Source of the DNA: an uncultured delta proteobacterium
GTDB lineage: Bacteria > Desulfobacterota > Binatia > UBA9968
Direction: 5' to 3'
Length of the DNA: 64,000 nucleotides
Assembly (NCBI GenBank): GCA_963745835.1
Contig: CAVUZH010000013.1
Coordinates: forward strand, 224,001-288,000
Shown: positions 1 to 64,000 of the stretch, in pieces
Layout: every line of letters starts with the position of its first letter
How positions within the stretch are numbered: the first letter of the stretch is position 1
Made by a program: the position numbers and the translations under genes
The notes under the pieces: generated by a model
Told to the model about the DNA's origin: nothing
Database searches by the model: none
The model's input: only the letters and a program-made list of their open reading frames with translations

Positions 1-931
1 TAACATGGCTGATTTGAGCCACGTCGATACCGCGCGCGGCGATATCGGTGGCGACCATCACCTCATAACGGCCGTTGCGGAAGCCATCCAACGCGTGCTC
101 GCGCTCGCGTTGAGTTCGGCGCGAATGGAGAACCGCGACCGCATGTCCCTGCTGATGGAGCTTGCGCACGACCCGGTCGGCGCCGTTTTTGGTCCGGCAA
201 AATATCAGCACCTGATCGTAATCGGTGCGCCGGAGCAGTTCTTCCAAAAGTTCCTGCTTTTGTTCGCTATCCACCGGGTAGAGGGCGTGGGTGACGGTTT
301 CCGCGGGAGAGCGCCGCTGGCCGATTTCGATCTTTTCGGGTTTATTCAATGCCCATTTGCAAAGCTGGTCGATTTCCGGCGGAACCGTCGCCGAGAACAA
401 CATAGTCTGACGATTACGGGAGCATTTTTCCACTATCTTGCGGACGTCGGGCATAAATCCCATGTCCAACATTCTATCGGCTTCATCCAGAACGAGTATT
501 TCAATTTTGTCGAGTCGCAGCATGCCGCGGCCAATCTGGTCAAGCAAACGGCCTGGCGTTGCCACGACGATGTCGGCGCCGCGACGCAGTGCTTGGTCCT
601 GTTTGCCGTAACCCGTGCCGCCGTACAAAACTATGGTTCGGAGGTTGGTAAACCGGCCGTAATCGCGAATCGCGGTTTCCACCTGCGCAGCCAGTTCGCG
701 AGTCGGCTCTAAGATGAGCGCGCGCAGGGCACCGCGTTGTCCTAACCGCGAAATTATCGGCAGCGCAAAGGCCGCGGTTTTTCCTGTGCCGGTTTGAGCC
801 GAGCCGATGAGGTCACGCCCGTCCATCAGGATCGGTATCGCACGCAGTTGAATGGGAGTGGGATCGGTGTAGCCGGCAGCGCGTACGCCGTCGACAACCT
901 TGGGTGAAAGTCCAAGTTTAGAAAAGGGCAT
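1..931 (-). CDS. DEAD-box RNA helicase (RhlE-like), 5' part; runs off the window start
   Basis: Not in the ORF track (no stop in window). Manual translation from ATG 931: MPFSKLGLSPKVVDGVRAAGYTDPTPIQLRAIP (Q motif), AQTGTGKTAAF (Walker A), LDEADRMLDMGF (DEAD). The + strand ORF 5..712 is its antisense shadow. Confidence 0.93.
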   Translation of the reverse strand, partial: MPFSKLGLSPKVVDGVRAAGYTDPTPIQLRAIPILMDGRDLIGSAQTGTGKTAAFALPIISRLGQRGALRALILEPTRELAAQVETAIRDYGRFTNLRTIVLYGGTGYGKQDQALRRGADIVVATPGRLLDQIGRGMLRLDKIEILVLDEADRMLDMGFMPDVRKIVEKCSRNRQTMLFSATVPPEIDQLCKWALNKPEKIEIGQRRSPAETVTHALYPVDSEQKQELLEELLRRTDYDQVLIFCRTKNGADRVVRKLHQQGHAVAVLHSRRTQREREHALDGFRNGRYEVMVATDIAARGIDVAQISHV

Positions 932-1064
932 AGTGCTTTATCACATGATATCGAAGAGTTAACAATCGCATGACATAAGTCGAGGCTGGCTCGGCGGCTT
1001 GTTAGTGCGAGTTTCGGTCTTTACATTGGCAAGCCGGACAAAAAAGGAATGTTAGTTGCGGCCG

Positions 1065-1601
1065 CTAAGCTCGCTCCTGATTGGCCGTTCTTGTAAGCAG
1101 GGGGTACGGATTGATCGCGGTTCCGCCGAGCTCGTACACGCCATAGTGCAGATGATGCGGCGTTCCTCTGGCGTTGCCGGTATTACCGACGTAGCCGATG
1201 ATATCACCGGCCATCACCCGGTCACCAGTTTCGAACGCACCAAAATCTCTCAAATGCGCATAGTAGTGCGTTTGCCTCCCAGGCCCCATTACCCAGATTA
1301 CATTACCGCCTAACCGGTTTTGTCCCAGTCTGATGACTATACCCTCTGTCGTCGACCGAACCGGCGTTCCCGGCCTGGCAAAAATATCAATGCCTTGATG
1401 ATGACGACCGCCATCTCTCGGAGCACGCCAACTATTACGGAGTGCCGATGACCGAACGCCGTCCACCGGAACCGGCAAGCTCGCCGGCGATTCGGCCAAG
1501 GTCAATTGCAAGACTACGATCGGATGTTTGATAGACGAACCGACGACAAGCAGAACGCCAAACGCCAAAAACGCGATTATGCTCCCTACAGTCTTCGTCA
1601 C
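1065..1601 (-). CDS. M23 family metallopeptidase
   Basis: HQGIDIFA (HxxxD), YYAHL, GYVGNTGNA, PHHLHY (HxH) motifs; N-terminal hydrophobic segment. Start uncertain. Confidence 0.9.
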   Translation of the reverse strand: MTKTVGSIIAFLAFGVLLVVGSSIKHPIVVLQLTLAESPASLPVPVDGVRSSALRNSWRAPRDGGRHHQGIDIFARPGTPVRSTTEGIVIRLGQNRLGGNVIWVMGPGRQTHYYAHLRDFGAFETGDRVMAGDIIGYVGNTGNARGTPHHLHYGVYELGGTAINPYPLLTRTANQERA

Positions 1602-1726
1602 AGCTTTTAGCAGCAGTTTCCATTCATGGTCATCATGCCGGCGCTTGCGATCCAGTGCCGTTACATCAGCAACGCATGAGCGACCGAACGAAGATGCAAA
1701 CCGCGTCTGTCATTTGCTTAGTGGGA

Positions 1727-2167
1727 TCAGCTCACTGTGATCTGCCGCGCTTTGGCATGCTCCATTTTAGGCACGTAAATTTCCAAGATGCCGTCGCGAT
1801 AAGTCGCCTGGATTCCATCCTGCTGAACTGTTTGAGGCAGATAGAAAGATCGTGAGAACTTCCCGGCAACTCGCTCAACGCTGCGGTATCGGACGCCGCT
1901 GACCGGCTCTTCGAGCTTGCGCTCGCCACTGGACCGTCAACATTCCGTTTTCACCTCTAAATTGAAATATTCCTTGTTCATTCCGGGAAGCTCGGCGCGC
2001 AACAGGTACGAATCCTTACTTTCCAAAACGTCCACCGCGGGGTACCAAACCGTTCCAGCCGAACTCGCGCTGCTCCGCGCTCGACCCAAAGTCTGATCAA
2101 ATAGCTGGTTGAATTGAAAGTTAAAACTCCCTAACCCCGCAAACGGGCGCCATATCGTAAGTTCCAT
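1727..2167 (-). pseudogene. Hsp20/alpha-crystallin small heat-shock protein, interrupted by TGA at 1937-1939
   Basis: WYPAVDVLESKDSYLLRAELPG...EVKTEC*RSSGERK...ERVAGKFSRSFYLP...IQATYRDGILEIYVPK. The two halves are in the same frame. The stop lies in a short shifted segment where canonical KNGMLTVSGER reads in another frame. Confidence 0.85.
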
Positions 2168-2200
2168 AAAAAAATCCTCTAGATTCGTGTCCAGCGAAAA

Positions 2201-2229
2201 AATTTAAGGTCGGCCGTGGATACTGTCAA
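2201..2229 (-). promoter_or_regulatory. sigma70-type promoter upstream of the Hsp20 gene
   Basis: Minus strand TTGACA-17 nt-TAAATT, about 35 nt before the ATG. Confidence 0.55.
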
Positions 2230-2287
2230 CTCGCTCTGGCAATACGAGGCAGGCCGATTGAACAGGCTGCCCAAACCATATGCGCAT

Positions 2288-2692
2288 TCAATCCGAACAG
2301 GGCAAATCGGATTCGTCGATCTCGACCCAGCTCACACGGCTCGACCAATGCCCATGAGCTGTCGGTTTGGTCATGGGTTCCTCATCCAAAGTACCGGCTG
2401 GGATGATGACCCGCTGGCGATCGCGTGACGCATGAGGCACCGGACAATTGCAACGGGTACATATTTGCCGGGCGAAACTCTTTGCCTCAGGCAGGTCGTA
2501 ACGCGCGATCAGCTCCTCTCCCTGAGTCCAACGAAATTGATCGATCGGCACGGCAATGTTGGTGGCTCTCACGCCTCCGGTCGCTTTCCTGCAGCGTGAA
2601 CAATAACAGTGAGAAAATCTCATGAATGGCGGTGTCACCCGATAGCGCACTGCTTTGCAAAGACAACTTCCATTAAGCTGTTGATCAGGCAT
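2288..2692 (-). CDS. GFA/CENP-V family Zn-binding protein
   Basis: GSCLCKAVRY, CYCSRCRK, CTRCNCP cysteine pattern. Confidence 0.9.
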   Translation of the reverse strand: MPDQQLNGSCLCKAVRYRVTPPFMRFSHCYCSRCRKATGGVRATNIAVPIDQFRWTQGEELIARYDLPEAKSFARQICTRCNCPVPHASRDRQRVIIPAGTLDEEPMTKPTAHGHWSSRVSWVEIDESDLPCSD

Positions 2693-2798
2693 GCTGCCTC
2701 CTTATGATTCTGATGGCCGCTTCCACTACTATTTGCAACTCACAGGCGGCGCAAGGCGGCGCAGTCTACGGAGGGCAACGGCTTGCGCCCAGTGAAGA

Positions 2799-3536
2799 TC
2801 ACCCCAGCGGATAACGCGCCAAGGCCGCCGTCAATTCCTTTTCGTTGGTCAGGTCGAGCCGCAAGGGCGTTAGAGAGACGTAGCCTTGCTCGACGGCCCA
2901 GCGATCGGTCCCCTCTTCGGTTTCTTCCACCGGAACGACATTGAACCAGAAATGCTTGCGTCCAAACGGGTCTTCCCCGGTGGCGATCTTACCATCGTAG
3001 TGGCGCACCGACTGGCGGGTCCATCGAAGCCCTTTAGGCTTTTCATCAGGAAAATTCACATTGACCAAACACAAATCCTTGTTGTCGTTCAAAAGAAGCT
3101 CCAAGACCTCCTGCAAGGAAGGCTTCAAGAGATCGAAGTTCGGCTCATCGATGGTGACGGTCGAACTCAACGCGATGCCCCGTAAACCTAGCAGCGTTGC
3201 CTGCTTGGCGGCAGCCAAAGTCCCCGAATGCCATGTGGAATTGCCCAAATTGCTGCCGAGATTTATCCCCGAAAGTACCACGTCGACTTTTTCCCAATTG
3301 AAGATTCCCAACGCCACGCAATCGGCCGGTGTGCCGTCGACCCGATAAGCTTCGAAATTGCCGATCGGAGTGCGCCTGTACGAAAGCGGCCGCATGGCGG
3401 TGATTGAATGTCCGGCAGAAGAACGTTCCACGTCCGGCGCCACCACACGCACTTCGCCAAACTTGGTTGCCACTTCGGCCAAAGCGGCAATTCCCGGGCT
3501 GTAAATGCCGTCATCATTGGCAACCAGGATACGCAT
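2799..3536 (-). CDS. surE: 5'/3'-nucleotidase SurE
   Basis: MRILVANDDGIYSPGI, GTPADCV, SGINLGSNLG, SGTLAAA motifs. Start moved to ATG 3536 behind an AGGAGG RBS. Confidence 0.95.
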   Translation of the reverse strand: MRILVANDDGIYSPGIAALAEVATKFGEVRVVAPDVERSSAGHSITAMRPLSYRRTPIGNFEAYRVDGTPADCVALGIFNWEKVDVVLSGINLGSNLGNSTWHSGTLAAAKQATLLGLRGIALSSTVTIDEPNFDLLKPSLQEVLELLLNDNKDLCLVNVNFPDEKPKGLRWTRQSVRHYDGKIATGEDPFGRKHFWFNVVPVEETEEGTDRWAVEQGYVSLTPLRLDLTNEKELTAALARYPLG

Positions 3537-3634
3537 GAAAGCAAGCCTCCTTCTGAGCCGCAACTGACAAACTATCGCAGCAGTGTTAATATGAGTATTT
3601 CACATTTGCGGGCTTCAGCAAGATAAGGAAATTC

Positions 3635-4552
3635 ATGAAAGTTACACTAATTCATAACCCTGATGCCGGCAGCGACGATCAAACGTGCGGCGAAGATCCG
3701 GTCGAATTGATTCGCCGCGCCGGTCACCAGCTCGTTTATCAATCCTCTAAGGACAGCAATTGGAAAAGCGCGTTGGACCGACCGACAGATCTCATCGCGG
3801 TAGCCGGTGGCGACGGCATCGTTGGCACAGTTGCCAAGCTCATGATCGGCAGAGGAACGCCGATCGCGGTTTTACCGCTGGGAACAGCCAACAACATCGC
3901 CAAGACACTCAACCTCATGGACGTTTCACTGACGCAATTGATCGAGGGATGGAGCGCCGCGACGCATAAGAAGTTCGATGCCGGCGTGGCCAATGGTCCA
4001 TGGGGTTCGGCGCATTTTGTCGAGGGCCTCGGCATCGGCTTGTTCACCGACATGATGACCCGGCTCGACGCCAGAGGCAATGTTGACTTGGCCCATTTGA
4101 CAGAACCTGAGGAAAAAATCACCTCAGTTCTGGAAATGTTGCAAGCCCGGCTGCTGACATGTCCAGAGATAGAACTCCACGTTACAGTCGACGGCCGCGA
4201 TCTCTCGGGCGAATACATTCTGTTCGAGGTGATGAACATAAAATCCATCGGTCCGAATTTGTTTTTAGCGCCTAATGCCGATTCCGGCGATGGCTTGTTC
4301 GATGTGGTGTGTCTGACCCGAGGCGCGCATGATACACTTGATCGCTGTCTCGAGGAGTGCAAGGTAGGCAGCTCGGCGCCGACCGGCTTGCCCGTTCGAA
4401 GAGGAAAGCAAATACATATCGAATGGGAAGGGACCCCGATTCACATTGACGATCAAGCATGGCCCGAAAGCGACAAAAATTATCCGCCCTCGTTAACGGT
4501 AATCGATATAAACGTAGAGCCTGAAAGTCTGGAATTTCTGGCACCGGCCTGA
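3635..4552 (+). CDS. Diacylglycerol/lipid kinase family protein
   Basis: NPDAG, VAGGDGIV, PLGTANNIA motifs. Confidence 0.9.
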   Translation: MKVTLIHNPDAGSDDQTCGEDPVELIRRAGHQLVYQSSKDSNWKSALDRPTDLIAVAGGDGIVGTVAKLMIGRGTPIAVLPLGTANNIAKTLNLMDVSLTQLIEGWSAATHKKFDAGVANGPWGSAHFVEGLGIGLFTDMMTRLDARGNVDLAHLTEPEEKITSVLEMLQARLLTCPEIELHVTVDGRDLSGEYILFEVMNIKSIGPNLFLAPNADSGDGLFDVVCLTRGAHDTLDRCLEECKVGSSAPTGLPVRRGKQIHIEWEGTPIHIDDQAWPESDKNYPPSLTVIDINVEPESLEFLAPA

Positions 4553-4986
4553 GGCTTACACGCAAGCAGGACAAGTCTAGTTCAGTGCCGCGCGATGGCC
4601 GACGATTGCATCAGCCGTCTCGCTACAAAACCTCTCCTGAGATTCACGCCTGTCGGAAGCTTCACACGGAAAGTATCAGGCTTCCTGAATCAACCGAACT
4701 GCCGCAGCAGAAAGCAAATAACAGATGCTGAGTTTGAAGTCTCTGAACTGACGGAAGGCTTTAGTGAAATCGGACGCTTGTTTGTCCGGGGGGATAGTAG
4801 AAATTGAATAGATCATAAGGACGGCGCGGATCCTTGTTCAGGTTTTCAACCCTCTGCTGGGGAATATAAATTGGCAAGCTCTCAGCTCGTACACCTATGG
4901 GTTCCTGGTCTCGATCTCTGCATAAGCGCGCTATAGCCATGATGATGGCAGCCGAAAAAAGGATTGATTTCATCGTGATTCTCTTT

Positions 4987-5250
4987 CTATGAATGGCGTA
5001 CCGTGACCGAGTTAAGGCCGTACTCTATGTCGCGTAGGACATGCGGGCAGTGCTGCTTCGCGGCTTGATAGAGGTCCAACGCTTCCTCTTGACTGCACTC
5101 AATGACAACACACATTGAGAAGGGCCTTTCATCGGCCCATCGGTCAAGCTCCGGAGAACGGCGGAGAACACTATAGGCGGAATGCTGAGGGGAGATGTCG
5201 TGCAAGAGTTTTTCGTAGTCGGATCGCGCTAGCCCAATGATGACTTCCAT
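4987..5250 (-). CDS. Small hypothetical protein (87 aa)
   Basis: ATG-started ORF with protein-like composition in an otherwise empty gap. Confidence 0.55.
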   Translation of the reverse strand: MEVIIGLARSDYEKLLHDISPQHSAYSVLRRSPELDRWADERPFSMCVVIECSQEEALDLYQAAKQHCPHVLRDIEYGLNSVTVRHS

Positions 5251-5491
5251 AGTATTTAGAACACTGAGCGTGCAGGAGAGAGCAATTAGCGAGCCAACTT
5301 GTGAGTTTCGAGATTGTCAATAACACTACCGATAGGGTGAAGGACGCAGACGCGGATAGTGCAGACCTGGACGAAGCCCGACATGCAGTGCAACACAAAT
5401 GCGCAGAATTGGGGCCTCGCTAGCAAACCCGGCAGGAATTTTCAGAAGCACTCATTGTTTTCCGCAGCGAATTCTCACGCCGTCATCATCG

Positions 5492-6085
5492 CTATTTTAG
5501 AGGTCTCGACATGTACCAGGTGGTCGTACCGATGACCACTTCCTCATGCTTAACCACGAAGCCGAATTTTTTGTAGAACGAGACATTTTCAACTCGATCG
5601 GTTTCAAGATAACCGATCGATCTTTCCTGCTCGAGTTCCGCGATATAAAGATCCATCAACGCGGTGCCGATTCCCTGTTGCTGTTTTCCCGGAGCTACAC
5701 CGATGGGCCCGAGATGAACGTGCGGCTCCTGTGGATCAAGGTGGCACCATCGAGCAAACCATTGAATGAATTTCGGCACCGCCTCGCCCATGGATTTCAA
5801 CAGTGTTGCGGCCGCATTAGGAATCTCCTCCGGCGCCGGCAGACAGTAAGGCCAGGCGCGGAAATGAATATAGCCGCAGAGCGCCCCGTCGTGTAACGCG
5901 ACGAAGGCTTGACCGAAAAACATGTTGCGCAGGGCGAGTCGAAAGAAACGCCGATTCTGGTCGATACGACCATTGCCGAATGCGGACAAGTGCAACGGGC
6001 TGGAAACGAACGCGTCGGCAAGGACCGACACGCAATCATCCACATCAGCCGGAGAGTATTTCCTCAATACAAGGTTCATTGGCAC
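5492..6085 (-). CDS. GNAT family N-acetyltransferase
   Basis: HLGPIGVAPGKQQQGIGTALM (acetyl-CoA motif A), YLET, NVSFYKKFGF. Confidence 0.9.
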   Translation of the reverse strand: MPMNLVLRKYSPADVDDCVSVLADAFVSSPLHLSAFGNGRIDQNRRFFRLALRNMFFGQAFVALHDGALCGYIHFRAWPYCLPAPEEIPNAAATLLKSMGEAVPKFIQWFARWCHLDPQEPHVHLGPIGVAPGKQQQGIGTALMDLYIAELEQERSIGYLETDRVENVSFYKKFGFVVKHEEVVIGTTTWYMSRPLK

Positions 6086-6272
6086 GAAGACGCTGTCGAA
6101 AGTCTACTACGAGCTTTATCTCGGAGAAAACATTATTGCTCCGGAATTCTCTCTGCCGCGCGTTGCCTTCGATCGTGCCCTCTGCTCTGGTTTAAAATCA
6201 TCGGGCGCGATTTGACATTACTCTGCGGTTATCGCAAAGATAGGCGCAGATTCGCACTGGAGGGAGCACACC

Positions 6273-7184
6273 GTGAAGATTCTACGATTTGACGACGATC
6301 GGATCGGGGTTATCAAGAACAACGATAGGGTTGTCGACGTCAGCGATGCCATCAGCGCGCGCAAGGCCAAGGGGCCGCAACGGGTAATGGAAGAGATCAT
6401 CGAAGGCTGGCGCAAATACCGCCGCCGCTTTGAAAAGATCATGAATGAGCAGGAAGGCGTGCAATTGAGCAGCGTCCAAATTCGCGCGCCTCTCCCACGT
6501 CCGAGCAAGTGCATCGCGGCTTTTAGTAACTATATCGATCGTCCGGAGCGCACGGCCGATAATTTCCCCAACGAATATTTCTACAAATCGCCCGACCTCG
6601 TCGGCCCCGACGGCGCGGTGGAATTAACGGACATCCCCGCCGCGGTAGTTTATCAACCCGAAGCCGAGCTCGGTTTCGTCATCGGCAAGCCCGCTAGAAA
6701 TGTTTCGGAGTCCAAAGCATTAGATTACGTTTTCGGGTATGTGCCTTTCTTCGATATCTCGACGCGGGGCATGGTGCGTCGCACGCAGTTTGTTCCCAAG
6801 GGGCAGGACACGCATGGCTGTGTCGGGCCGTGGATCATCACCAAGGACGAGATCCCCGATCCGCACAACCTTAATGTAAAATCGTGGACCAACGGCGAGC
6901 CGCGACAAAACTATAATACCAGCGCGATGGCGCACAAGATCCCCAATCAGATTGCCTGGCTTTCCCGATTCGTAAAACTCAATCCGGGAGACATCGTCGC
7001 CACCGGCACTTTTCATGAAGGCTTGAAGCCGGTGAATTCCGGCGACACTATCGAGATCGAATTTGCCAACATGGGCCGGGCGAAGTTTCAGGTCAAAGGC
7101 AACAGCCCACGCAAGGATGCGGACTGGTTGCCCGGGAAAAACCAACCGCAGCCTCCTCCTGGCGGCGGCATGCACAAGGTCTAA
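6273..7184 (+). CDS. Fumarylacetoacetate hydrolase family protein
   Basis: PEAELGFVIGK, DYVFGY, KGQDT, GPWIITKDEIPDP, PGDIVATGT. Confidence 0.92.
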   Translation: MKILRFDDDRIGVIKNNDRVVDVSDAISARKAKGPQRVMEEIIEGWRKYRRRFEKIMNEQEGVQLSSVQIRAPLPRPSKCIAAFSNYIDRPERTADNFPNEYFYKSPDLVGPDGAVELTDIPAAVVYQPEAELGFVIGKPARNVSESKALDYVFGYVPFFDISTRGMVRRTQFVPKGQDTHGCVGPWIITKDEIPDPHNLNVKSWTNGEPRQNYNTSAMAHKIPNQIAWLSRFVKLNPGDIVATGTFHEGLKPVNSGDTIEIEFANMGRAKFQVKGNSPRKDADWLPGKNQPQPPPGGGMHKV

Positions 7185-7262
7185 AAGAACGGTAAAACCG
7201 TTGGACTAATGGAGCACTGGAGTAGTGGTTCTCCGAACACAATTCGTCCAACACTCCAATCT

Positions 7263-8036
7263 TTACGCACCATCTTTCATCCTCATCAATCCCACGTGCC
7301 ACGGCATGACTAGCTTGTAGAGCAGATTGAACAGTTGATTGAGCGTGTAACCGAGAATCGCCAAGGTAAGCATCCCCGCATACATCTGCGCTACTCTAAA
7401 TCGACGCTGTGAATCGAGAATAAAGTAGCCGATCCCGTCGGTGCTCCCGACCATCTCAGAGATGACCACCAGGATGAGGGTGATCGGCAGGCTGACCTTC
7501 AATCCCGTAACAATCTGCGGCGAGGCAGCCGGCAGAATAACATTCCAGATGATCCTCCACTGTGATAATCCAAACGTACGGGCCGTGTTCAACAGCACCC
7601 GATCGACATTACGCGCGCCATCCAGAGTATTGAGCAGAATCGGCCAGGCGCAGGAAAAGAAGATGACAAAAATCTTCATCTCGTCTTCCAAGCCGAAGAA
7701 CAGCATCGCCACCGGAATCATCACAGGCGGCGGCACAGGCCGGAGCATCTCGACGATGACTTCAAAGAGACGATAAACAGTCAGCGAGAGACCCATCAGA
7801 ATCCCCAGGGGGATAAACACCAGAGCAGCCATAACATATCCTGCCGCCGCTCGTTTCATGCTGGCCGCGATTTGTAGCGGAATCTGGCCCGACCAGACTA
7901 AATCGGAGAAAACTCGGAAAATCCTGCTCAGCGGCGGCACGATCAAGGGATTGATCAATCCGCCTTGCGCAAGCAATTCCCAAACGATCAGCAGGCCGAG
8001 AAAGAACAGCAAGCCATTAAGTTTGGATTCGCGCAT
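7263..8036 (-). CDS. ABC transporter permease, NitT/TauT/SsuC type
   Basis: Multiple TM segments, LRPVPP, ARTFG..VILPAASPQI (EAA loop region). Confidence 0.92.
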   Translation of the reverse strand: MRESKLNGLLFFLGLLIVWELLAQGGLINPLIVPPLSRIFRVFSDLVWSGQIPLQIAASMKRAAAGYVMAALVFIPLGILMGLSLTVYRLFEVIVEMLRPVPPPVMIPVAMLFFGLEDEMKIFVIFFSCAWPILLNTLDGARNVDRVLLNTARTFGLSQWRIIWNVILPAASPQIVTGLKVSLPITLILVVISEMVGSTDGIGYFILDSQRRFRVAQMYAGMLTLAILGYTLNQLFNLLYKLVMPWHVGLMRMKDGA

Positions 8037-8039
8037 CTG

Positions 8040-8819
8040 TCAGAGGGCCTCTCGGGCAAGCATGCCGCGGCGCCAATTCATCGCCCAGCCTTCGCCAATG
8101 ACAAACAATCGGTTGAGCAGATATCCAAGGGCTGAAACTAGAATCACACCAGCGTACATGTTGCCGCTGTTCATGGAGCGCTCTTCGTCAAGGATGAAAA
8201 AGCCCAGCCCTTTGCTGCCGGCAATCATCTCGGCAGTAGTGACCAGGATCAAGGCAATCGACAGACTGATGCGCAGACCGGTGATGATGTAGGGCGCTGC
8301 CGCCGGCAGGACGACCAGCCAAAGAATTTTTCGCCGATTAAGACCAAAGGTTCTGCCGGTATCGATCAACGTCCGCTCAAGGTGCCGGACCCCATCGATG
8401 GTATTGATCAGAACCGGCCAGAGGCTGGCGTAAACCGTGACCGCAATAATCATCGCGTCGCTAATGCCGAGCAATAAAACCGCCACGGGAATAATCGCCA
8501 CGGAAGGCATGGGGCGCAAGAACTCGATCACCGCCTCAAACAGGTTGTGCGCCAAACGGAAATATCCCAGGACTGTTCCCAGGATTACAGCTATCGAAGC
8601 GGCAAACAAATAACTCTGAAGAAAGCGGCTCAAGGTGATCATCAGATGACTGACAATCCGGCCGGAGAGAATTAGCTCGCCCAAGCTGCTGAAAATTCGG
8701 CTCACCGGGGGAAGGTAGGGTTGCAGCGCCGGATTGTTGCGGGAGCCGAACTCCCAGATTAGCAAAACAAGCGCAAAAGCGATCCACCCCGGCCAATTAA
8801 AAGCTCTGCCAACGTTCAC
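8040..8819 (-). CDS. ABC transporter permease, NitT/TauT/SsuC type
   Basis: LRPMPSVAIIP, VVLPAAAPYIITGLRIS, AEMIAGSKGLG. Confidence 0.92.
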   Translation of the reverse strand: MNVGRAFNWPGWIAFALVLLIWEFGSRNNPALQPYLPPVSRIFSSLGELILSGRIVSHLMITLSRFLQSYLFAASIAVILGTVLGYFRLAHNLFEAVIEFLRPMPSVAIIPVAVLLLGISDAMIIAVTVYASLWPVLINTIDGVRHLERTLIDTGRTFGLNRRKILWLVVLPAAAPYIITGLRISLSIALILVTTAEMIAGSKGLGFFILDEERSMNSGNMYAGVILVSALGYLLNRLFVIGEGWAMNWRRGMLAREAL

Positions 8820-9595
8820 GAAAGCGCGCTTTCGTTATGGATACGTTGGTAAATACGATTTCTGATTTCCATAAAGCCCGGTTGTGCCCGGGTTAACATT
8901 TGATTGCGCGGCCTGGAAAAATTTATTGGCAGTTCCTCGATAATCCGCGATGGGCGTTGGCTGAGCAACAAAATTCGGTCCGAAAGGTAGATGGCCTCTT
9001 CGATGTCATGCGTGATAAACAAAATCGTCGTGCCCAACTCCTCCCAAAGCTGTAAAAGCGTATCCTCCAACTCCAGACGGGTTAGCGCGTCAAGAGAGCC
9101 AAAGGGCTCGTCCATCAGCAAAACTTCGGGCTCGTACGCAAGCGCGCGGGCAATGGCGACCCGCTGCTGCATTCCGCCCGAAAGCTCCCACGGGTAATGA
9201 TTCTCGAAACCTTTGAGGCCGACAAGGTCGATCAGCGAGCGAGCTTTGCCGTCGCCTTCGCGCGACTGGTTTCCCCGCGCCTCTAAACCGAAGCGAACGT
9301 TTCCAAGCACGGAGCGCCACGCGAACAGAGATTTATTGAAATCTTGGAAAACCAAGACCAGGTTCGGAGGTGGCCCACTCACCTCTTTTCCGTGAATTAC
9401 GACTTGCCCAGCGCTGGGAGCGATCAGTCCCGCAATCGACATCAACAAAGTGGTTTTGCCGCAACCCGAGGGCCCGACGAAGCTGACAAATTCGCCCGTC
9501 TCGATCTCGCATGAGATCTCTCCGATGGCCACGGTGGTCTCGCCGCCCATCTGCCGATAGGTCTTGGCAAGGTTCTGGATCTCTAAAAGAGGCAT
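8816..9595 (-). CDS. ABC transporter ATP-binding protein (TauB/SsuB type)
   Basis: GPSGCGKT, LSGGMQQR, LLMDEPF, ITHD. Confidence 0.96.
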   Translation of the reverse strand: MPLLEIQNLAKTYRQMGGETTVAIGEISCEIETGEFVSFVGPSGCGKTTLLMSIAGLIAPSAGQVVIHGKEVSGPPPNLVLVFQDFNKSLFAWRSVLGNVRFGLEARGNQSREGDGKARSLIDLVGLKGFENHYPWELSGGMQQRVAIARALAYEPEVLLMDEPFGSLDALTRLELEDTLLQLWEELGTTILFITHDIEEAIYLSDRILLLSQRPSRIIEELPINFSRPRNQMLTRAQPGFMEIRNRIYQRIHNESALS

Positions 9596-9786
9596 GAAAG
9601 CGGGTAACAGCTAACCATCAAGCCGATAGCAGAACGAGGAATAAACCAATCACCGGAAAAACCGACCACGGCATCGAAGTGTTCGGTGTTCCGTAATCGT
9701 CAATTTTCATTAGTGATGCGATGGCAGGTTCCCTCCCGTAGCAGAGAAAGTGTCACGGGCGGCCGGGCCGTTTCCCTGCGTATCTT

Positions 9787-10749
9787 CTAACCTTTAGGCG
9801 CCACATCGCTGATGACTTCCCGTGCTTTGATGGCGCGGGAAATCAATTTATATTTGTGGGTCAGATCGATAGTGGACTGGAGATCTTTTTCCGATAATGT
9901 TTTATCGAAAATGGGCAAGCCGATCTTGCCGGCGAGACCGGGATTCAATCCGGCCCATTTTATCATCGCAGCGCGGCTGGCTTCGGGATCGGCCTCAATG
10001 GCCTCGGCGCCCCGAGCGATAGCTCGAATGAAAGACTGAGTCATTGGCTTGTTTTTCTGTATCCACTTCTCGGAAGCGAACCAGCCGGCGATGTGAAACC
10101 GCGCGAGCACGTCGCCCCAGGGATGGGCGAGAACTCGGGCCGTGCCCTTTTCGATGGCGGCGGTGGCAAACGGCTCATGAATGCTGACGGCATCGAGCTT
10201 GCCGCCATTCAATGCCGCTTCCATCTGCGGAAACGGCACCTCGACGAATTTAACCCTATTCGAAGCGCCGCCGTTCTTGTCGATCCAAGCCATTGCCATC
10301 AGATGAACGATATTGTTAAGCGTATTGACGGCGACGGTTTTCCCCTCCAAATCTTTGGCGCTTTTAATCGGCGACGCTTTAGTCACAAGAATGGCATGAC
10401 TCTCGTTTTTGCCGCGGCCGTTGCTCGCGCCAGGCGCCACAAGCTTGAAATCGAATCCCTCCACATAGGCTTGATAAAGCGAAATGACGTTGGTCCAGCC
10501 GATCTGCAAATCGCCGGAGGTAACTCCTTGCACGATCACCGCCCCGCCTGCCATGGGCACTGTCTCGAGCTCCAAACCTTCTGACTTGAAAAATCCTTTC
10601 TCCATCGCCATGAACATCGCCGCGACATCGACGATTTTCATGTAACCGAGCTTGCCTTTAGTCTGCGCCCAGCTGAAGTTGCCGAGCCAGGGCACTGCCG
10701 CCAGGCCAATAACGATTTTGCTAAGAAAATGTCGCCGACTAATAATCAT
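9787..10749 (-). CDS. ABC transporter substrate-binding protein (NitT/TauT/SsuA type), possible Tat signal
   Basis: SRRHFL twin-arginine-like signal; KGFFKSEGL, DLEGKTVAVN. Confidence 0.9.
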   Translation of the reverse strand: MIISRRHFLSKIVIGLAAVPWLGNFSWAQTKGKLGYMKIVDVAAMFMAMEKGFFKSEGLELETVPMAGGAVIVQGVTSGDLQIGWTNVISLYQAYVEGFDFKLVAPGASNGRGKNESHAILVTKASPIKSAKDLEGKTVAVNTLNNIVHLMAMAWIDKNGGASNRVKFVEVPFPQMEAALNGGKLDAVSIHEPFATAAIEKGTARVLAHPWGDVLARFHIAGWFASEKWIQKNKPMTQSFIRAIARGAEAIEADPEASRAAMIKWAGLNPGLAGKIGLPIFDKTLSEKDLQSTIDLTHKYKLISRAIKAREVISDVAPKG

Positions 10750-11030
10750 TAAAGTCCTCCAAAGGCAGAAAATTTGACTCCTTGTTTAACAATGATCATT
10801 CTATGCGGCACAGCCGGAACTCAATGCCGGATTATCTTTCGCAAAGGAGCTAAGCAAGAAAGCAACACTCGGAACTGAGCGTCTTGGCGGCTTCGCGCGA
10901 GCAAATTCTCGTCCTAAAGACGACTGTTTCCGGTGTCGCCAACGGCAATTACATAATCCGAAATAATCCCATCCTGCAACAGCAGATTGACTTTGATTAA
11001 GCCCTGCCCAATGATGAGCTTTTCAACTGA

Positions 11031-12200
11031 ATGGCGGCAACTGTGCCAGAGCAGGAGCAAACACCTTGGGAAATTTGGATAAAAGATTTCTTCTTCACCT
11101 GGATAAACCGATTTAGCTTTTTTCTCGCGCATCATCTCACTCGCCCGATCCTGCCGCTCTATCTTGTCAGCTTCGGCGCTTCTTCCACAGTGATCGGTGC
11201 TGTCATGGCGGTCTTCACCATCACCGCCACCGCTACGCGAATTCCGGTGGGACTACTCATCGACAGAATCGGCAGGAAGCCATTTCTCATCGCCGGCGTT
11301 GCCCTCTTCGCCGTCGGCAACTTCGGCTACCTATGGGCCCCAGGCATTCTTCTGATGCTGCCGTTCCGCATGCTTCACGGTGTTGGCTGGTCCGGCTGCA
11401 CGACCGCCGTGGCGACATTGGCAGCCGATATCGCGCCGCAGAAGCGGCGCGGCGAGTTGATCGGTTATGCCGCCATGGCAAGCAGTCTGGGCGGAGCCAT
11501 CGGCCCGGTGGCGGGGTTCGCGTTGTTGCAGCGCTTCGACTTCTCCGGAGTTTTTTTCGGTGCGGCCGCCTTGTTGTTTGTCAGCCTGATTCTCGCCGCG
11601 TTCGTTAAGGAGCCGGAGCACGGCCCGCGAAACAACCACCGCCAAAGATGGATTGACCGGCTGGTGATTCCCGAGACCCTACTGCCTGCGGTAGCCGTCG
11701 CCTTTCTATCGTTCGGCCACGGCGGCATCCTCACCTTTCTACCTATCCATGCACTGAAACTCGGCCTTGAAAATCCCGGCCTTTGGTTCGGCCTCTATGC
11801 ACTTTGCCTGCTGTTGAGCCGGCCAGTGGCCGGACCGCTTTCAGACCGGATCAGCCGGCGCGCCGTCATTATTCCCGGATTGATTCTAAACCTGCTCGGG
11901 ATCGGCATTCTGGCGCTGGCCTCTTCACCTGCATGGCTCATGGCGGCGGCAGTGGTCGGCGGCTTCGGCACCGGAGCAGCCCAGCCGGCGCTCATGACGG
12001 TGGCGGTGGATCAAACATCGCCGCAGCGCCGCGGCCAATCCATGGCGCAATATCAGTGCTTCTACGATCTCGGCATTGGCCTAGGCTCGTTGACACTGGG
12101 AGCGTTTCTCGATTTAGTCGATCAGAATTTTTCCCTCATGTATGCGGCGACCGCCGTCGTGGCGCTCATCGGTTTATGGATTTACTGGAAGCGGAGTTGA
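11031..12200 (+). CDS. MFS transporter
   Basis: GLLIDRIGRK and GPLSDRISRR motif A; about 12 hydrophobic segments. Confidence 0.92.
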   Translation: MAATVPEQEQTPWEIWIKDFFFTWINRFSFFLAHHLTRPILPLYLVSFGASSTVIGAVMAVFTITATATRIPVGLLIDRIGRKPFLIAGVALFAVGNFGYLWAPGILLMLPFRMLHGVGWSGCTTAVATLAADIAPQKRRGELIGYAAMASSLGGAIGPVAGFALLQRFDFSGVFFGAAALLFVSLILAAFVKEPEHGPRNNHRQRWIDRLVIPETLLPAVAVAFLSFGHGGILTFLPIHALKLGLENPGLWFGLYALCLLLSRPVAGPLSDRISRRAVIIPGLILNLLGIGILALASSPAWLMAAAVVGGFGTGAAQPALMTVAVDQTSPQRRGQSMAQYQCFYDLGIGLGSLTLGAFLDLVDQNFSLMYAATAVVALIGLWIYWKRS

Positions 12201-12207
12201 TCTCTTT

Positions 12208-12987
12208 ATGTTGATCGATGCTCATGTTCATTTGGACAAATACGGCGATTTACTTGGCGATGCCTTGAGAGAAATCGAACGGGAAAATATTTTTACCCTC
12301 GCCACGGCGATGGATGTTCCGTCCTATCAGGACCTTCAGGAAATCGCGCGGCGCTCAGAGCTGGTGCTGCCGACGTTCGGAATTCATCCTCGACGCGCTC
12401 CGCAATATGTCGATCGGCTGCGCGAGCTCGGCCAGTATATCGAGATGAGTCCCGCCATCGGCGAAATTGGTCTGGACTTCCACTGGGTCAAGAATAGCTC
12501 CGAGTATCCGGCTCAATTGAAAGTCCTGGAATATTTTCTCGCAGCCGCCCGCGAACAGAAAAAAATCGTCAACCTGCACACCAAGGGCGGCGAGAAACCT
12601 ATTCTCGAGCTGTTAGAGCATTACGACATAGCGCGGCCGATTATTCATTGGTACTCCGGCCCTCTGGATATCCTCCGCGCCCTGGTCCAATTCGGCGCGT
12701 ACTTTACCATCGGCGTCGAGGTCCTCTATTCAGAGACTATTCAGACAATCGCGCGGGAGATTCCGGACCCTCTGCTTCTCACCGAAACCGATAATCCGGG
12801 CGGTTTAAAGTGGCTGAAAGGCATAGTCGGTATGCCGTCGGAGATTAAAAAAGTGATTGACCACCTGGCTCGGATCAGAGCCTCTACGCCGGAATCAATG
12901 TCCCGGATGATTCAGGCAAACTTCCTCAAATTGATCGAAGCCGATCCGTGGCTGCGGCAAGTACGCACCTTGCTCTCCCAGCCATAA
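12208..12987 (+). CDS. TatD family hydrolase
   Basis: MLIDAHVHL, GIHP, IGEIGLDF, LLTETDNP. Start set to ATG 12208. Confidence 0.92.
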   Translation: MLIDAHVHLDKYGDLLGDALREIERENIFTLATAMDVPSYQDLQEIARRSELVLPTFGIHPRRAPQYVDRLRELGQYIEMSPAIGEIGLDFHWVKNSSEYPAQLKVLEYFLAAAREQKKIVNLHTKGGEKPILELLEHYDIARPIIHWYSGPLDILRALVQFGAYFTIGVEVLYSETIQTIAREIPDPLLLTETDNPGGLKWLKGIVGMPSEIKKVIDHLARIRASTPESMSRMIQANFLKLIEADPWLRQVRTLLSQP

Positions 12988-13040
12988 CAATACTCAATAG
13001 TCGGAAATGCTCTAAAGACCCGCGTCGAGGAGGATAGAGA

Positions 13041-13958
13041 ATGTTTGGAATCTCGTTCGAAGCCTATCTGCCGAAACTGATCGACTTCAGCATCAATTTC
13101 GCGCAGTCGTTATTTGGTGTTCTCTTGATCGTCGTAGTAGCGTTGCTCGCGATCAAGTTTCTCCGCCTAGGGCTTAATCGGTTGGAAGTGATCCTTGTGC
13201 GGGCGCGCGAGGCCTCGGAATCGGTGCCGGGAGCGGCGGCGATGCGCATCCGAACCTTGATGAGCGTGCTCTGGACGATCGTCGCGGGTCTTGTCTGGTT
13301 CACGGCAGTTTTGACAATCCTCGGGCAAGTGGGGGTGAACGTCACGCCGATTCTCGCCAGCGCTGGAGTGGTCGGACTTGCGGTGGGATTCGGGGCGCAG
13401 AATCTGGTGAAGGATTTCGTCAGCGGGTTCTTTTTGATCCTGGAAAATCAGATCCGCGTCGGCGATGTCGCGATCATCAATGGAACCGGCGGTCTGGTAG
13501 AGGCCATCACGTTCCGCACCATCGTGCTGCGCGACCAGGCCGCCGTAGTTCACGTCTTTCCAAACGGCTCGATCAACACGCTGTCCAACATGACCAAGGA
13601 CTGGTCGGCGTACGTCATCGATGTCGGCGTCGCTTACAGGGAGGATACCGATCGCGTCGTCGAAGTGATGCGTCGAGTCGCCGGCGAGTTGCAGTCCCAT
13701 CCGCAATACGGTTCGGCGATGCTCGAGCCGATTGAGATCATCGGCGTGGATGCGTTCACGGATTCAGCGGTCATCATCAAGGCGCGGCTAAAGACACTGC
13801 CGATAAGGCAGTGGATGGTCGGTCGCGAGTACCGCCGCCGGCTGAAAAAAGCCTTCGAAGCCGAAAACATCGAATTTCCATTTCCACAGAGAACGGTCCT
13901 CGTGGGGGAGGCCAAAGCACCGTTGCCACCGGCCGGCAAACCGGCGGAAGGGAATTAG
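13041..13958 (+). CDS. Small-conductance mechanosensitive channel (MscS/YbiO-like)
   Basis: GVVGLAVGFGAQNLVKDFVSGFF, IRVGDV, IEFPFPQR. Confidence 0.93.
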   Translation: MFGISFEAYLPKLIDFSINFAQSLFGVLLIVVVALLAIKFLRLGLNRLEVILVRAREASESVPGAAAMRIRTLMSVLWTIVAGLVWFTAVLTILGQVGVNVTPILASAGVVGLAVGFGAQNLVKDFVSGFFLILENQIRVGDVAIINGTGGLVEAITFRTIVLRDQAAVVHVFPNGSINTLSNMTKDWSAYVIDVGVAYREDTDRVVEVMRRVAGELQSHPQYGSAMLEPIEIIGVDAFTDSAVIIKARLKTLPIRQWMVGREYRRRLKKAFEAENIEFPFPQRTVLVGEAKAPLPPAGKPAEGN

Positions 13959-14078
13959 AACGTTGGCAAATCAAGATTCACGATGATGCTGCTAGCGAGC
14001 CTTCCCATTTTGGGCAAAGCGTGTAAATTGGACTGATTATTTTTCCCGGATCCGGGATTTTGGAGCTCGCGCAACACA

Positions 14079-15254
14079 TTGACTGACAATCATCACTCTT
14101 TTACCCGCGCTGAAATCGGCCCGGTGATTGTCGTCAGTCTGATATCCGCATTGCGTTTACTCGGCATCTTTCTGATCCTCCCCGTGTTCAGCGTCTATGC
14201 TGTTCATTATCCCGAAGCCAGCCTTGCCATGGCCGGCATTGCCTTCGGCGCCTACGCTCTGACTCAGAGTATCTTGCAAATTCCGCTGGGATGGGCCAGC
14301 GATCGCTGGGGACGCAAGCCAATATTGCTGATCGGCCTGGCGCTGTTCGGAGTGGGCAGCATCGGTTGTGGCTTGGCGCAGAATATTTTCCAGCTCATCG
14401 TTGCGCGAGTGATTCAAGGCACCGGCGCCATCGGTTCGGTAGCGCTAGCAGCGCTGGCTGATCTTACAAGGCCGGCGGTTCGCACGCAGGCATTTACCGT
14501 TACCGGAATTGCCATTGGCTCTGCCTTCATGATTGGCATATTGGGCGGACCGCTGTTGGCGGCAAGCATCGGTCTCAGCGGCTTGTTCTATGTTTTGGCC
14601 GCGCTGGCTTTTTCGGCAATGGTCCTAGCGGCGATCTCCTTTCCTAAAAAAAATAAATCCGCCGACAAACAGCCAGCGATGGCTTTTAAACCGATCCTAA
14701 TGCACGGCGAACTGCGGCCGATTTTTATCGCCGCCTTTGTTCTTTCTTTCACCCTGAATCTTTTCTTTTTCACTTATCCGCTGAGCTGGGCGGACATAGG
14801 ACTCGATCGCGCCGAGCTTTGGAAAGTATATCTGATTATCTTTTTACCGAGCGCGTTATTGGTGTTCCCTTATATGCGCCGCGCCGAAAGACTGGGCCGT
14901 TTTCGCATGCCAATCATGATCGGCTGGTTAACCGCAATGACAGGCTATGCCGTGTATTTGGTCGGCGCTCAATCGGATTTGCTGTTGTATGTCAGCGGCG
15001 CGGCTTTCTTTTTCGGTTACAGCTTGTTCCAACCGCTGTTGCCGACATTTCTGACCCAGCGAATTCCCCAGGCGGGCCGCGGCACAGCCACCGGTGTTTA
15101 TACCTTCTTTGGCTTCATCGGCTCATCGCTCGGCGGCATACTCGGCGGGGTGCTGATCCATGTCTATCCGTCGCTGCCGGAATTTCTCGGTGTGGTGCTC
15201 TTGGTGCTGTGGTATTTCTCCGGCCTACCCACCGCGCCGGAGAATGCTGCCTGA
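14079..15254 (+). CDS. MFS transporter (YajR-like)
   Basis: LRLLGIFLILPV, QIPLGWASDRWGRKP. Confidence 0.88.
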   Translation: MTDNHHSFTRAEIGPVIVVSLISALRLLGIFLILPVFSVYAVHYPEASLAMAGIAFGAYALTQSILQIPLGWASDRWGRKPILLIGLALFGVGSIGCGLAQNIFQLIVARVIQGTGAIGSVALAALADLTRPAVRTQAFTVTGIAIGSAFMIGILGGPLLAASIGLSGLFYVLAALAFSAMVLAAISFPKKNKSADKQPAMAFKPILMHGELRPIFIAAFVLSFTLNLFFFTYPLSWADIGLDRAELWKVYLIIFLPSALLVFPYMRRAERLGRFRMPIMIGWLTAMTGYAVYLVGAQSDLLLYVSGAAFFFGYSLFQPLLPTFLTQRIPQAGRGTATGVYTFFGFIGSSLGGILGGVLIHVYPSLPEFLGVVLLVLWYFSGLPTAPENAA

Positions 15255-15385
15255 TAAAGCCGTTGCTCTCATCGATTTAGATCCTCGATTTACGTCTATC
15301 TGATCCGCATTGCTCCGGACAGTACCGTTGCGTATAAATACTGGAGGATGCGAAATGCTAGGTAGTTAGATTGCCGCGCCGCGCT

Positions 15386-15769
15386 ATGACAGCTCGTCCT
15401 CAAATTCTTTTCCTGCTAGCAATGATTGCGATTTTTGCCAGCTGCAATAAATCCTATGACGAAAAAATCGGTGGCGTGGAGATACCGATACCGCGCGGGA
15501 TGAAGAAATCCGATGGAACGGGGGTTGAAGTTGCCCTGCTCGGTTTCGGTGGTGGTCAAAGTTCATTTCGCGGTCAGCTGGAACCCGAGAAGGTGATCGA
15601 GTTTTATGAAAAGGAAATGCCGTTACGTGGTTGGCAGCCCAATGCCGGCGTCGTATCGAAAGGGGGAATGCTGACCTACGCCAAAGACAACAGAACCGTC
15701 ATCATTATGGTCGGCGGCAACAACGACGCTGCCGCTATGACAATCACTGTCGGCGGAACCGGTCGTTGA
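15386..15769 (+). CDS. Putative lipoprotein
   Basis: Hydrophobic leader ending in an FASC lipobox; VIEFYEKEM..GW motif. Confidence 0.7.
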   Translation: MTARPQILFLLAMIAIFASCNKSYDEKIGGVEIPIPRGMKKSDGTGVEVALLGFGGGQSSFRGQLEPEKVIEFYEKEMPLRGWQPNAGVVSKGGMLTYAKDNRTVIIMVGGNNDAAAMTITVGGTGR

Positions 15770-15955
15770 GTTCTTGGAACGAGGCACAGCTGCACCAGAT
15801 CGATGAAATCGGCAATTAGGATTATCTAGCGCAACAGATTAAAAAGGACTCGCAGTGGGAGATCCCTAACCGTTGTCCTAAACAGTGGCGCGGGGGACTG
15901 CCTATCTACAGATTCTGCATCCAGAAACTTTGATAGCCACGGCAGCAAGGTCCAG

Positions 15956-16082
15956 CAGGCTGTTCAAAAACACTCAGAGGGCAAGACGGGCAAAGTTCGA
16001 TGAGCTGAGGCGTACTCTTCAGTACGTTGAAGCGAATCGGGCGAAGCGCAACGAAGCATATGAGGGGTTTTTCAGCAGCCTG
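15956..16082. mobile_element. MITE-like element family A, copy 1
   Basis: Terminal inverted repeats CAGGCTGTTCAAAAA / TTTTTCAGCAGCCTG, CCAG on both flanks, internal CGTACT..AGTACG hairpin; homologous copies elsewhere in the window. Confidence 0.75.
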
Positions 16083-16094
16083 CCAGAGGCACGA

Positions 16095-17543
16095 TCACTC
16101 GCGCCTGGTTGGGAAAGCAGGCGGGACGATACCCTCAGTGCTCCTGCCGTTCCAGTCACGAGTTGCCCAGCCATCCCACGCGCGCTGCGCGCCTGCGTTT
16201 GCTTGAACAAATAGCTCATCTTCGTCAATGCGCGTCGACCGGCCGTCGTCGATGACGATTTCACCATCGACAATCACCGTTTCAACATCGGCGCCGCTGC
16301 CGTACTCGATTAACGCGTTGATCGGATCACGCCATGGCCCGTAACGGGTGGTGCGCAGATTGATAATTACCACGTCGGCTTTGGCGTCGGCAGCAAGCCG
16401 GCCCAGATCTTTCCGGCCCAGAGCATCGGCGCCGCCAATGGTCGCTGCGTTGAAACAATCGGCCGGTCGCGCGCCGGAGGCGTTGCGGTCGATCAGGCGC
16501 GAAATCAAAGACGCGTAACGCATCTCGGCAATTATATCGAGCGGATAGGTATCGGTGCCAAGACCGATCCTGACGCCGGCGGCCAGGTACTGATCGAAGG
16601 ATTCCAACGCAAAAGCCATTTTGGCGCATTTGTGCGGGCAATGGCCGACGGTTGCGCCGGACTCCGCGATCAGTTTCAATTCGTCGCCGCGCGGGTAATC
16701 GATGCGCGAATGGCCGCCAGTGATCGCCATGTGGCCGAGGGTCGTTCGCGGCCCGAGAATTCCTGTCCCGGCGAGATATTCCACCACCGGCTTTCGGTAG
16801 GTATTCAGAATGTGCAGAAACTCGCGCGCGTTGCCGCCGGCATGAAGGTGAATCGGGACATCGAGCTCTTTAGCGGCAGCGGCAGTTTCCTTGAGCAGCG
16901 CGGGCTCGCAGGTTTCGGCTTGCGCGGGATTTAATATTCCTTGAATCCTGCCGTTATGGGCGCCGTGGTATTGCTTGATAAAAGCAACGGCTCTTTCGAG
17001 GCCGGGACGCCCCTTATCTTCTCGTTCCTCATAGTAAAGACGGCCTTGCGCATCGGTAAAGATATCGCTGCTGCGGTATGGCGGGCTGAAAAAAACCCGT
17101 CCTCCCTGTTGGCCGACGATGGCGACGTACTCGTCCAAAGCGCCGGGCCCACCGCCAGGATCGAGGACAGTGGTCGCGCCATTTTTCAAGGCGCTAAACA
17201 GCGCGTATTTCCGGCCGATTGCCACTGCCGGCGCCGGCGGCGGAGTAAGTTTTTCCTTAAAAGGAGCGCCGAAGACAAACCAGTTGGCGGTTAGATAATC
17301 CTTCCTGGTCACATCGGCGAGCAAATAATCGCCGACGTTCAATTGCGAATGAACGTGAAGGTTAACGAACCCTGGAGAAACAATCTTCCCGGAAGCGTCG
17401 ATCACTTTGTCGACGGCTTGAGACTTATCCTTCCCCACGGAGCGAATCGTATCGTTCTCTATGAGTACTGAACCATCCGGAATGATTTCATGGCCGGTGC
17501 CGGACCAACCCACGACGACACCACCATCAATGCGTATTTTCAT
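16095..17543 (-). CDS. Metal-dependent amidohydrolase (SsnA/AtzA/chlorohydrolase-like)
   Basis: PGFVNLHVH, IHLHAG, LGTDT, AATIGGADALG, KADVV. Confidence 0.9.
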   Translation of the reverse strand: MKIRIDGGVVVGWSGTGHEIIPDGSVLIENDTIRSVGKDKSQAVDKVIDASGKIVSPGFVNLHVHSQLNVGDYLLADVTRKDYLTANWFVFGAPFKEKLTPPPAPAVAIGRKYALFSALKNGATTVLDPGGGPGALDEYVAIVGQQGGRVFFSPPYRSSDIFTDAQGRLYYEEREDKGRPGLERAVAFIKQYHGAHNGRIQGILNPAQAETCEPALLKETAAAAKELDVPIHLHAGGNAREFLHILNTYRKPVVEYLAGTGILGPRTTLGHMAITGGHSRIDYPRGDELKLIAESGATVGHCPHKCAKMAFALESFDQYLAAGVRIGLGTDTYPLDIIAEMRYASLISRLIDRNASGARPADCFNAATIGGADALGRKDLGRLAADAKADVVIINLRTTRYGPWRDPINALIEYGSGADVETVIVDGEIVIDDGRSTRIDEDELFVQANAGAQRAWDGWATRDWNGRSTEGIVPPAFPTRRE

Positions 17544-17555
17544 TACTCGATCCCT

Positions 17556-17797
17556 ACCGAATTCCGCAACAGAGAGGTCAATACTGTTTTCCGATCAAGG
17601 GGCGAGACCGGAGGAGCGAAGGCACGGAAGCGAACAGTCCAACGTCGTTTCCAATCCACGGCCAACAGTTGATTCCTCGACAGGCCGACCGGTCAAGCAC
17701 GAAGTTTTGCACATCACTACGAGCCACAGACCCATTGCCTTCGATCCGGAGGGCTCGTCCCTTAATCCCGCTGTTCCTTTGAACTGCGAAATCGAGG
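17556..17797. repeat. ~245-bp structured intergenic element family B, copy 1
   Basis: Ends CCGAATTCCGCA / TGCGAAATCGAGG with inner complementary arms; homolog at 45662-45905. Confidence 0.72.
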
Positions 17798-17807
17798 CTG
17801 CTAGACC

Positions 17808-18518
17808 TTAGCCTGGCAGGCTCGGCGTATCATCGTGTTTACCGTGCAGCGCGTACCAATAAATACCGTTCATATAACGCCACCGCCGGATGGTCGCCTC
17901 TTCCACCATCTGGATTGCCAGATCCTGGAGCTCAGGCGTGTTGCAATACTTTTCGACGATGGCAAATCCTTTGGAGCCATGGATCTCGTCAGCGTAGATA
18001 TGCTCTTCGAAAAATCGGATCTCCCGCGCATGCGGCGCAAAACCATAATGTTTGTGCAGAGCGGGAACGATCTTTTTGCAAATATCCAAAAACTGGGACT
18101 CAAGGCCGATGAACATCCCGGCCAGCGCGGCCTGCCAACACCTTTGATAGACCATGCGCCAGCCCCAATTCTGCAAACCCTCAGTGGCGGCGAGAACGAT
18201 CGAGCTTTCCACGCTGTCGCGATTCACGCCGCTAGCGGCGACGTAATCCTTGAGCATGTCCAAATGACGATCGTCGGGATTCTCTTCATCCCCGAGGTTT
18301 TCGAATAAATAATTTTTTACATCGCGCTCGCGAATCTGCGAGCCCTGATATGCAAGCCAGTTCAAAAACTCGCCGACGAAATGATAGTGTTGCGTGCAGT
18401 AGAAGGCGGTTTGCTCCCGGGTCAGCTTCCCCTGTGCCCATAGTTCGAAAAATGGATGATTTTTGCTGTGCTTGCGATCGCGGGTGGCGACCAATCGATC
18501 ATGAAAGCTGCTGCTCAT
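17808..18518 (-). CDS. Heme-oxygenase-like diiron enzyme (CADD/PqqC/TenA-like)
   Basis: NHPFF, ENLGDEENPDDRH (E-x6-H), GLESQ, EEHIYADEIH (H-x3-D-x2-H). Start at ATG 18518 after GAGG. Confidence 0.85.
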   Translation of the reverse strand: MSSSFHDRLVATRDRKHSKNHPFFELWAQGKLTREQTAFYCTQHYHFVGEFLNWLAYQGSQIRERDVKNYLFENLGDEENPDDRHLDMLKDYVAASGVNRDSVESSIVLAATEGLQNWGWRMVYQRCWQAALAGMFIGLESQFLDICKKIVPALHKHYGFAPHAREIRFFEEHIYADEIHGSKGFAIVEKYCNTPELQDLAIQMVEEATIRRWRYMNGIYWYALHGKHDDTPSLPG

Positions 18519-18543
18519 ATAATCCTCGCAACGGTTTACAAGT

Positions 18544-19521
18544 CTACGACTTATCGAAAGCACCGCTTTTTTCTAGCTCATCGACATAACGACTATCCAT
18601 CATCTCCTCAGCTTTGACTTTCTTGGCGCGCCCATCGGTCTTGGCAATGTCGTCCAGAATCGCCTGATACGGCTCGGCGCGAAGAGATAGCCGCGGTTCG
18701 AGCGCCTTTATCTCGCCATTATAGGCAGCGTCCAAAATCTTTCGGTCGGTGAGCCGGAGCTGTTTGCCAAGAACCCTATAGACGAACTCTCTGTCGTTGT
18801 GGAGAATCCTGGACGACTCCGCCATCGCGCGCATGAATTGACCAACTACCGCGGAACGCTTGGCAATGACAGCGCGACGAGTCACGAAAACGGTTGCCGC
18901 ATAGGGGATTTTCAGATCGGGTCCGAAGATAACGAAGTTGTAACCCATGGCGGTGGCTTGGGTGTCAGTGGGCGCGGTCAAGGCCGCCGCGTCGATCACT
19001 CCCGATTTCAAGGCCGCCAGCGTTTCGGGTGCGCCGCCCGTTTGAATGAAAGTGACATCCTTGCTTGGATCCAACCCTTTCAGTCGCAGGGCCTGAATCG
19101 CGAAATAATGGGGATTGCCGCCGAGCCGGGTTACTCCGACTTTTTTCCCTTTCAGATCCTCGGGCCTCTTGAGCTCCGCCTTGCCCATTATGCTATGAGT
19201 CAAGATGTTTTTTACCGCTCCGATAAAAACGAAGTCGCTGCCACCAGCCAAGTTGGCGCGAATCATACCCTCGCCTCCGGTGAGCGCTATCTCACCGTCG
19301 CCACCCAACATGGCGGCGGTCACCGCGGAGGACGCGGGAATGAAAACCATGGGAAAGTCCAGATTGTGTTTTTTAAAGAGACCGGCATCTTGGGCGATCC
19401 AAGGCATCGACTGGGAAAGAACTCTTGCCGAATGGATACCGACGAGTTTATCGGCTGCTTGGGCTCGAGCCGCAATAGTTAGGCAGAGCGCGAGGATGAA
19501 AATCGGAAGTCGGCTTTTCAT
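18544..19521 (-). CDS. NitT/TauT-type substrate-binding protein (no adjacent permease)
   Basis: Signal peptide, WIAQDAGLFKKHNL, DLKGKKVGVTR. Confidence 0.9.
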   Translation of the reverse strand: MKSRLPIFILALCLTIAARAQAADKLVGIHSARVLSQSMPWIAQDAGLFKKHNLDFPMVFIPASSAVTAAMLGGDGEIALTGGEGMIRANLAGGSDFVFIGAVKNILTHSIMGKAELKRPEDLKGKKVGVTRLGGNPHYFAIQALRLKGLDPSKDVTFIQTGGAPETLAALKSGVIDAAALTAPTDTQATAMGYNFVIFGPDLKIPYAATVFVTRRAVIAKRSAVVGQFMRAMAESSRILHNDREFVYRVLGKQLRLTDRKILDAAYNGEIKALEPRLSLRAEPYQAILDDIAKTDGRAKKVKAEEMMDSRYVDELEKSGAFDKS

Positions 19522-19593
19522 AATGTGCCGATAGGCTAATCAAATCTGACCGGCGATTGAAACGGTGCTGTCTGTTTGCGCTGTAGTCGCTGA

Positions 19594-19620
19594 GGGCAGG
19601 CGCGGGGGCCTGCCCCTACA
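19594..19620 (-). repeat. GTAG-type REP element
   Basis: Minus strand TGTAGGGGCAGGCCCCCGCGCCTGCCC: GTAG tetranucleotide followed by a GC-rich palindrome. Confidence 0.65.
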
Positions 19621-19654
19621 ACGAATTTTCCTTAGCCGATGGTTTTGAAAAAAA

Positions 19655-21388
19655 TTAACCCTCGCCGCGCTCGACGATCTGCTCTACCGGCTTGAGACGA
19701 ATATCGAGCAAGGCGACCTGGCCGCCAGCCACGGCGCGCAGGCCACGCTCGACTGCTTTGCGCACCTCCCCGGGGTCTTCGACCTTTTCGCCATAGCCGT
19801 CGAAAGCTTTGATGATCTGCGCATACTCCGGACACGGAGCGATGTGCAGGCCGGAGAAATTCTTCGATTTCACCGCCCAGCCTTCAGGATAGTACTTCGG
19901 GATACCGGATTTCTGCGACAGATAACCCTGGTTGTTAAACATCACCGTCAGGAACGGCAGGTTATGCTCTTGGGCAGCCCCGTACACCGCTGGCGCCGGA
20001 TCGTAGTTAAAAGATCCATCACCGATCACGCACACCACAGGACGTTTGGGATTGGCCGATTTCACGCCCAGCGCCGTCGAGAGGCCAGTGCCCAGGCCAC
20101 CGACGCAGCCTGCGAAAAACGAGCCTGGCTTGAGTGCATCGAAATAACGATGAATAGCTAAACGATGCGTGATCGTCTCTTCCACGACCATGGCGTCGGC
20201 CGGCAAGACCTGGCTGATTTCATGCGCTACCCAGCGGGTGTCCATCGGTTTCTGATCGGCAAGGGCCAGCGCCTCGTCGCGCCAGGCTTTCCTTTGGGCG
20301 TTGTTTTTCTTGCCGATCTCCTCAGCGCACTGCTTGCGCGACGAATCGCTGGCGGAGACTTTACTCTTCAACGCGGCCAAGAGCTGTTCGAGTGAGCTTT
20401 CGATCTCACCGGTCAAACAGAGATCGGCCTGATAACCATAGTAAGGCATATCGTGCCGCAACGGATTTTCATCCAGAATCGCCACGGTCGCCCCCGGCGA
20501 CGGCGTCGCCGAAGCCGGATGCCACGGCGCGATTACCGCCAACAAGAGAATCGCGTCCGCGCCCGCTAATGCCTTGCGTGGATCGTAGCCGCTGTGCAGC
20601 GGATGAGTGCGTGGAAAATTAAGCGCGCCCGTGCTGCGGGTTTCGACAACCACACACCCCAGAAGTTCGGCGATCTCGACCAGGCATTGCACCGACTTTG
20701 CCGTGCGCCCCGAATCTTCGGTGACAATGACCGGGTTTTTGGCGCCGGCCAGCAACTTGGCAAGCTCCTCGATGCCCTTCGGATCGGCGGTCGCTCCAGG
20801 CGCAAAGCCAACCGAGGGAACGTCTTTGATCATCTTGTCGAAGAGATGCTCCATCGACAAAGATACGAACGTCGGCCCCTTCGGCGCGGCCATCGCGAGC
20901 TGGCAGGCGCGTTGAATCGTCGCCGGCAAAATCGCTTTGTTGTTAACGCCGAAACTCCATTTCACCGTTTGCTCGACCATCTTCGCCGGGCCGCCAATGT
21001 TGGAGAGATGACCCAACCACTGCCCTCCCGGATCCGGTCCTTCGTCTTCGCCATAGCCAATCGATTCACCGCTGAATACTACCATTGGCACCTGTTCGCG
21101 AATCGCGCCACGCATGCCCATGGTCGCGTGCAGCGAGCCCACTGTGGTGTGGATCATGACCGCCGGCAGTTTGCCGGTGGCTTTGGCGTATCCGCTTGCC
21201 ATGCCGACGGCTACTTCTTCGTGGCGCGTGCTCAGATACTGCGGCATGCCTTCGACGCCCGGTTCCGCGAGCGCCTCCCATACCGGCGACCATTCGGATC
21301 CCGGCGACGCAAAGATTTTTTCCACGCCCATTCTTGCGAGGACGCGCAGCATGGATTGCGCCCCGGTTAACCCTTTAGTTTGAATCAT
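19655..21388 (-). CDS. Thiamine-pyrophosphate-dependent enzyme (acetolactate synthase/benzoylformate decarboxylase-like)
   Basis: RHEEVAVGMASGY, GDGSFNY...NN TPP-binding motif. Confidence 0.92.
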   Translation of the reverse strand: MIQTKGLTGAQSMLRVLARMGVEKIFASPGSEWSPVWEALAEPGVEGMPQYLSTRHEEVAVGMASGYAKATGKLPAVMIHTTVGSLHATMGMRGAIREQVPMVVFSGESIGYGEDEGPDPGGQWLGHLSNIGGPAKMVEQTVKWSFGVNNKAILPATIQRACQLAMAAPKGPTFVSLSMEHLFDKMIKDVPSVGFAPGATADPKGIEELAKLLAGAKNPVIVTEDSGRTAKSVQCLVEIAELLGCVVVETRSTGALNFPRTHPLHSGYDPRKALAGADAILLLAVIAPWHPASATPSPGATVAILDENPLRHDMPYYGYQADLCLTGEIESSLEQLLAALKSKVSASDSSRKQCAEEIGKKNNAQRKAWRDEALALADQKPMDTRWVAHEISQVLPADAMVVEETITHRLAIHRYFDALKPGSFFAGCVGGLGTGLSTALGVKSANPKRPVVCVIGDGSFNYDPAPAVYGAAQEHNLPFLTVMFNNQGYLSQKSGIPKYYPEGWAVKSKNFSGLHIAPCPEYAQIIKAFDGYGEKVEDPGEVRKAVERGLRAVAGGQVALLDIRLKPVEQIVERGEG

Positions 21389-21465
21389 ATGTCTTCCTTT
21401 CGGTTAATAAGAAATCGCCGCCGGTCCGCACCAGAAATTTTCAAGACCGGCGGTCGCTTTAAGCG

Positions 21466-22485
21466 CTACGAAAGATTGTAAAATCGCTTGGCGTTATTTA
21501 GCAGAATATCCTTTTTAGCTTCCACCGACAGGTCCTCACGGTTCCACACAATGCTCGCCGATTCAGGCCAACTCATATCCCAGTGCGGATAATCGGAGGC
21601 ATACATCAAAGTCTTCGAGCCGATCTCGTTGACAACGTAGCCCATCATCTTCTCTTCCGGCTCGCAACCATAATAGCTGTTGCCGTTGGTCAAATACTCG
21701 CTCGGTTTTTTCTTGCACAGCGGAGCTTCAGCCTTGCCGCGCTTTTCCCATTCTTCATCCATCCGCTCCGCCCAATAGGGTATCCAGCCGCATCCCACTT
21801 CGAGGTAGCCGATCTTCAGGTCGGGGAAAAGTTCGGGAATACCGCCGAAGACGATCGCGGTGAGCTGGCGTAGCACCGGAAATGGATGACCGGTGGTGTG
21901 CAGGCAGATGAACTTATCGAAAATTTCAGTGCCGGGCTCATCGCCGCCGAAGGCATGAATCGCGATCGGCGTATTGAGCCGCTGCGCTTCTTCATAGAGC
22001 GGGTAAAACTCGGGGCTGCCAAGATTTTTCATATGAGACTGCGCCGCCAACATGCCGCCGCATAGCCCGAGTTTGGTGACCGCGCGGTTAAGCTCCTTGG
22101 CCGCTTCGGCGGGATTATTGACCGGTAGATTAGCCACTGCCTTGAGGCGCGGCGACGCCTTGCAGTAATCCGAAATGTAATCGTTATAAGCCCGGCATAG
22201 CGCCGCATTAAACGCCGGATCGCGGATGGCGCCGATACCCAAGCCGCTCGTCGGATACATAACGGCGCTCTCAATTTGCTGCGTGTCCATGGCAGCCAGA
22301 CGTTCTTCGTGTTTCGCCCCCGAAAAGCCCAACGTCCCGCCTAGATTGCGGTCGTAGGTTTCCCGCAGAAAAAACGGCGCTCGCTGGCTGCGATAGGGTT
22401 CGTCCAGATACGGCCGAAGATTTTCATCGAGATCGCGCGCATGAGCGTCCGAATCTAAAACTTTAAGTGCTTCTCTCAATTCCAT
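21466..22485 (-). CDS. Amidohydrolase_2 family (LigW/ACMSD-like) protein
   Basis: DSDAH, VMYPT, AYNDY, LEVGCGW, ASDYPHWD. Start at ATG 22485 after GAGGAG. Confidence 0.9.
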   Translation of the reverse strand: MELREALKVLDSDAHARDLDENLRPYLDEPYRSQRAPFFLRETYDRNLGGTLGFSGAKHEERLAAMDTQQIESAVMYPTSGLGIGAIRDPAFNAALCRAYNDYISDYCKASPRLKAVANLPVNNPAEAAKELNRAVTKLGLCGGMLAAQSHMKNLGSPEFYPLYEEAQRLNTPIAIHAFGGDEPGTEIFDKFICLHTTGHPFPVLRQLTAIVFGGIPELFPDLKIGYLEVGCGWIPYWAERMDEEWEKRGKAEAPLCKKKPSEYLTNGNSYYGCEPEEKMMGYVVNEIGSKTLMYASDYPHWDMSWPESASIVWNREDLSVEAKKDILLNNAKRFYNLS

Positions 22486-22500
22486 AATTGCTCCTCTATT

Positions 22501-22534
22501 TGTAAAACGTGTCATCTTGTAAAACGTGTCATCT
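22501..22534. repeat. Perfect 17-bp tandem direct repeat
   Basis: TGTAAAACGTGTCATCT x2, between two amidohydrolase genes. Confidence 0.9.
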
Positions 22535-23694
22535 CAGGCGTGCGCTGCCGCCGCGGCCACATGGGTCTCGGGCAACGAAGCCGCTACCTTGATTTGATAC
22601 AGCTCGGTAACGTTGCTATTGAGCAGCTTCTCCCGATCGGTAGGATCAAGATGACCCATATCACGCGCAATCACATCCCGCGAGTTGGGCCAGGTCGAAT
22701 TTTGATGTGGATAGTCGTTGGACCACATGAAGTTATCGCAGCCCCACCATGAGAACAATTTAGCGCCGACCGGATCGTTAAAGAATGTCGCATAAACCTG
22801 GCGGCGAAAATATTCGCTGGGCAGCTTATCGATGGTCAGCTTCTCCGAATGTCGATGCCGCTTGAACGCTTTGTCGCATTGACCGAGCCAGAATGGCATC
22901 CAGCCGATTTCATTCTCGACCGACACTACTTTAAGCCGAGGATAGCGCTCCAAAACTCCGGTAAAAATGATGTCGAACAGAGCGTCCTCGATTTCGCGAG
23001 TCTGTTGCACGCCGATACGATAGCGCTTGATGCCGTGGCTGGTCTGGCGATGCATGCTGTCGCCGAAGCCGGTCAGAATGTGCAGATGAACCGGCAATTG
23101 GAGATCCTGGGACGCCGCCCAAAATCGTTCGTAGTGCTCGGCGGTAAAAGGCAGCTTGGGATGGGGCACTTGCCAGATCATCGTGCCGACAATCCCATGC
23201 TCCTTGCAGCGCTTCATTTCGGCAATAGCGTGATCGATATCGAACATGGAAATAAGCGCGATGCCAAAGAGCCGGTCCGGCACTTTTTGACAGTATTCGA
23301 TCAGCCAATCGTTATAGGTTCTAAACAGCGCCTCCTGAAGCGCGGCATCCTCGAGACAGAACAAACCGAGACCGAGGCTGGGATAAAGCACTTCGGCCGC
23401 GACGCCGTCTGTGACCATGTCTTTCATCCGCTCGAGCGGATCCCAGCCGCCGGGGCGGGCCACGGAGAAACCGGCGCGGCGGAAACTCTCTACCTGGTCC
23501 GGGCGCTGCCCGGCCATGAACAAGCCGCCCACCGCTTGCACAGGCACCTCAGCCGAGCCGAACATCCAGGCATCGCGCTTTTCATCGAAAAACGCTTTCG
23601 GCGCACGCTCGGAAAACGATGACGGCACACCCTTCTCCCACAAGTCCGGAACCTCGATCACATGCGAATCCGACGAGATAATGGTTTGTTCCAT
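22534..23694 (-). CDS. Amidohydrolase_2 family protein
   Basis: SSDSHVIE, EVLYPS, YNDWL, WSNDYPH. Confidence 0.9.
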   Translation of the reverse strand: MEQTIISSDSHVIEVPDLWEKGVPSSFSERAPKAFFDEKRDAWMFGSAEVPVQAVGGLFMAGQRPDQVESFRRAGFSVARPGGWDPLERMKDMVTDGVAAEVLYPSLGLGLFCLEDAALQEALFRTYNDWLIEYCQKVPDRLFGIALISMFDIDHAIAEMKRCKEHGIVGTMIWQVPHPKLPFTAEHYERFWAASQDLQLPVHLHILTGFGDSMHRQTSHGIKRYRIGVQQTREIEDALFDIIFTGVLERYPRLKVVSVENEIGWMPFWLGQCDKAFKRHRHSEKLTIDKLPSEYFRRQVYATFFNDPVGAKLFSWWGCDNFMWSNDYPHQNSTWPNSRDVIARDMGHLDPTDREKLLNSNVTELYQIKVAASLPETHVAAAAAHA

Positions 23695-23708
23695 GGCTCC
23701 TCCTCGAA

Positions 23709-24704
23709 CTATTTTTTAGCCCATAGCTGATCAAAAAATCCGCTCTTTTCCATTTCATCGAGATAACGACGATCGATGAGATCTTCGGGTGAGACTTTTT
23801 TAGCCCGCGGCTCATTCGGAGCGATTTCGTCGAGAGTCGCTTGTATCGCTTCCGTCTTGATCGCTAGCCGCGGCTCGAGCGCCTTGATCTCGGCGTTGTA
23901 GGCGGCATCGAGAATCGGTTTTTCCGTCACCCGTAAATATTTGCCGAGCACCTTGTAAACAAATTCTCGATCGGTTTGCATTAGCTTGGCGGTGTCGGCC
24001 ATGGCGCGCATGAAATTACCGATGACTTGCGGACGTTTGGCGATTACCGAGCGCTTAGTCACGAACGCCGTGGCCGCATAAGGGATCTTCAAATCGGGTC
24101 CGTAGAGTACATAGTGGAATTTATTTGCCAGAGCTTTGGCGTCGGACGGCGGCGTCAGCGCGGCTGCCTCAACGTTGCCGGTCATCAAAGCCGCGAGCGA
24201 CTCGGGATCGCCGCCGCTTTGCATGAAGCTAAAATCCCGATTGGGTTCGAGGCCGTGCCGCCGCAGAGCCTGGATCGTGAAATAATGAGTGTTGCCGCCG
24301 ATGCGGCTGACCGCGATCCTTTTCCCTTTGAGATCCTCGGGTCTTTTGAGAGCTCCGCCCGCGACCAGACTCTGAGTCATGACGTTTTTTACCCCGCCGA
24401 CGAAAACCACATCGCTGGAACCGCGGACATAGGCGATGACGTTGCCGATACCGCCGGTCAGAGTCATCTCAGCATCACCGCCGAGCAACGCCGCTGTGAC
24501 GATGCTGGACGACGAAATAAATACCAAATTGAAATCGATATTGTGTTTCTTGAACAGCCCGGCCTCCTCCGCCATCCACGGCAAAGACTGCGACATCACC
24601 CGGGCGGAGTGGATACCCACCAGCTTGTCCGGGGCCGAAGCGGCATGAATCAAGACCGGCGCGAGAAGCAGAAAGTAAATCGCGGGAAAAATATTTCGCA
24701 TCAT
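23709..24704 (-). CDS. NitT/TauT-type substrate-binding protein (paralog of neighbour)
   Basis: WMAEEAGLFKKHNI, DLKGKRIAVSRIGG. ATGA overlap with the upstream gene's stop. Confidence 0.9.
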   Translation of the reverse strand: MMRNIFPAIYFLLLAPVLIHAASAPDKLVGIHSARVMSQSLPWMAEEAGLFKKHNIDFNLVFISSSSIVTAALLGGDAEMTLTGGIGNVIAYVRGSSDVVFVGGVKNVMTQSLVAGGALKRPEDLKGKRIAVSRIGGNTHYFTIQALRRHGLEPNRDFSFMQSGGDPESLAALMTGNVEAAALTPPSDAKALANKFHYVLYGPDLKIPYAATAFVTKRSVIAKRPQVIGNFMRAMADTAKLMQTDREFVYKVLGKYLRVTEKPILDAAYNAEIKALEPRLAIKTEAIQATLDEIAPNEPRAKKVSPEDLIDRRYLDEMEKSGFFDQLWAKK

Positions 24705-25720
24705 AGCTCCTTCTTTTTCCCCCAAAGTTGATCCATAAATCCGCTTTTTTCCATTTCGTCCAGGTAGCGACTGTCGATGAGTTCTTGCGGTTTGACTTTC
24801 TTTGCCCGTGGATCGGTTTGGGCCACTTCGTCGAGAATCGCCTGCAACGCCTCGGTCTTGATCGCAAGTCGCGGCTCGAGCGCTTTGATCTCGGCATTGT
24901 AAGCAGAATCGAGCACGCTTCTATCGGTAATACGCAGGTACTTGCCAAGTACTTTGTAAACAAACTCCCGGTCGGTGTGCATGATCTTCGCCGTTTCCGC
25001 CATCGCACGCATAAAATTTCCGACCACCTGCGGCCGTTTTGCGATCACCGAACGTTTGGTTACGAAAGCCGTGGCAGCGTAAGGAATCTTCAGATCGGGA
25101 CCATAGATCACGTAGTGATAGCCGCGCGAGATCGCAAGCGCATCGGTGGGCGGAGTCAAATTGGCGACTTCAAGCGACCCGCTCATCAGTGCCGCAAAGG
25201 TCTCCGGATCACCGCCGGTTTGCATGAACGAAACATCGCGATTCGGATCCATGTTGAATTTGCGCAGCGCTTGAACGGTGAAGTAATGGGAATTGCCGCC
25301 GATGCGGCTCACGCCGATTCTCTTGCCCTTCAAGTCTTCCGGTCTCTTGATGTTGCCGCCGGCGACGATGGTTTGGGTCATAACGTTCTTGATGGCGCCG
25401 ATGAAGACCACGTCGGTGGAACCGCGGACGTAAGCATTGACGTTGCCGACGCCGCCGGTGACCGTCATCTCGGCGTCGCCGCCGAGCAGCGCTGCGGTGA
25501 CAATGCTCGAAGATGAAATAAAAACCAGGTTGAAATCGAGATTGTATTTCTTAAATAGCCCGGCTTCCTGCGCCATCCATGGGAGCGACTGGGACATGAC
25601 TCGCGAGGAGTGAATACCGACCATTTGGTCAGGAGCGGAAGCGCCGCGCGCGGGAATTTCGCCTGGACCTAGCAGCGCTACAAGAACCAATGCGAGGATC
25701 AATAGTTTGCTTTCTCTCAT
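24701..25720 (-). CDS. NitT/TauT-type substrate-binding protein
   Basis: WMAQEAGLFKKYNL; long stretches identical to 23709-24704. Confidence 0.9.
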   Translation of the reverse strand: MRESKLLILALVLVALLGPGEIPARGASAPDQMVGIHSSRVMSQSLPWMAQEAGLFKKYNLDFNLVFISSSSIVTAALLGGDAEMTVTGGVGNVNAYVRGSTDVVFIGAIKNVMTQTIVAGGNIKRPEDLKGKRIGVSRIGGNSHYFTVQALRKFNMDPNRDVSFMQTGGDPETFAALMSGSLEVANLTPPTDALAISRGYHYVIYGPDLKIPYAATAFVTKRSVIAKRPQVVGNFMRAMAETAKIMHTDREFVYKVLGKYLRITDRSVLDSAYNAEIKALEPRLAIKTEALQAILDEVAQTDPRAKKVKPQELIDSRYLDEMEKSGFMDQLWGKKKEL

Positions 25721-25853
25721 CAGGTATTCTCTCCTGCTAAGAACGGCGGCTATCAGTTTTCGATTCGGTGATTCTTCTCAATATCTAGCCTTCTATCGCT
25801 TCAAGGAACCGATTGTCAAAAACAATGGCGTCCAGAATCGTTCGGCTCGAGGT

Positions 25854-26879
25854 TCACGACCCAAAGCGCTCTTTCCAGAGCGGGATCGCTTTGGGATTCA
25901 CTACCGTGTCAGGCGGCTTGCCGTCGAGAATCGAAAGAATGCTGCGTGCGGCAAGCCGCTGACCCGCTTCCAGCGAGCCCGGATTGTTGCCGATGATGTG
26001 CGGCGTCATCGTCAACTTGGTGGGGTCGACCTGGCGCAGGGGATTGTTCATCGGCGTCGGTTCTTCATCAAAAACATCCAACGCCGCTCCCGCGATGATG
26101 CCTTCATTAAGAGCTTGCGCCAGATCCGCCTCGTCGAACACTTGACCACGGGAAGTGTTGACGATGTACGCGGTCTTCTTCATCATCTTGAGCTGCGCTA
26201 ACTGGATCATCTTGCGCGTCTCCCGGGTGAGAACCACATGAATCGTCACCAGATCCGATTGTCCGAGCAACTCTTCCAATGAGACCATCTTGATGCCGAG
26301 AGGCGCCACTGTTTCCTGATCGACATACGGATCGTAACCGAGAAACTTCAGATCCCAGCCGCTCAGCCGCTTAACGACGTTACGGCCGATGCGGCCGACG
26401 CCGATGATACCGATGGTGCGGCCCGTCATCAGCATGCCGCGGTTCTGCGGCTCCTTCCAACCGCCCTGGCGCAGCAAAGCTTCGTTGAACTTCAGGCGCT
26501 TGAAAAGCATCACCATCAATCCGACGGTAGCTTCGGCAACCCCCAGGTAATTTTCCGGCGTTGGGCTGTTGCAGCAGAGAATGCCGAGGTCGGTGGCCGC
26601 ATCGACATCGACGGTTTCTATACCGATGCTCGACTTTACGACGGCTTGGAGGTTGGCGCAGGAATCGAGAATCTCGCCGCCGATGATATCGCGGCCCGAG
26701 GGAAATACCACCGCGGAGTCGCCGATCAATTCGACCAGCTCGCGCCGGGGGTATTTGTACTCGCGGAAGTCGTCCTGGTTTTTCCCCATCACCAGTTCAC
26801 AACCGGCGCCACGCAGAATTTCTTCGGCGACTTTGAGCCGTGTCGGACCGGTAAAGCAAACTTTTCGTGTTGTTGCCAT
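25854..26879 (-). CDS. D-isomer-specific 2-hydroxyacid dehydrogenase
   Basis: GIIGVGRIG, VNTSRG, AALDVFDEEP, TPHI. Start at ATG 26879 (MATTRK). Confidence 0.92.
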   Translation of the reverse strand: MATTRKVCFTGPTRLKVAEEILRGAGCELVMGKNQDDFREYKYPRRELVELIGDSAVVFPSGRDIIGGEILDSCANLQAVVKSSIGIETVDVDAATDLGILCCNSPTPENYLGVAEATVGLMVMLFKRLKFNEALLRQGGWKEPQNRGMLMTGRTIGIIGVGRIGRNVVKRLSGWDLKFLGYDPYVDQETVAPLGIKMVSLEELLGQSDLVTIHVVLTRETRKMIQLAQLKMMKKTAYIVNTSRGQVFDEADLAQALNEGIIAGAALDVFDEEPTPMNNPLRQVDPTKLTMTPHIIGNNPGSLEAGQRLAARSILSILDGKPPDTVVNPKAIPLWKERFGS

Positions 26880-26889
26880 AGGTCGGGTC

Positions 26890-27912
26890 TCAGCTGAGGT
26901 TGTAAAGTTTTTTCGCGGTCTCAGCGAGAAGCCATTTCTTGGCCTCGTCGTTGAGATCCTTTCGTCTGGCGAGGTGATCGATGTTTTCAGGAAATTCAGT
27001 GTCCCAATGCGGGTAATCCGAAGCATAATAAATGACGTTGTGCGAAATCACCTCAGTGGTAGCGCCAATCAAAGGCTCGTAATCCTCGGCATGGAAGTAG
27101 ATTCGCCCTTCCTTGAAGTATTCCGTTGGTTTCTTCTTGCATTTGGGAGCTTCCACCGCACCCCGCTTTTCCCACTCCTCATTCATTCGCCCGAACCAGT
27201 AAGGCGCCCAGCTACAACCGGCCTCCATATAAGCAACACGGAGTTTGGGGAATTGATCAAAAACGCCGCGGAACATCATGCTCGTGCACTGCATCATTTG
27301 GGCAAAGGAATGAGACAGCGTATGAACTTCGATAAACTGATCGAACATGTCGGCGGCAAAATAATGCGGGCCGCGCACCGTGGCATGAATCCCGACCATG
27401 CAATCGAGCCTCTCCGCTTCTTGGTAAATCGGCCAGAAGCTCTCGTGCCCTAATGGCAGTCTTAAGCCCACTGCCGGCAGCATGACACCGGGCAGCTTGA
27501 GTTCCGTTACCGCGCGCCGCAGCTCTTTGACCGCTTCAGGCACGTCCTGGAAGGGAATCAGCGCCACTGCCTTGAGACGTGGGCTGACTTTTTGAAACTC
27601 TTCCGAAACAAAGTCGTTCCATGCCTTGGAATAAGCCACCGCCACATCGGGCTCGCGGATCCAACCGACGCTGAGACCATTGGTGGGATAAAGCACCGCC
27701 GTCGAAACACCGCCCCGATCCATCGCATCAAGCCAGCTTCTGGCATCTTTAGCGCGAGTCCCTAATGTTCCGCCGATCGAACGGTCCCAGCTATCGCGCG
27801 GCGTCAGTGTAGCGGCCCGATCGCGATAACGCGCGTCCATATACTGTTTGAGCTGGTTATCCTCTTCAGTGATGTGACCGTCAGCATCAATGACTTCAAA
27901 ATTGTGCGCCAT
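26890..27912 (-). CDS. Amidohydrolase_2 family protein
   Basis: IDADGH, VLYPT, EAGCSW, ASDYPHWD. Confidence 0.9.
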   Translation of the reverse strand: MAHNFEVIDADGHITEEDNQLKQYMDARYRDRAATLTPRDSWDRSIGGTLGTRAKDARSWLDAMDRGGVSTAVLYPTNGLSVGWIREPDVAVAYSKAWNDFVSEEFQKVSPRLKAVALIPFQDVPEAVKELRRAVTELKLPGVMLPAVGLRLPLGHESFWPIYQEAERLDCMVGIHATVRGPHYFAADMFDQFIEVHTLSHSFAQMMQCTSMMFRGVFDQFPKLRVAYMEAGCSWAPYWFGRMNEEWEKRGAVEAPKCKKKPTEYFKEGRIYFHAEDYEPLIGATTEVISHNVIYYASDYPHWDTEFPENIDHLARRKDLNDEAKKWLLAETAKKLYNLS

Positions 27913-28070
27913 AATGACTCATCCCTTTCTTTTTGGATTCCTCTCAAACCGTCTACGCCTCAACAGACTTGTGTGTCAAGAGAACGGTGTACCCAATAAA
28001 CGATTCAGGCTATTCTGTGAGCGCGCTTCGCCAGCGGTCGCAGCCGGCGGTTTAAAGGACAGAAGAGCCT

Positions 28071-28364
28071 ATGAAGAAATACTGTTATTGGGGAGTTCTG
28101 ATCGCCTGGGTATTGTGGATCCGAACTCAGAGCCCCACGAGTGATAGTTGGAATGCCTTACCGGGTTTTGCAAGCCGCGAACTGTGCGCCGTTAATGCAA
28201 AGGAGAAGGTGGCTGTGTGGCGGCAGTTCAAAGATGCCGTGATCCGCGACAATACCGTTACATTTACGGACAACAACACTACCATGACCTACATTTGCTT
28301 GAGCGACGACGATGATCCGCGGCGTAAGCCGAAGCCGGCGGCACCCAAGCAGCCGGTCAGTTAG
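28071..28364 (+). CDS. Small secreted hypothetical protein
   Basis: Hydrophobic N-terminus with AWVLW, two further Cys, C-terminal CLSDDDDPR. Confidence 0.65.
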   Translation: MKKYCYWGVLIAWVLWIRTQSPTSDSWNALPGFASRELCAVNAKEKVAVWRQFKDAVIRDNTVTFTDNNTTMTYICLSDDDDPRRKPKPAAPKQPVS

Positions 28365-28585
28365 CCCGCTGATTAAAAGTCTCATCGTTCGACACTGCGA
28401 CTTGACCCAGTGCCGGCAACGTTCCGACTGGCCCCCTTCGTGTTCGTGCCCGCGTGTTCGTAATCATTCGGAATTCCTCAATCACGTTTGCACCACACGA
28501 TCACGAGGACTCGGGCTACCTTCAGAGCTTTGAGAGCAGCGCGCTGCGGAGCTACAGAAGCAATCTGTCACGTTCCCCGAAATGA

Positions 28586-29533
28586 TCACGCGTTCTCTAT
28601 CTTGCCAATCACTCCCTGCGCCAACCATTCCATCCGCTCGAGGGTCTCGGGGGCGCTGGGACGGCGCACGTCAAAGATCAAGGTATCGACACCAGCATCA
28701 CGATAGTCTTGAATATCGCCGATGATCTCATCATCGGCACCGACAAACCTTCGTCTCTTGCCGGGAACGGTTTGTTTTTCGCGATCGTACAACGAACCTT
28801 TGAGCGCGACGAGAATAGCGTCCGGATTTCGACCGGCGGCTTGAGCAAAGCTTCGCAGAGTCTCTACATCCTGCTTTAGATCCTCGGGTTCGAGAGGAAT
28901 GGTGGGAACCCCGCCAATGGGATGCCAACCATCGCCGAGTTGTCCTGCGCGTCTCAAAGCTTGCCTGCTGTGCCCGCCTATCCATATCGGTATGGCCGGC
29001 TTCTGCACCGGTTTGGGCAAAAAGATGATATCGGAAAAGCTGCAATATTCTCCCTGAAAAGACGGATTATCCTGCGTCCATAGCTCTCGAAACGCGCGGA
29101 TATATTCATCGGTCACCCGCCCTCGCTCCGGGTATGGCGGCGCCCTTAAATTTTCAAATTCTTCCTTCATCCAGCCGACCCCTAGTCCGACAATGATCCT
29201 GCCGTTGGATAGAACATCGAGCGAGGCGAGCATCTTGGCGGTAATCACCGGATTGCGATACGGCGCGATCATAACGCTGGTAACGAAACGTATGCGGGTG
29301 GTTGCCCCGGCGAGAAAGCCAATGGTGGTCAATGTCTCGAGATGATAGCCAGCGCCCGGGTATTTGCCGTCGGCTGTGTAAGGATAAGGAACGGAGATAT
29401 TCTTGGGCACGATGATGTGATCGGCAACCGTAATACAGTAAAACCCCAGCTCCTCGGCGCGCCGGGCAAACCTTACCAGGTCTTGTGACGTCACGGTGCC
29501 GGTCGAAGCCGGTAAATGGAGTCCAAACTGCAT
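28586..29533 (-). CDS. LLM class, probably F420-dependent oxidoreductase
   Basis: AEELGF, ADHI, LASLDVLSNGR, GVGWMKEEF, PKPVQKP, WIGG, DGWHP. Confidence 0.9.
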   Translation of the reverse strand: MQFGLHLPASTGTVTSQDLVRFARRAEELGFYCITVADHIIVPKNISVPYPYTADGKYPGAGYHLETLTTIGFLAGATTRIRFVTSVMIAPYRNPVITAKMLASLDVLSNGRIIVGLGVGWMKEEFENLRAPPYPERGRVTDEYIRAFRELWTQDNPSFQGEYCSFSDIIFLPKPVQKPAIPIWIGGHSRQALRRAGQLGDGWHPIGGVPTIPLEPEDLKQDVETLRSFAQAAGRNPDAILVALKGSLYDREKQTVPGKRRRFVGADDEIIGDIQDYRDAGVDTLIFDVRRPSAPETLERMEWLAQGVIGKIENA

Positions 29534-29588
29534 AGGCTTTTCCTCTTTGAATGTTTGCCTCTAGCGATTGCTGGAAAACCTTGCTTTG

Positions 29589-29713
29589 CAGGCTGCTCAA
29601 AAAGATCCAGAGGCGACGAGTGCGACAAATCGACGAGCGGAGACGTACTTACCAGTACGTTGGAGCGAGGCGATAGAGCGCAAGGAAGCCTATGGGTCTT
29701 TTTCAGCGGCCTG
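29589..29713. mobile_element. MITE-like element family A, copy 2
   Basis: CAGGCTGCTCAAAAAG / CTTTTTCAGCGGCCTG ends, ACGTACT..AGTACGT hairpin; overlaps the MOSC 3' end. Confidence 0.75.
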
Positions 29714-30241
29714 CAGCGCGATTCGATCTCCGGTGTGAATGACACCATCGCTGAGAATCGCCGCCTTCAGACCGCTGCGGTTTTCCAGCGCGCGAAAAAT
29801 GCCGGAGATATGTGAAACCTTCTCCAAATGGGCACAGGGCTCGAACAGGCGAATGCCGCGCATGACCACGTTGCCGACCATGAAGTCTCGATCGAGCAGT
29901 TCGATCAACGGCACACCGCGGGTGATAATGTTGCGCCTAGTCTTATCGCCAGCAATCGTTACGTGATGTTCCGACGCCGCCATCTCGAGAACTTCCTGTT
30001 CGATCAGACTGACAGCTTTGTCGGGCCGCTTTGCTGCTGCCCAAGAGTCGCGAAAGAAACGATCGCCTTCCAAGCCGCGATCGGCGAAGGCCCGCACCTG
30101 CGCCGCCGAAATCATCGGACCGGCGGGCTCTGGAGCGATGTACAGGTTAACCACGCTTCCCTTCCAAGCAGCGCTGGGCTTTAAGCCGCGCCATAGTTCC
30201 GGTGGCGTCTCCCACGTAAATGCCGTTTCTCTTCGCGACAT
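29690..30241 (-). CDS. MOSC domain protein
   Basis: GLEGDR, RRNIITRGV, EPCAHL, DGVIHTGD. Confidence 0.88.
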   Translation of the reverse strand: MSRRETAFTWETPPELWRGLKPSAAWKGSVVNLYIAPEPAGPMISAAQVRAFADRGLEGDRFFRDSWAAAKRPDKAVSLIEQEVLEMAASEHHVTIAGDKTRRNIITRGVPLIELLDRDFMVGNVVMRGIRLFEPCAHLEKVSHISGIFRALENRSGLKAAILSDGVIHTGDRIALQAAEKDP

Positions 30242-30286
30242 AAAGTACCCCTAAATAGTTATCAATTGCTGATTTACTCCGTTTTG

Positions 30287-30409
30287 CAGGCTGGCCAAAA
30301 AGGCTCAAAGGCAAGGCGCGCGAAGTGCGATGAGCTGAAGCGTACGCTCCAGTACGTTGAAGCGAGTCTGGCAATCGCAACGAAGCATATGAGCCTTTTC
30401 AACAACGTG
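30287..30409. mobile_element. MITE-like element family A, copy 3 (degenerate right end)
   Basis: CAGGCTGGCCAAAAAGG start; shares CGATGAGCTGA, CAGTACGTTGAAGCGA and CGCAACGAAGCATATGAG with copy 1. Confidence 0.72.
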
Positions 30410-30491
30410 CCAAAACGACAATGGCCACTGATTGGTATCAGTGGCCATTGTTATCTTACATTTCAGCTCGCGTAAACGCGTGCGTTTGCGT

Positions 30492-30983
30492 CTATCCCGC
30501 GAAATCAGCAAAAAAGCGCGTATCCTCGATAGGCTCTATGGTTTTGTTCTCGGCGGAGTATGCCGGTAGCGGCTTGCCATCGGGGCGCACCCGCATTTCC
30601 TCGCCGCCTTGCGGTTTGCCTTTGATACCGGCACCAACACGGATTACTACGAGATTGTCCGGGCCAGTGTTGTGGTAGCGGTAATAGGCGCCCTTGGGAA
30701 TCATGACGCCTTGATACTTGCCGACTTTGAGCTCGTTGCCCTTTTCATCGAAGACACTCATCTGCCCCTCGAGAACGATGAAAGAATGGTCCTCGTCGAG
30801 ATGGGTGTGGATCTCATTTTCACCGCCTTCGTAATTGATCTTGGTGTGAATCCACATATTCTCGGTCTCCGCCACCAGCTGGGTGATGCGTCCCTGCTTC
30901 ATGTACGGAGTTCTGAGGGAAAACAGTTTGGTTTGCGGCTTTTCCTCTTTATCGTATCGTGCCGCCGTGGCGCTTGCTTGCAT
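30492..30983 (-). CDS. Cupin domain protein
   Basis: GGENEIHTHLDEDHSFIVLEG, VMIPKGAYY. Confidence 0.85.
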   Translation of the reverse strand: MQASATAARYDKEEKPQTKLFSLRTPYMKQGRITQLVAETENMWIHTKINYEGGENEIHTHLDEDHSFIVLEGQMSVFDEKGNELKVGKYQGVMIPKGAYYRYHNTGPDNLVVIRVGAGIKGKPQGGEEMRVRPDGKPLPAYSAENKTIEPIEDTRFFADFAG

Positions 30984-31012
30984 AGTGATTCTCCTTTTCG
31001 TTGATATTCGAA

Positions 31013-32071
31013 TTAATTATTGATGCCGTCGATTTTGAGATTATACAATTTGATCACGTTGTCGCGGACAACTTTGCGTAAAATGTCCTTCGGCAGATGT
31101 CCCAACTCCCTGGCGATGACGTCGCGCGAATGCGGCCATGTCGAAGCAGCATGCGGATAATCATTGGACCACATGAAGGTATCCTGGCCGAAATCTTCCA
31201 TCAAACGGCCGCCCGCCGGATCGCTAAAGAACGTCGCATAAACCTGTTCGGCAACATACTCGCCGGGCAACTTTTTCATGTAAGGCAACGGCATCTTTGG
31301 GCTGTGGCGCACGAAATACTTGTCCCATTCATGAACGAAGAACGGGATCCAGCCGACTTCATTCTCGACGTAAACAATTTTCAGCTTGGGAAAGCGTGCT
31401 AAAACTCCGCTGAAAACGATGTCGAACAAAGTATTCGCAGCGTCATATAGCTTGGTATTGACGGTGGCTTTGTAAATATCCAAGCCCTTGCGATCAAAGC
31501 GGCTGTAATTGAACCCGGTGAGAATGTGAACGTTGGGCGGCATCTCCAGGGCCTCGGATGCTTCCCAAAAAGCATCGTAATAGTCGCTGGTGAAAGGCAG
31601 ATGCTCGGGTGGCACCTGCCAGATCAAGCTGCCGACCAGCCCGGCCTTCTTGCAACGCTCCAATTCCTTGATCGCGTTTGGAATATTGTAGAGCGAGATC
31701 ATCGGAATGCCGACCAGGCGGCCTGGCGCCGCGGCGCAGTAATCGATCAGCCAGTCATTGGCGATCTTAAAGCAGGCTTCTTGCAGTTCCGCGTCTTCCA
31801 ACGCGAACAGCCGAAGCCCGTGAGTCGGGTAGAGAACTTCGGCGCTGACGCCGTCGACGGCCATCTCGTCGAGCCGTACTTTGGGATTCCATCCGCCGGG
31901 TTTCTCGCCCGCAGTGTTGCGAGGAGGAAATTTGGGGAATTTGGCTTTTAGGGAAGGGGGTAGATTTTTTTCCCAGAGATCTTCAGGCTCCATGATGTGT
32001 GAATCTGCCGAAACGATACGTTCATCTGCAAGTACCGACTGGGCTGTTCGCGCCGCGGCGGCTGTGCTCAT
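31013..32071 (-). CDS. Amidohydrolase_2 family protein
   Basis: SADSHIMEP, EVLYPT, WSNDYPH. Confidence 0.9.
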   Translation of the reverse strand: MSTAAAARTAQSVLADERIVSADSHIMEPEDLWEKNLPPSLKAKFPKFPPRNTAGEKPGGWNPKVRLDEMAVDGVSAEVLYPTHGLRLFALEDAELQEACFKIANDWLIDYCAAAPGRLVGIPMISLYNIPNAIKELERCKKAGLVGSLIWQVPPEHLPFTSDYYDAFWEASEALEMPPNVHILTGFNYSRFDRKGLDIYKATVNTKLYDAANTLFDIVFSGVLARFPKLKIVYVENEVGWIPFFVHEWDKYFVRHSPKMPLPYMKKLPGEYVAEQVYATFFSDPAGGRLMEDFGQDTFMWSNDYPHAASTWPHSRDVIARELGHLPKDILRKVVRDNVIKLYNLKIDGINN

Positions 32072-32252
32072 AAGGTTTGCCCTCGCTTTTTTGTTTATTG
32101 ATTACTTTTATTTCATCTAACCTGGTTTGTCCAGCTCACCCAAAGTCGCACGCCCAGCCGCGAACAAGTGATTCTGGGTGAGGTTCGTCGATGAATAAAA
32201 AAATTGGGCGTGAAATTGTCCAATTCAAGGTTCGGTGCTAGATTCGCCCTTG

Positions 32253-33101
32253 ATGCTGGCATTACGTAAGACTTTAGTGTTGTTTGTCGCGTTGGCAACG
32301 CCCTTAGTAGGCTGGGCCGGCGAAGCGCAGAATGCATTTAACGAAGGCGTTAAACACCACCAGGCCGGCAAATTCAAAGAAGCGATCGCGGCTTACGATC
32401 GCGCCATCAAAATATCCCCTGACGCCAGCGAAGCCTACAACAACCGGGGCCTGGCCTACCATAAACTCGGACAGATCGGCAACGCACTTAAGGATTACGA
32501 CCAGGCGATTAAACTCAATCCTAACTTCACCGACGCACTGTACAACCGCGGCAACGCCCTGTTAGCGCAGAAACATTACGAGGGCGCTATAAAGGACTTC
32601 GACCAAGTCATCAAGCAGAATCCAAAGATGCCGAAGGCCTATGATCAGAGAGGACAAGCCTATTCAGGCCTGGGACAATACGACAACGCCATCAAGGACT
32701 TCAATCAATCGCAGAAACTCGATCCCAAAGACCCCGACCTCTATTATAGTCGTGGGCTCGCCTACCGGCGGCTCGGCAAGCATGATTTGGCGGTACAGGA
32801 CTATTCCGAAGCTATTAAACTCGAGCCGAAGAATGCCGAGGCCTATAACAATCGCGCCAATGCCTATTCTCTGCTCGGCCAGTTCAATCACGCGCTCAGA
32901 GACTACGATCAAGCCATCAAACTCGATCCTAAAAACGCGCGGATCTATGCCAACCGCGGCATGATCAAGCTGCGCCAGGGCAAAGGCGAGGATGCCCAAG
33001 TCGACTTCAACAAGGCGATGGAGCTGCAACCGGATCTGAAAGAACAAATCCAATCGATCACCAGCGATCGGAAAGGCGTTCCAACAGTCAAGAAACCGTA
33101 A
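32253..33101 (+). CDS. Secreted tetratricopeptide-repeat protein
   Basis: Signal peptide followed by repeated AYNNRG...AIKLNP 34-aa units. Confidence 0.92.
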   Translation: MLALRKTLVLFVALATPLVGWAGEAQNAFNEGVKHHQAGKFKEAIAAYDRAIKISPDASEAYNNRGLAYHKLGQIGNALKDYDQAIKLNPNFTDALYNRGNALLAQKHYEGAIKDFDQVIKQNPKMPKAYDQRGQAYSGLGQYDNAIKDFNQSQKLDPKDPDLYYSRGLAYRRLGKHDLAVQDYSEAIKLEPKNAEAYNNRANAYSLLGQFNHALRDYDQAIKLDPKNARIYANRGMIKLRQGKGEDAQVDFNKAMELQPDLKEQIQSITSDRKGVPTVKKP

Positions 33102-33106
33102 CGGCC

Positions 33107-34165
33107 ATGCGTCATACCGGGATCAAAGTTTTTGTCTTGTTGTTGGCTGGGTTCATTTCTGAAACCACTTGGTCCGCTCAGGTCATTGAACCGCTCAAAG
33201 AGGCGCTGCAGTTGCACGAGACGGGGAAAATAAAGGAAGCCATCGTCCTCTATGACAGGTTCATCAAAACTCATCCGAAACGGATCGAAGGATACTTCAA
33301 TCGCGGCAACGCATACTACGATCTGGGACAAAATCAGCGCGCGGTAAACGACTATAGCGAAGTGATTCGTCTGTCGCCCAAGGACAGCGAGGCTTACTTC
33401 AATCGCGGCAATGCCTATCGGCGACTGAAACAAGAGCGGGCCGCGCTCGACGATTACAGCGCCGCCATCAAATTGACCCCGCAAGATAGCAGAGCATACA
33501 TCAACCGCGGCAGCATCCACTTCGACGCGCGTCGTTATGACGACGCGGTGGAGGATTTCTCCGCGGCCATCCGCATTAGCCCGGAAGACGCCGACTCTTA
33601 TTTCAACCGCGGCAATAGTTATCTGGCTCTCAACAAGAAGGACGAGGCGATCAAGGATTATACCGAAGCGCTCTCATTGGAAGAAAAGCTGGTTGATGCT
33701 TTTTATAATCGTGGCATTGCATATTCGGATTCGGACAAAATCGACGCCGCCATAGCTGATTTTACAGAAGTGATAAAACTCAATCCAAAGTTCGGCGACG
33801 CTTATTATAATCGCGGGCTGGCGGCCGCCAAGGCCGGAAAGTACCAGGCGGCGGTCGAAGACTACAGCGAATCGATTCGTCTTAACGCGAAGGATCCGGA
33901 AGCGCCATTCAATCGCGGCATCGCCTTTCTGCGCCTGGCGAAATACGATTATGCGGCAAGAGATTTCAGCGAAGTTATTCGCCTGCAACCGCGCAATGCC
34001 GAAGCTCACGTTTATCGCGGTATAGCGCGCATCTATCAAAAAAGACAACAGGAGGCCGACGGGGACTTCCAGAAGGCCTTTCAACTAGATCCGAGTTTGA
34101 AAAAGAACCTTCAGCCGCTCATCGAAGAAGCCAAGGCGCAGATCAACAGTGAGCCGGAGAAGTAA
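33107..34165 (+). CDS. Secreted tetratricopeptide-repeat protein
   Basis: Signal peptide followed by repeated YFNRGNAY...IRLSP units. Confidence 0.92.
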   Translation: MRHTGIKVFVLLLAGFISETTWSAQVIEPLKEALQLHETGKIKEAIVLYDRFIKTHPKRIEGYFNRGNAYYDLGQNQRAVNDYSEVIRLSPKDSEAYFNRGNAYRRLKQERAALDDYSAAIKLTPQDSRAYINRGSIHFDARRYDDAVEDFSAAIRISPEDADSYFNRGNSYLALNKKDEAIKDYTEALSLEEKLVDAFYNRGIAYSDSDKIDAAIADFTEVIKLNPKFGDAYYNRGLAAAKAGKYQAAVEDYSESIRLNAKDPEAPFNRGIAFLRLAKYDYAARDFSEVIRLQPRNAEAHVYRGIARIYQKRQQEADGDFQKAFQLDPSLKKNLQPLIEEAKAQINSEPEK

Positions 34166-34405
34166 CGGCGGCTCTCGCCGGTTCAACTTGCTAATTTCGT
34201 GTTGATTGCGCCGCTTCGTCCAAGAGCTGTGAGAAAGCTAACTAAGACCTAGCTCGCTGGCCGGGAAGTGACGCTTCCCATGACCCGCATCGTTCACGAA
34301 GATAGCCGGTCATGAAATGTCACATTAAGATTCAACCGGGCAGGAATTCGATCATGATACCTTGCCAGATTCCTCCTCTCCCGTTAGCAGAAAGGCGCCG
34401 TAGAT

Positions 34406-34915
34406 ATGACCAAGATCAAGAAGATCCTCGCTCCCGCGGATATGTCCAATCTGTGCATTTCGGGAATTCGTTTCGCTCTCGAACTGGCGCAATGGCAGCA
34501 ATCCGAGGTGTTGATCTACAACGTTCTTACCGTCGAAGAGACTCCTTTTCCCCAAGGCACTGAAGAATGGGTTGCCAAGCAGACCGAGCTGCCGAAGCTG
34601 AAAAAAATTTTGGATCAACGGAAAAAGACGCTGAATGATTTCATCGCGAAAGAATTCGCTGATCTAACCGGAACAACCAAGGTCCGGCAGGAAGTAGAAA
34701 TTGGCACACCTTATAGGCGGATCGTCGACAAGGCTGCAGCCGAAAGTGTCGACATCATCGTCATGTCCACTCACGGGCGCACGGGGTTGGCCCACATGTT
34801 GATCGGAAGCGTCACCGAAAGAGTCTTGCGCCGCGCCTCGTGCCCGATTCTTGCCGTGCCGGCGCCGCGGCGGAACAAACGATTATCCAGACGGATGAGT
34901 AAGACCGCCGGTTAG
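34406..34915 (+). CDS. Universal stress protein
   Basis: KKILAPADMS, IVMSTHGRTGL, GSVTERVLRRASCPIL. Confidence 0.93.
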   Translation: MTKIKKILAPADMSNLCISGIRFALELAQWQQSEVLIYNVLTVEETPFPQGTEEWVAKQTELPKLKKILDQRKKTLNDFIAKEFADLTGTTKVRQEVEIGTPYRRIVDKAAAESVDIIVMSTHGRTGLAHMLIGSVTERVLRRASCPILAVPAPRRNKRLSRRMSKTAG

Positions 34916-36210
34916 ATTTTATCCCGGCCCCAGAGATCGCCCTGTTCGATATTGGGTTGATCCAGCGCCGGGAATTCCAGACCCTCGATTTCCTGTAAGG
35001 TCTTACCCGCAATCGCTTGAAGGTCGCCATACATGCCAACGGTCGCTTGCATCACACGCTCGATTTGTTCCTCTCGTTTCGCCCATTGCTTGATAATCGC
35101 CCTCTTCTCTCGATCGAGATCCTCGCGCATGCATGAAAACGCTTCGACAATGGCTTGCACCCGCTGACGAAACCGCTGCCCGGTCAAGTACTGATAGACC
35201 ATTTCCATTTTGGTTTGTTGTCCCTCGGATGACTGGCGAACCGCGGCAACCTCGAGCAGGGTCTGACGCAATACCACCGCGACCGGCACTGCTGCTCGCG
35301 GATGCGTCACCCATACGCCTTCGACAAACTCGAAGGTTTCAACGTCCTTGGGTAATGCCTGGCTGACAATCACAGCAATCTCAGCCTTGGCGGTTCGCTG
35401 ATCTTCGCGCAGTTTAACAAGCCACCCGTCGCTCCAATTCTTGGTCCGTTTGCATTCCCAGAGAATAAATCCGCACGACTGGCCGAGAGCTCCGTTGACC
35501 CGATGGAGCACGTCGCCGCCGAATTCACCCTTGGGCACCGGCTGGATCGAATCTCGTGGGAATTTGGTTCTTAACAAGTTCTCCAGCTCGAGCTCCTGCA
35601 CCTCGCCCTGCAACTGTTGAGAACCCTGCTCGGCGCGGCGCTTGAGTTCTTCGATCTGGCGCTGCATAGAGCTGATTGTTTGCTCCTTTTCGAGGACTTT
35701 GAACTTGAGCTCTTCTTCGGTCTCTTTGCGAGCCTGCTCTCGGGTGGCGGCGAGCGACTCCTGCACCCGCTTTTCAATAGTCAGCTCCGCTTCCCGTTTC
35801 AGATCATCCAGCTCACGCTGTTTTCTCAGCACTTCCGCTTGAGACTTTTGCGCCTCGGCGAGCTTGATCTCTCGCTCCTTCAGGACCTCTTGCAGTTCGG
35901 CAATCGCTTTGGCTTTTTGCTCGAGATCCGTGGCTAACGACAGTTTTGCCTTGCGCGCTTCTTCGGCGGCAATCTTGCCCCGCTCCTGAAGCAACTTAGC
36001 AGCTAGCTCCTGATCGATTTGCTCTCGGGCACGAGCGATAGCCGCTTCGCGATCGCGCAGCATCGTTTCCTTTTTGGCAACATCGGCATCCTTTTGCGCC
36101 AGCCGTATTTCGAATTCACGCCGGGTCGCTTGAATCAGCGGCGCCGCTAGCGACTCCGTCAGCTTAATTTCGATGTTACACTGCGGGCACGTAATAGCAG
36201 GTTCGAGCAC
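34912..36210 (-). CDS. DUF2130-like coiled-coil protein
   Basis: ITCPQC N-terminus, long coiled coil, GSQQLQGEVQELELE, WECKRTKNWSDGW. GTG start 36210 after GGAGG. Confidence 0.85.
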   Translation of the reverse strand: MLEPAITCPQCNIEIKLTESLAAPLIQATRREFEIRLAQKDADVAKKETMLRDREAAIARAREQIDQELAAKLLQERGKIAAEEARKAKLSLATDLEQKAKAIAELQEVLKEREIKLAEAQKSQAEVLRKQRELDDLKREAELTIEKRVQESLAATREQARKETEEELKFKVLEKEQTISSMQRQIEELKRRAEQGSQQLQGEVQELELENLLRTKFPRDSIQPVPKGEFGGDVLHRVNGALGQSCGFILWECKRTKNWSDGWLVKLREDQRTAKAEIAVIVSQALPKDVETFEFVEGVWVTHPRAAVPVAVVLRQTLLEVAAVRQSSEGQQTKMEMVYQYLTGQRFRQRVQAIVEAFSCMREDLDREKRAIIKQWAKREEQIERVMQATVGMYGDLQAIAGKTLQEIEGLEFPALDQPNIEQGDLWGRDKI

Positions 36211-36491
36211 AATCAACCTCCGGATTTGCAACGAGAGTGTTTTGCGATAAACCAATTCATAAATCCACCTTTTTTTAAATCCTGCAACATCGCATAGCTC
36301 TAAGAAACGGCGATGGTAACCATCGCTCTGGAACGCTGTGGCATTTCTCTGGCTGATTACAAGCCTTGACGATAAACCACGGGGTTGGTATTCCGAGCGA
36401 GGGATGAGACGATATATCTTCGATGCAGTCGAACTATCTCGCGGCAAACTAACGGGTATCAGAACCTAGCATGAGAATTTGCCCCAGAGCC

Positions 36492-36568
36492 GTCACCCCC
36501 GAATGTCTTAACCGGGGGTCCAGTTTCGGTGCCGCCTGGATTCCCGATAGAAACATTCGGGGAATGAC
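36492..36568. repeat. Palindromic REP-like element (GTCA..TGAC class)
   Basis: GTCACCCCCGAATGT...CGGGGGTCC...TGGATTCCCG...ACATTCGGGGAATGAC nested inverted repeats. Confidence 0.65.
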
Positions 36569-36734
36569 AGATTCTAGAGGTCCGGGAATCACTCATACGG
36601 CGCAAGGGCGTTGGAATCAAACCCGCAGTGATTGAAGATGTTTGCGGCACTACCAACTGCTTGCAAAATCAGCCTGGCAATGACGCACTCACGGCTGATC
36701 GCCGGCAAACAGTAAACAAAGAGAATATTCATTC

Positions 36735-38321
36735 ATGGGTGAGACTCGCGTCGATCTACTGCACCTCCTGGAAGATTTGCGAGATGCGTACCCTGGGTCT
36801 ATTGAAGAAACCATTCTCACTGAGATAATGGCCAATGCGCTCGACTCGGGCGCTACGCGAATAAGTTTTGAATGCGACCCGACGCAAAGCATACTCATCG
36901 CTGTCGATAACGGCTGCGGCATGCAACGGCGGGAGCTGGCGCGCTATCACGATATTGCCGCGAGCACAAAAACCCGTGGCCAAGGAATTGGCTTTGCCGG
37001 AGTCGGAATAAAACTCGGATTGCTCGTTTGCAGTGAAGTTTTTACCGAGACCCGCCGAGGGAAAAGCCACATCGCGACCTCCTGGCACATGGCTTCGCGG
37101 CATCGCGCGCCCTGGAAATGGGTGCCGCCTGCCGGTCTAGTCTCTGAACGCGGCACTGCGGTTCGCCTGAAAGTTCAAAACGCCTTATCTCCTCTGCTCG
37201 ACCCCGGTTTTCTCGAAGGTGCTTTGCGCCGTCATTTTCAACCTTTGTTCGATCCAAGTTTCGACGAGTTTCTTGCCGAACAATATCCCAAGGGCATCGC
37301 AATCTATGTCAATGGCGAGCACCTAGACAGGCATGTCTGGGCTGCGCCTCTCTCTGCGCCATTAACAATTCGGTTATCACGAAAGCGTAAGCCTTCGGCT
37401 CTCGGTTACTTAATTCGCCAGGAGAATTCACTGCCGGAAGAAAGACGCGGCTTAGCGATCAGCACTTATGGCAAAGTAATTCGGCGCGGCTGGGATTGGC
37501 TGGGTATGACGCCAATGTCTCCGGAGCGGATCGGCGGACTTATCGAAGTGCCGGAGCTGACGGCTTGTCTGACCTTGAACAAAGGCGACTTCATTCGCAC
37601 TGGCGCGCGCGGCGCCACCTATCTCGCCTTTCGAAAGGCCATTCAGGAAGCCGTTACCCGGCAACTCGCAACCTGGGGAGATACCCGGGCATCGACGGAT
37701 GAAGCGCCGCCGCGAGAAGTCCGCCCTTTGCAACGCGACTTGGCCCACGTGCTCGAAGACCTCGCCATCGACTTTCCTCTACTCTCATCGCTGGTAGAGC
37801 AACGCTCCGGTGGGCAGAAAAAACTCCCTCTCGGGCGGGCATCGAAAGCCGCTGTGTCGCGCGCATTTGTGGCAGCATCGATAGCCGAACAATCTGAAGC
37901 TTATCCGAATCCGCGTGAAGCCACGTTGTCGCCGCAGGACCGAAACGGCGATGCCAGTCCTCACCACACGTCGGTGACTGAACCGGTCGCGGCGCCGGGT
38001 CGCGGCTTGCTGCTGCCGGCGAAAGACGCTATGCGGCGGCCCGGACATTATGGACTCGATATTCAGTTTGAGGACCAACCGGAGACGTTGGAACTGGCGC
38101 ATTTGATGGAATCGACGGTTTGGGTTAATCGCGCGCACCCAGCCTATCGTCGAGCAGTTGTCTCGCGTTCCATCGGTTATCACATCGCCCTGGCGGTAGC
38201 GATGGCCCTGGCACCGCTCGCCGTAGAGTCCGCCAACGAACACGCCTTCGTGAGCGCATTTCTCTTTCGCTGGGGTGAAACTATCGGAAACACAGCTACA
38301 CCCAAACAGAAGAAGCGTTAA
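36735..38321 (+). CDS. GHKL (HATPase_c, MORC/MutL-like) ATPase of unknown function
   Basis: EIMANALD (motif I), DNGCGM (motif II), GIGFAGVGIK (motif III), GT. Confidence 0.8.
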   Translation: MGETRVDLLHLLEDLRDAYPGSIEETILTEIMANALDSGATRISFECDPTQSILIAVDNGCGMQRRELARYHDIAASTKTRGQGIGFAGVGIKLGLLVCSEVFTETRRGKSHIATSWHMASRHRAPWKWVPPAGLVSERGTAVRLKVQNALSPLLDPGFLEGALRRHFQPLFDPSFDEFLAEQYPKGIAIYVNGEHLDRHVWAAPLSAPLTIRLSRKRKPSALGYLIRQENSLPEERRGLAISTYGKVIRRGWDWLGMTPMSPERIGGLIEVPELTACLTLNKGDFIRTGARGATYLAFRKAIQEAVTRQLATWGDTRASTDEAPPREVRPLQRDLAHVLEDLAIDFPLLSSLVEQRSGGQKKLPLGRASKAAVSRAFVAASIAEQSEAYPNPREATLSPQDRNGDASPHHTSVTEPVAAPGRGLLLPAKDAMRRPGHYGLDIQFEDQPETLELAHLMESTVWVNRAHPAYRRAVVSRSIGYHIALAVAMALAPLAVESANEHAFVSAFLFRWGETIGNTATPKQKKR

Positions 38322-38428
38322 AGGTGTGATAAGCGGGAGAGCAGGCACGCACGCCTGCATCTAGAAAAAAATAATGACCCGCATCGCAATTGGAAGCCGC
38401 TGTAAACACTTAACCATGGCTCCGGTTT

Positions 38429-39976
38429 CTAACGTCCACTGAACTCCGCGAGTAGCTTTTCCAGATCTTTCAAACTAATCGGCTTTACCAGATAGGCGTC
38501 GAAGCCCGCGGTCTTGGCGCGTTCCTGATCTTCCTCTTGCCCATAACCCGAGACCGCGATCAAGAACATTTTACTCGAACCCAGTTCCTGCCGCAGTTGC
38601 CGGGCTACTGAGTAGCCATCGAGTCCCGGCAGGCCGATGTCACAGAGAACTACCTGCGGCAAAAACTGCCGTGCCTTTTCTAAGCCTTGCGGGCCTGTGA
38701 CCGCGAGCTCAACCTGATGTCCTTTGTCTGACAAAAAGATCTGCAGCGTACGAGCTGCCAACGAATTATCGTCGATCACCAGAATACGGTAACAGGCCAG
38801 CGCATCAGCATCGGCTATGGTCGATTTAGGAGCTGGGTCACGGCTATCGGCAAACTTCTGGGTTGGCAGGCGAATAGTAATTTCTGAACCGTGCCCGGGA
38901 CCTTCACTTCTGGCATGCACTTCTCCACCATGCAGTTCAATCAATCCTTTGACCAGCGACAAACCGATTCCAAGCCCGCCTTTGCGTCCCACACCTGGAT
39001 CAAACTGACTGAACGGCTCGAAAATACGCGCCAGGAAATCCAATTCCATACCGATGCCGGTGTCACGAACGCTCAGGACCGTGCAATGCTCGTCTGGATT
39101 GTCGACTAGCTTTACCGTCACCGTATCCCCGGCGCTGGTAAATTTGCCGGCGTTTTGCAGGAGATTGCTGATCGATTGCGCCAGTCGGGTGCAATCACCT
39201 ACGACCCACACAGGGTGGCTCGGCACGTCCAGTGCTAGCTCCAAACCGTTTGACTCTAAAATCGCTCGATAGTCATCCACCGTTTGCCGCACGATAGCAG
39301 CGAAGTCGCAGGGCTCGCGGGCGAGTCCGATCTGGCCGCGAGAAATACGTGAGACATCGAGCAAGTCATCAACCAAACGGCTCATGAGGCCGATCTGCCG
39401 GCCGATGATGTCGCGAAGTTCCTGAGATACCGGCTCCGGCGTTTGCGTTTCGGGGAGAATATCAAACGCATTACTGACAACCCCAAGAGGATTTCGCAGT
39501 TCGTGCGCTAGCGCAGCTAGAAAATCATCCTTCTGACGATCCGCATTGCGCAACTGTGCCACCAGCTGACGATTTTCCCGCTCTCGATCATAGAGACGCA
39601 ATAGCGCGTTGACCGTAGCCAAGAGCTCGTCCGCCTGAACCGGCTCAATCAGATAAGTGTCTGCGCCGCATTCCAACCCGTGAATTCGGTCAGCCCGCGT
39701 CGTGTGCACTGCCGAGATTTGCAGCACCATAATTTGAGCGCTCAGTGGATCGCTCTTGATCGTGCGGCACAGTTGGGTGCCATCTACGTCCGGCAACTTA
39801 ACATCGAGTAAAATCAGCTGTGGCTTTGCTTCTCGGATTAGCCGCAAGGCATCCGCCCCAGTAGCAGCCTCAACCACCCGGTACCCGGCCAACTGAAGAA
39901 TGCGGCTCTTGGCGTACCGACCCGCGTCGTGATCGTCGACATTCAGAATCGTGTACTCTAGGGTAGGGTTTGTCAT
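38429..39976 (-). CDS. Hybrid histidine kinase (REC-HisKA-HATPase-REC)
   Basis: LNVDD...LLDVKLPD; LAHELRNPL; NLLQNAGKF; DTGIG; GLGIGL; C-terminal LCDIGLPGLDG. Confidence 0.94.
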   Translation of the reverse strand: MTNPTLEYTILNVDDHDAGRYAKSRILQLAGYRVVEAATGADALRLIREAKPQLILLDVKLPDVDGTQLCRTIKSDPLSAQIMVLQISAVHTTRADRIHGLECGADTYLIEPVQADELLATVNALLRLYDRERENRQLVAQLRNADRQKDDFLAALAHELRNPLGVVSNAFDILPETQTPEPVSQELRDIIGRQIGLMSRLVDDLLDVSRISRGQIGLAREPCDFAAIVRQTVDDYRAILESNGLELALDVPSHPVWVVGDCTRLAQSISNLLQNAGKFTSAGDTVTVKLVDNPDEHCTVLSVRDTGIGMELDFLARIFEPFSQFDPGVGRKGGLGIGLSLVKGLIELHGGEVHARSEGPGHGSEITIRLPTQKFADSRDPAPKSTIADADALACYRILVIDDNSLAARTLQIFLSDKGHQVELAVTGPQGLEKARQFLPQVVLCDIGLPGLDGYSVARQLRQELGSSKMFLIAVSGYGQEEDQERAKTAGFDAYLVKPISLKDLEKLLAEFSGR

Positions 39977-40150
39977 TTAGTTTTTGGCGCAACGCCATGT
40001 GCCAGTCATTGATGCGCTTTCAAATACAGAATTTCCTCCTGATCATCAAGTATATTCGCAAAACCGTTCGATTGTGGTCATGCTCCTCGAGCCGAACCCA
40101 TCTAAGTAGCGGGATACATTGTAAGCGCGCGCCACCGAGCAGTTTCGATC

Positions 40151-41242
40151 TCATGCTAAGCCATAGAAGGTTCGGGGATTCTGGCACAGGATCTTCTCGA
40201 CTAAAGCGCCGGGCACATCCTCGCGACCGCGCAGATTGGCGACAAACTGCGGCTCCTTGGAAGGATCGTTATGGCCGTAATCGGACCCAATGATCAACTT
40301 ATCCTCGCCGAGAAACCGCACCAGGTGCGGCAACTCTTCATCGGCCTCGCAGGCTACCCAGAAGCGATACTCACGAAAGAGCTCCTGCGGATCGCTAAAC
40401 CTCCAATTGCTTTGCTGCCGCCGCAACACATGCCAGATGTAGGGCACCCAACTGGCGGCAGCTTCGATGAAACCGAAACGCAAGCTCGGGAATTTTTCCG
40501 GAATTCTATTGTGCACCAGATCACGGAACGCAAAAACCGGCAGCACGCGATTATGCGCGAAGGTGTGATTGCGTTCGATATCGAAGAGCTGCATCAAATA
40601 GCGGCTGCCTGAACCGGTGTGAATACAGATAGGCAGATCGAGCTGCTCCGCCTGGGCATAGATGGAAAAGAAATAAGGGTTATCGAGCGTGAGATTGCCT
40701 TCCATGCCGCGAAAGAATATACCAACCGCGCCACGCTCCTTCGCCCAAGTCATTTCTTTCACCGCCGAATCGACCGCGCGTAACGGCAGGATCGCCACCC
40801 ACTTGAGCCGTTCCGGGGCTTTAGCGCAAGCATCGGCGACAAAGCGATTGTAGGCGCGGCACAGGGCTATCTCCAACTGCGGATCGTCAGTGAGATACAC
40901 CAGAAAAAGTGTCGGATAGATCACCTGTACTTCCACAGCGATTCTGTCCATGTCCTTCAGACGCGCGATGGGATCGGTCAATTCTCGGACCGCCAGGTGA
41001 ATGTCTCCCCTTCCGGCTTCTCTCTTGGCCGCCGAAGGCGTGATCAAACTAAAGCTGCCCTTGCCCGCCGGCTTGGGAAAGATCTCGCCATCAATCAGCC
41101 AAAACGCATTTCGATCTTTGTACCAGGTGTCGTCGGGAATCTTCGCCAGGATAGGCCTGCGCGGATACATCTCTCGATCGATAAATTCCCACATCGCCTC
41201 CGACTCGGCGATATGGGTATCTGCGTCGATCACACCAGCCAT
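40151..41242 (-). CDS. Amidohydrolase_2 family protein
   Basis: MAGVIDADTH, VIYPT, EAAASW, GSDYGHND. Confidence 0.9.
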   Translation of the reverse strand: MAGVIDADTHIAESEAMWEFIDREMYPRRPILAKIPDDTWYKDRNAFWLIDGEIFPKPAGKGSFSLITPSAAKREAGRGDIHLAVRELTDPIARLKDMDRIAVEVQVIYPTLFLVYLTDDPQLEIALCRAYNRFVADACAKAPERLKWVAILPLRAVDSAVKEMTWAKERGAVGIFFRGMEGNLTLDNPYFFSIYAQAEQLDLPICIHTGSGSRYLMQLFDIERNHTFAHNRVLPVFAFRDLVHNRIPEKFPSLRFGFIEAAASWVPYIWHVLRRQQSNWRFSDPQELFREYRFWVACEADEELPHLVRFLGEDKLIIGSDYGHNDPSKEPQFVANLRGREDVPGALVEKILCQNPRTFYGLA

Positions 41243-41275
41243 GATTTCACTCCCATCTAAGAGTTCGTTGAAATC

Positions 41276-41299
41276 GTTCAAGTAGTTCAAGCCGTTCAA
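41276..41299. repeat. GTTCAA short tandem motif (9-nt period)
   Basis: GTTCAA at 41276, 41285 and 41294. Related runs at 45580-45607, 58335-58357 and 59423-59451. Confidence 0.6.
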
Positions 41300-41363
41300 A
41301 TCGCAAGAACGATCGCGCGACTTGATACATCAACATCTTCGGCAGATTATCCGAGCTACTGGG

Positions 41364-42356
41364 CTATTTTTTAAACTTGTCGATAAATCCGCTTTTCTTG
41401 ATTTCTTCCAAGACGCTGCCGTCCAGGAGCCTCAGGCTCTCCGGCGTCTGCCCCTTGGCTTTGGCATTCGTGGCGGCCACCTGTGTAATGATAAATTCCA
41501 GGCCCTTGCGGTCGGGCAACACCATCACGCCGTCACCGTATTTGGCCAGGTAGTAGTCGTAGCCGAGACTGGCATCCTCATCGCTGACGCGGTTGTATTT
41601 CTTCATCAAGGACACTGCCAGCGCTTTGTCTTTGCGCAAAACGAAGTAACTCTCGATGATCGCTTTCATGGCGTTGACGATCTTCGGACGGTTGGCCTCG
41701 AAGTAGCTGCGCTTTACGATAAAGCAATTCTGCGGGAATGCCACACCGCTCTCGGCCAGATCGATGAGCGAATTTAGCTTGAATTCTCTCATGCCGACTG
41801 TGGTGTGCGGTTCGCTTAACAAGGTCGCGTGCACGGTCCCCTGGCTCAAAGCCGCCAGCCGCGTCATATTGCCACCGGTCTGGACGATGGTCACGTCCTT
41901 GGGATTGATGCCGAGTTTTTCCAACGCCACCTGAGTTGCGTAATCCGATGCCGAACCGAAGCGGCTGATGGCGATTCGTTTGCCTTTCAAACCTTCCGGC
42001 GTTTTTATGTCTGGACGAACTAGCAGCTTGTTGGGAATGAAGTTGATGCCGCCAGCGATAATCGTCGCATCGGCTCCCTGCAGATTGGCGGTGATGGCCA
42101 GAGCTCCGGTGGTAAAGACAATATGCAGCTCGTTAGCTAACAACGCCTGCATCGCCGGCGTGCCGCTCTCCAACGCCAGGTACTCGCCGTCGAGGCCGTA
42201 TTTCTGAAAAATTTTCTTCTCGTAAGCGAGCCACAGCAGCGCATGGATCGCAGTCGAAAAACCGCCGCTGGCGGCGCGGAATTTTTCCTGGGCGGCAGAG
42301 CGTAGCGGCAACGCCAACCAACATAACGCGAGAGCGACAGTTAAAATCTTTTTCAT
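41364..42356 (-). CDS. NitT/TauT-type substrate-binding protein (no adjacent permease)
   Basis: Signal peptide, KIFQKYGLD, LKGKRIAISRFGSASD. Confidence 0.9.
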   Translation of the reverse strand: MKKILTVALALCWLALPLRSAAQEKFRAASGGFSTAIHALLWLAYEKKIFQKYGLDGEYLALESGTPAMQALLANELHIVFTTGALAITANLQGADATIIAGGINFIPNKLLVRPDIKTPEGLKGKRIAISRFGSASDYATQVALEKLGINPKDVTIVQTGGNMTRLAALSQGTVHATLLSEPHTTVGMREFKLNSLIDLAESGVAFPQNCFIVKRSYFEANRPKIVNAMKAIIESYFVLRKDKALAVSLMKKYNRVSDEDASLGYDYYLAKYGDGVMVLPDRKGLEFIITQVAATNAKAKGQTPESLRLLDGSVLEEIKKSGFIDKFKK

Positions 42357-42548
42357 AGAATTCCTTTATTCAAGCTCCACCCAGTCAGGTTTGAACACGG
42401 ACAGATTTCACTGTCAAGATAACTCGCCGCAGGCGGCGAGTGCTGCGCTTTAGGGTCGGCTGATTTCTATCAACCGGGCTCGTATGTTGACTTCTTACAG
42501 CCGGCTCACGTAATTAGGTGTAGATCGCGCCGCATGAAGGATCTGTGA

Positions 42549-43556
42549 ATGAAGCGCCATTGGGAAATCGTTCTCTTGAGCCTGGCCATGGCCCTCTGGC
42601 CGTTGTCAAGATTGGCCGCGGCGCAAGAACTTGAGAAGCTCGCCATCGGCCATTCTAACCTGCGCAACGATATCGCCGCGCTCTGGATACCTAAAGACCT
42701 CGGCATCTTCCGCAAGAACGGCTTAGATGCCAACATCGTCCTGATTACCGGCGGTCAACGCATGACTCAAGCGCTCCTCTCCAGTTCCGCCCCGCTGGGA
42801 TTTACCGGAGCCACACCGGTGGTCACAGCCGTTGCCGGCGGCGCCGATACCGTGATGATCCTCGGCATCAATAACAAATTGACTTACGACATTTGGGCAA
42901 AGCCCGACGTCAAAAAGCCGGAGGACTTAAAAGGCAAGACTCTCGCGATCAGCAGCTTTGGCAGCTCATCGCATGTGGCATCGTTTCTCATGCTGCAACA
43001 CTTCAAACTCGATGAGAAACGCGACCGCATCACATTTTTGGCCATCGGCGATGAACCAACTCGGGCGCAAGCGTTGATCGCTGGAAGAATCGACGCTACG
43101 ATTATAGACCCGTCCGTCTCGCTGCAGATCAAAGACCGCGGTTTTACCTATCTCGGCAACCTCGAGCCCCTGGGAGTTCCCTTCGTCAACAACGCGCTGG
43201 TGTCCACTCGCGCATTCCTAAAAGAAAGGCCTCGCGCGGCGGAGGCTGTCGTCCGATCCATCGTCGAAGGCAATGCCTTCATGCTCAACCCGGCCAACCG
43301 GGCGAAAGTCACCGAGATCCTGGCCAAGCATCTCCGGCTAAGCGGCGAGGAAGCCAGACGGACGTATGAAGACTTACTGCCCAAGGTCGAAGCCAGGCCT
43401 TACCCGAACATGGACGCCGTCAAAGCGACGATCGAGATCATGGGTTCGCGCAATCCCAAGATCGCCCGGTTGAAACCGCAAGATGTCCTCGACACTTCGA
43501 TTCTTGAGCGCCTCGAGCAAAGCGGATCGATTCGCTCGGAATCGGCAAAACAATAG
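42549..43556 (+). CDS. NitT/TauT-type substrate-binding protein (no adjacent permease)
   Basis: Signal peptide, GIFRKNGLD, DLKGKTLAISSFGS. Confidence 0.9.
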   Translation: MKRHWEIVLLSLAMALWPLSRLAAAQELEKLAIGHSNLRNDIAALWIPKDLGIFRKNGLDANIVLITGGQRMTQALLSSSAPLGFTGATPVVTAVAGGADTVMILGINNKLTYDIWAKPDVKKPEDLKGKTLAISSFGSSSHVASFLMLQHFKLDEKRDRITFLAIGDEPTRAQALIAGRIDATIIDPSVSLQIKDRGFTYLGNLEPLGVPFVNNALVSTRAFLKERPRAAEAVVRSIVEGNAFMLNPANRAKVTEILAKHLRLSGEEARRTYEDLLPKVEARPYPNMDAVKATIEIMGSRNPKIARLKPQDVLDTSILERLEQSGSIRSESAKQ

Positions 43557-43564
43557 GAGCGAAC

Positions 43565-44662
43565 ATGATTTTTCTTACCAATGCTCACGTTGAGCAGGTT
43601 CTCGACATGCCCACCTGCATTCAAGCGATGGAGGAGGCATACCACGAGCTTAATCAATTGCGCGCCGGTTACCGGCCGCGGATCGATTTCTATGTTCCGC
43701 AAGAACCTCACTACTATCGTTGGGGAACCATGGAAGGCGCATCGCGCAAGCTTGGCGTCTTCGCCATCCGCATGAAATCAGACATGCTGGCGTGGGAAAA
43801 CAAAGACGGCTTCATCGTCGAGGATAAATACTGCATCGAGCGCGGAACCTATTGCGGCCTGATATTTCTCACCAGCACACGCAACGGCGAGCCCTTGGCG
43901 ATCATCAACGACGGTTACCTCCAGCATATGCGGGTCGGCGCCTGCGCCGGGCTGGGAACCAAATACCTGGCGCGGCAGAACTCGAAAGTATTGGCGATGA
44001 TCGGCTCCGGCGGCATGGCGCGGACCTATGCCGAAGCGATCAAACACGTCAAACCCATCGAAGTCATGCGCGTATTCAGCCCGACCAAAGCCAACCGCGA
44101 AGCTTATGCCGCTGAAATGACCGAGAAGCTGGACATGGAAGTGATCGCCGTTGACTCGCCGGAAAAAGCGCTTAAAGGCGCCGACGTGGTTGCCCTAACC
44201 ACCGACTCGCTGGTTCCGGTGATCAAGGCCGACTGGCTCGAGCCCGGAATGCATATCAATAATGTGCGCAATAACGAAGCCGGTCCTGACGTTCTAAAGC
44301 GGGCCGACGTGATCGCCCGCCTCGGCACATCCACTCTGTTCGCCGACCGCAACGCTCCGGAAGTAACCACGGGCAGCGACGGCATGTTCGGCTACATCGC
44401 CGGCAACGCCGAGGAAAAAAACAAGATTCCCTCGGCGCCGCATTACGAAATCGACAACCCGGGGATCGGCACCGTGCCCGATGTGATGGCCGGCCGTTGG
44501 ATTGGCCGCGCCAATGATCAACAGATCACGTTTTTAAACAATCAGGGAACGCAAGGCCTGCAGTTCGCCGCCGTCGGCGGCACGGCTTACAATCTGGCGC
44601 GCGCTAAAGGTCTTGGACATCCGCTGCCGCTGGAATGGTTCACGCAGAATATACGGGATTAG
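43565..44662 (+). CDS. Ornithine cyclodeaminase/mu-crystallin family protein
   Basis: LQHMRVGA, IGSGGMA, WLEPGMHI, GLQFAAVG. Confidence 0.88.
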   Translation: MIFLTNAHVEQVLDMPTCIQAMEEAYHELNQLRAGYRPRIDFYVPQEPHYYRWGTMEGASRKLGVFAIRMKSDMLAWENKDGFIVEDKYCIERGTYCGLIFLTSTRNGEPLAIINDGYLQHMRVGACAGLGTKYLARQNSKVLAMIGSGGMARTYAEAIKHVKPIEVMRVFSPTKANREAYAAEMTEKLDMEVIAVDSPEKALKGADVVALTTDSLVPVIKADWLEPGMHINNVRNNEAGPDVLKRADVIARLGTSTLFADRNAPEVTTGSDGMFGYIAGNAEEKNKIPSAPHYEIDNPGIGTVPDVMAGRWIGRANDQQITFLNNQGTQGLQFAAVGGTAYNLARAKGLGHPLPLEWFTQNIRD

Positions 44663-44773
44663 AGAAAGTTGCAGTGATGGAGAGCTGGAGTTATGGCAAA
44701 AACACTCGAATCTATTTTCTGATTCCCAGCGTTTCTCCCTGACTCGGTACTCCATCTCAAGGAGGATTCATTT

Positions 44774-45568
44774 ATGGCGGTTCTTCGCTACATCGCTTAT
44801 CTCAGCGATGATCCGGAAAAAACAAGCGACTTCTATCGTCGCTTTCTCGGCACCGAAGAACTGGGCCGCTCAGGCGAAGGCGAAATCTCGATTACCGATG
44901 GATTCTACAATCTGACGTTTTTCAAAAGGCGCGCTCAATTAAACGAATTGAAAATGGAGTGCGGCCTGCATCATATCGGTTTGGCAGTCGATGATCTGGA
45001 AGAAAGTAAAGGACGGTTTCTAGCTCTGAATCCGCGCGGCATGATCCTCCAGGAGCCCGACGATATTCATCACGGAGAGATCAGAATTCACGACCCCGAA
45101 TGTTTTCCGGTTAGCTTGTCGACCCGGCAATTCGGCGTGCCGGCTGAAAAAGAAAAGCAGTTCCCCCGGGTCCGTCATATCGCCTACAACGCTTTGGATC
45201 CGGAGATGATGCTGCGCTTCTACACTCAAGTCTTCGGCATGCGCGAGGTGCCGTCAAGCTACCAGCGGCGGCAGCAAGGCCGGGGCAACCGGTTTTGCGG
45301 CGACGGCCAGACCAATCTGGCAATACACCCGTTCTACAACCCCATCGAAGGCCATGAGGCGAAATTCGGCATCAATCATGTCGGGTTTCTCACCAACACG
45401 ATGGAGGCGACCTTAGCCGAATTGCGCAAAGTGTTGAACATCGCGCCTCGCCCATCGACCCGACCCTACGCCGAAGTCCGATTCCGCGATCCGGAAGGCA
45501 ACGCGCTGGATTTGTCGCAGACCAAAGGCTGGGAGGTGGATGTGAACAAATGGGTCAGTGCGGCCTAG
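44774..45568 (+). CDS. VOC/glyoxalase family protein (two domains)
   Basis: GLHHIGLAVDDL, RVRHIA, GINHVGF, FRDPEGN. Confidence 0.88.
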   Translation: MAVLRYIAYLSDDPEKTSDFYRRFLGTEELGRSGEGEISITDGFYNLTFFKRRAQLNELKMECGLHHIGLAVDDLEESKGRFLALNPRGMILQEPDDIHHGEIRIHDPECFPVSLSTRQFGVPAEKEKQFPRVRHIAYNALDPEMMLRFYTQVFGMREVPSSYQRRQQGRGNRFCGDGQTNLAIHPFYNPIEGHEAKFGINHVGFLTNTMEATLAELRKVLNIAPRPSTRPYAEVRFRDPEGNALDLSQTKGWEVDVNKWVSAA

Positions 45569-45661
45569 CGCTCATCAACGTTCAAAGTTTAACCCTTCAA
45601 CGTTCAAAGCCAGAATTGAATCGATCCAGTAGCATTGTGGTACGAAAGCTAATTTGTTTTA

Positions 45662-45905
45662 GCCCGGATTCCGCAGTAGAGATGGATACCTTAGAGTGAT
45701 CGAGGGGCGAGCATGGAGGAGCGAAGGCACAGAAGCGAACAATTTCAAAGCCGTGTATGGTGCTTGCCCTGGGCTGGCAATTTTTTTCAAGCGTCCGCTA
45801 AAGCACTGGAGCTTGCAGGCCACTATCAGCCACAGACCTATTGCCTTGGTTCCGGAGGGTTCGTCCCTTGATCGCTGTGTCATCCTGAACTGCGGGGATT
45901 CGGGT
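45662..45905. repeat. ~245-bp structured intergenic element family B, copy 2
   Basis: Ends CCCGGATTCCGCAGT / ACTGCGGGGATTCGGG; shares GGAGGAGCGAAGGCAC, GAAGCGAACA, AGCCACAGACC and TCCGGAGGG..CGTCCCTT with 17556-17797. Confidence 0.72.
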
Positions 45906-45994
45906 GTAGTTCAACTCCATCGGACAGCCTGCATCACTCGATTTAACGTTGACTGCATGCGCGCACTCTCATCATCGAGAAAGTAGGAGATAAC

Positions 45995-47008
45995 ATGAAA
46001 GGCACAAGAACCATTGCGGCCAGTTTGACGATGCTGCTTTCGTTGCTGTCGCAATTTAAAATTTCTATAGCAGCGTCCGCACCTTTAGAAAAACTTACCA
46101 TTGGCTGGAGCGCCGTCGCCGGCTCGCAGGCGCCATTTTGGATCACCAAGGAGGCCGGCCTGTTCGAGAAAAACGGCCTTGACGTGATCATGATCTACCT
46201 CGACGGCGGCTCGCGAGCGACCCAAGCGATGATGTCCGGCGATCTGCCCATCGCCCAGGTCGGCGGCAACGCCCCTGTCGTCGCCAAGCTTCGAGGAGCT
46301 GACGTAACCCTGATCAGCGGGCTGCTAAACGTTCTCGCCTACAGCATGGTGGTTTCGCCGGAGATTAAACGGCCAGAGGATCTGAGGGGCAAAAAGCTCA
46401 CAGTCAGCCGTTTCGGATCCAATTCGGACTATGCCACCAGAAAGATACTGCTCAAATGGGGCCTCAAGCCCGACGTTGATGTGGCGATTTTGCAGATCCC
46501 CGGCGGGCAACCCACCCGGCTCGCGGCAATTCAAACCAAGCAGGTACACGGCATGGTCGCGCAACCTCCAGTAACCAACATGGCTCGTAAATTCAATATG
46601 AACATTATCGCGCAACCTGAGGATTTCGGCGGGGCTTATCCCACCACTCCTGTCGCATCGCGGGTTTCCTACATCCGGGAAAGGCGCGACACTGTGCGTA
46701 AATTCACCCGAGCCCTGCTCGAAGGCATCCACCTCTATAAGACCGACAAGGAATTCAGCAAAAAAGTGATCGGAAAATATGTCAAGACCAACGATAACGA
46801 CGCCTTGGAGGACAGCTACCAATTCTTCTCTCGCCTGGTGCCGGAGAAACCGTATCCATCACTCGATTCCGTCAAAGAAGCGCTGGCGGAGCTCGGCGAG
46901 AAAGACGCCAAAGCGCGCGCCTCGCGTCCGGAAGATTTCGTCGATATGAGTCTGATCAAAGAGTTCGATGACAACGGTTTTATCGACGGGCTGTATAAAA
47001 AGCGTTAG
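45995..47008 (+). CDS. NitT/TauT-type substrate-binding protein (no adjacent permease)
   Basis: WITKEAGLFEKNGL, DLRGKKLTVSRFGSNSD, KPYPS. Confidence 0.9.
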   Translation: MKGTRTIAASLTMLLSLLSQFKISIAASAPLEKLTIGWSAVAGSQAPFWITKEAGLFEKNGLDVIMIYLDGGSRATQAMMSGDLPIAQVGGNAPVVAKLRGADVTLISGLLNVLAYSMVVSPEIKRPEDLRGKKLTVSRFGSNSDYATRKILLKWGLKPDVDVAILQIPGGQPTRLAAIQTKQVHGMVAQPPVTNMARKFNMNIIAQPEDFGGAYPTTPVASRVSYIRERRDTVRKFTRALLEGIHLYKTDKEFSKKVIGKYVKTNDNDALEDSYQFFSRLVPEKPYPSLDSVKEALAELGEKDAKARASRPEDFVDMSLIKEFDDNGFIDGLYKKR

Positions 47009-47375
47009 TTGGCAGGGTTCGAGATAAGCCATTTAGTACTGTTTGGTAGCGATCTGGCGTGCAATAACGACCAAGGTTTGGACTCAATTCCCTGTCCATC
47101 CGGTTGAGATTACATCTTTACAACCCATCCGCCGCGTTATAGAAAGTGATCTCCTTACTGGTTATTGCTTCAGTTAGCTATCCTGCAGTGATGTCGGTGA
47201 AGATATCGACCGGATCAACCGCCCAGGCGTCAGAACAGCTTTCCTGATGCTGTGGATGTCATGGGAGCTTAGATGTCGAGCATGCTTCTAACCGTCAGCC
47301 CAAATTCCATAGACGGGGCTGCCCAATCATTTAAGCGTCAGTTGTGATCGGTAAAATCTCGCAAAGGCGATACCG

Positions 47376-50300
47376 ATGAACGATCATCGAAGTGCAGAGT
47401 TAAAAGATCAGCGGCTATCTGTCGATCAGGTACTGAACACTTCCGAGCTGTTTCGGCGTACCTCGCGCGCGCCCGAATATGCGGCCGAGAACCGCGCGCT
47501 GACCGCGTTGGCGCAGGCGATGAAGCAATCGTCGCGGACTTTTTTGCAAAAGTTGGCGGACATCGCGCTCGAGCTGTGCCACGCCGACTCCGCCGGGATC
47601 AGCATCCTGGAAGAAAGCGAGCGCGCCCGCGTGTTCCGTTGGTGCGCCGTAGCCGGTCGTTATGCGCCGAACATCAATACGCGGATGCCGCGCGACGGGT
47701 GCCCGTGCGGAACCGTGCTCGAACGGGACTCTGTCCTTCTATTCAATCGCCCTGAACGGCACTTCCTCGCCCTGCGGGAGATGAACTTACCGGCCTTCGA
47801 AAATCTCTCGGTGCCATTTCACAGCGGTGGCGAACCGGCGGGGACGCTGTGGGTTCTGGCTCATACTCCAGAGCGGAAGTTCGATGCCGAGGATGCGCGG
47901 CTGCTGACCAGCCTGTCCCGTTTCGCATCCGCGGCATACGCCATGATCGGCACCGTCGAAGCCGCCGCTTCCAAGCACACCGACGAAGAGTTGCCTGAAA
48001 GCGAAGAGGAATTCCGTGCGGTGTTTGAGCTCTCGAGTGTCGGCCAGTGCCAGGTCGATCCGATCACTGGACGCCTCGTCCGAGTAAACCGCAAAATGTG
48101 CGAGATGACCGGCTACTCCGCGGAAGAATTGACTCAGCGCACAACCGGTGAACTGACGCATCCGGATCATCGCGAGACCACCGCGGTTTTACTGCAGCAG
48201 CTATCGCGCGGCGAGATCCGGGCGATCTCTATCGAAACCAAGTTGCTACGCAAGGATGGCTCGACTTTCTGGAATCACCTCAATGTGAGTCTGCTGCGGC
48301 GCGCTGCGGGGCACGCGCCTCGTGCCACCGCGATTTTCCGCAACATTTCGGCGCGCAAGCAAGCTGAACAAAAGCTGTATGAAGCGGAGGAGCGCTTGCG
48401 ACTTGCCACGCAAGCTGCCGGGGTGTTTGCGTGGGATGTCGATCTATTGACCGGTACGATTAAATACTCAGAGAACATGGCACAGGTGTTCGGTTACGAG
48501 TCACTGCCGGAAAAATACTCATATGCGCACGAAGCAAAGACAGTGATTCACCCGGCCGACCGTGAGCGGGTCAAACAAGCGTCGCAACGTGCCTACGAAG
48601 AAAACGGAACGTTCTCGGCTGAGTTTCGCGCCGAAGCCGCTGGCGGTCGGTATGTTTGGGTCCAATGTAACGGAACGGTTTTGCGCGATGCACACGGCAA
48701 CCCCGTACGCTTTGTCGGCATTGTGCAAAACATCGACGACCGAAAACGAGCGGAACAAGCGTTGCAAGCATCCCAAGAGCGCCTCGGTCGCGCGATACAG
48801 ATAGAAACCGTAGGAGTCACTTTTTTCAAGACCGACGGCACCATCACTGAGGCCAACGACGCCTTCCTGCGTATGAGCGGCTATAGCCGCGGTGATTTGG
48901 AACACGGGCACGTGCGGCGGGACAGGATGACTCCGCCCGAGTGGATGGGGCAATCACTGCAGGCGGTGGAGGAGTTCAATACGAGGGGCCGCACGATTCC
49001 CTACGAGAAGCAATACATTCGCAAGGACGGATCGCGCTGCTGGGCTTTGTTCGCCGCCACGCGGATTGCGGCAGATGAGGGCGTCGAGTTTCTTATCGAC
49101 GTCACCGAAAGCAAACTGGCGCAAGAAAAATTGCGCGAAAGCGAAGAACGTTTTCGCACGATGGCTGACAGTTCCCCGATGATGATTTGGGTAACCGATG
49201 CCGCCGGTCGCATCGAATTCGTTAATCGATCCTATCTGGAGTTCTTCGGGATTAGCCGTGAAAGAGCCGCGCAGCTGGACTGGTCGGAAATTATTGATTC
49301 CGATGATCGAGAATACCTAGAAGAATTCAGGGTTGCGCTGCGTGATCGACAGCCGCTGCACGCGCGGGGGCGGGTGAAACGGCATGATGGTGAATGGCGC
49401 TGGATCGCATCGCGTGGCAATCCACGCCTCGGCCCCGCGGGCAAAGTGACCGGCTATGTCGGTAGTTCGGCGGATGTCACGGAGCTGATCAAATCACAGG
49501 AAGCATTGCGGGAAGCCGACAGACGCAAGGATGAATTTCTCGCGACACTCGCGCATGAGCTGCGGAATCCGCTCGCGCCTATTCGAAACAGCCTGCAAAT
49601 CCTCAGGCTCAGAGGTTCTACCGAGCCGGCCACTGAGCAGGTTTACGAGATAATGGAACGTCAGGTGAATCAGATGGTGCGCTTGGTCGATGATTTGCTG
49701 GAAATATCCCGCATCACGCGCGGTCAAATCGAACTACGCAAAGAGCGCGTTTCACTGACAACCGTGATCCAGAGCGCGGTGGAAGTCAGCAAACCCCTGA
49801 TCGAGGACGCCGGCCATCATCTCGCGATCTCGCTGCCGCCTGAGCCGCTCACGTTCGAAGCCGATCCTGTGCGGCTGGAGCAGATCGTTTCGAACCTCCT
49901 CAATAATGCCGCCAAGTATACCAATCCTGGAGGGCGCATCTGGCTCGCCGCGCAGCGCGAGAGCGATCATGTAGTGATCTCGGTGCGCGATAGCGGCATC
50001 GGCATCTTGCCGGATATGTTGCCCCGTATCTTTGAAATGTTCACGCAGATCGAGCATTCGACCAACCGAACTCAGGGCGGGCTGGGTATCGGACTCACTC
50101 TGGTTCGCAGCCTGGTGGAAATGCATGGTGGCAAGGTCGAGGCTCGAAGCGAAGGTCCGGGTAAGGGCAGCGAATTTATTGTTCGCCTACCGCCCGGTGA
50201 GAACGCCCGAAGCGAAATTGTTCGTGACGGTATGCGGCACTTCGGGAAGCTATCTTCCAAGCGGGTGTTAGTGGTCGATGACAACCGGGATGCGGCCAAT

Positions 50301-50642
50301 AGTCTCGGCAAGCTGCTCAATTTGGCAGGAGCCGAAGCTCGGGCGGTCTACAATGGCTTCGCAGCGCTGGAGCTACTCCCAACGTATCAGCCCGGCGTGC
50401 TGCTAGTCGATATCGGCATGCCCGACATGGACGGATACGAGTTGGCGCGCAGAGTTCGACGAATCCCGGACTATGGAGATCTCACGCTGATTGCATTAAC
50501 AGGCTGGGGCCAGGCCGAGGATCGCCAGCGCTCGCAAGCCGCCGGATTCGATTTCCATCTCACCAAACCCGCCGACTTTGAAACGTTGCAAACGTTGCTT
50601 GATTCGCTGCAAGATCCGCAAAAAAACCGAACGAGACACTGA
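47376..50642 (+). CDS. Cytoplasmic GAF/multi-PAS hybrid histidine kinase
   Basis: N-terminal GAF-like region, four PAS/PAC-like repeats, LAHELRNPL, NNAAKY, GLGIGL, C-terminal receiver DIGMPDMDG. Confidence 0.94.
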   Translation: MNDHRSAELKDQRLSVDQVLNTSELFRRTSRAPEYAAENRALTALAQAMKQSSRTFLQKLADIALELCHADSAGISILEESERARVFRWCAVAGRYAPNINTRMPRDGCPCGTVLERDSVLLFNRPERHFLALREMNLPAFENLSVPFHSGGEPAGTLWVLAHTPERKFDAEDARLLTSLSRFASAAYAMIGTVEAAASKHTDEELPESEEEFRAVFELSSVGQCQVDPITGRLVRVNRKMCEMTGYSAEELTQRTTGELTHPDHRETTAVLLQQLSRGEIRAISIETKLLRKDGSTFWNHLNVSLLRRAAGHAPRATAIFRNISARKQAEQKLYEAEERLRLATQAAGVFAWDVDLLTGTIKYSENMAQVFGYESLPEKYSYAHEAKTVIHPADRERVKQASQRAYEENGTFSAEFRAEAAGGRYVWVQCNGTVLRDAHGNPVRFVGIVQNIDDRKRAEQALQASQERLGRAIQIETVGVTFFKTDGTITEANDAFLRMSGYSRGDLEHGHVRRDRMTPPEWMGQSLQAVEEFNTRGRTIPYEKQYIRKDGSRCWALFAATRIAADEGVEFLIDVTESKLAQEKLRESEERFRTMADSSPMMIWVTDAAGRIEFVNRSYLEFFGISRERAAQLDWSEIIDSDDREYLEEFRVALRDRQPLHARGRVKRHDGEWRWIASRGNPRLGPAGKVTGYVGSSADVTELIKSQEALREADRRKDEFLATLAHELRNPLAPIRNSLQILRLRGSTEPATEQVYEIMERQVNQMVRLVDDLLEISRITRGQIELRKERVSLTTVIQSAVEVSKPLIEDAGHHLAISLPPEPLTFEADPVRLEQIVSNLLNNAAKYTNPGGRIWLAAQRESDHVVISVRDSGIGILPDMLPRIFEMFTQIEHSTNRTQGGLGIGLTLVRSLVEMHGGKVEARSEGPGKGSEFIVRLPPGENARSEIVRDGMRHFGKLSSKRVLVVDDNRDAANSLGKLLNLAGAEARAVYNGFAALELLPTYQPGVLLVDIGMPDMDGYELARRVRRIPDYGDLTLIALTGWGQAEDRQRSQAAGFDFHLTKPADFETLQTLLDSLQDPQKNRTRH

Positions 50643-50835
50643 GCTGCGTCCACGCGCGCACCCGCGGAAGTTCCGAGTCCCTTCGGTTTAAATGGCCGGT
50701 GAGCAAACTAGCTCTGACAAGACCTATGCGTCGCGCCAGAAATTTGTCGTTGACAGTTCTCCATTCCGGCTTATCTAGAGCTTCGATTGTCTGTAGGTCG
50801 TTCCGCGCAGCAGCGGATCACTTTCGCGGCGCTTT

Positions 50836-51426
50836 TCATTCGTGGAATCGGCGAGTCGCGACAGCGGCCGCTTCTTTGACCTGCGGCAGAGGACAGAAAT
50901 TGTTTGCCTCCACTCCGAACACTGGATTGAACTTGCTACGAAAATTTTCCAAAGCAATGACCGCCGCTAATTCCACCAATTCCTCGTCGGTGAAGTGTTC
51001 ATTGAGCCGATTGAAGAACTCATCCGTAACCCGTCGTTCCGTGTAGGTCATCCGCTCGGCTAACTCCAGCGCCAACCGCTCGCGCAATGAAAACAGCGGA
51101 TTCTCCTTGTAATCTCCCAGCACTGCTTCGACTTTCTCCGCGGAAGCCCCATTTTGCATCGCACTGGATGCGTTACTGTCAATTCAAAATGGGCAGCCGT
51201 TGATATTGGCGGTCTTAACACAGAGAAGGTGCTTTAATTCGGGCGAAATGAGCCCTGACTCCTGAATCCCTTGAGCCAGTGCCTGAACTCCCCTCTGAAT
51301 TGTCGGTCTTAACGCATAGACTTTCGCAGTATTCGAAACCACGCCCAGGCGCTTCTTCTGCGCTTCAAAAACTTCTCGCACCTCGTCATTCGCTTCACTT
51401 TCGGTTATGCCTTTGATTCTCGCCAT
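50836..51426 (-). CDS. AhpD/carboxymuconolactone decarboxylase-like selenoprotein (Sec at TGA 51184-51186)
   Basis: ORFs 51184..51495 and 50836..51159 are in frame: ...TANINGCPF-U-IDSNASSAMQNG...ERLALELAERMT...FTDEELVEL...ENFRSKFN. TGA aligns with the second Cys of the CxxC motif. ATG 51426 follows GGAGGGAG. Confidence 0.85.
51155..51171 (-). promoter_or_regulatory. Candidate SECIS hairpin of the AhpD-like gene
   Basis: 12 nt after the UGA: GCATC-CAGTGC-GATGC. CCCATTTTG/CAAAATGGG can also pair around the UGA. Confidence 0.5.
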
Positions 51427-51649
51427 ACTCCCTCCGCGCTCGATATCTAAATTGTGTTTCGCAACACTGTTACACGAAATCCGATGGTCTTCCACAAAGA
51501 TGCAAATCTCGCCTGACTCGATTTAGCTCCGACTGCTGCAGCTGGAGCGAATCTATCATACGGTTGCGCTGGATAGTTAACGTGTTTCGAGATGACATCT
51601 AGAATAACAATTCATCCCAGCAGCATGAGAGTTGTTGATCGCGGATGAG

Positions 51650-52138
51650 TCAACTCGCCGGCAGCCCCAACGCAAAGGCAATTTGCCTGAGCACATTTTT
51701 CTCGGCGTCTGAGATGCGTTCCCCGCCAATTCCGAAGATACCGCCTTCGTTCGAAGCCTCGGCGACGCGTTCGCCGACGGCTAGCAGCCATTTTTTGAAC
51801 TCATCGGCTTCATCGGCTTTGGCCTTACGGCTAACGATATCATTTACCGCCCTTATGTGATTCAACGCCAACTCCTTTGCCTGCTCCGGATCTTTGATGC
51901 CCTGAGGAGGCTCCGGTTTGGTTTGCCGCTCTTTCAAATCCGCAGCCAACTCGGCAATCAGCGGATTGGAACTGCCCTTTTGCAGCATCTCCGCCATAGC
52001 CATTCCCATCGATAACATCTCCTTCAGCACCCCCCAAGGCCCGTTGGGGCTGGCACAGGTAACCGCTAGTCCGACCATTGGCGCAGCGGCAACAATCATT
52101 TTCCATTCTTCCGTAGTGAAATCGCTTTTTCTTGCCAC
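51650..52138 (-). CDS. Conserved hypothetical protein
   Basis: Clear ORF with AGGAGG RBS; VAEASNEGGIFGIGGERISDAE C-terminal motif. Confidence 0.75.
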   Translation of the reverse strand: MARKSDFTTEEWKMIVAAAPMVGLAVTCASPNGPWGVLKEMLSMGMAMAEMLQKGSSNPLIAELAADLKERQTKPEPPQGIKDPEQAKELALNHIRAVNDIVSRKAKADEADEFKKWLLAVGERVAEASNEGGIFGIGGERISDAEKNVLRQIAFALGLPAS

Positions 52139-52229
52139 TGGAATTGCCTCCTGGTCTAAGAGTCAGTTGTTGTGTCGCTGAGATCATGCGGCGATGAAGT
52201 CTGTAAACAACATGAAAGATATTAGGCTG

Positions 52230-52583
52230 TCACCTGGCATCCTCCACCCGAACCAGCTCGATGACCCACCGTATTACCGCATTCGGCGGGATCCGGCCGT
52301 CCCTCGTACCTTCTCGATACGCAAGGTGCGGACTCACGCGCGCCTCCCTGGTTCCGCCTTCGCGCATTCCTATGACACTAGTTTCAAGCATGGCGGTGGG
52401 ATCCCGCCGCCCGACTTCGAATCGATACTCGTCGCCAGGTTGATCATCGGAGCTGGCTATTTTCTCGCCTCGGTTTAGAAAACCCTGGTATTTGATCACG
52501 GCAAAGCTTCCAGGCTCTGCCCCTCGACCGGCGCCAATACTAAGATCCCTAATTTTGATGCCCTTCTTTTGCTTTAGGTTCAC
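52230..52583 (-). CDS. FKBP-type peptidyl-prolyl isomerase
   Basis: IGAGR, YQGFL, GMREGGTR, PHLAY, IPPNAVI. Confidence 0.85.
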   Translation of the reverse strand: MNLKQKKGIKIRDLSIGAGRGAEPGSFAVIKYQGFLNRGEKIASSDDQPGDEYRFEVGRRDPTAMLETSVIGMREGGTREARVSPHLAYREGTRDGRIPPNAVIRWVIELVRVEDAR

Positions 52584-52617
52584 CAAGAGAGAGCCTGAGT
52601 TAGGATCGTGGTGCGCG

Positions 52618-53361
52618 TCAAATAAAGTGAAATCCGCCGTCGACATTCAATAGTTGTCCGGTCATGAAGTCGCTGTCTGGCGATGCCAGAAATAAGACGG
52701 TGCCGACCAGGTCGTCTTCGATCTGAGAGCGCTTGATGCTGCGTTGCTGAGCGCGGATTTTTTCGTATTCGGGATCAACCTTCCGTCCTTCGGTGACGAC
52801 GAATCCCGGACTGACGGTATTCACATTGATGTTGAAATCGCCAAGTTCCCGCGCCATCGCACGGGTCATGGCGATGATCGCGCCTTTGGAAGTGACGTAA
52901 TGGATGTAGTTGGGATTGCCGGTGAGAGCGACGTTGGAAGAGATATTGATGATCTTGCCCTTGTTTTGCTTCCGCATGTAAGGTACCGCGGCTTTGGCGC
53001 ACAACCATGAGCCGCGCACGTTGACTGCCATTGCCTTGTCGAATTCATCGACCGTCATCTCCCAGAACGGTCCTTTCCAGACTGTCATGAAGTAAGCGGC
53101 GTTATTGATGAGAACATCCACCGTACCGAATTGTTTGACGGTCTCGTCGACCATCGCCTTGACGCTCTTCTCATCGGTCACATCGCACGCCATGCTGATC
53201 GCGCTGCCGCCGATATCGGTTACGGCTTTCACCACATGATCGGCGCTGACGATGTCCGGCAATGCTACCTTGGCGCCTTCTTTAGCAAAGGCTACTGCAT
53301 AGGCTTTGCCGATCTTGCCGCCGCCGCCGGTAATGATCACGGATTTATCTTTGAATCGCAT
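52618..53361 (-). CDS. SDR family oxidoreductase
   Basis: TGGGGKIG, NNAA, YVTSK, TGQLLNVDGG. Confidence 0.93.
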   Translation of the reverse strand: MRFKDKSVIITGGGGKIGKAYAVAFAKEGAKVALPDIVSADHVVKAVTDIGGSAISMACDVTDEKSVKAMVDETVKQFGTVDVLINNAAYFMTVWKGPFWEMTVDEFDKAMAVNVRGSWLCAKAAVPYMRKQNKGKIINISSNVALTGNPNYIHYVTSKGAIIAMTRAMARELGDFNINVNTVSPGFVVTEGRKVDPEYEKIRAQQRSIKRSQIEDDLVGTVLFLASPDSDFMTGQLLNVDGGFHFI

Positions 53362-53429
53362 CTACAATCCCCAACAAATGATAAAAATAAAAACGGAAAG
53401 CTGAACAGATACCTCATTCAGCTTCCATT

Positions 53430-54176
53430 TTATCCGATAAAATTCGCGCCGCCATCGACGTTCAGCAATTGTCCCGTCATGAAGTCGCTTTCGGGCGAGG
53501 CCAAAAACAGAACGGTTCCTACTAAGTCGTTTTCAACCTGGACCCGCTTCAGAGAGCGATTTGCCACGCGGCTGGCACTAAACGCCGGCTCGACCTGGCG
53601 GCCTTCGGTCTCGACAAAACCCGGAGCCACCGTATTAACGCAGATATTGTAATCGCCAAGCTCCCGCGCCATGGCGCGGGTCATCGCGATAATTGCTCCT
53701 TTGGAAGTGACGTAGTGAATATAATTCGGACTGCCGTTCAAAGCGGTGCCGGAGGAAATATTGATAATTTTGCCTTTCCCTTGCTTCTTCATATGAGGAA
53801 ATGCCGCCTTGGCGCATAGCCAAGATCCCCGCACATTCACGGCCATCGCCTTGTCGAATTCATCGACCGCCATCTCCCAGAACGGCCCTTTCCATACTGT
53901 CATGAAATACGCGGCATTGTTCACCAGAATATCGACCCCGCCAAACTGCTTGGCGGTCTCGTCGACCATCAATTTGACGCTCTTTTCATCGGAAACATCG
54001 CATGCCGAGCTGATCGCCGTGCCACCCATGTCTTGAATCGCTTTGACCACATGATCCGCGCTGGCGATATCCGGCAACGAAACCTTGGCGCCCTCTTTGG
54101 CGAACGCCATCGCATAAGCTTTGCCAATCTTGCCACCGCCGCCGGTAACGATCACGGATTTATCTTTGAAACGCAT
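53430..54176 (-). CDS. SDR family oxidoreductase (tandem paralog)
   Basis: Same motifs and nearly the same sequence as 52618-53361. Start ATG 54176. Confidence 0.93.
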   Translation of the reverse strand: MRFKDKSVIVTGGGGKIGKAYAMAFAKEGAKVSLPDIASADHVVKAIQDMGGTAISSACDVSDEKSVKLMVDETAKQFGGVDILVNNAAYFMTVWKGPFWEMAVDEFDKAMAVNVRGSWLCAKAAFPHMKKQGKGKIINISSGTALNGSPNYIHYVTSKGAIIAMTRAMARELGDYNICVNTVAPGFVETEGRQVEPAFSASRVANRSLKRVQVENDLVGTVLFLASPESDFMTGQLLNVDGGANFIG

Positions 54177-54381
54177 GGTCGAGTCCTCCTGTGGGAAACT
54201 ATGAAAACAGAAAGCGGAAAACTGAAACAAATGCTTGCTCTAAGATTATGCAGAGGCAAAGCTGAACCAATGCTTCCTAATGCGACTTGTTTCCGTTTTC
54301 AGCTTTTATAATTCAGCTCTAACAAATGTTGCCCCTGCCTTAACACCGCCTCCGCGGCGTGTCAACGAACCTGCCATTTCA

Positions 54382-54410
54382 TTGACTTGAGCCGGCGCCG
54401 CACTTATGAT
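54382..54410 (+). promoter_or_regulatory. sigma70-type promoter for the 54551-57546 genes
   Basis: TTGACT-17 nt-TATGAT. Confidence 0.6.
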
Positions 54411-54488
54411 CGAAACCAGATAGAGCCGTGATCATGTCGGTGACCACGATTTGAGAATTTTACGAATACGGAACACAAACACGATTTT

Positions 54489-54538
54489 GAGCGAAGCGTT
54501 GAGCACAACGAAGCATATGAGGCTTTTTCAGCATTCTG
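54489..54538. mobile_element. MITE-like element family A, right-half remnant
   Basis: CAACGAAGCATATGAGGCTTTTTCAGCATTCTG matches the right end of copies 1 and 3. Confidence 0.6.
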
Positions 54539-54550
54539 GAAGGGGATTAC

Positions 54551-55510
54551 ATGGCGAAACTGAAGCTCACGATGGCCTGCGATAGATACGACTATCTCCA
54601 GCCTTTGCGCGAGGGCCAGGTCGAAGTCGAGGGCATCGATCTCAACCTGATCACGGTTGAAAGCGGCATTCGCCATGAGCGAATGTTCCGATACGGCGAG
54701 TACGATGCCTGTGAGTTCTCAATGTCTTCCTATCTGGTCGCGCGCGGCCGAGACGTGGATTGGTTGCAAGCCATTCCGTTTTTTCCGCGCCGCATGTGGG
54801 GGCACAAATTCTGCTTCATTCGCTCCGGTTCCGGGATCAAGAAGCCCGCGGATCTAAAAGGCGGCCGCATCGGTTTGCGCAGCTATGAAAACACCCTCGC
54901 CCTGGTCACCAAAGGCATGCTGATGAACAGCTACGATCTGTCGGTCACCGATGTCACCTGGGTAATTGTCAACAAAGAACACGTTGGTTTTAAACTTCCG
55001 CCGAACATCAAAGTGGAATTCGTCGACGGCCAACGGAAACTGGAAGATTTATTGGTTGAGGGCAAGGTCGATGCGGAGGTTGAACCGGATTTACCGCAGC
55101 GCTGGATTCGCGACGAAGGAAGCATCGAACGGCTGTTTCCGGAATTCGAAAAAGAGGAGAAAGAGTACTATCAGCGGACCAAGGTTTTCCCGATCATGCA
55201 CCCGATTGTCATCAAGAAAGAAATCCTCGACAGCGATCCCTGGGTGGCCACCAGCCTCTACGAAGCATTTGTGGCGTCACGTCAAGCGTACAACGAGTTT
55301 ATGGAGCAACCGCACCGGCTCAGTTTTGCCTGGGCACGCTCGTATTTGGAAGAAGAACGGAAGTTTTTCGGTAAAGACCCTTTTTATCAGGGCTTCAGAG
55401 AAAACCATCACGACGTGCAGAATTTGATTAAGTTTGCCGGCCAGCAGGGCATGCTCGGCCGTCAATTGACTGTTGAAGAGTTGTTTGCTGAGAACACCCA
55501 CGGCACATGA
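54551..55510 (+). CDS. 4,5-dihydroxyphthalate decarboxylase-like / periplasmic-binding-fold protein
   Basis: LTMACDRYD, YDACEFSMSSY, AIPFFPRR, FPIMH; no signal peptide. Confidence 0.8.
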   Translation: MAKLKLTMACDRYDYLQPLREGQVEVEGIDLNLITVESGIRHERMFRYGEYDACEFSMSSYLVARGRDVDWLQAIPFFPRRMWGHKFCFIRSGSGIKKPADLKGGRIGLRSYENTLALVTKGMLMNSYDLSVTDVTWVIVNKEHVGFKLPPNIKVEFVDGQRKLEDLLVEGKVDAEVEPDLPQRWIRDEGSIERLFPEFEKEEKEYYQRTKVFPIMHPIVIKKEILDSDPWVATSLYEAFVASRQAYNEFMEQPHRLSFAWARSYLEEERKFFGKDPFYQGFRENHHDVQNLIKFAGQQGMLGRQLTVEELFAENTHGT

Positions 55511-55601
55511 TGGCATCGTCATAGTGATAAAAGAAGATTCCGGGCGCTCGCTTTTTCGGATTAAATTTTTGTGAATAGCACAGTTGAGAGAGGAGACTAA
55601 G

Positions 55602-56705
55602 ATGGCTGAGTATCGAATTATCGATGCGGACGGGCACGTCATGGAGCTTGACAGCGAGCTGCGCGAATTCATCGGCCCACCCTACAAAGATCTGGAATGG
55701 CATCAGAGCTATTCCTTTTGGCCAGGCCTCACCATGGACGGCTACTTGCGTTCGTTGCGTCAGAAAGGCGGCTGGGCCGGCGGCGGCGACGGCCCGAAGG
55801 CAAATCACTGGCTCGACTTTCTCGACAAGAACAAGATTGAGCTGACGGTTCTTTACCCGACTCAGGGGCTCACTCACGGAGCGATCCAGGATAGAGACTG
55901 GGCCATTTGCATGGCGAGAGCCTACAACGACTGGCTCTATCACAAATTCATGGCAGTGAGCCCACGCCTCGTCGGCGTTGCGCTTTTGCCGATACAAGAT
56001 ATCGCCGAAGCGGTTAAGGAATTGCGCCGTTGCGTTAACGACCTCGGCATGGTCGGCGCCGTGCTGCCTGCTGTCGCTCCTGCCGGCCGGCTTTACAGCG
56101 GTCCTGAATTTTACCCGCTATGGGAAGAAGCGCAGAGGCTGGACGTACCGGTTTCGACTCACGGCGGCCTAAGCATGCCGTCGCTGGGCCTCGATATGGT
56201 GAACAATTTCACCATCGGACACACACTGGAACATCCGTTCGCCCAGATTCGCCAGTTCACCGCCTTGATGTTCGAAGGAGTTTTCGAGCTGTTCCCAAAC
56301 TTCCGCTTCGGCTGCATTGAATGCGGCGTCGGCTGGGTGCCTTACATGATGGACCGAATGGACGAGGAACAGGAGCGTAAAGGTCACTATTCGCCGCGGT
56401 GCAAAATGAAACCCAGCGAGTACGTCAAGAAAGGAAATATCTTCTTCGCCGTCGAAGTCGAAGAGTCGGCGCTACCGCTGGCCGCGCAAGTCGCCAATGA
56501 CAATGCGCTCATCTGGGCTTCCGATTATCCGCACGAACGCGATCAGCGCGACTTCAGCCAGGACATTCCGAATTTAATTAACCGCAAAGATGTCAGCGAT
56601 GAGCTCAAGCGCAAAATCTTTTGGGACAATCCGTTGAGATTCTACCCGCGGTTGAAGGAACGCGTGGAGAACGCTCAGTTATCAAAGAAAGCTGCCAGCG
56701 CATAA
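55602..56705 (+). CDS. Amidohydrolase_2 family protein
   Basis: IIDADGH, VLYPT, AYNDWL, ECGVGW, ASDYPH. Confidence 0.9.
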   Translation: MAEYRIIDADGHVMELDSELREFIGPPYKDLEWHQSYSFWPGLTMDGYLRSLRQKGGWAGGGDGPKANHWLDFLDKNKIELTVLYPTQGLTHGAIQDRDWAICMARAYNDWLYHKFMAVSPRLVGVALLPIQDIAEAVKELRRCVNDLGMVGAVLPAVAPAGRLYSGPEFYPLWEEAQRLDVPVSTHGGLSMPSLGLDMVNNFTIGHTLEHPFAQIRQFTALMFEGVFELFPNFRFGCIECGVGWVPYMMDRMDEEQERKGHYSPRCKMKPSEYVKKGNIFFAVEVEESALPLAAQVANDNALIWASDYPHERDQRDFSQDIPNLINRKDVSDELKRKIFWDNPLRFYPRLKERVENAQLSKKAASA

Positions 56706-56790
56706 TTCACAGTCGGATAATGGCATTCCGATGATACATGATTACGTTTAGCCCAAAATGCGCTAGACCGGGCTCGATAAAGAACAGTTT

Positions 56791-57546
56791 ATGAACCAGG
56801 ACGAATTCATCGCCGAATTGTGGGGCTATGCCGCGGAGGTTCCCACCGAGCAGCACCCATGGTTCGACGGAATCATCAAGCACCGCTGGAGTAAGGAGCA
56901 AATTATCCTCGGCGAAGTGCAGCACTATCTGCGCGTCCGCACCAACCCGATCTTCTTTGGCTATATGGCGGTCAACGCCGTATCCGCCAAAGAGTATGCG
57001 GTGATGGACACGGTTCTGGAAAATTTCATGGAAGAGCTGGGCGGTAAACGCACGCACATGGATATCATGCTGCAATTCCTCGAGGAAGGCGGCATCTCAC
57101 GGCAGGAAGCGGACAACGCCGAGCCGGCGCCGGGAACCATGGCGGCGATCGAAATGATCATCGGCTGCTGCCAAAGACGTTCGGCGTTGGAAGGAGTGGC
57201 CATGCTCGCCTTCGTTGAAAGCCAACTCGGAGGCGCGGGCAAGGTCTCCGAAAAGGTCTATCGTGAATTGACCGAGCACTATGGCTTCTCGGCCCGCGCC
57301 GCGGAAACATATCGGCTGCACGCCGCGCAAGACGAGGGACACGGCAGCCGCCAGATCGATGCGATTCGCTTGCTAGCCAATAATAGTGAAACTCAAGACA
57401 AAGTACGCGCGGCAGTGAAGCTTGGCGTGACGGCTTTCACTCTGGAATGGGACGGCCATGTTCAGGCAATGACCGGCAAAAGAGAATTCTGGGGCGGGGT
57501 CGCCGATGTAAAGCTGCGGCAACCAAAGGTCAAGTTAGCAAAGTAG
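56791..57546 (+). CDS. Heme-oxygenase-like diiron enzyme (CADD/PqqC/TenA-like)
   Basis: HPWF, EELGGKRTH, VESQ, LHAAQDEGH ligand pattern. Confidence 0.82.
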   Translation: MNQDEFIAELWGYAAEVPTEQHPWFDGIIKHRWSKEQIILGEVQHYLRVRTNPIFFGYMAVNAVSAKEYAVMDTVLENFMEELGGKRTHMDIMLQFLEEGGISRQEADNAEPAPGTMAAIEMIIGCCQRRSALEGVAMLAFVESQLGGAGKVSEKVYRELTEHYGFSARAAETYRLHAAQDEGHGSRQIDAIRLLANNSETQDKVRAAVKLGVTAFTLEWDGHVQAMTGKREFWGGVADVKLRQPKVKLAK

Positions 57547-57662
57547 TCTTGAACTTTTTCCTAATGCTTGTTGGTCGCCGAGTTATTCGTTTTTAGGAAC
57601 CTAGATATAGGCTTCGCGGGTATGACCTAACGACAGTCGAAACCGAAAACCCGACACCCGCA

Positions 57663-57884
57663 TCACACCGGCCAATCCTGTGGTAATTCCCGACGCAATT
57701 TCTGATACTCCGGGTTGTCGGTTTGCTCGCGCCGCAGGCGAGCCAAGGCCTCAATGATTTCCTTTTGAACTAACTTAAGCGAATTGGAGACCATGCCCGT
57801 GGTCTCTTCGAAGCCGAGGCCTCAATTGCTGTATCAGCCGCTCATGCGGGTCAGGATATAAAGATCCTTTTCTTTTCTCGTCAT
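57663..57884 (-). CDS. Putative novel 73-aa selenoprotein with two Sec (U17, U21)
   Basis: MTRKEKDLYILTRMSG-U-YSN-U-GLGFEETTGMVSNSLKLVQKEIIEALARLRREQTDNPEYQKLRRELPQDWPV*. TGAs at 57834-57836 and 57822-57824; GGGTGA RBS; SECIS-like hairpin; absent from the ORF track. Confidence 0.65.
57787..57806 (-). promoter_or_regulatory. Candidate SECIS hairpin
   Basis: GAGACCA-CGGGCA-TGGTCTC, a perfect 7-bp stem with a G-rich loop; extendable by CGAA/TTCG past a CAA bulge. Confidence 0.6.
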
Positions 57885-57895
57885 TGCATCACCCG

Positions 57896-58312
57896 TCAAT
57901 TCGGAACACCGGAGAACCCAACTTGCTGCACGGTGATCGACTCAGTTGTCGTCTGCGGCTGTCCTTGTTCATTAACCATTATCCGTAGTCGCACGAAAAA
58001 TCTCCACTGATTTTCCTGCCAGCTCACGAGCAGAATCAAGAATGCATTATCGACTATGGTATTCGGCGGTTCCTCACAAGCGACGGCGAGATCGAGAATG
58101 AAATGGTCTTGCGCTGCGACTTTTAACGGTGGCCCAAACTTGAGTTCCTCAGCCTTGAATTTTCCATGCGGCACCCGCACGGAAAGCAGGCTCATCGGTG
58201 TTTCGGTCATGTTTCGCACCCGCCATTTGAACAACCACCGCCCCGGGTCCTTACTCGTGCCGCACTCAGCCTGCTCAACTTCAATCTTCGGCCCCCCATT
58301 CTCCCCACTCAT
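57896..58312 (-). CDS. Hypothetical beta-rich (Ig-like?) protein
   Basis: Clear ORF (WRVRN, RVPHGKF, DNAFLIL, QVGFS); stop 11 nt upstream of the putative selenoprotein ATG. Confidence 0.72.
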   Translation of the reverse strand: MSGENGGPKIEVEQAECGTSKDPGRWLFKWRVRNMTETPMSLLSVRVPHGKFKAEELKFGPPLKVAAQDHFILDLAVACEEPPNTIVDNAFLILLVSWQENQWRFFVRLRIMVNEQGQPQTTTESITVQQVGFSGVPN

Positions 58313-58364
58313 TACGGTTGAACCAAGCGTTAGCTGGAACACTGGAACATTTGGAACGCCGTGA

Positions 58365-59384
58365 TCAAGGTTTTAATTTTCCTTCCGCTCTTAGCTCCTG
58401 CTGAGCTAGCTTGAGAATTCGATCGTTGACCACGCGGTCCAAAGTGAAATTCTTGTCCACCAAGCCGGCGCGAATGTCCTCATCGAGCATTTGCTGGAGG
58501 CCTGCTGTGGCAATGGACAGGTCCGAAGTAAGGCCGGGCGCATAGAGATCCCAGGCGGCGCTGACGATGTCCGACTCGCCCTGCAAGCCTGCCTCGTATC
58601 CCGACTTGATCGCTTCCTGCTTGTTGAACTTGGCGAGATTGATTCCTTGTATATAGGCCTTGAGCATACGCTTGCTGGTCTCGGGAAACTTCTCCAGCAT
58701 CTCATTGCGGGTTACCAGAATGTTTTGCGGAATACCTAAGGACTCGCTCATATTGCTGATGACAGAATAGCCTGCCTTGATGAGCCGAACGCCGTCTTCT
58801 GTGGAAAACGGCGCTGCAGCGATGATCCCCTTTTCGATTGCCGCCGCCCGCAAAACCGTGCCGCCAACCGCGCGCAGCACCACGTCTTTGTCGGGATTGA
58901 TGTTGTTCTTTTTGAGGAAGGCTTTCATGGCAAACTCGGAATACGTTCCTGCGCCGGTTACCCCAACGATCTTGCCTCTGAGATCTTCCACGCTGCGCGT
59001 CTGCTTGTTACCAAGCAAAATGTAATTCGTTGTGCTCGAAGTGCATCCAATGATAGCCAAATCCAAACCGCGCGCTTTACTGCGAAAAACTGCCTGAGCG
59101 CCGCCGATGGCCGCAAAATCCACTTCACCGGAAACCAGAGCGGCAATCGCCGCCGGACCGCCACGGATGAGAATCGGTTCGACTTGGAGCCCCTGCTGCT
59201 TGAAGAATCCGCGCGCTAGCGCTGTCCGAAACGGGATCTCGCTATTCCACGCCAGGCTGACGAAAACCATGCGGAGGTTCTTCTTTTCTTGCGCGAGAGC
59301 CGCCAAAGGCTGTGCCAGCATAAACAAGACAACCAATGTTAAGCAGAGCGGGCCGACATAGTGGGAGAGGGTTGGAAGCTTCAT
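58365..59384 (-). CDS. NitT/TauT-type substrate-binding protein (no adjacent permease)
   Basis: Signal peptide, RGFFKQQGL, AALVSGEVDF, DLRGKIVGV. Confidence 0.9.
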   Translation of the reverse strand: MKLPTLSHYVGPLCLTLVVLFMLAQPLAALAQEKKNLRMVFVSLAWNSEIPFRTALARGFFKQQGLQVEPILIRGGPAAIAALVSGEVDFAAIGGAQAVFRSKARGLDLAIIGCTSSTTNYILLGNKQTRSVEDLRGKIVGVTGAGTYSEFAMKAFLKKNNINPDKDVVLRAVGGTVLRAAAIEKGIIAAAPFSTEDGVRLIKAGYSVISNMSESLGIPQNILVTRNEMLEKFPETSKRMLKAYIQGINLAKFNKQEAIKSGYEAGLQGESDIVSAAWDLYAPGLTSDLSIATAGLQQMLDEDIRAGLVDKNFTLDRVVNDRILKLAQQELRAEGKLKP

Positions 59385-59463
59385 TCAGGCGTCTTCCTTT
59401 CCTGAGCGCTGCTGGCACCAGGTGAACTATTGAACGGCTTGAATTTTGAACACCTAAGCACGT

Positions 59464-59931
59464 TTATCTTATCGCGTATACTGAAGTACGGCCTTGCTTG
59501 TCAAAACTGATTACGTCGTAGGCTGCGGATTGGCTCCTTCCATTCCCGGTGAGCCAACCGGCATGCCGGGCACCGCCAGACCCGCCACGGCCGGCCTTTC
59601 TTTGAGCAGGCGACGAATAAGATCTGCCGGCACATGGCCTTCAATCACATAGCTTTGAACCAGCGCGGTATGACACGAATAGAGTTTCTCCGGTACGTTG
59701 TATTTCATTTTAACGTCTCCGAGTTGCTTGCCCGTGACGTCCTTCTTTTCGATTCTAAAACCATTCGATTGCGGGTGCCCAACCACGCTGAACAGCATCC
59801 TCAGCCGGGATCCTGATGACCGTGATCGATGTTGTCGCGGATTTCGGTTGCGCATAGCTGGCCGCGCCGCTCATGAACAGGAAGAGGAAAATAGTGGCAT
59901 ACCGCCAGCAAAACGAGTTCCTTAAAGGCAT
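59464..59931 (-). pseudogene. DUF411 family metal-binding protein, three 1-nt deletions, with TGA at the first Cys of CGCC
   Basis: Reconstruction: signal peptide...ITV[fs]QDPG-U-GCCSAWL[fs]HPQSNGF...SCHTALVQSYVIEGHVPADLI...GLAVPGMPVGSPGMEG[fs]YDVISFDKQGRTSVYAIR*. Confidence 0.82.
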
Positions 59932-60075
59932 TAATCTTCTCCTGACCTATAGAGGTGATGCCTCAAATTACCAGATAGCGTAGGTGCGGCAAGCGCAATA
60001 TGCGTGACGCGCGTTGACACTGAAGCTGGGACTGCGGTACCGATAAATTAGCGGATTTGCTGAAAGAGGTGGTTC

Positions 60076-61206
60076 ATGAAAAATGGTTTCAAGATTCTCG
60101 ACAGCGATATGCATTTGATGGAGCCAGTGGATCTATGGGAACGCTATATCGATGCGAAGTTCAAGGCTGATGCGCCGCGCGGCCTGACCAGCGATAACGT
60201 TCGCGATTTACGCATGGCGCACCCGGACGGCCGCTACTGGGGATTACCGGCAAGCCACAATCGTAACTCATCGCACCATCGAGGCCACAACTTCAGAAAA
60301 AACCAGACTATCTATAGATCGCATGCCGAGCGTGGCTGGACTGCGGACGTTCAGCTCGAGGCGATGGACATCGAAGGCATCGATGTCGCAGTGCTTTACC
60401 CGACGCGTGCGCTGCAGGTCCTGAGCGAACCTAGAATGGAACCGAAGTTCGCCGCCGCTTTGGCGCGGGCCTACAACGATTGGCTTTACGATTTCTGTAA
60501 AACCAACCCATCCCGGCTTCTCGGCGCCGGCATGATATCGCCTTTCGACATCGATGAAGCCGTCGCCGAAGCCAAACGCTGTGCGACCGAACTCGGTTTT
60601 CGCGCGGTTTTCATGCGCTCAAGCATCATGGAGGGACGAAACTGGTTTGACGAATACTTCGAGCCGCTGTGGGCGACGTTAGAAGAGTATGAACTGCCGG
60701 TCGGCTTTCACGAGTCGTCCTCGTCTGCGGCACGGCAGACTGGTGACTTTTTTGAACCGAATTTCATGCTCCGGCGAGCCGTCGCTCAACCGATGGAGCA
60801 GATGCTCGGCCTAGTGAGCCTATGCTCCGGCGGAGTCTTGGCGCGCCATCCCAAGCTGCGGGCCGCGTTTCTGGAAGCGAATTGCACGTGGCTGCCGTGG
60901 CTGTTGTGGCGTCTGGACGAAGGTTGGGAGCGCGAGGGCGATATCTGGGCGCAAGACTTGACCATGAAACCGAGCGAGTACTTCAAGAGACAATGCTTCG
61001 TATCGGTGGAGCCCGACGAGGATGGCGTCAAGTACGTAATCGATTACATCGGCACCGGGCGGCTGGTATTCTCCACGGACTACCCCCATGGAGATTCCAA
61101 ATTTCCAGATGCAGTCGAAACTTTCCTCGATCTGCCGATCACCGATAACGACAAACGTAAAATTCTTTGGGACAACTGCGCTGAGTTCTATCGTCTCGGT
61201 GCATAG
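60076..61206 (+). CDS. Amidohydrolase_2 family protein
   Basis: ILDSDMHLMEP, VLYPT, EANCTW, STDYPHGD. Confidence 0.9.
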   Translation: MKNGFKILDSDMHLMEPVDLWERYIDAKFKADAPRGLTSDNVRDLRMAHPDGRYWGLPASHNRNSSHHRGHNFRKNQTIYRSHAERGWTADVQLEAMDIEGIDVAVLYPTRALQVLSEPRMEPKFAAALARAYNDWLYDFCKTNPSRLLGAGMISPFDIDEAVAEAKRCATELGFRAVFMRSSIMEGRNWFDEYFEPLWATLEEYELPVGFHESSSSAARQTGDFFEPNFMLRRAVAQPMEQMLGLVSLCSGGVLARHPKLRAAFLEANCTWLPWLLWRLDEGWEREGDIWAQDLTMKPSEYFKRQCFVSVEPDEDGVKYVIDYIGTGRLVFSTDYPHGDSKFPDAVETFLDLPITDNDKRKILWDNCAEFYRLGA

Positions 61207-61477
61207 AAGTCTTGGAATTACAAATCCAAACCTCGGCTTCTTTATTCTCGCGCAGACGCTAGCTTATGCTGTAACACTGCCGGCTTGGGTCGCTGGGGCT
61301 TTTTGGCCGGTCAGATTTGGCGTTATCGAAATATTCGGTGATCAAGCAACCGTCCGGGAAGTAAGCAGCGGACTCGAGCCGCTCGCTTCGAAAAAAAACC
61401 TGAGAGGACGACGGGTCAGGTCAACACGGAGTAATTTATCGAAGGTTTAAGCGGCGGTCCCATCCTGGGGAGGATTA

Positions 61478-62791
61478 GTGGCTGAGCAGGAATTTTCTTC
61501 GACCGAACTTTATGATGCCTGGACGGTCCTATCGCTCGAGGACAAACTCGAAGGATTTAAGCTCTTGCATCCAGAGGAGCGCGAGCGTTTTTTCAAGCAA
61601 TTGAGCGCCCGGGACGAGGCCAACTTGCTCCAAGCTTTTCCGCCGGGAGAGCGACGGTTTTGGATCCGTCTCTTGGCACCGGAAGACGCAGCGGATCTTA
61701 TTCAAGAAACTGCCCCGGATAAGCGCGAAGAAATAGTCTCGTTGATCGACGAGCCGTTGAGGAGCGAAATCAAAGGCCTGCTGGCCTACGCCGATGATCA
61801 GGCTGGCGGTTTGATGAGCCCGCGCTATGCCCGCTTGCGCCGCAATATGACGGTCGATGAAGCGTTCAGTTATCTTAGGCGCGATGCCCGCGATCGCGAG
61901 AAAAAGTTCTATTACGCATTCGTCGTCGATCCGCAAGAGAGGCTTCTTGGAGTCGTTTCCTTTCGAGATCTGTTCTCGGCCCGCGGCGATCAGTCGATCG
62001 AAAGTGTCATGCGTACGGATATCGTCACCGCGCGCGACAATATGGACCAGGAGGCGTTGAGCGATCTTTTCGCCCGGCACAACTTGATGATGATTCCGAT
62101 CGTCGACGCTGACAGGCGTATTAAAGGAATCGTGACTCACGACGACATCATCGACGTTCTGCGCGAGGAAGCTACCGAAGATATTCAAAAAATCGGCGGA
62201 ACCGAAGCTCTCGACGCGCCGTATCTGCAGATTCCGTTGACGCAGATGATCAAAAAACGCGCCGGATGGCTTGCAGCTCTGTTTATTGGGGAAATGCTCA
62301 CGGCCACGGCGATGGGTTATTACGAAGATCAGATTTCGCGAGCCGTTGTCCTTGCTCTGTTCGTTCCGTTGATTATCAGTAGCGGCGGGAACTCCGGCTC
62401 GCAAGCATCCACCTTAGTGATCCGCGCTATGGCTCTGAAGGAAATCCGCATTTCGGATTGGTGGCGGGTGGTTCGGCGTGAATTCAGCGCCGGCATCGCT
62501 CTCGGCTGCATCCTCGCGATAATCGGTCTGATCCGAATTTTGGCATGGCAGGGTCTTTTTCATTCCTACGGCGATCATTACATGCTGATCGCACTGACCG
62601 TCGCCTTCAGTCTAATCGGAGTCGTCCTGTGGGGAACGCTGGCGGGCTCCGTTCTGCCGATTGTTCTGCGTCTACTCGGTTTCGACCCGGCCAGCGCCTC
62701 GGCGCCGTTCGTCGCCACCCTTGTAGATGTCACCGGATTGATCATTTATTTCACGGTCGCGACCCTGGTTTTGACCGGCAGACTGTTGTGA
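61478..62791 (+). CDS. mgtE: Magnesium transporter MgtE
   Basis: AGGLM, CBS pair, ATEDIQKIGG, SGGNSGSQA, DPASASAPFVATLVDVTG. Confidence 0.96.
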   Translation: MAEQEFSSTELYDAWTVLSLEDKLEGFKLLHPEERERFFKQLSARDEANLLQAFPPGERRFWIRLLAPEDAADLIQETAPDKREEIVSLIDEPLRSEIKGLLAYADDQAGGLMSPRYARLRRNMTVDEAFSYLRRDARDREKKFYYAFVVDPQERLLGVVSFRDLFSARGDQSIESVMRTDIVTARDNMDQEALSDLFARHNLMMIPIVDADRRIKGIVTHDDIIDVLREEATEDIQKIGGTEALDAPYLQIPLTQMIKKRAGWLAALFIGEMLTATAMGYYEDQISRAVVLALFVPLIISSGGNSGSQASTLVIRAMALKEIRISDWWRVVRREFSAGIALGCILAIIGLIRILAWQGLFHSYGDHYMLIALTVAFSLIGVVLWGTLAGSVLPIVLRLLGFDPASASAPFVATLVDVTGLIIYFTVATLVLTGRLL

Positions 62792-62863
62792 ACAGGCCAA
62801 GCGCTTGGATCTCACAGAGCTCACCGCATTCCGGAAGTTGTCGCCAGTTTTTGATTGAATTAG

Positions 62864-63262
62864 CTATTTCGGCGGGGCGTAAAGCTGCAGCAGATTGCCC
62901 TCGCTGTCAAAAAAATAAAAACCGCTGCCACTCGGACGATCTACGGCGGGCGTGGTGTGAATTCTCACTCCCCAATCTCCCATTTTCTGCTTGGCCAATT
63001 CGAAATCATCGCGGCTTACAGTAAACGCCTGGTGCGTCGCCCCTTCTCTTTCGATGAACTCACCATCCAGCGGTTTCGGTCGCTGAAACAAAACCACCAT
63101 GCTCTCGCCGGAGCGAAGATCTGCGCGCGAGAGCCCTTTGCCCATGTCGTCGCGGTTAAGTTTTGCGATGCTCATGCCGAGGATCTCAGTGTAAAACTTA
63201 ACCGCTCGATCTACGTCGTTACACGGAATTCCGATATGGTAGACACCCGTCGTTTTTATCAT
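62864..63262 (-). CDS. VOC/glyoxalase family protein
   Basis: GVYHIGI, FYTEILG, HQAF, YFFDSEGNLLQL. Confidence 0.88.
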   Translation of the reverse strand: MIKTTGVYHIGIPCNDVDRAVKFYTEILGMSIAKLNRDDMGKGLSRADLRSGESMVVLFQRPKPLDGEFIEREGATHQAFTVSRDDFELAKQKMGDWGVRIHTTPAVDRPSGSGFYFFDSEGNLLQLYAPPK

Positions 63263-63427
63263 CGCAGCCTCCCGCACAGAAAATTAGCATTACCTCGCCG
63301 CACCGACGATCACAATATGAGAAACGGCAGCTTTTAGATCGGCGCTACCCCAGGCGTTAAAATCGACGGCTGATCACTGAGAACCAAGTCGCCACGGTCG
63401 CGCGAAACAAGGACCCGCACTATCGCC

Positions 63428-64000
63428 TCATCCGCTACTTGTCCCGTATTCTTTCGTTATCTTGAGCGCCTCGTACACTTTCTCCGCAGTTATAGGCAGA
63501 TCGGTAATTCTCACTCCGCAGGCATCGGCAACCGCGTTGGCCACTGCGGCGGCCGTCGGCGTATTTGCCACCTCGCCAATCGCCAAGCTGTTGTACGGGC
63601 CCGGCCCATGCGGCACATTTTCGATAACCGAAGTTCTTAACGGCGGGATGTCCATGATATTGGGAATCTTGAATTCGCCAAAATTAGTAGTCACGATTTT
63701 GCCATTGTCGAAAAGAATTTCTTCTTGCAACGCATAACCCAAACCGAACACAACCCCGCCATCGATCTGCCCCTGATGCATTAACGGATTAATCACCTTG
63801 CCTGTGGTATGCGCCGATACCATCTGCTTGAGGATCACCTGTCCTGTTTCCGGATCGACTTGCACTTCGGCGATTTGCGCCGAGACCGACGCGTCATGGG
63901 ATTTTTCTGAACTCTTGTAATAGCCTTTGACCGTGATCGGCGAGCCCTTGGCTTTAATCACCTCAGCAAAACTCATCCGTCGTTTCGATTTACGGTGAAT
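63428..64000 (-). CDS. Xanthine dehydrogenase family molybdopterin-binding subunit, 3' part
   Basis: AEVQVDPETG, INPLMHQGQIDGG, GPGPY..AIGE, RITDLPITAE; frame stays open to the window edge. Confidence 0.92.
   Translation of the reverse strand: MHRKSKRRMSFAEVIKAKGSPITVKGYYKSSEKSHDASVSAQIAEVQVDPETGQVILKQMVSAHTTGKVINPLMHQGQIDGGVVFGLGYALQEEILFDNGKIVTTNFGEFKIPNIMDIPPLRTSVIENVPHGPGPYNSLAIGEVANTPTAAAVANAVADACGVRITDLPITAEKVYEALKITKEYGTSSG

Follow-up and report, generated by a model that had tools for sequence, protein, structure and literature searches.

The locus and its reading frame

The features of the locus are listed in Table 1, in the coordinates of the window (the whole 64,000-nt stretch of DNA that was analysed). 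A minus-strand frame, situated between a gene for a β-sandwich protein and a convergent gene for a heme-oxygenase-like predicted dimetal oxidase, is interrupted only by TGA triplets, at codons 17 and 21. With both read as selenocysteine (Sec), the product would be a protein of 73 residues, without Cys, carrying the motif G-U-x-x-N-U-G. Eleven nucleotides lie between the stop codon of the upstream gene (57898-57896) and the ATG of the frame. A first-pass annotation, made from the sequence alone, had proposed this frame as a candidate for a new selenoprotein family. Its start codon, ribosome-binding site, 11-nt gap, two TGAs, stem, loop and lack of Cys were each reproduced from the sequence, and re-translation of the frame agreed with the translation claimed.

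Table 1. Features at the two-TGA locus, in window coordinates
Feature	Position	Strand	Details
Two-Sec coding sequence, 73 aa	57663..57884	-	ATG 57884-57882; terminator TGA 57665-57663
UGA1, predicted Sec17	57834..57836	-	in-frame TGA, codon 17
UGA2, predicted Sec21	57822..57824	-	in-frame TGA, codon 21
Shine-Dalgarno-like GGGTGA	57889..57894	-	4 nt before ATG 57884
Hairpin A	57809..57824	-	UGAGGC / loop CUCG / GCUUCG; 5' arm includes UGA2
Hairpin B, SECIS-like	57787..57806	-	GAGACCA (57806-57800) / loop CGGGCA (57799-57794) / UGGUCUC (57793-57787); starts 15 nt after UGA2
Upstream co-directional gene, β-sandwich protein, 137 aa	57896..58309	-	ATG 58309; longest ORF from GTG 58342
Convergent heme-oxygenase-like predicted dimetal oxidase (Haem_oxygenas_2 / TENA-PQQC / CADD-like)	56791..57546	+	assigned by Pfam

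Everywhere in current annotation the gene is represented by a 43-aa hypothetical tail. That gene callers would see the tail only had been anticipated, and 68 of the 70 database matches are indeed C-terminal pieces, 43-52 aa in length. The other two matches are full-length, W having been assigned to each TGA and, in one case, to the terminal TGA too; both derive from short contigs (955 and 1130 nt). Because of the W at a terminal TGA and the shortness of the contigs, these entries were taken to be artefacts of gene calling with code 4.

Conservation of the frame and of the two TGAs

Of 61 genomes from the same order, 49 contain the full-length frame with both TGAs, which occurs at 50 places in total. 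At all 49 loci that were read, the internal stops are TGA and TGA, never TAA or TAG; the terminator is TGA in 18 loci, TAG in 22 and TAA in 9. A wider search of 185,579 species genomes provided 214 relatives, from which 80 loci were kept. The residue pair at the two positions is U/U in 78 of these, C/C in one (L109) and C/U in one (L112), the last being near-identical to one of the U/U loci. When 99 non-redundant loci were compared, the position of UGA1 was found to hold TGA in 97 and a Cys codon (TGC or TGT) in L112 and L109, and that of UGA2 to hold TGA in 98 and TGT in L109.

It is apparent that conservation of the coding type extends upstream of and across both TGAs, as the first-pass annotation had envisaged, and that homology is not limited to the tail. 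The pN/pS ratio of codons -12 to -1, which precede UGA1, is 0.455, as compared with 0.463 for the C-terminal part, after the hairpin block. The aligned ATG is preceded within 20 nt, in most loci, by a purine-rich stretch of the GGAGG, GGAG or AGGGA kind (judged by eye and uncounted).

In a sample of 301 genomes drawn evenly from the phylum, the one match was the window's own genome, so that no member of the family was found outside the order in that sample. Public records for the order are mostly MAGs of Candidatus Binatia, and the sequencing runs in which the stretch is contained are soil, rhizosphere and winery metagenomes.

Two hairpins in the coding region

Bacterial SECIS elements are stem-loops with a G-containing apical loop situated shortly 3' of the UGA, in a range of 16-37 nt. 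On the 3' side, hairpin B begins at a distance of 15 nt from UGA2 and of 27 nt from UGA1, and the G residues of its loop are 24-26 nt from the former codon and 36-38 nt from the latter. We take hairpin B to be similar to the fdhF-type bacterial SECIS, for which E. coli is the model. The locus differs from the fdhF type in having an extra conserved hairpin that contains the second UGA, and in that two UGAs share the element.

An 86-nt stretch of the region folds with a free energy of -29.1 kcal/mol (z = -2.57), and only 1 of 200 shuffled sequences folds as well. Hairpin B is present within the minimum-free-energy fold of 96 of the 99 sequences, and 99.8% of its alignment cells are paired. Its stem codons hardly vary (GAG in 99/99, ACC in 99/99 and GTC in 97/98), and its loop among the relatives is CGGGNA, with N free. 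For hairpin A, which is additional to the hairpin of the first-pass annotation, 94.9% of cells are paired in 87 distinct rows. The stem of that hairpin is fixed, apart from 14 one-sided changes of G-U to A-U; its Gly codons are GGC in 84/84 and 87/87, and its loop occurs as 18 different tetramers. Codon choice is fixed in the stems of the two hairpins, whereas it varies freely in their loops. Overall, 97.4% of cells are paired, a value that falls to 27-55% if the 3' partners are displaced along the sequence. Synonymous divergence, from the same analysis that gave the pN/pS value for codons -12 to -1, is 0.19 in codons 5-16 and 0.64-0.68 elsewhere.

A covarying hairpin had been named in advance as support for a SECIS element. 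Covariation was not observed: the stems hardly vary, the only changes are the one-sided G-U/A-U ones, and 0 of 14 pairs show compensatory change. This outcome is neutral for the selenoprotein reading; the hairpin is instead invariant, and under strong constraint at synonymous sites. No match for the region was found in Rfam, with the exception of one chance row (snoZ30, E 5.1).

The same genome contains two fdhA-like Sec sites, in which stems of 6-7 bp with GGUCU loops are found 12 nt after the UGA. These sites share with hairpin B a stem of similar size, a G-rich apical loop and a position within the coding sequence a short distance 3' of the UGA; they differ from it in loop sequence (GGUCU rather than CGGGNA) and in spacing (12 nt rather than 15 and 27 nt). 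Hairpin B is most likely the element bound by SelB.

Cysteine-containing homologues

A profile constructed from the Sec forms alone retrieved full-length Cys forms, which made up 22 of the 28 matches fetched. The Sec and Cys forms align without gaps over the motif, with C/U, C/U, F, T, M, L, R, P and P as invariant residues, and comparison of the Sec profile with the Cys profile by hhalign gave 99.8% (E 2.8e-29, 73 columns). In the homologues the residue aligned to the TGAs is Cys, never Trp. The occurrence of Cys homologues, which the first-pass annotation had listed among the observations that would support it, is therefore apparent from L109 (C/C), from L112 (C/U), from archaeal C/C forms and from the profile comparison.

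Nearly all of the Cys homologues with a named organism are archaeal, and these are approximately 30-40% identical to the window's protein. They are C-x3-C proteins of approximately 71 aa, such as P0241 of Sulfodiicoccus acidiphilus and many proteins from Thermoplasmata MAGs, all of which are named 'hypothetical'. They belong to one family with the two-Sec protein, in that the similarity is full-length, the invariant residues are shared and a heme-oxygenase-like gene adjoins. They differ from it in that Sec is replaced by Cys and, in the C-terminal motif, W by F. Only in the TGA forms is the EETTGMVSN block invariant; at the protein level, the corresponding FE.T..MV block of the archaeal forms gives no indication of a nucleotide-level hairpin constraint. 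The family is common in one order of soil bacteria, with Cys versions in archaea.

These data bear on an alternative explanation, namely that the 43-aa tail starting at MVSN is the only protein, and that the conserved part before it is a leader, an RNA or short ORF ending at UGA1, by which selenium or SelB is sensed and the tail controlled. Gene callers do find the tail alone, and hairpins are situated just before and across the MVSN ATG (57794). This ATG lies within the loop of hairpin B, and for that reason an RNA switch is conceivable. A leader of this kind would not, however, be expected to have the same pN/pS before UGA1 as the tail has, nor to align residue by residue, in its N-terminal part, with uninterrupted Cys proteins. 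The aligned ATG with its purine-rich stretch in most relatives, and the Cys codons at the TGA positions in L109 and L112, also argue against it. The leader explanation is considered to be extremely improbable.

Selenocysteine machinery and RNA-library contigs

An absence of Sec machinery from the genome had been named beforehand as evidence against the proposal. A gene for tRNA-Sec (74.2 bits, anticodon TCA) is located on the same contig as the small gene, and selA, selB and selD are present in the genome, with selD itself containing an in-frame TGA. The SelB wing domain was found in 57 of the 61 relatives; among the 49 carrier genomes the number is 46. In the other three carrier genomes (G007, G032 and G045, with completeness of 96, 86 and 81%, respectively) no SelB match was found. 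The wing domain was likewise not found in the genomes (completeness not given) that contain the C/C locus L109, the C/U locus L112 and one U/U locus, L141.

It was also considered that the UGAs might be read through without Sec, by a near-cognate tRNA for Trp or Cys or in a variant genetic code. Such a reading would accommodate the two database entries with W at both positions and the three carrier genomes without a SelB match. The W entries are, however, attributed to code-4 calling, and in 18 of 49 loci TGA itself terminates the gene, as it does the upstream gene. As Cys and never Trp is found at the aligned site in the homologues, and as the full Sec machinery is encoded in the genome, read-through without Sec is judged to be very improbable. 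Trp in the relatives, which was to have counted against the proposal, is confined to those two entries.

Contigs from RNA libraries of three studies cover the region, although the presence of such a contig is not proof of transcription or translation. Both TGAs are spanned by record 1 of X15 (57578-57837, with 1 difference) and by record 13 of X18 (57667-57870), and record 9 of X17 (57785-57903) spans both TGAs and the ATG.

Predicted fold and family assignment

The small protein was modelled with AF2 at a pLDDT of 91.2, with helices at residues 3-21, 25-36, 40-53 and 58-66 and no strand, in agreement with the helical protein of 73 aa that had been suggested. In the model, the two Sec residues would be at the C terminus of helix 1, separated by one helical turn. 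The protein does not match the thioredoxin-fold redox selenoproteins, as the model is all-helical and the motif is U-x3-U, not UxxC or CxxU.

The first-pass annotation knew of no family with this sequence, and searches gave the same picture. No match for the small protein was found in Pfam, its sole row in NCBIfam was SMC (E 0.055), and only chance rows were obtained when the Cys forms were compared with the same two libraries. The PDB sequence search similarly returned chance rows only, and scores from the ESM Atlas search (0.77) were under the noise level. The family is absent from the 119 selenoprotein families in Table 1 of PMC13188914 (2026), which has no UxxxU entry, and 'uxxxu' does not occur in the text of that paper; the BSepDB and deep-Sep supplementary lists could hold it. 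A literature search for selenoproteins in combination with Binatota found nothing, although Haft & Tolstoy 2025 and Deng et al. 2026 could list the family. The family is thus missing from the family libraries and the inventory that were checked. According to the available part of PMC12013277, present-day programs for finding selenoproteins depend on there being Cys homologues among the highest-ranking matches. That the Cys homologues with a named organism are here nearly all archaeal, and of low identity, may explain the family's absence from the lists checked.

The predicted bacterial double-Sec families in Table 1 of PMC13188914 include NF041115 (metal-binding, UxxU), the FmdB-family TIGR02605 (UxxU) and TsoB NF045694 (UxxxxU). 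In common with the protein described here, these have two close in-frame UGAs, presumably with one downstream hairpin, and Sec that aligns with Cys in relatives. The present protein differs from them in its U-x3-U spacing, in having no sequence match to those models, and in its all-α four-helix model, which is not thioredoxin-like, rhodanese or zinc-ribbon.

Other proteins offer a looser comparison. SelL, a eukaryotic UxxU diselenide protein, is thioredoxin-like in fold; in the twin CX3C proteins, of which the small Tims are an example, each of two helices carries a motif, with the residue pair on one helix face. In both, as in the two-Sec protein, a Sec or Cys pair is near enough for a diselenide or disulfide; the two-Sec protein differs in being non-thioredoxin and in having a single motif.

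In structure searches, Foldseek returned nothing from the PDB at E ≤ 0.001. The highest-scoring VIA match was a designed protein (Z 8.8), followed by helix-turn-helix (HTH) domains (SorC, sigma region 4, LysR, MntR and DeoR) at Z 5.4-6.1; the tool's own note states that Z below 8 is reachable by chance for helical models.

Neighbouring genes

The β-sandwich gene is a same-strand neighbour in 77 of the 99 loci, at a median gap of 39 nt. Its product is conserved and has no match in Pfam or NCBIfam; the AF2 model (pLDDT 94.1) has eight strands, and Foldseek gave generic matches only (ApaG, ASF1; TM < 0.45). A relationship to the Ta0938 family was ruled out (hhalign, 0.9%). This partner was looked for at the archaeal C-x3-C loci and was not found.

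On the other side, a convergent heme-oxygenase-like gene is the neighbour in 90 of the 99 bacterial loci and, being convergent, is not in the same operon as the small gene. The product in the window matches Pfam PF14518 and PF03070 (1.7e-17 and 5.6e-10) and, below the cut-off, TIGR04305 (1.5e-16); its relatives in the PDB are 4lqx, CADD (1rcw) and 8va9. In 73 of 80 archaeal loci a heme-oxygenase-like gene is encoded on the same strand, approximately 25 nt downstream. The archaeal operon, in which the small gene is first, differs further in that it also encodes a Ta0938-family protein with a weak match to the TRASH domain (E 0.0023, below the cut-off). The archaeal oxidase has an N-terminal CxxC...H extension.

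The bacterial and archaeal oxidase neighbours share invariant E, H, E, H, E, D and H columns (3-His/4-carboxylate), which fit the 3H/3C or 3H/4C ligand sets given for the superfamily in the available text of PMC13108848. They are 24% identical. Orthology of the two was rejected: with a single archaeal query, 11 other paralogues of the genome scored and the window's neighbour missed E 0.001. The genome has 17 matches to a mixed profile (A8), among which the window's neighbour ranks first, but this ranking was not used, because A8 includes that neighbour's own sequence. Complex prediction for an archaeal Cys form and its oxidase neighbour gave a score of 0.00, which is no verdict either way.

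The gene order and the fold together allow an assessment of the possibility that the protein is a small HTH DNA-binding regulator, with U-x3-U or C-x3-C as a redox or metal sensor for the adjacent genes. Among natural structures HTH domains match best, and the gene is first in the archaeal operon, but the Z-scores are within the chance range for helical models, Foldseek gave nothing at its threshold, no HTH family of Pfam or NCBIfam was matched, and the bacterial gene is convergent with the oxidase gene rather than divergent. A regulatory function of this kind is regarded as quite unlikely.

Discussion

Considered together, the data are best explained by a real, unannotated gene for a small selenoprotein with Sec at codons 17 and 21, to which we assign a probability of about 0.85; that the product is a real Sec-containing protein is very probable indeed. 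The want of compensatory changes and of an Rfam match, the departure of hairpin B from the fdhA-like sites in loop and spacing, and the three carrier genomes without a SelB match count against this explanation. Translation would start at ATG 57884, both UGAs would be decoded as Sec by SelB and tRNA-Sec, and translation would end at TGA 57665-57663. The product would be the Sec form of an unnamed family with mostly archaeal Cys forms.

The arrangement of the hairpins suggests how two codons might be served. If hairpin A were folded during the decoding of UGA1, 9 + 2 unpaired nucleotides would separate that codon from hairpin B; if it were melted during the decoding of UGA2, the distance to hairpin B would be 15 nt. 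With hairpin A, folded or melted, acting as the spacer, one SECIS would serve both codons, a possibility raised in the first-pass annotation.

In bacteria as in archaea the small gene adjoins a gene for a heme-oxygenase-like oxidase, and on this ground an accessory function, in redox chemistry or metal handling, is proposed. Our guess is that the protein may be a diselenol/diselenide (in archaea, dithiol/disulfide) accessory protein of the neighbouring dimetal oxidase, which might provide the dimetal site with reducing equivalents or else protect that site. We would give even odds that it is a partner of the oxidase or of the β-sandwich protein; a redox role, rather than metal handling or regulation, is a tentative suggestion with less than even chances. 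Such a function is weighed against by the lack of orthology between the bacterial and archaeal oxidase neighbours, by the convergent position of the bacterial oxidase gene, outside the operon of the small gene, and by the statement in the available text of PMC13108848, a 2026 review, that no protein effector is required by those oxidases of the superfamily that have been examined to date. One redox partner of a superfamily member, MboB of the heme-oxygenase-like oxidase MboA, is named in the available text of PMC13108848. As a protein partner dedicated to an oxidase of this superfamily, MboB would set a precedent; it is likened to the present protein by proposed role only.

Alternatively, the selenolate or thiolate pair might ligate a metal, or a cluster that bridges the subunits of a homodimer, and the protein might be a metallochaperone for the oxidase's labile dimetal site. 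Some of the known double-Sec families in Table 1 of PMC13188914, with UxxU or CU motifs, are predicted to bind metal, the cofactor of superfamily oxidases is described as labile in the available portion of PMC13108848, and the TRASH-like match and CxxC...H extension of the archaeal operon's products are in keeping with metal handling. On chemical grounds, however, two soft ligands fit Fe/Mn carboxylate-histidine sites poorly, and the alignment of the bacterial protein has no conserved His or Cys beyond the U pair. A metallochaperone is deemed unlikely, if by no means far-fetched. The composite proposal, in which hairpin A is a collapsible spacer that lets one SECIS serve two UGAs and the Sec (bacteria) or Cys (archaea) helix is a dedicated redox or metal partner of dimetal oxidases, is speculative and, as a whole, rather unlikely.

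The family would add a non-thioredoxin, all-helical scaffold with a U-x3-U motif to the selenoproteins, and so allow the chemistry of a helix-borne diselenide or selenolate to be examined in a natural protein. Its two UGAs and two hairpins would constitute a compact natural experiment on the reach of SelB. The linkage to heme-oxygenase-like oxidases provides a lead on how such enzymes are reduced or metallated in cells. If the proposal is true, the small helical protein would be a partner of the oxidases beside which it is encoded, in a superfamily whose members examined to date are described in the available text of PMC13108848 as requiring no protein effector.

Structure of the small gene and conservation of its in-frame TGAs

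The features of the unannotated small gene and its surroundings are collected in the table below. The frame beginning at the ATG comprises 73 residues when TGA is translated as U. The first-pass annotation had proposed this frame, with two TGAs four codons apart, a GGGTGA ahead of the ATG, an 11-nt gap to the upstream stop and, 15 nt past the second TGA, a GAGACCA/TGGTCTC stem with a CGGGCA loop. The translation was reproduced and each element was located in the sequence; that observation was correct in every detail.

Features of the small gene and neighbouring genes
Feature	Position	Strand	Remarks
ATG of small gene	57884	-	11 nt after the upstream gene's stop (57898-57896)
GGGTGA	ahead of ATG 57884	-	
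UGA1, codon 17	57836-57834	-	translated as U
UGA2, codon 21	57824-57822	-	translated as U
Hairpin A	57824-57809	-	UGAGGC pairs with GCUUCG; UGA2 forms the 5' arm
Hairpin B	57806-57787	-	GAGACCA/TGGTCTC, loop CGGGCA; reported in the first-pass annotation
Terminator TGA	57665-57663	-	
Convergent haem-oxygenase-like (HO-like) gene	56791..57546	+	Haem_oxygenas_2 1.7e-17; TENA/PQQC 5.6e-10
Amidohydro_2 genes	55584-56705, 60076-61206		
NMT1/THI5-like binding protein genes	54551-55510, 58365-59384		
DUF411 protein gene	59511-59855		

When 61 genomes of the order were searched in all six frames, 49 of them proved to carry the full-length frame, at 50 places in total (E values 9e-44 to 4.8e-14), with both in-frame TGAs present at each place; the best match in the remaining 12 genomes had an E value of 0.14. 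Two carriers (G012 and G018) are unpublished, and the count without them is 47 of 59; no conclusion drawn here depends solely on these two. Inspection of 49 of the 50 places showed both TGAs, four codons apart, in all 49 loci, as well as an ATG at the aligned start position and, in most loci judged by eye, a purine-rich stretch within the 20 nt before it. The terminator of these loci drifts between TGA (18), TAG (22) and TAA (9); TGA is therefore an ordinary stop here, and is fixed only at the two internal sites. Uncorrected pN/pS was 0.455 in the twelve codons before UGA1 versus 0.463 in the C-terminal forty codons (98 non-redundant sequences), from which it follows that the region before the TGAs evolves as coding sequence. 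The coding-type conservation upstream of and across both TGAs that the first-pass annotation had named as support was thus observed. At one locus (L007, genome G006) the reading frame shifts close to the 3' end, so that about eleven terminal residues are replaced, and a 52-aa tail in the database (P0070) matches this frameshifted version.

Cysteine-containing relatives

One genome from each of 185,579 species was scanned; of the 231 stretches that matched, 214 encode relatives, and the best 80 of these were kept. Record titles were mostly Candidatus Binatia or 'Deltaproteobacteria' MAGs, with some Syntrophobacteraceae, Chloroflexota and others. Of these best 80, 78 carry U/U at codons 17 and 21, one (L109) carries C/C (TGT, TGT) and one (L112) carries C/U (TGC, TGA), the last being near-identical to a U/U locus (L126). 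Among 301 genomes drawn evenly from the phylum, the gene was found in one, the source genome itself, compared with 49 of 61 in the order.

A profile built from Sec forms only gave 124 matches among 1.84 billion representatives. Of the 28 retrieved for inspection, 22 are Cys forms, either approximately 71 aa long or with a shortened or lengthened N terminus, in which C-x3-C occupies the aligned position; five are tails with read-on and one is an odd call. The joint alignment of Sec and Cys forms is gapless over the motif, with invariant C/U, C/U, F, T, M, L, R, P and P, and comparison of the two profiles by hhalign gave 99.8% (E value 2.8e-29, 73 columns). Cys-containing homologues, named as support in the first-pass annotation, do align to the TGAs. 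Searching 5.8 billion proteins with a profile yielded 793 members; an organism was named for 16 of the best 120, namely 14 Thermoplasmata archaeon MAGs, one Sulfodiicoccus acidiphilus and one Chloroflexi, the last being the C/C form. Among full-length 'bacterial' entries, those lacking both U and C all have W at each TGA and lie on contigs of about 1 kb; one also has W at its own terminal TGA. We read these as code-4 calls on short contigs.

RNA hairpins at and after UGA2

Codons following UGA2 were counted over 99 non-redundant loci. They are GGC (84/84), CTC (88%), a second GGC (87/87), TTC (97/99), GAG (99/99), ACC (99/99), ACG (81/81) and GTC (97/98); conserved Leu, Arg and Pro positions elsewhere in the gene use four to six codons each in the same loci. 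Within this block synonymous divergence falls to 0.19, versus 0.64-0.68 elsewhere. Hairpins A and B account for this pattern. The loop of hairpin A is free to vary (18 different tetramers), and that of hairpin B is CGGGNA with N free. In the 87 distinct rows compared, pairing extends to 97.4% of cells, versus 27-55% with the partners slid. Covariation, which had been proposed as support, did not appear: no pair is changed on both sides in the 87 rows, which hold one-sided G-U/A-U changes only (14 + 14), and the structure therefore rests on constraint and thermodynamics. The C/C locus lacks hairpin A, and its hairpin B shows the sole stem change of the set, a substitution giving a G-U pair.

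Columns 39 and 60 of the locus alignment correspond to 57807, the base between the hairpins (A or G), and 57786, directly after hairpin B. A G-C pair occurs here in 0 of 87 distinct rows, approximately 13 being expected from column frequencies, and stem B could be extended in only four rows (two A-T, two G-T). The missing pair could reflect selection against a longer hairpin B, or shared ancestry.

The distances suggest, as a hypothesis, that hairpin A may serve as a collapsible spacer. UGA1 is followed by 9 nt, hairpin A, 2 nt and hairpin B; with hairpin A folded, UGA1 would face hairpin B across 11 unpaired nt, and with hairpin A melted, UGA2 would do so across 15 nt. A similar two-hairpin layout occurs in selD of the same genome, where the UGA lies in the 5' arm of one hairpin and a second, GUU-loop hairpin follows 25 nt past the UGA. 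The two fdhA-like Sec sites of this genome have 6-7-bp stems with GGUCU loops 12 nt past their UGA. One fdhA-like gene (L224, contig C18:417030-419831) contains a TGA at the canonical ARL-U-HSSS site, together with a GGUCU-loop hairpin, and a further in-frame TGA 46 codons earlier (KTNQ-TGA-EGRV).

Selenocysteine machinery, RNA libraries and novelty

The Sec machinery, whose absence the first-pass annotation had named as refuting, is complete in the source genome: approximately 78 kb from the small gene its contig carries a tRNA-Sec (74.2 bits, anticodon TCA), and selA, selB and selD, the last itself a selenoprotein gene with an in-frame TGA, are grouped on another contig (C22:65710-70161, loci L029-L032). 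The SelB wing domain was found in 57 of the 61 relatives and 46 of the 49 carriers, the exceptions among carriers being G007, G032 and G045. RNA libraries of three studies contain contigs over this region, although such contigs do not prove transcription. Both TGAs lie within record 1 of X15 (57578-57837, one difference) and record 13 of X18 (57667-57870), and record 9 of X17 (57785-57903) takes in the ATG as well as both TGAs; none of the three has a changed TGA.

Neither Sec nor Cys forms matched a family in Pfam or NCBIfam; no solved structure matched the small protein by sequence, and Foldseek found no match to its model at E≤0.001. None of the 119 prokaryotic selenoprotein families whose motifs are tabulated in a review of May 2026 (PMC13188914, Table 1) has U-x3-U; the nearest, UxxU and UxxxxU families, have models that do not match the small protein. 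A literature search for selenoprotein and Binatota found no paper, and the family may have been mentioned elsewhere. Taken together, these data support the selenoprotein interpretation, at a probability of about 0.9, and the family appears to be new, as first suspected.

Neighbouring genes

A same-strand upstream gene is present in 77 of the 99 non-redundant bacterial loci (median gap 39 nt). Its product, a conserved protein of approximately 138 aa, falls in no known family; the structural model, a beta sandwich of eight strands (pLDDT 94.1), has generic matches only. The convergent HO-like gene, a predicted dimetal oxidase, is found in 90 of the 99; that of the window also matched the CADD-family model TIGR04305 (1.5e-16, below cut-off). 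For archaeal-type Cys forms, a same-strand HO-like gene lies about 25 nt downstream in 73 of 80 metagenome loci, followed in 61 of the 80 by a Ta0938-family gene (PF11494; solved relative PDB 2fqh). Solved relatives of the archaeal HO-like protein are 4lqx (E value 1.5e-112), then CADD (1rcw) and 4-aminobenzoate synthase (8va9). In the archaeal HO-like proteins (L145-L217) about 70 residues are added at the N terminus (MTKCPxC...H...H); this extension, lacking in the bacterial neighbour, gives a weak match to zf-C2H2_9 (8.1e-05, below cut-off).

Columns E, H, E, H, E, D and H are kept in both neighbour groups, and fit the 3H/3C or 3H/4C ligand sets described for the superfamily in PMC13108848. 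Other observations speak against a simple conserved pairing. The two groups share only 24% identity. A search of the source genome with an archaeal neighbour scores 11 other paralogues but not the neighbour in the window, and a profile combining 21 archaeal neighbours with that of the window matches 17 places in that genome. The oxidase link therefore holds at superfamily level. Four of the 17 matches lie within 5 kb on contig C16 (77500-82748). The surroundings (54551-61206) are rich in Amidohydro_2 and NMT1/THI5-like genes and also hold the DUF411 gene; with a TenA-like fold next door, they may resemble thiamin-pyrimidine salvage gene sets.

Possible function

An AlphaFold2 model of the small protein (47 sequences; pLDDT 91.2) has helices at 3-21, 25-36, 40-53 and 58-66, which places residues 17 and 21 at the end of helix 1, separated by a single turn. 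VIA matched the model to HTH domains at Z about 5-6, described in the notes to VIA as a common arrangement; a sensor-regulator is a live rival among the possible roles, as is a protein of metal handling. The linkage of the small protein to the oxidase is suggestive. Tentatively, and at rather less than even odds, the small protein may be a redox accessory in which the paired residues would have a diselenol/diselenide role.
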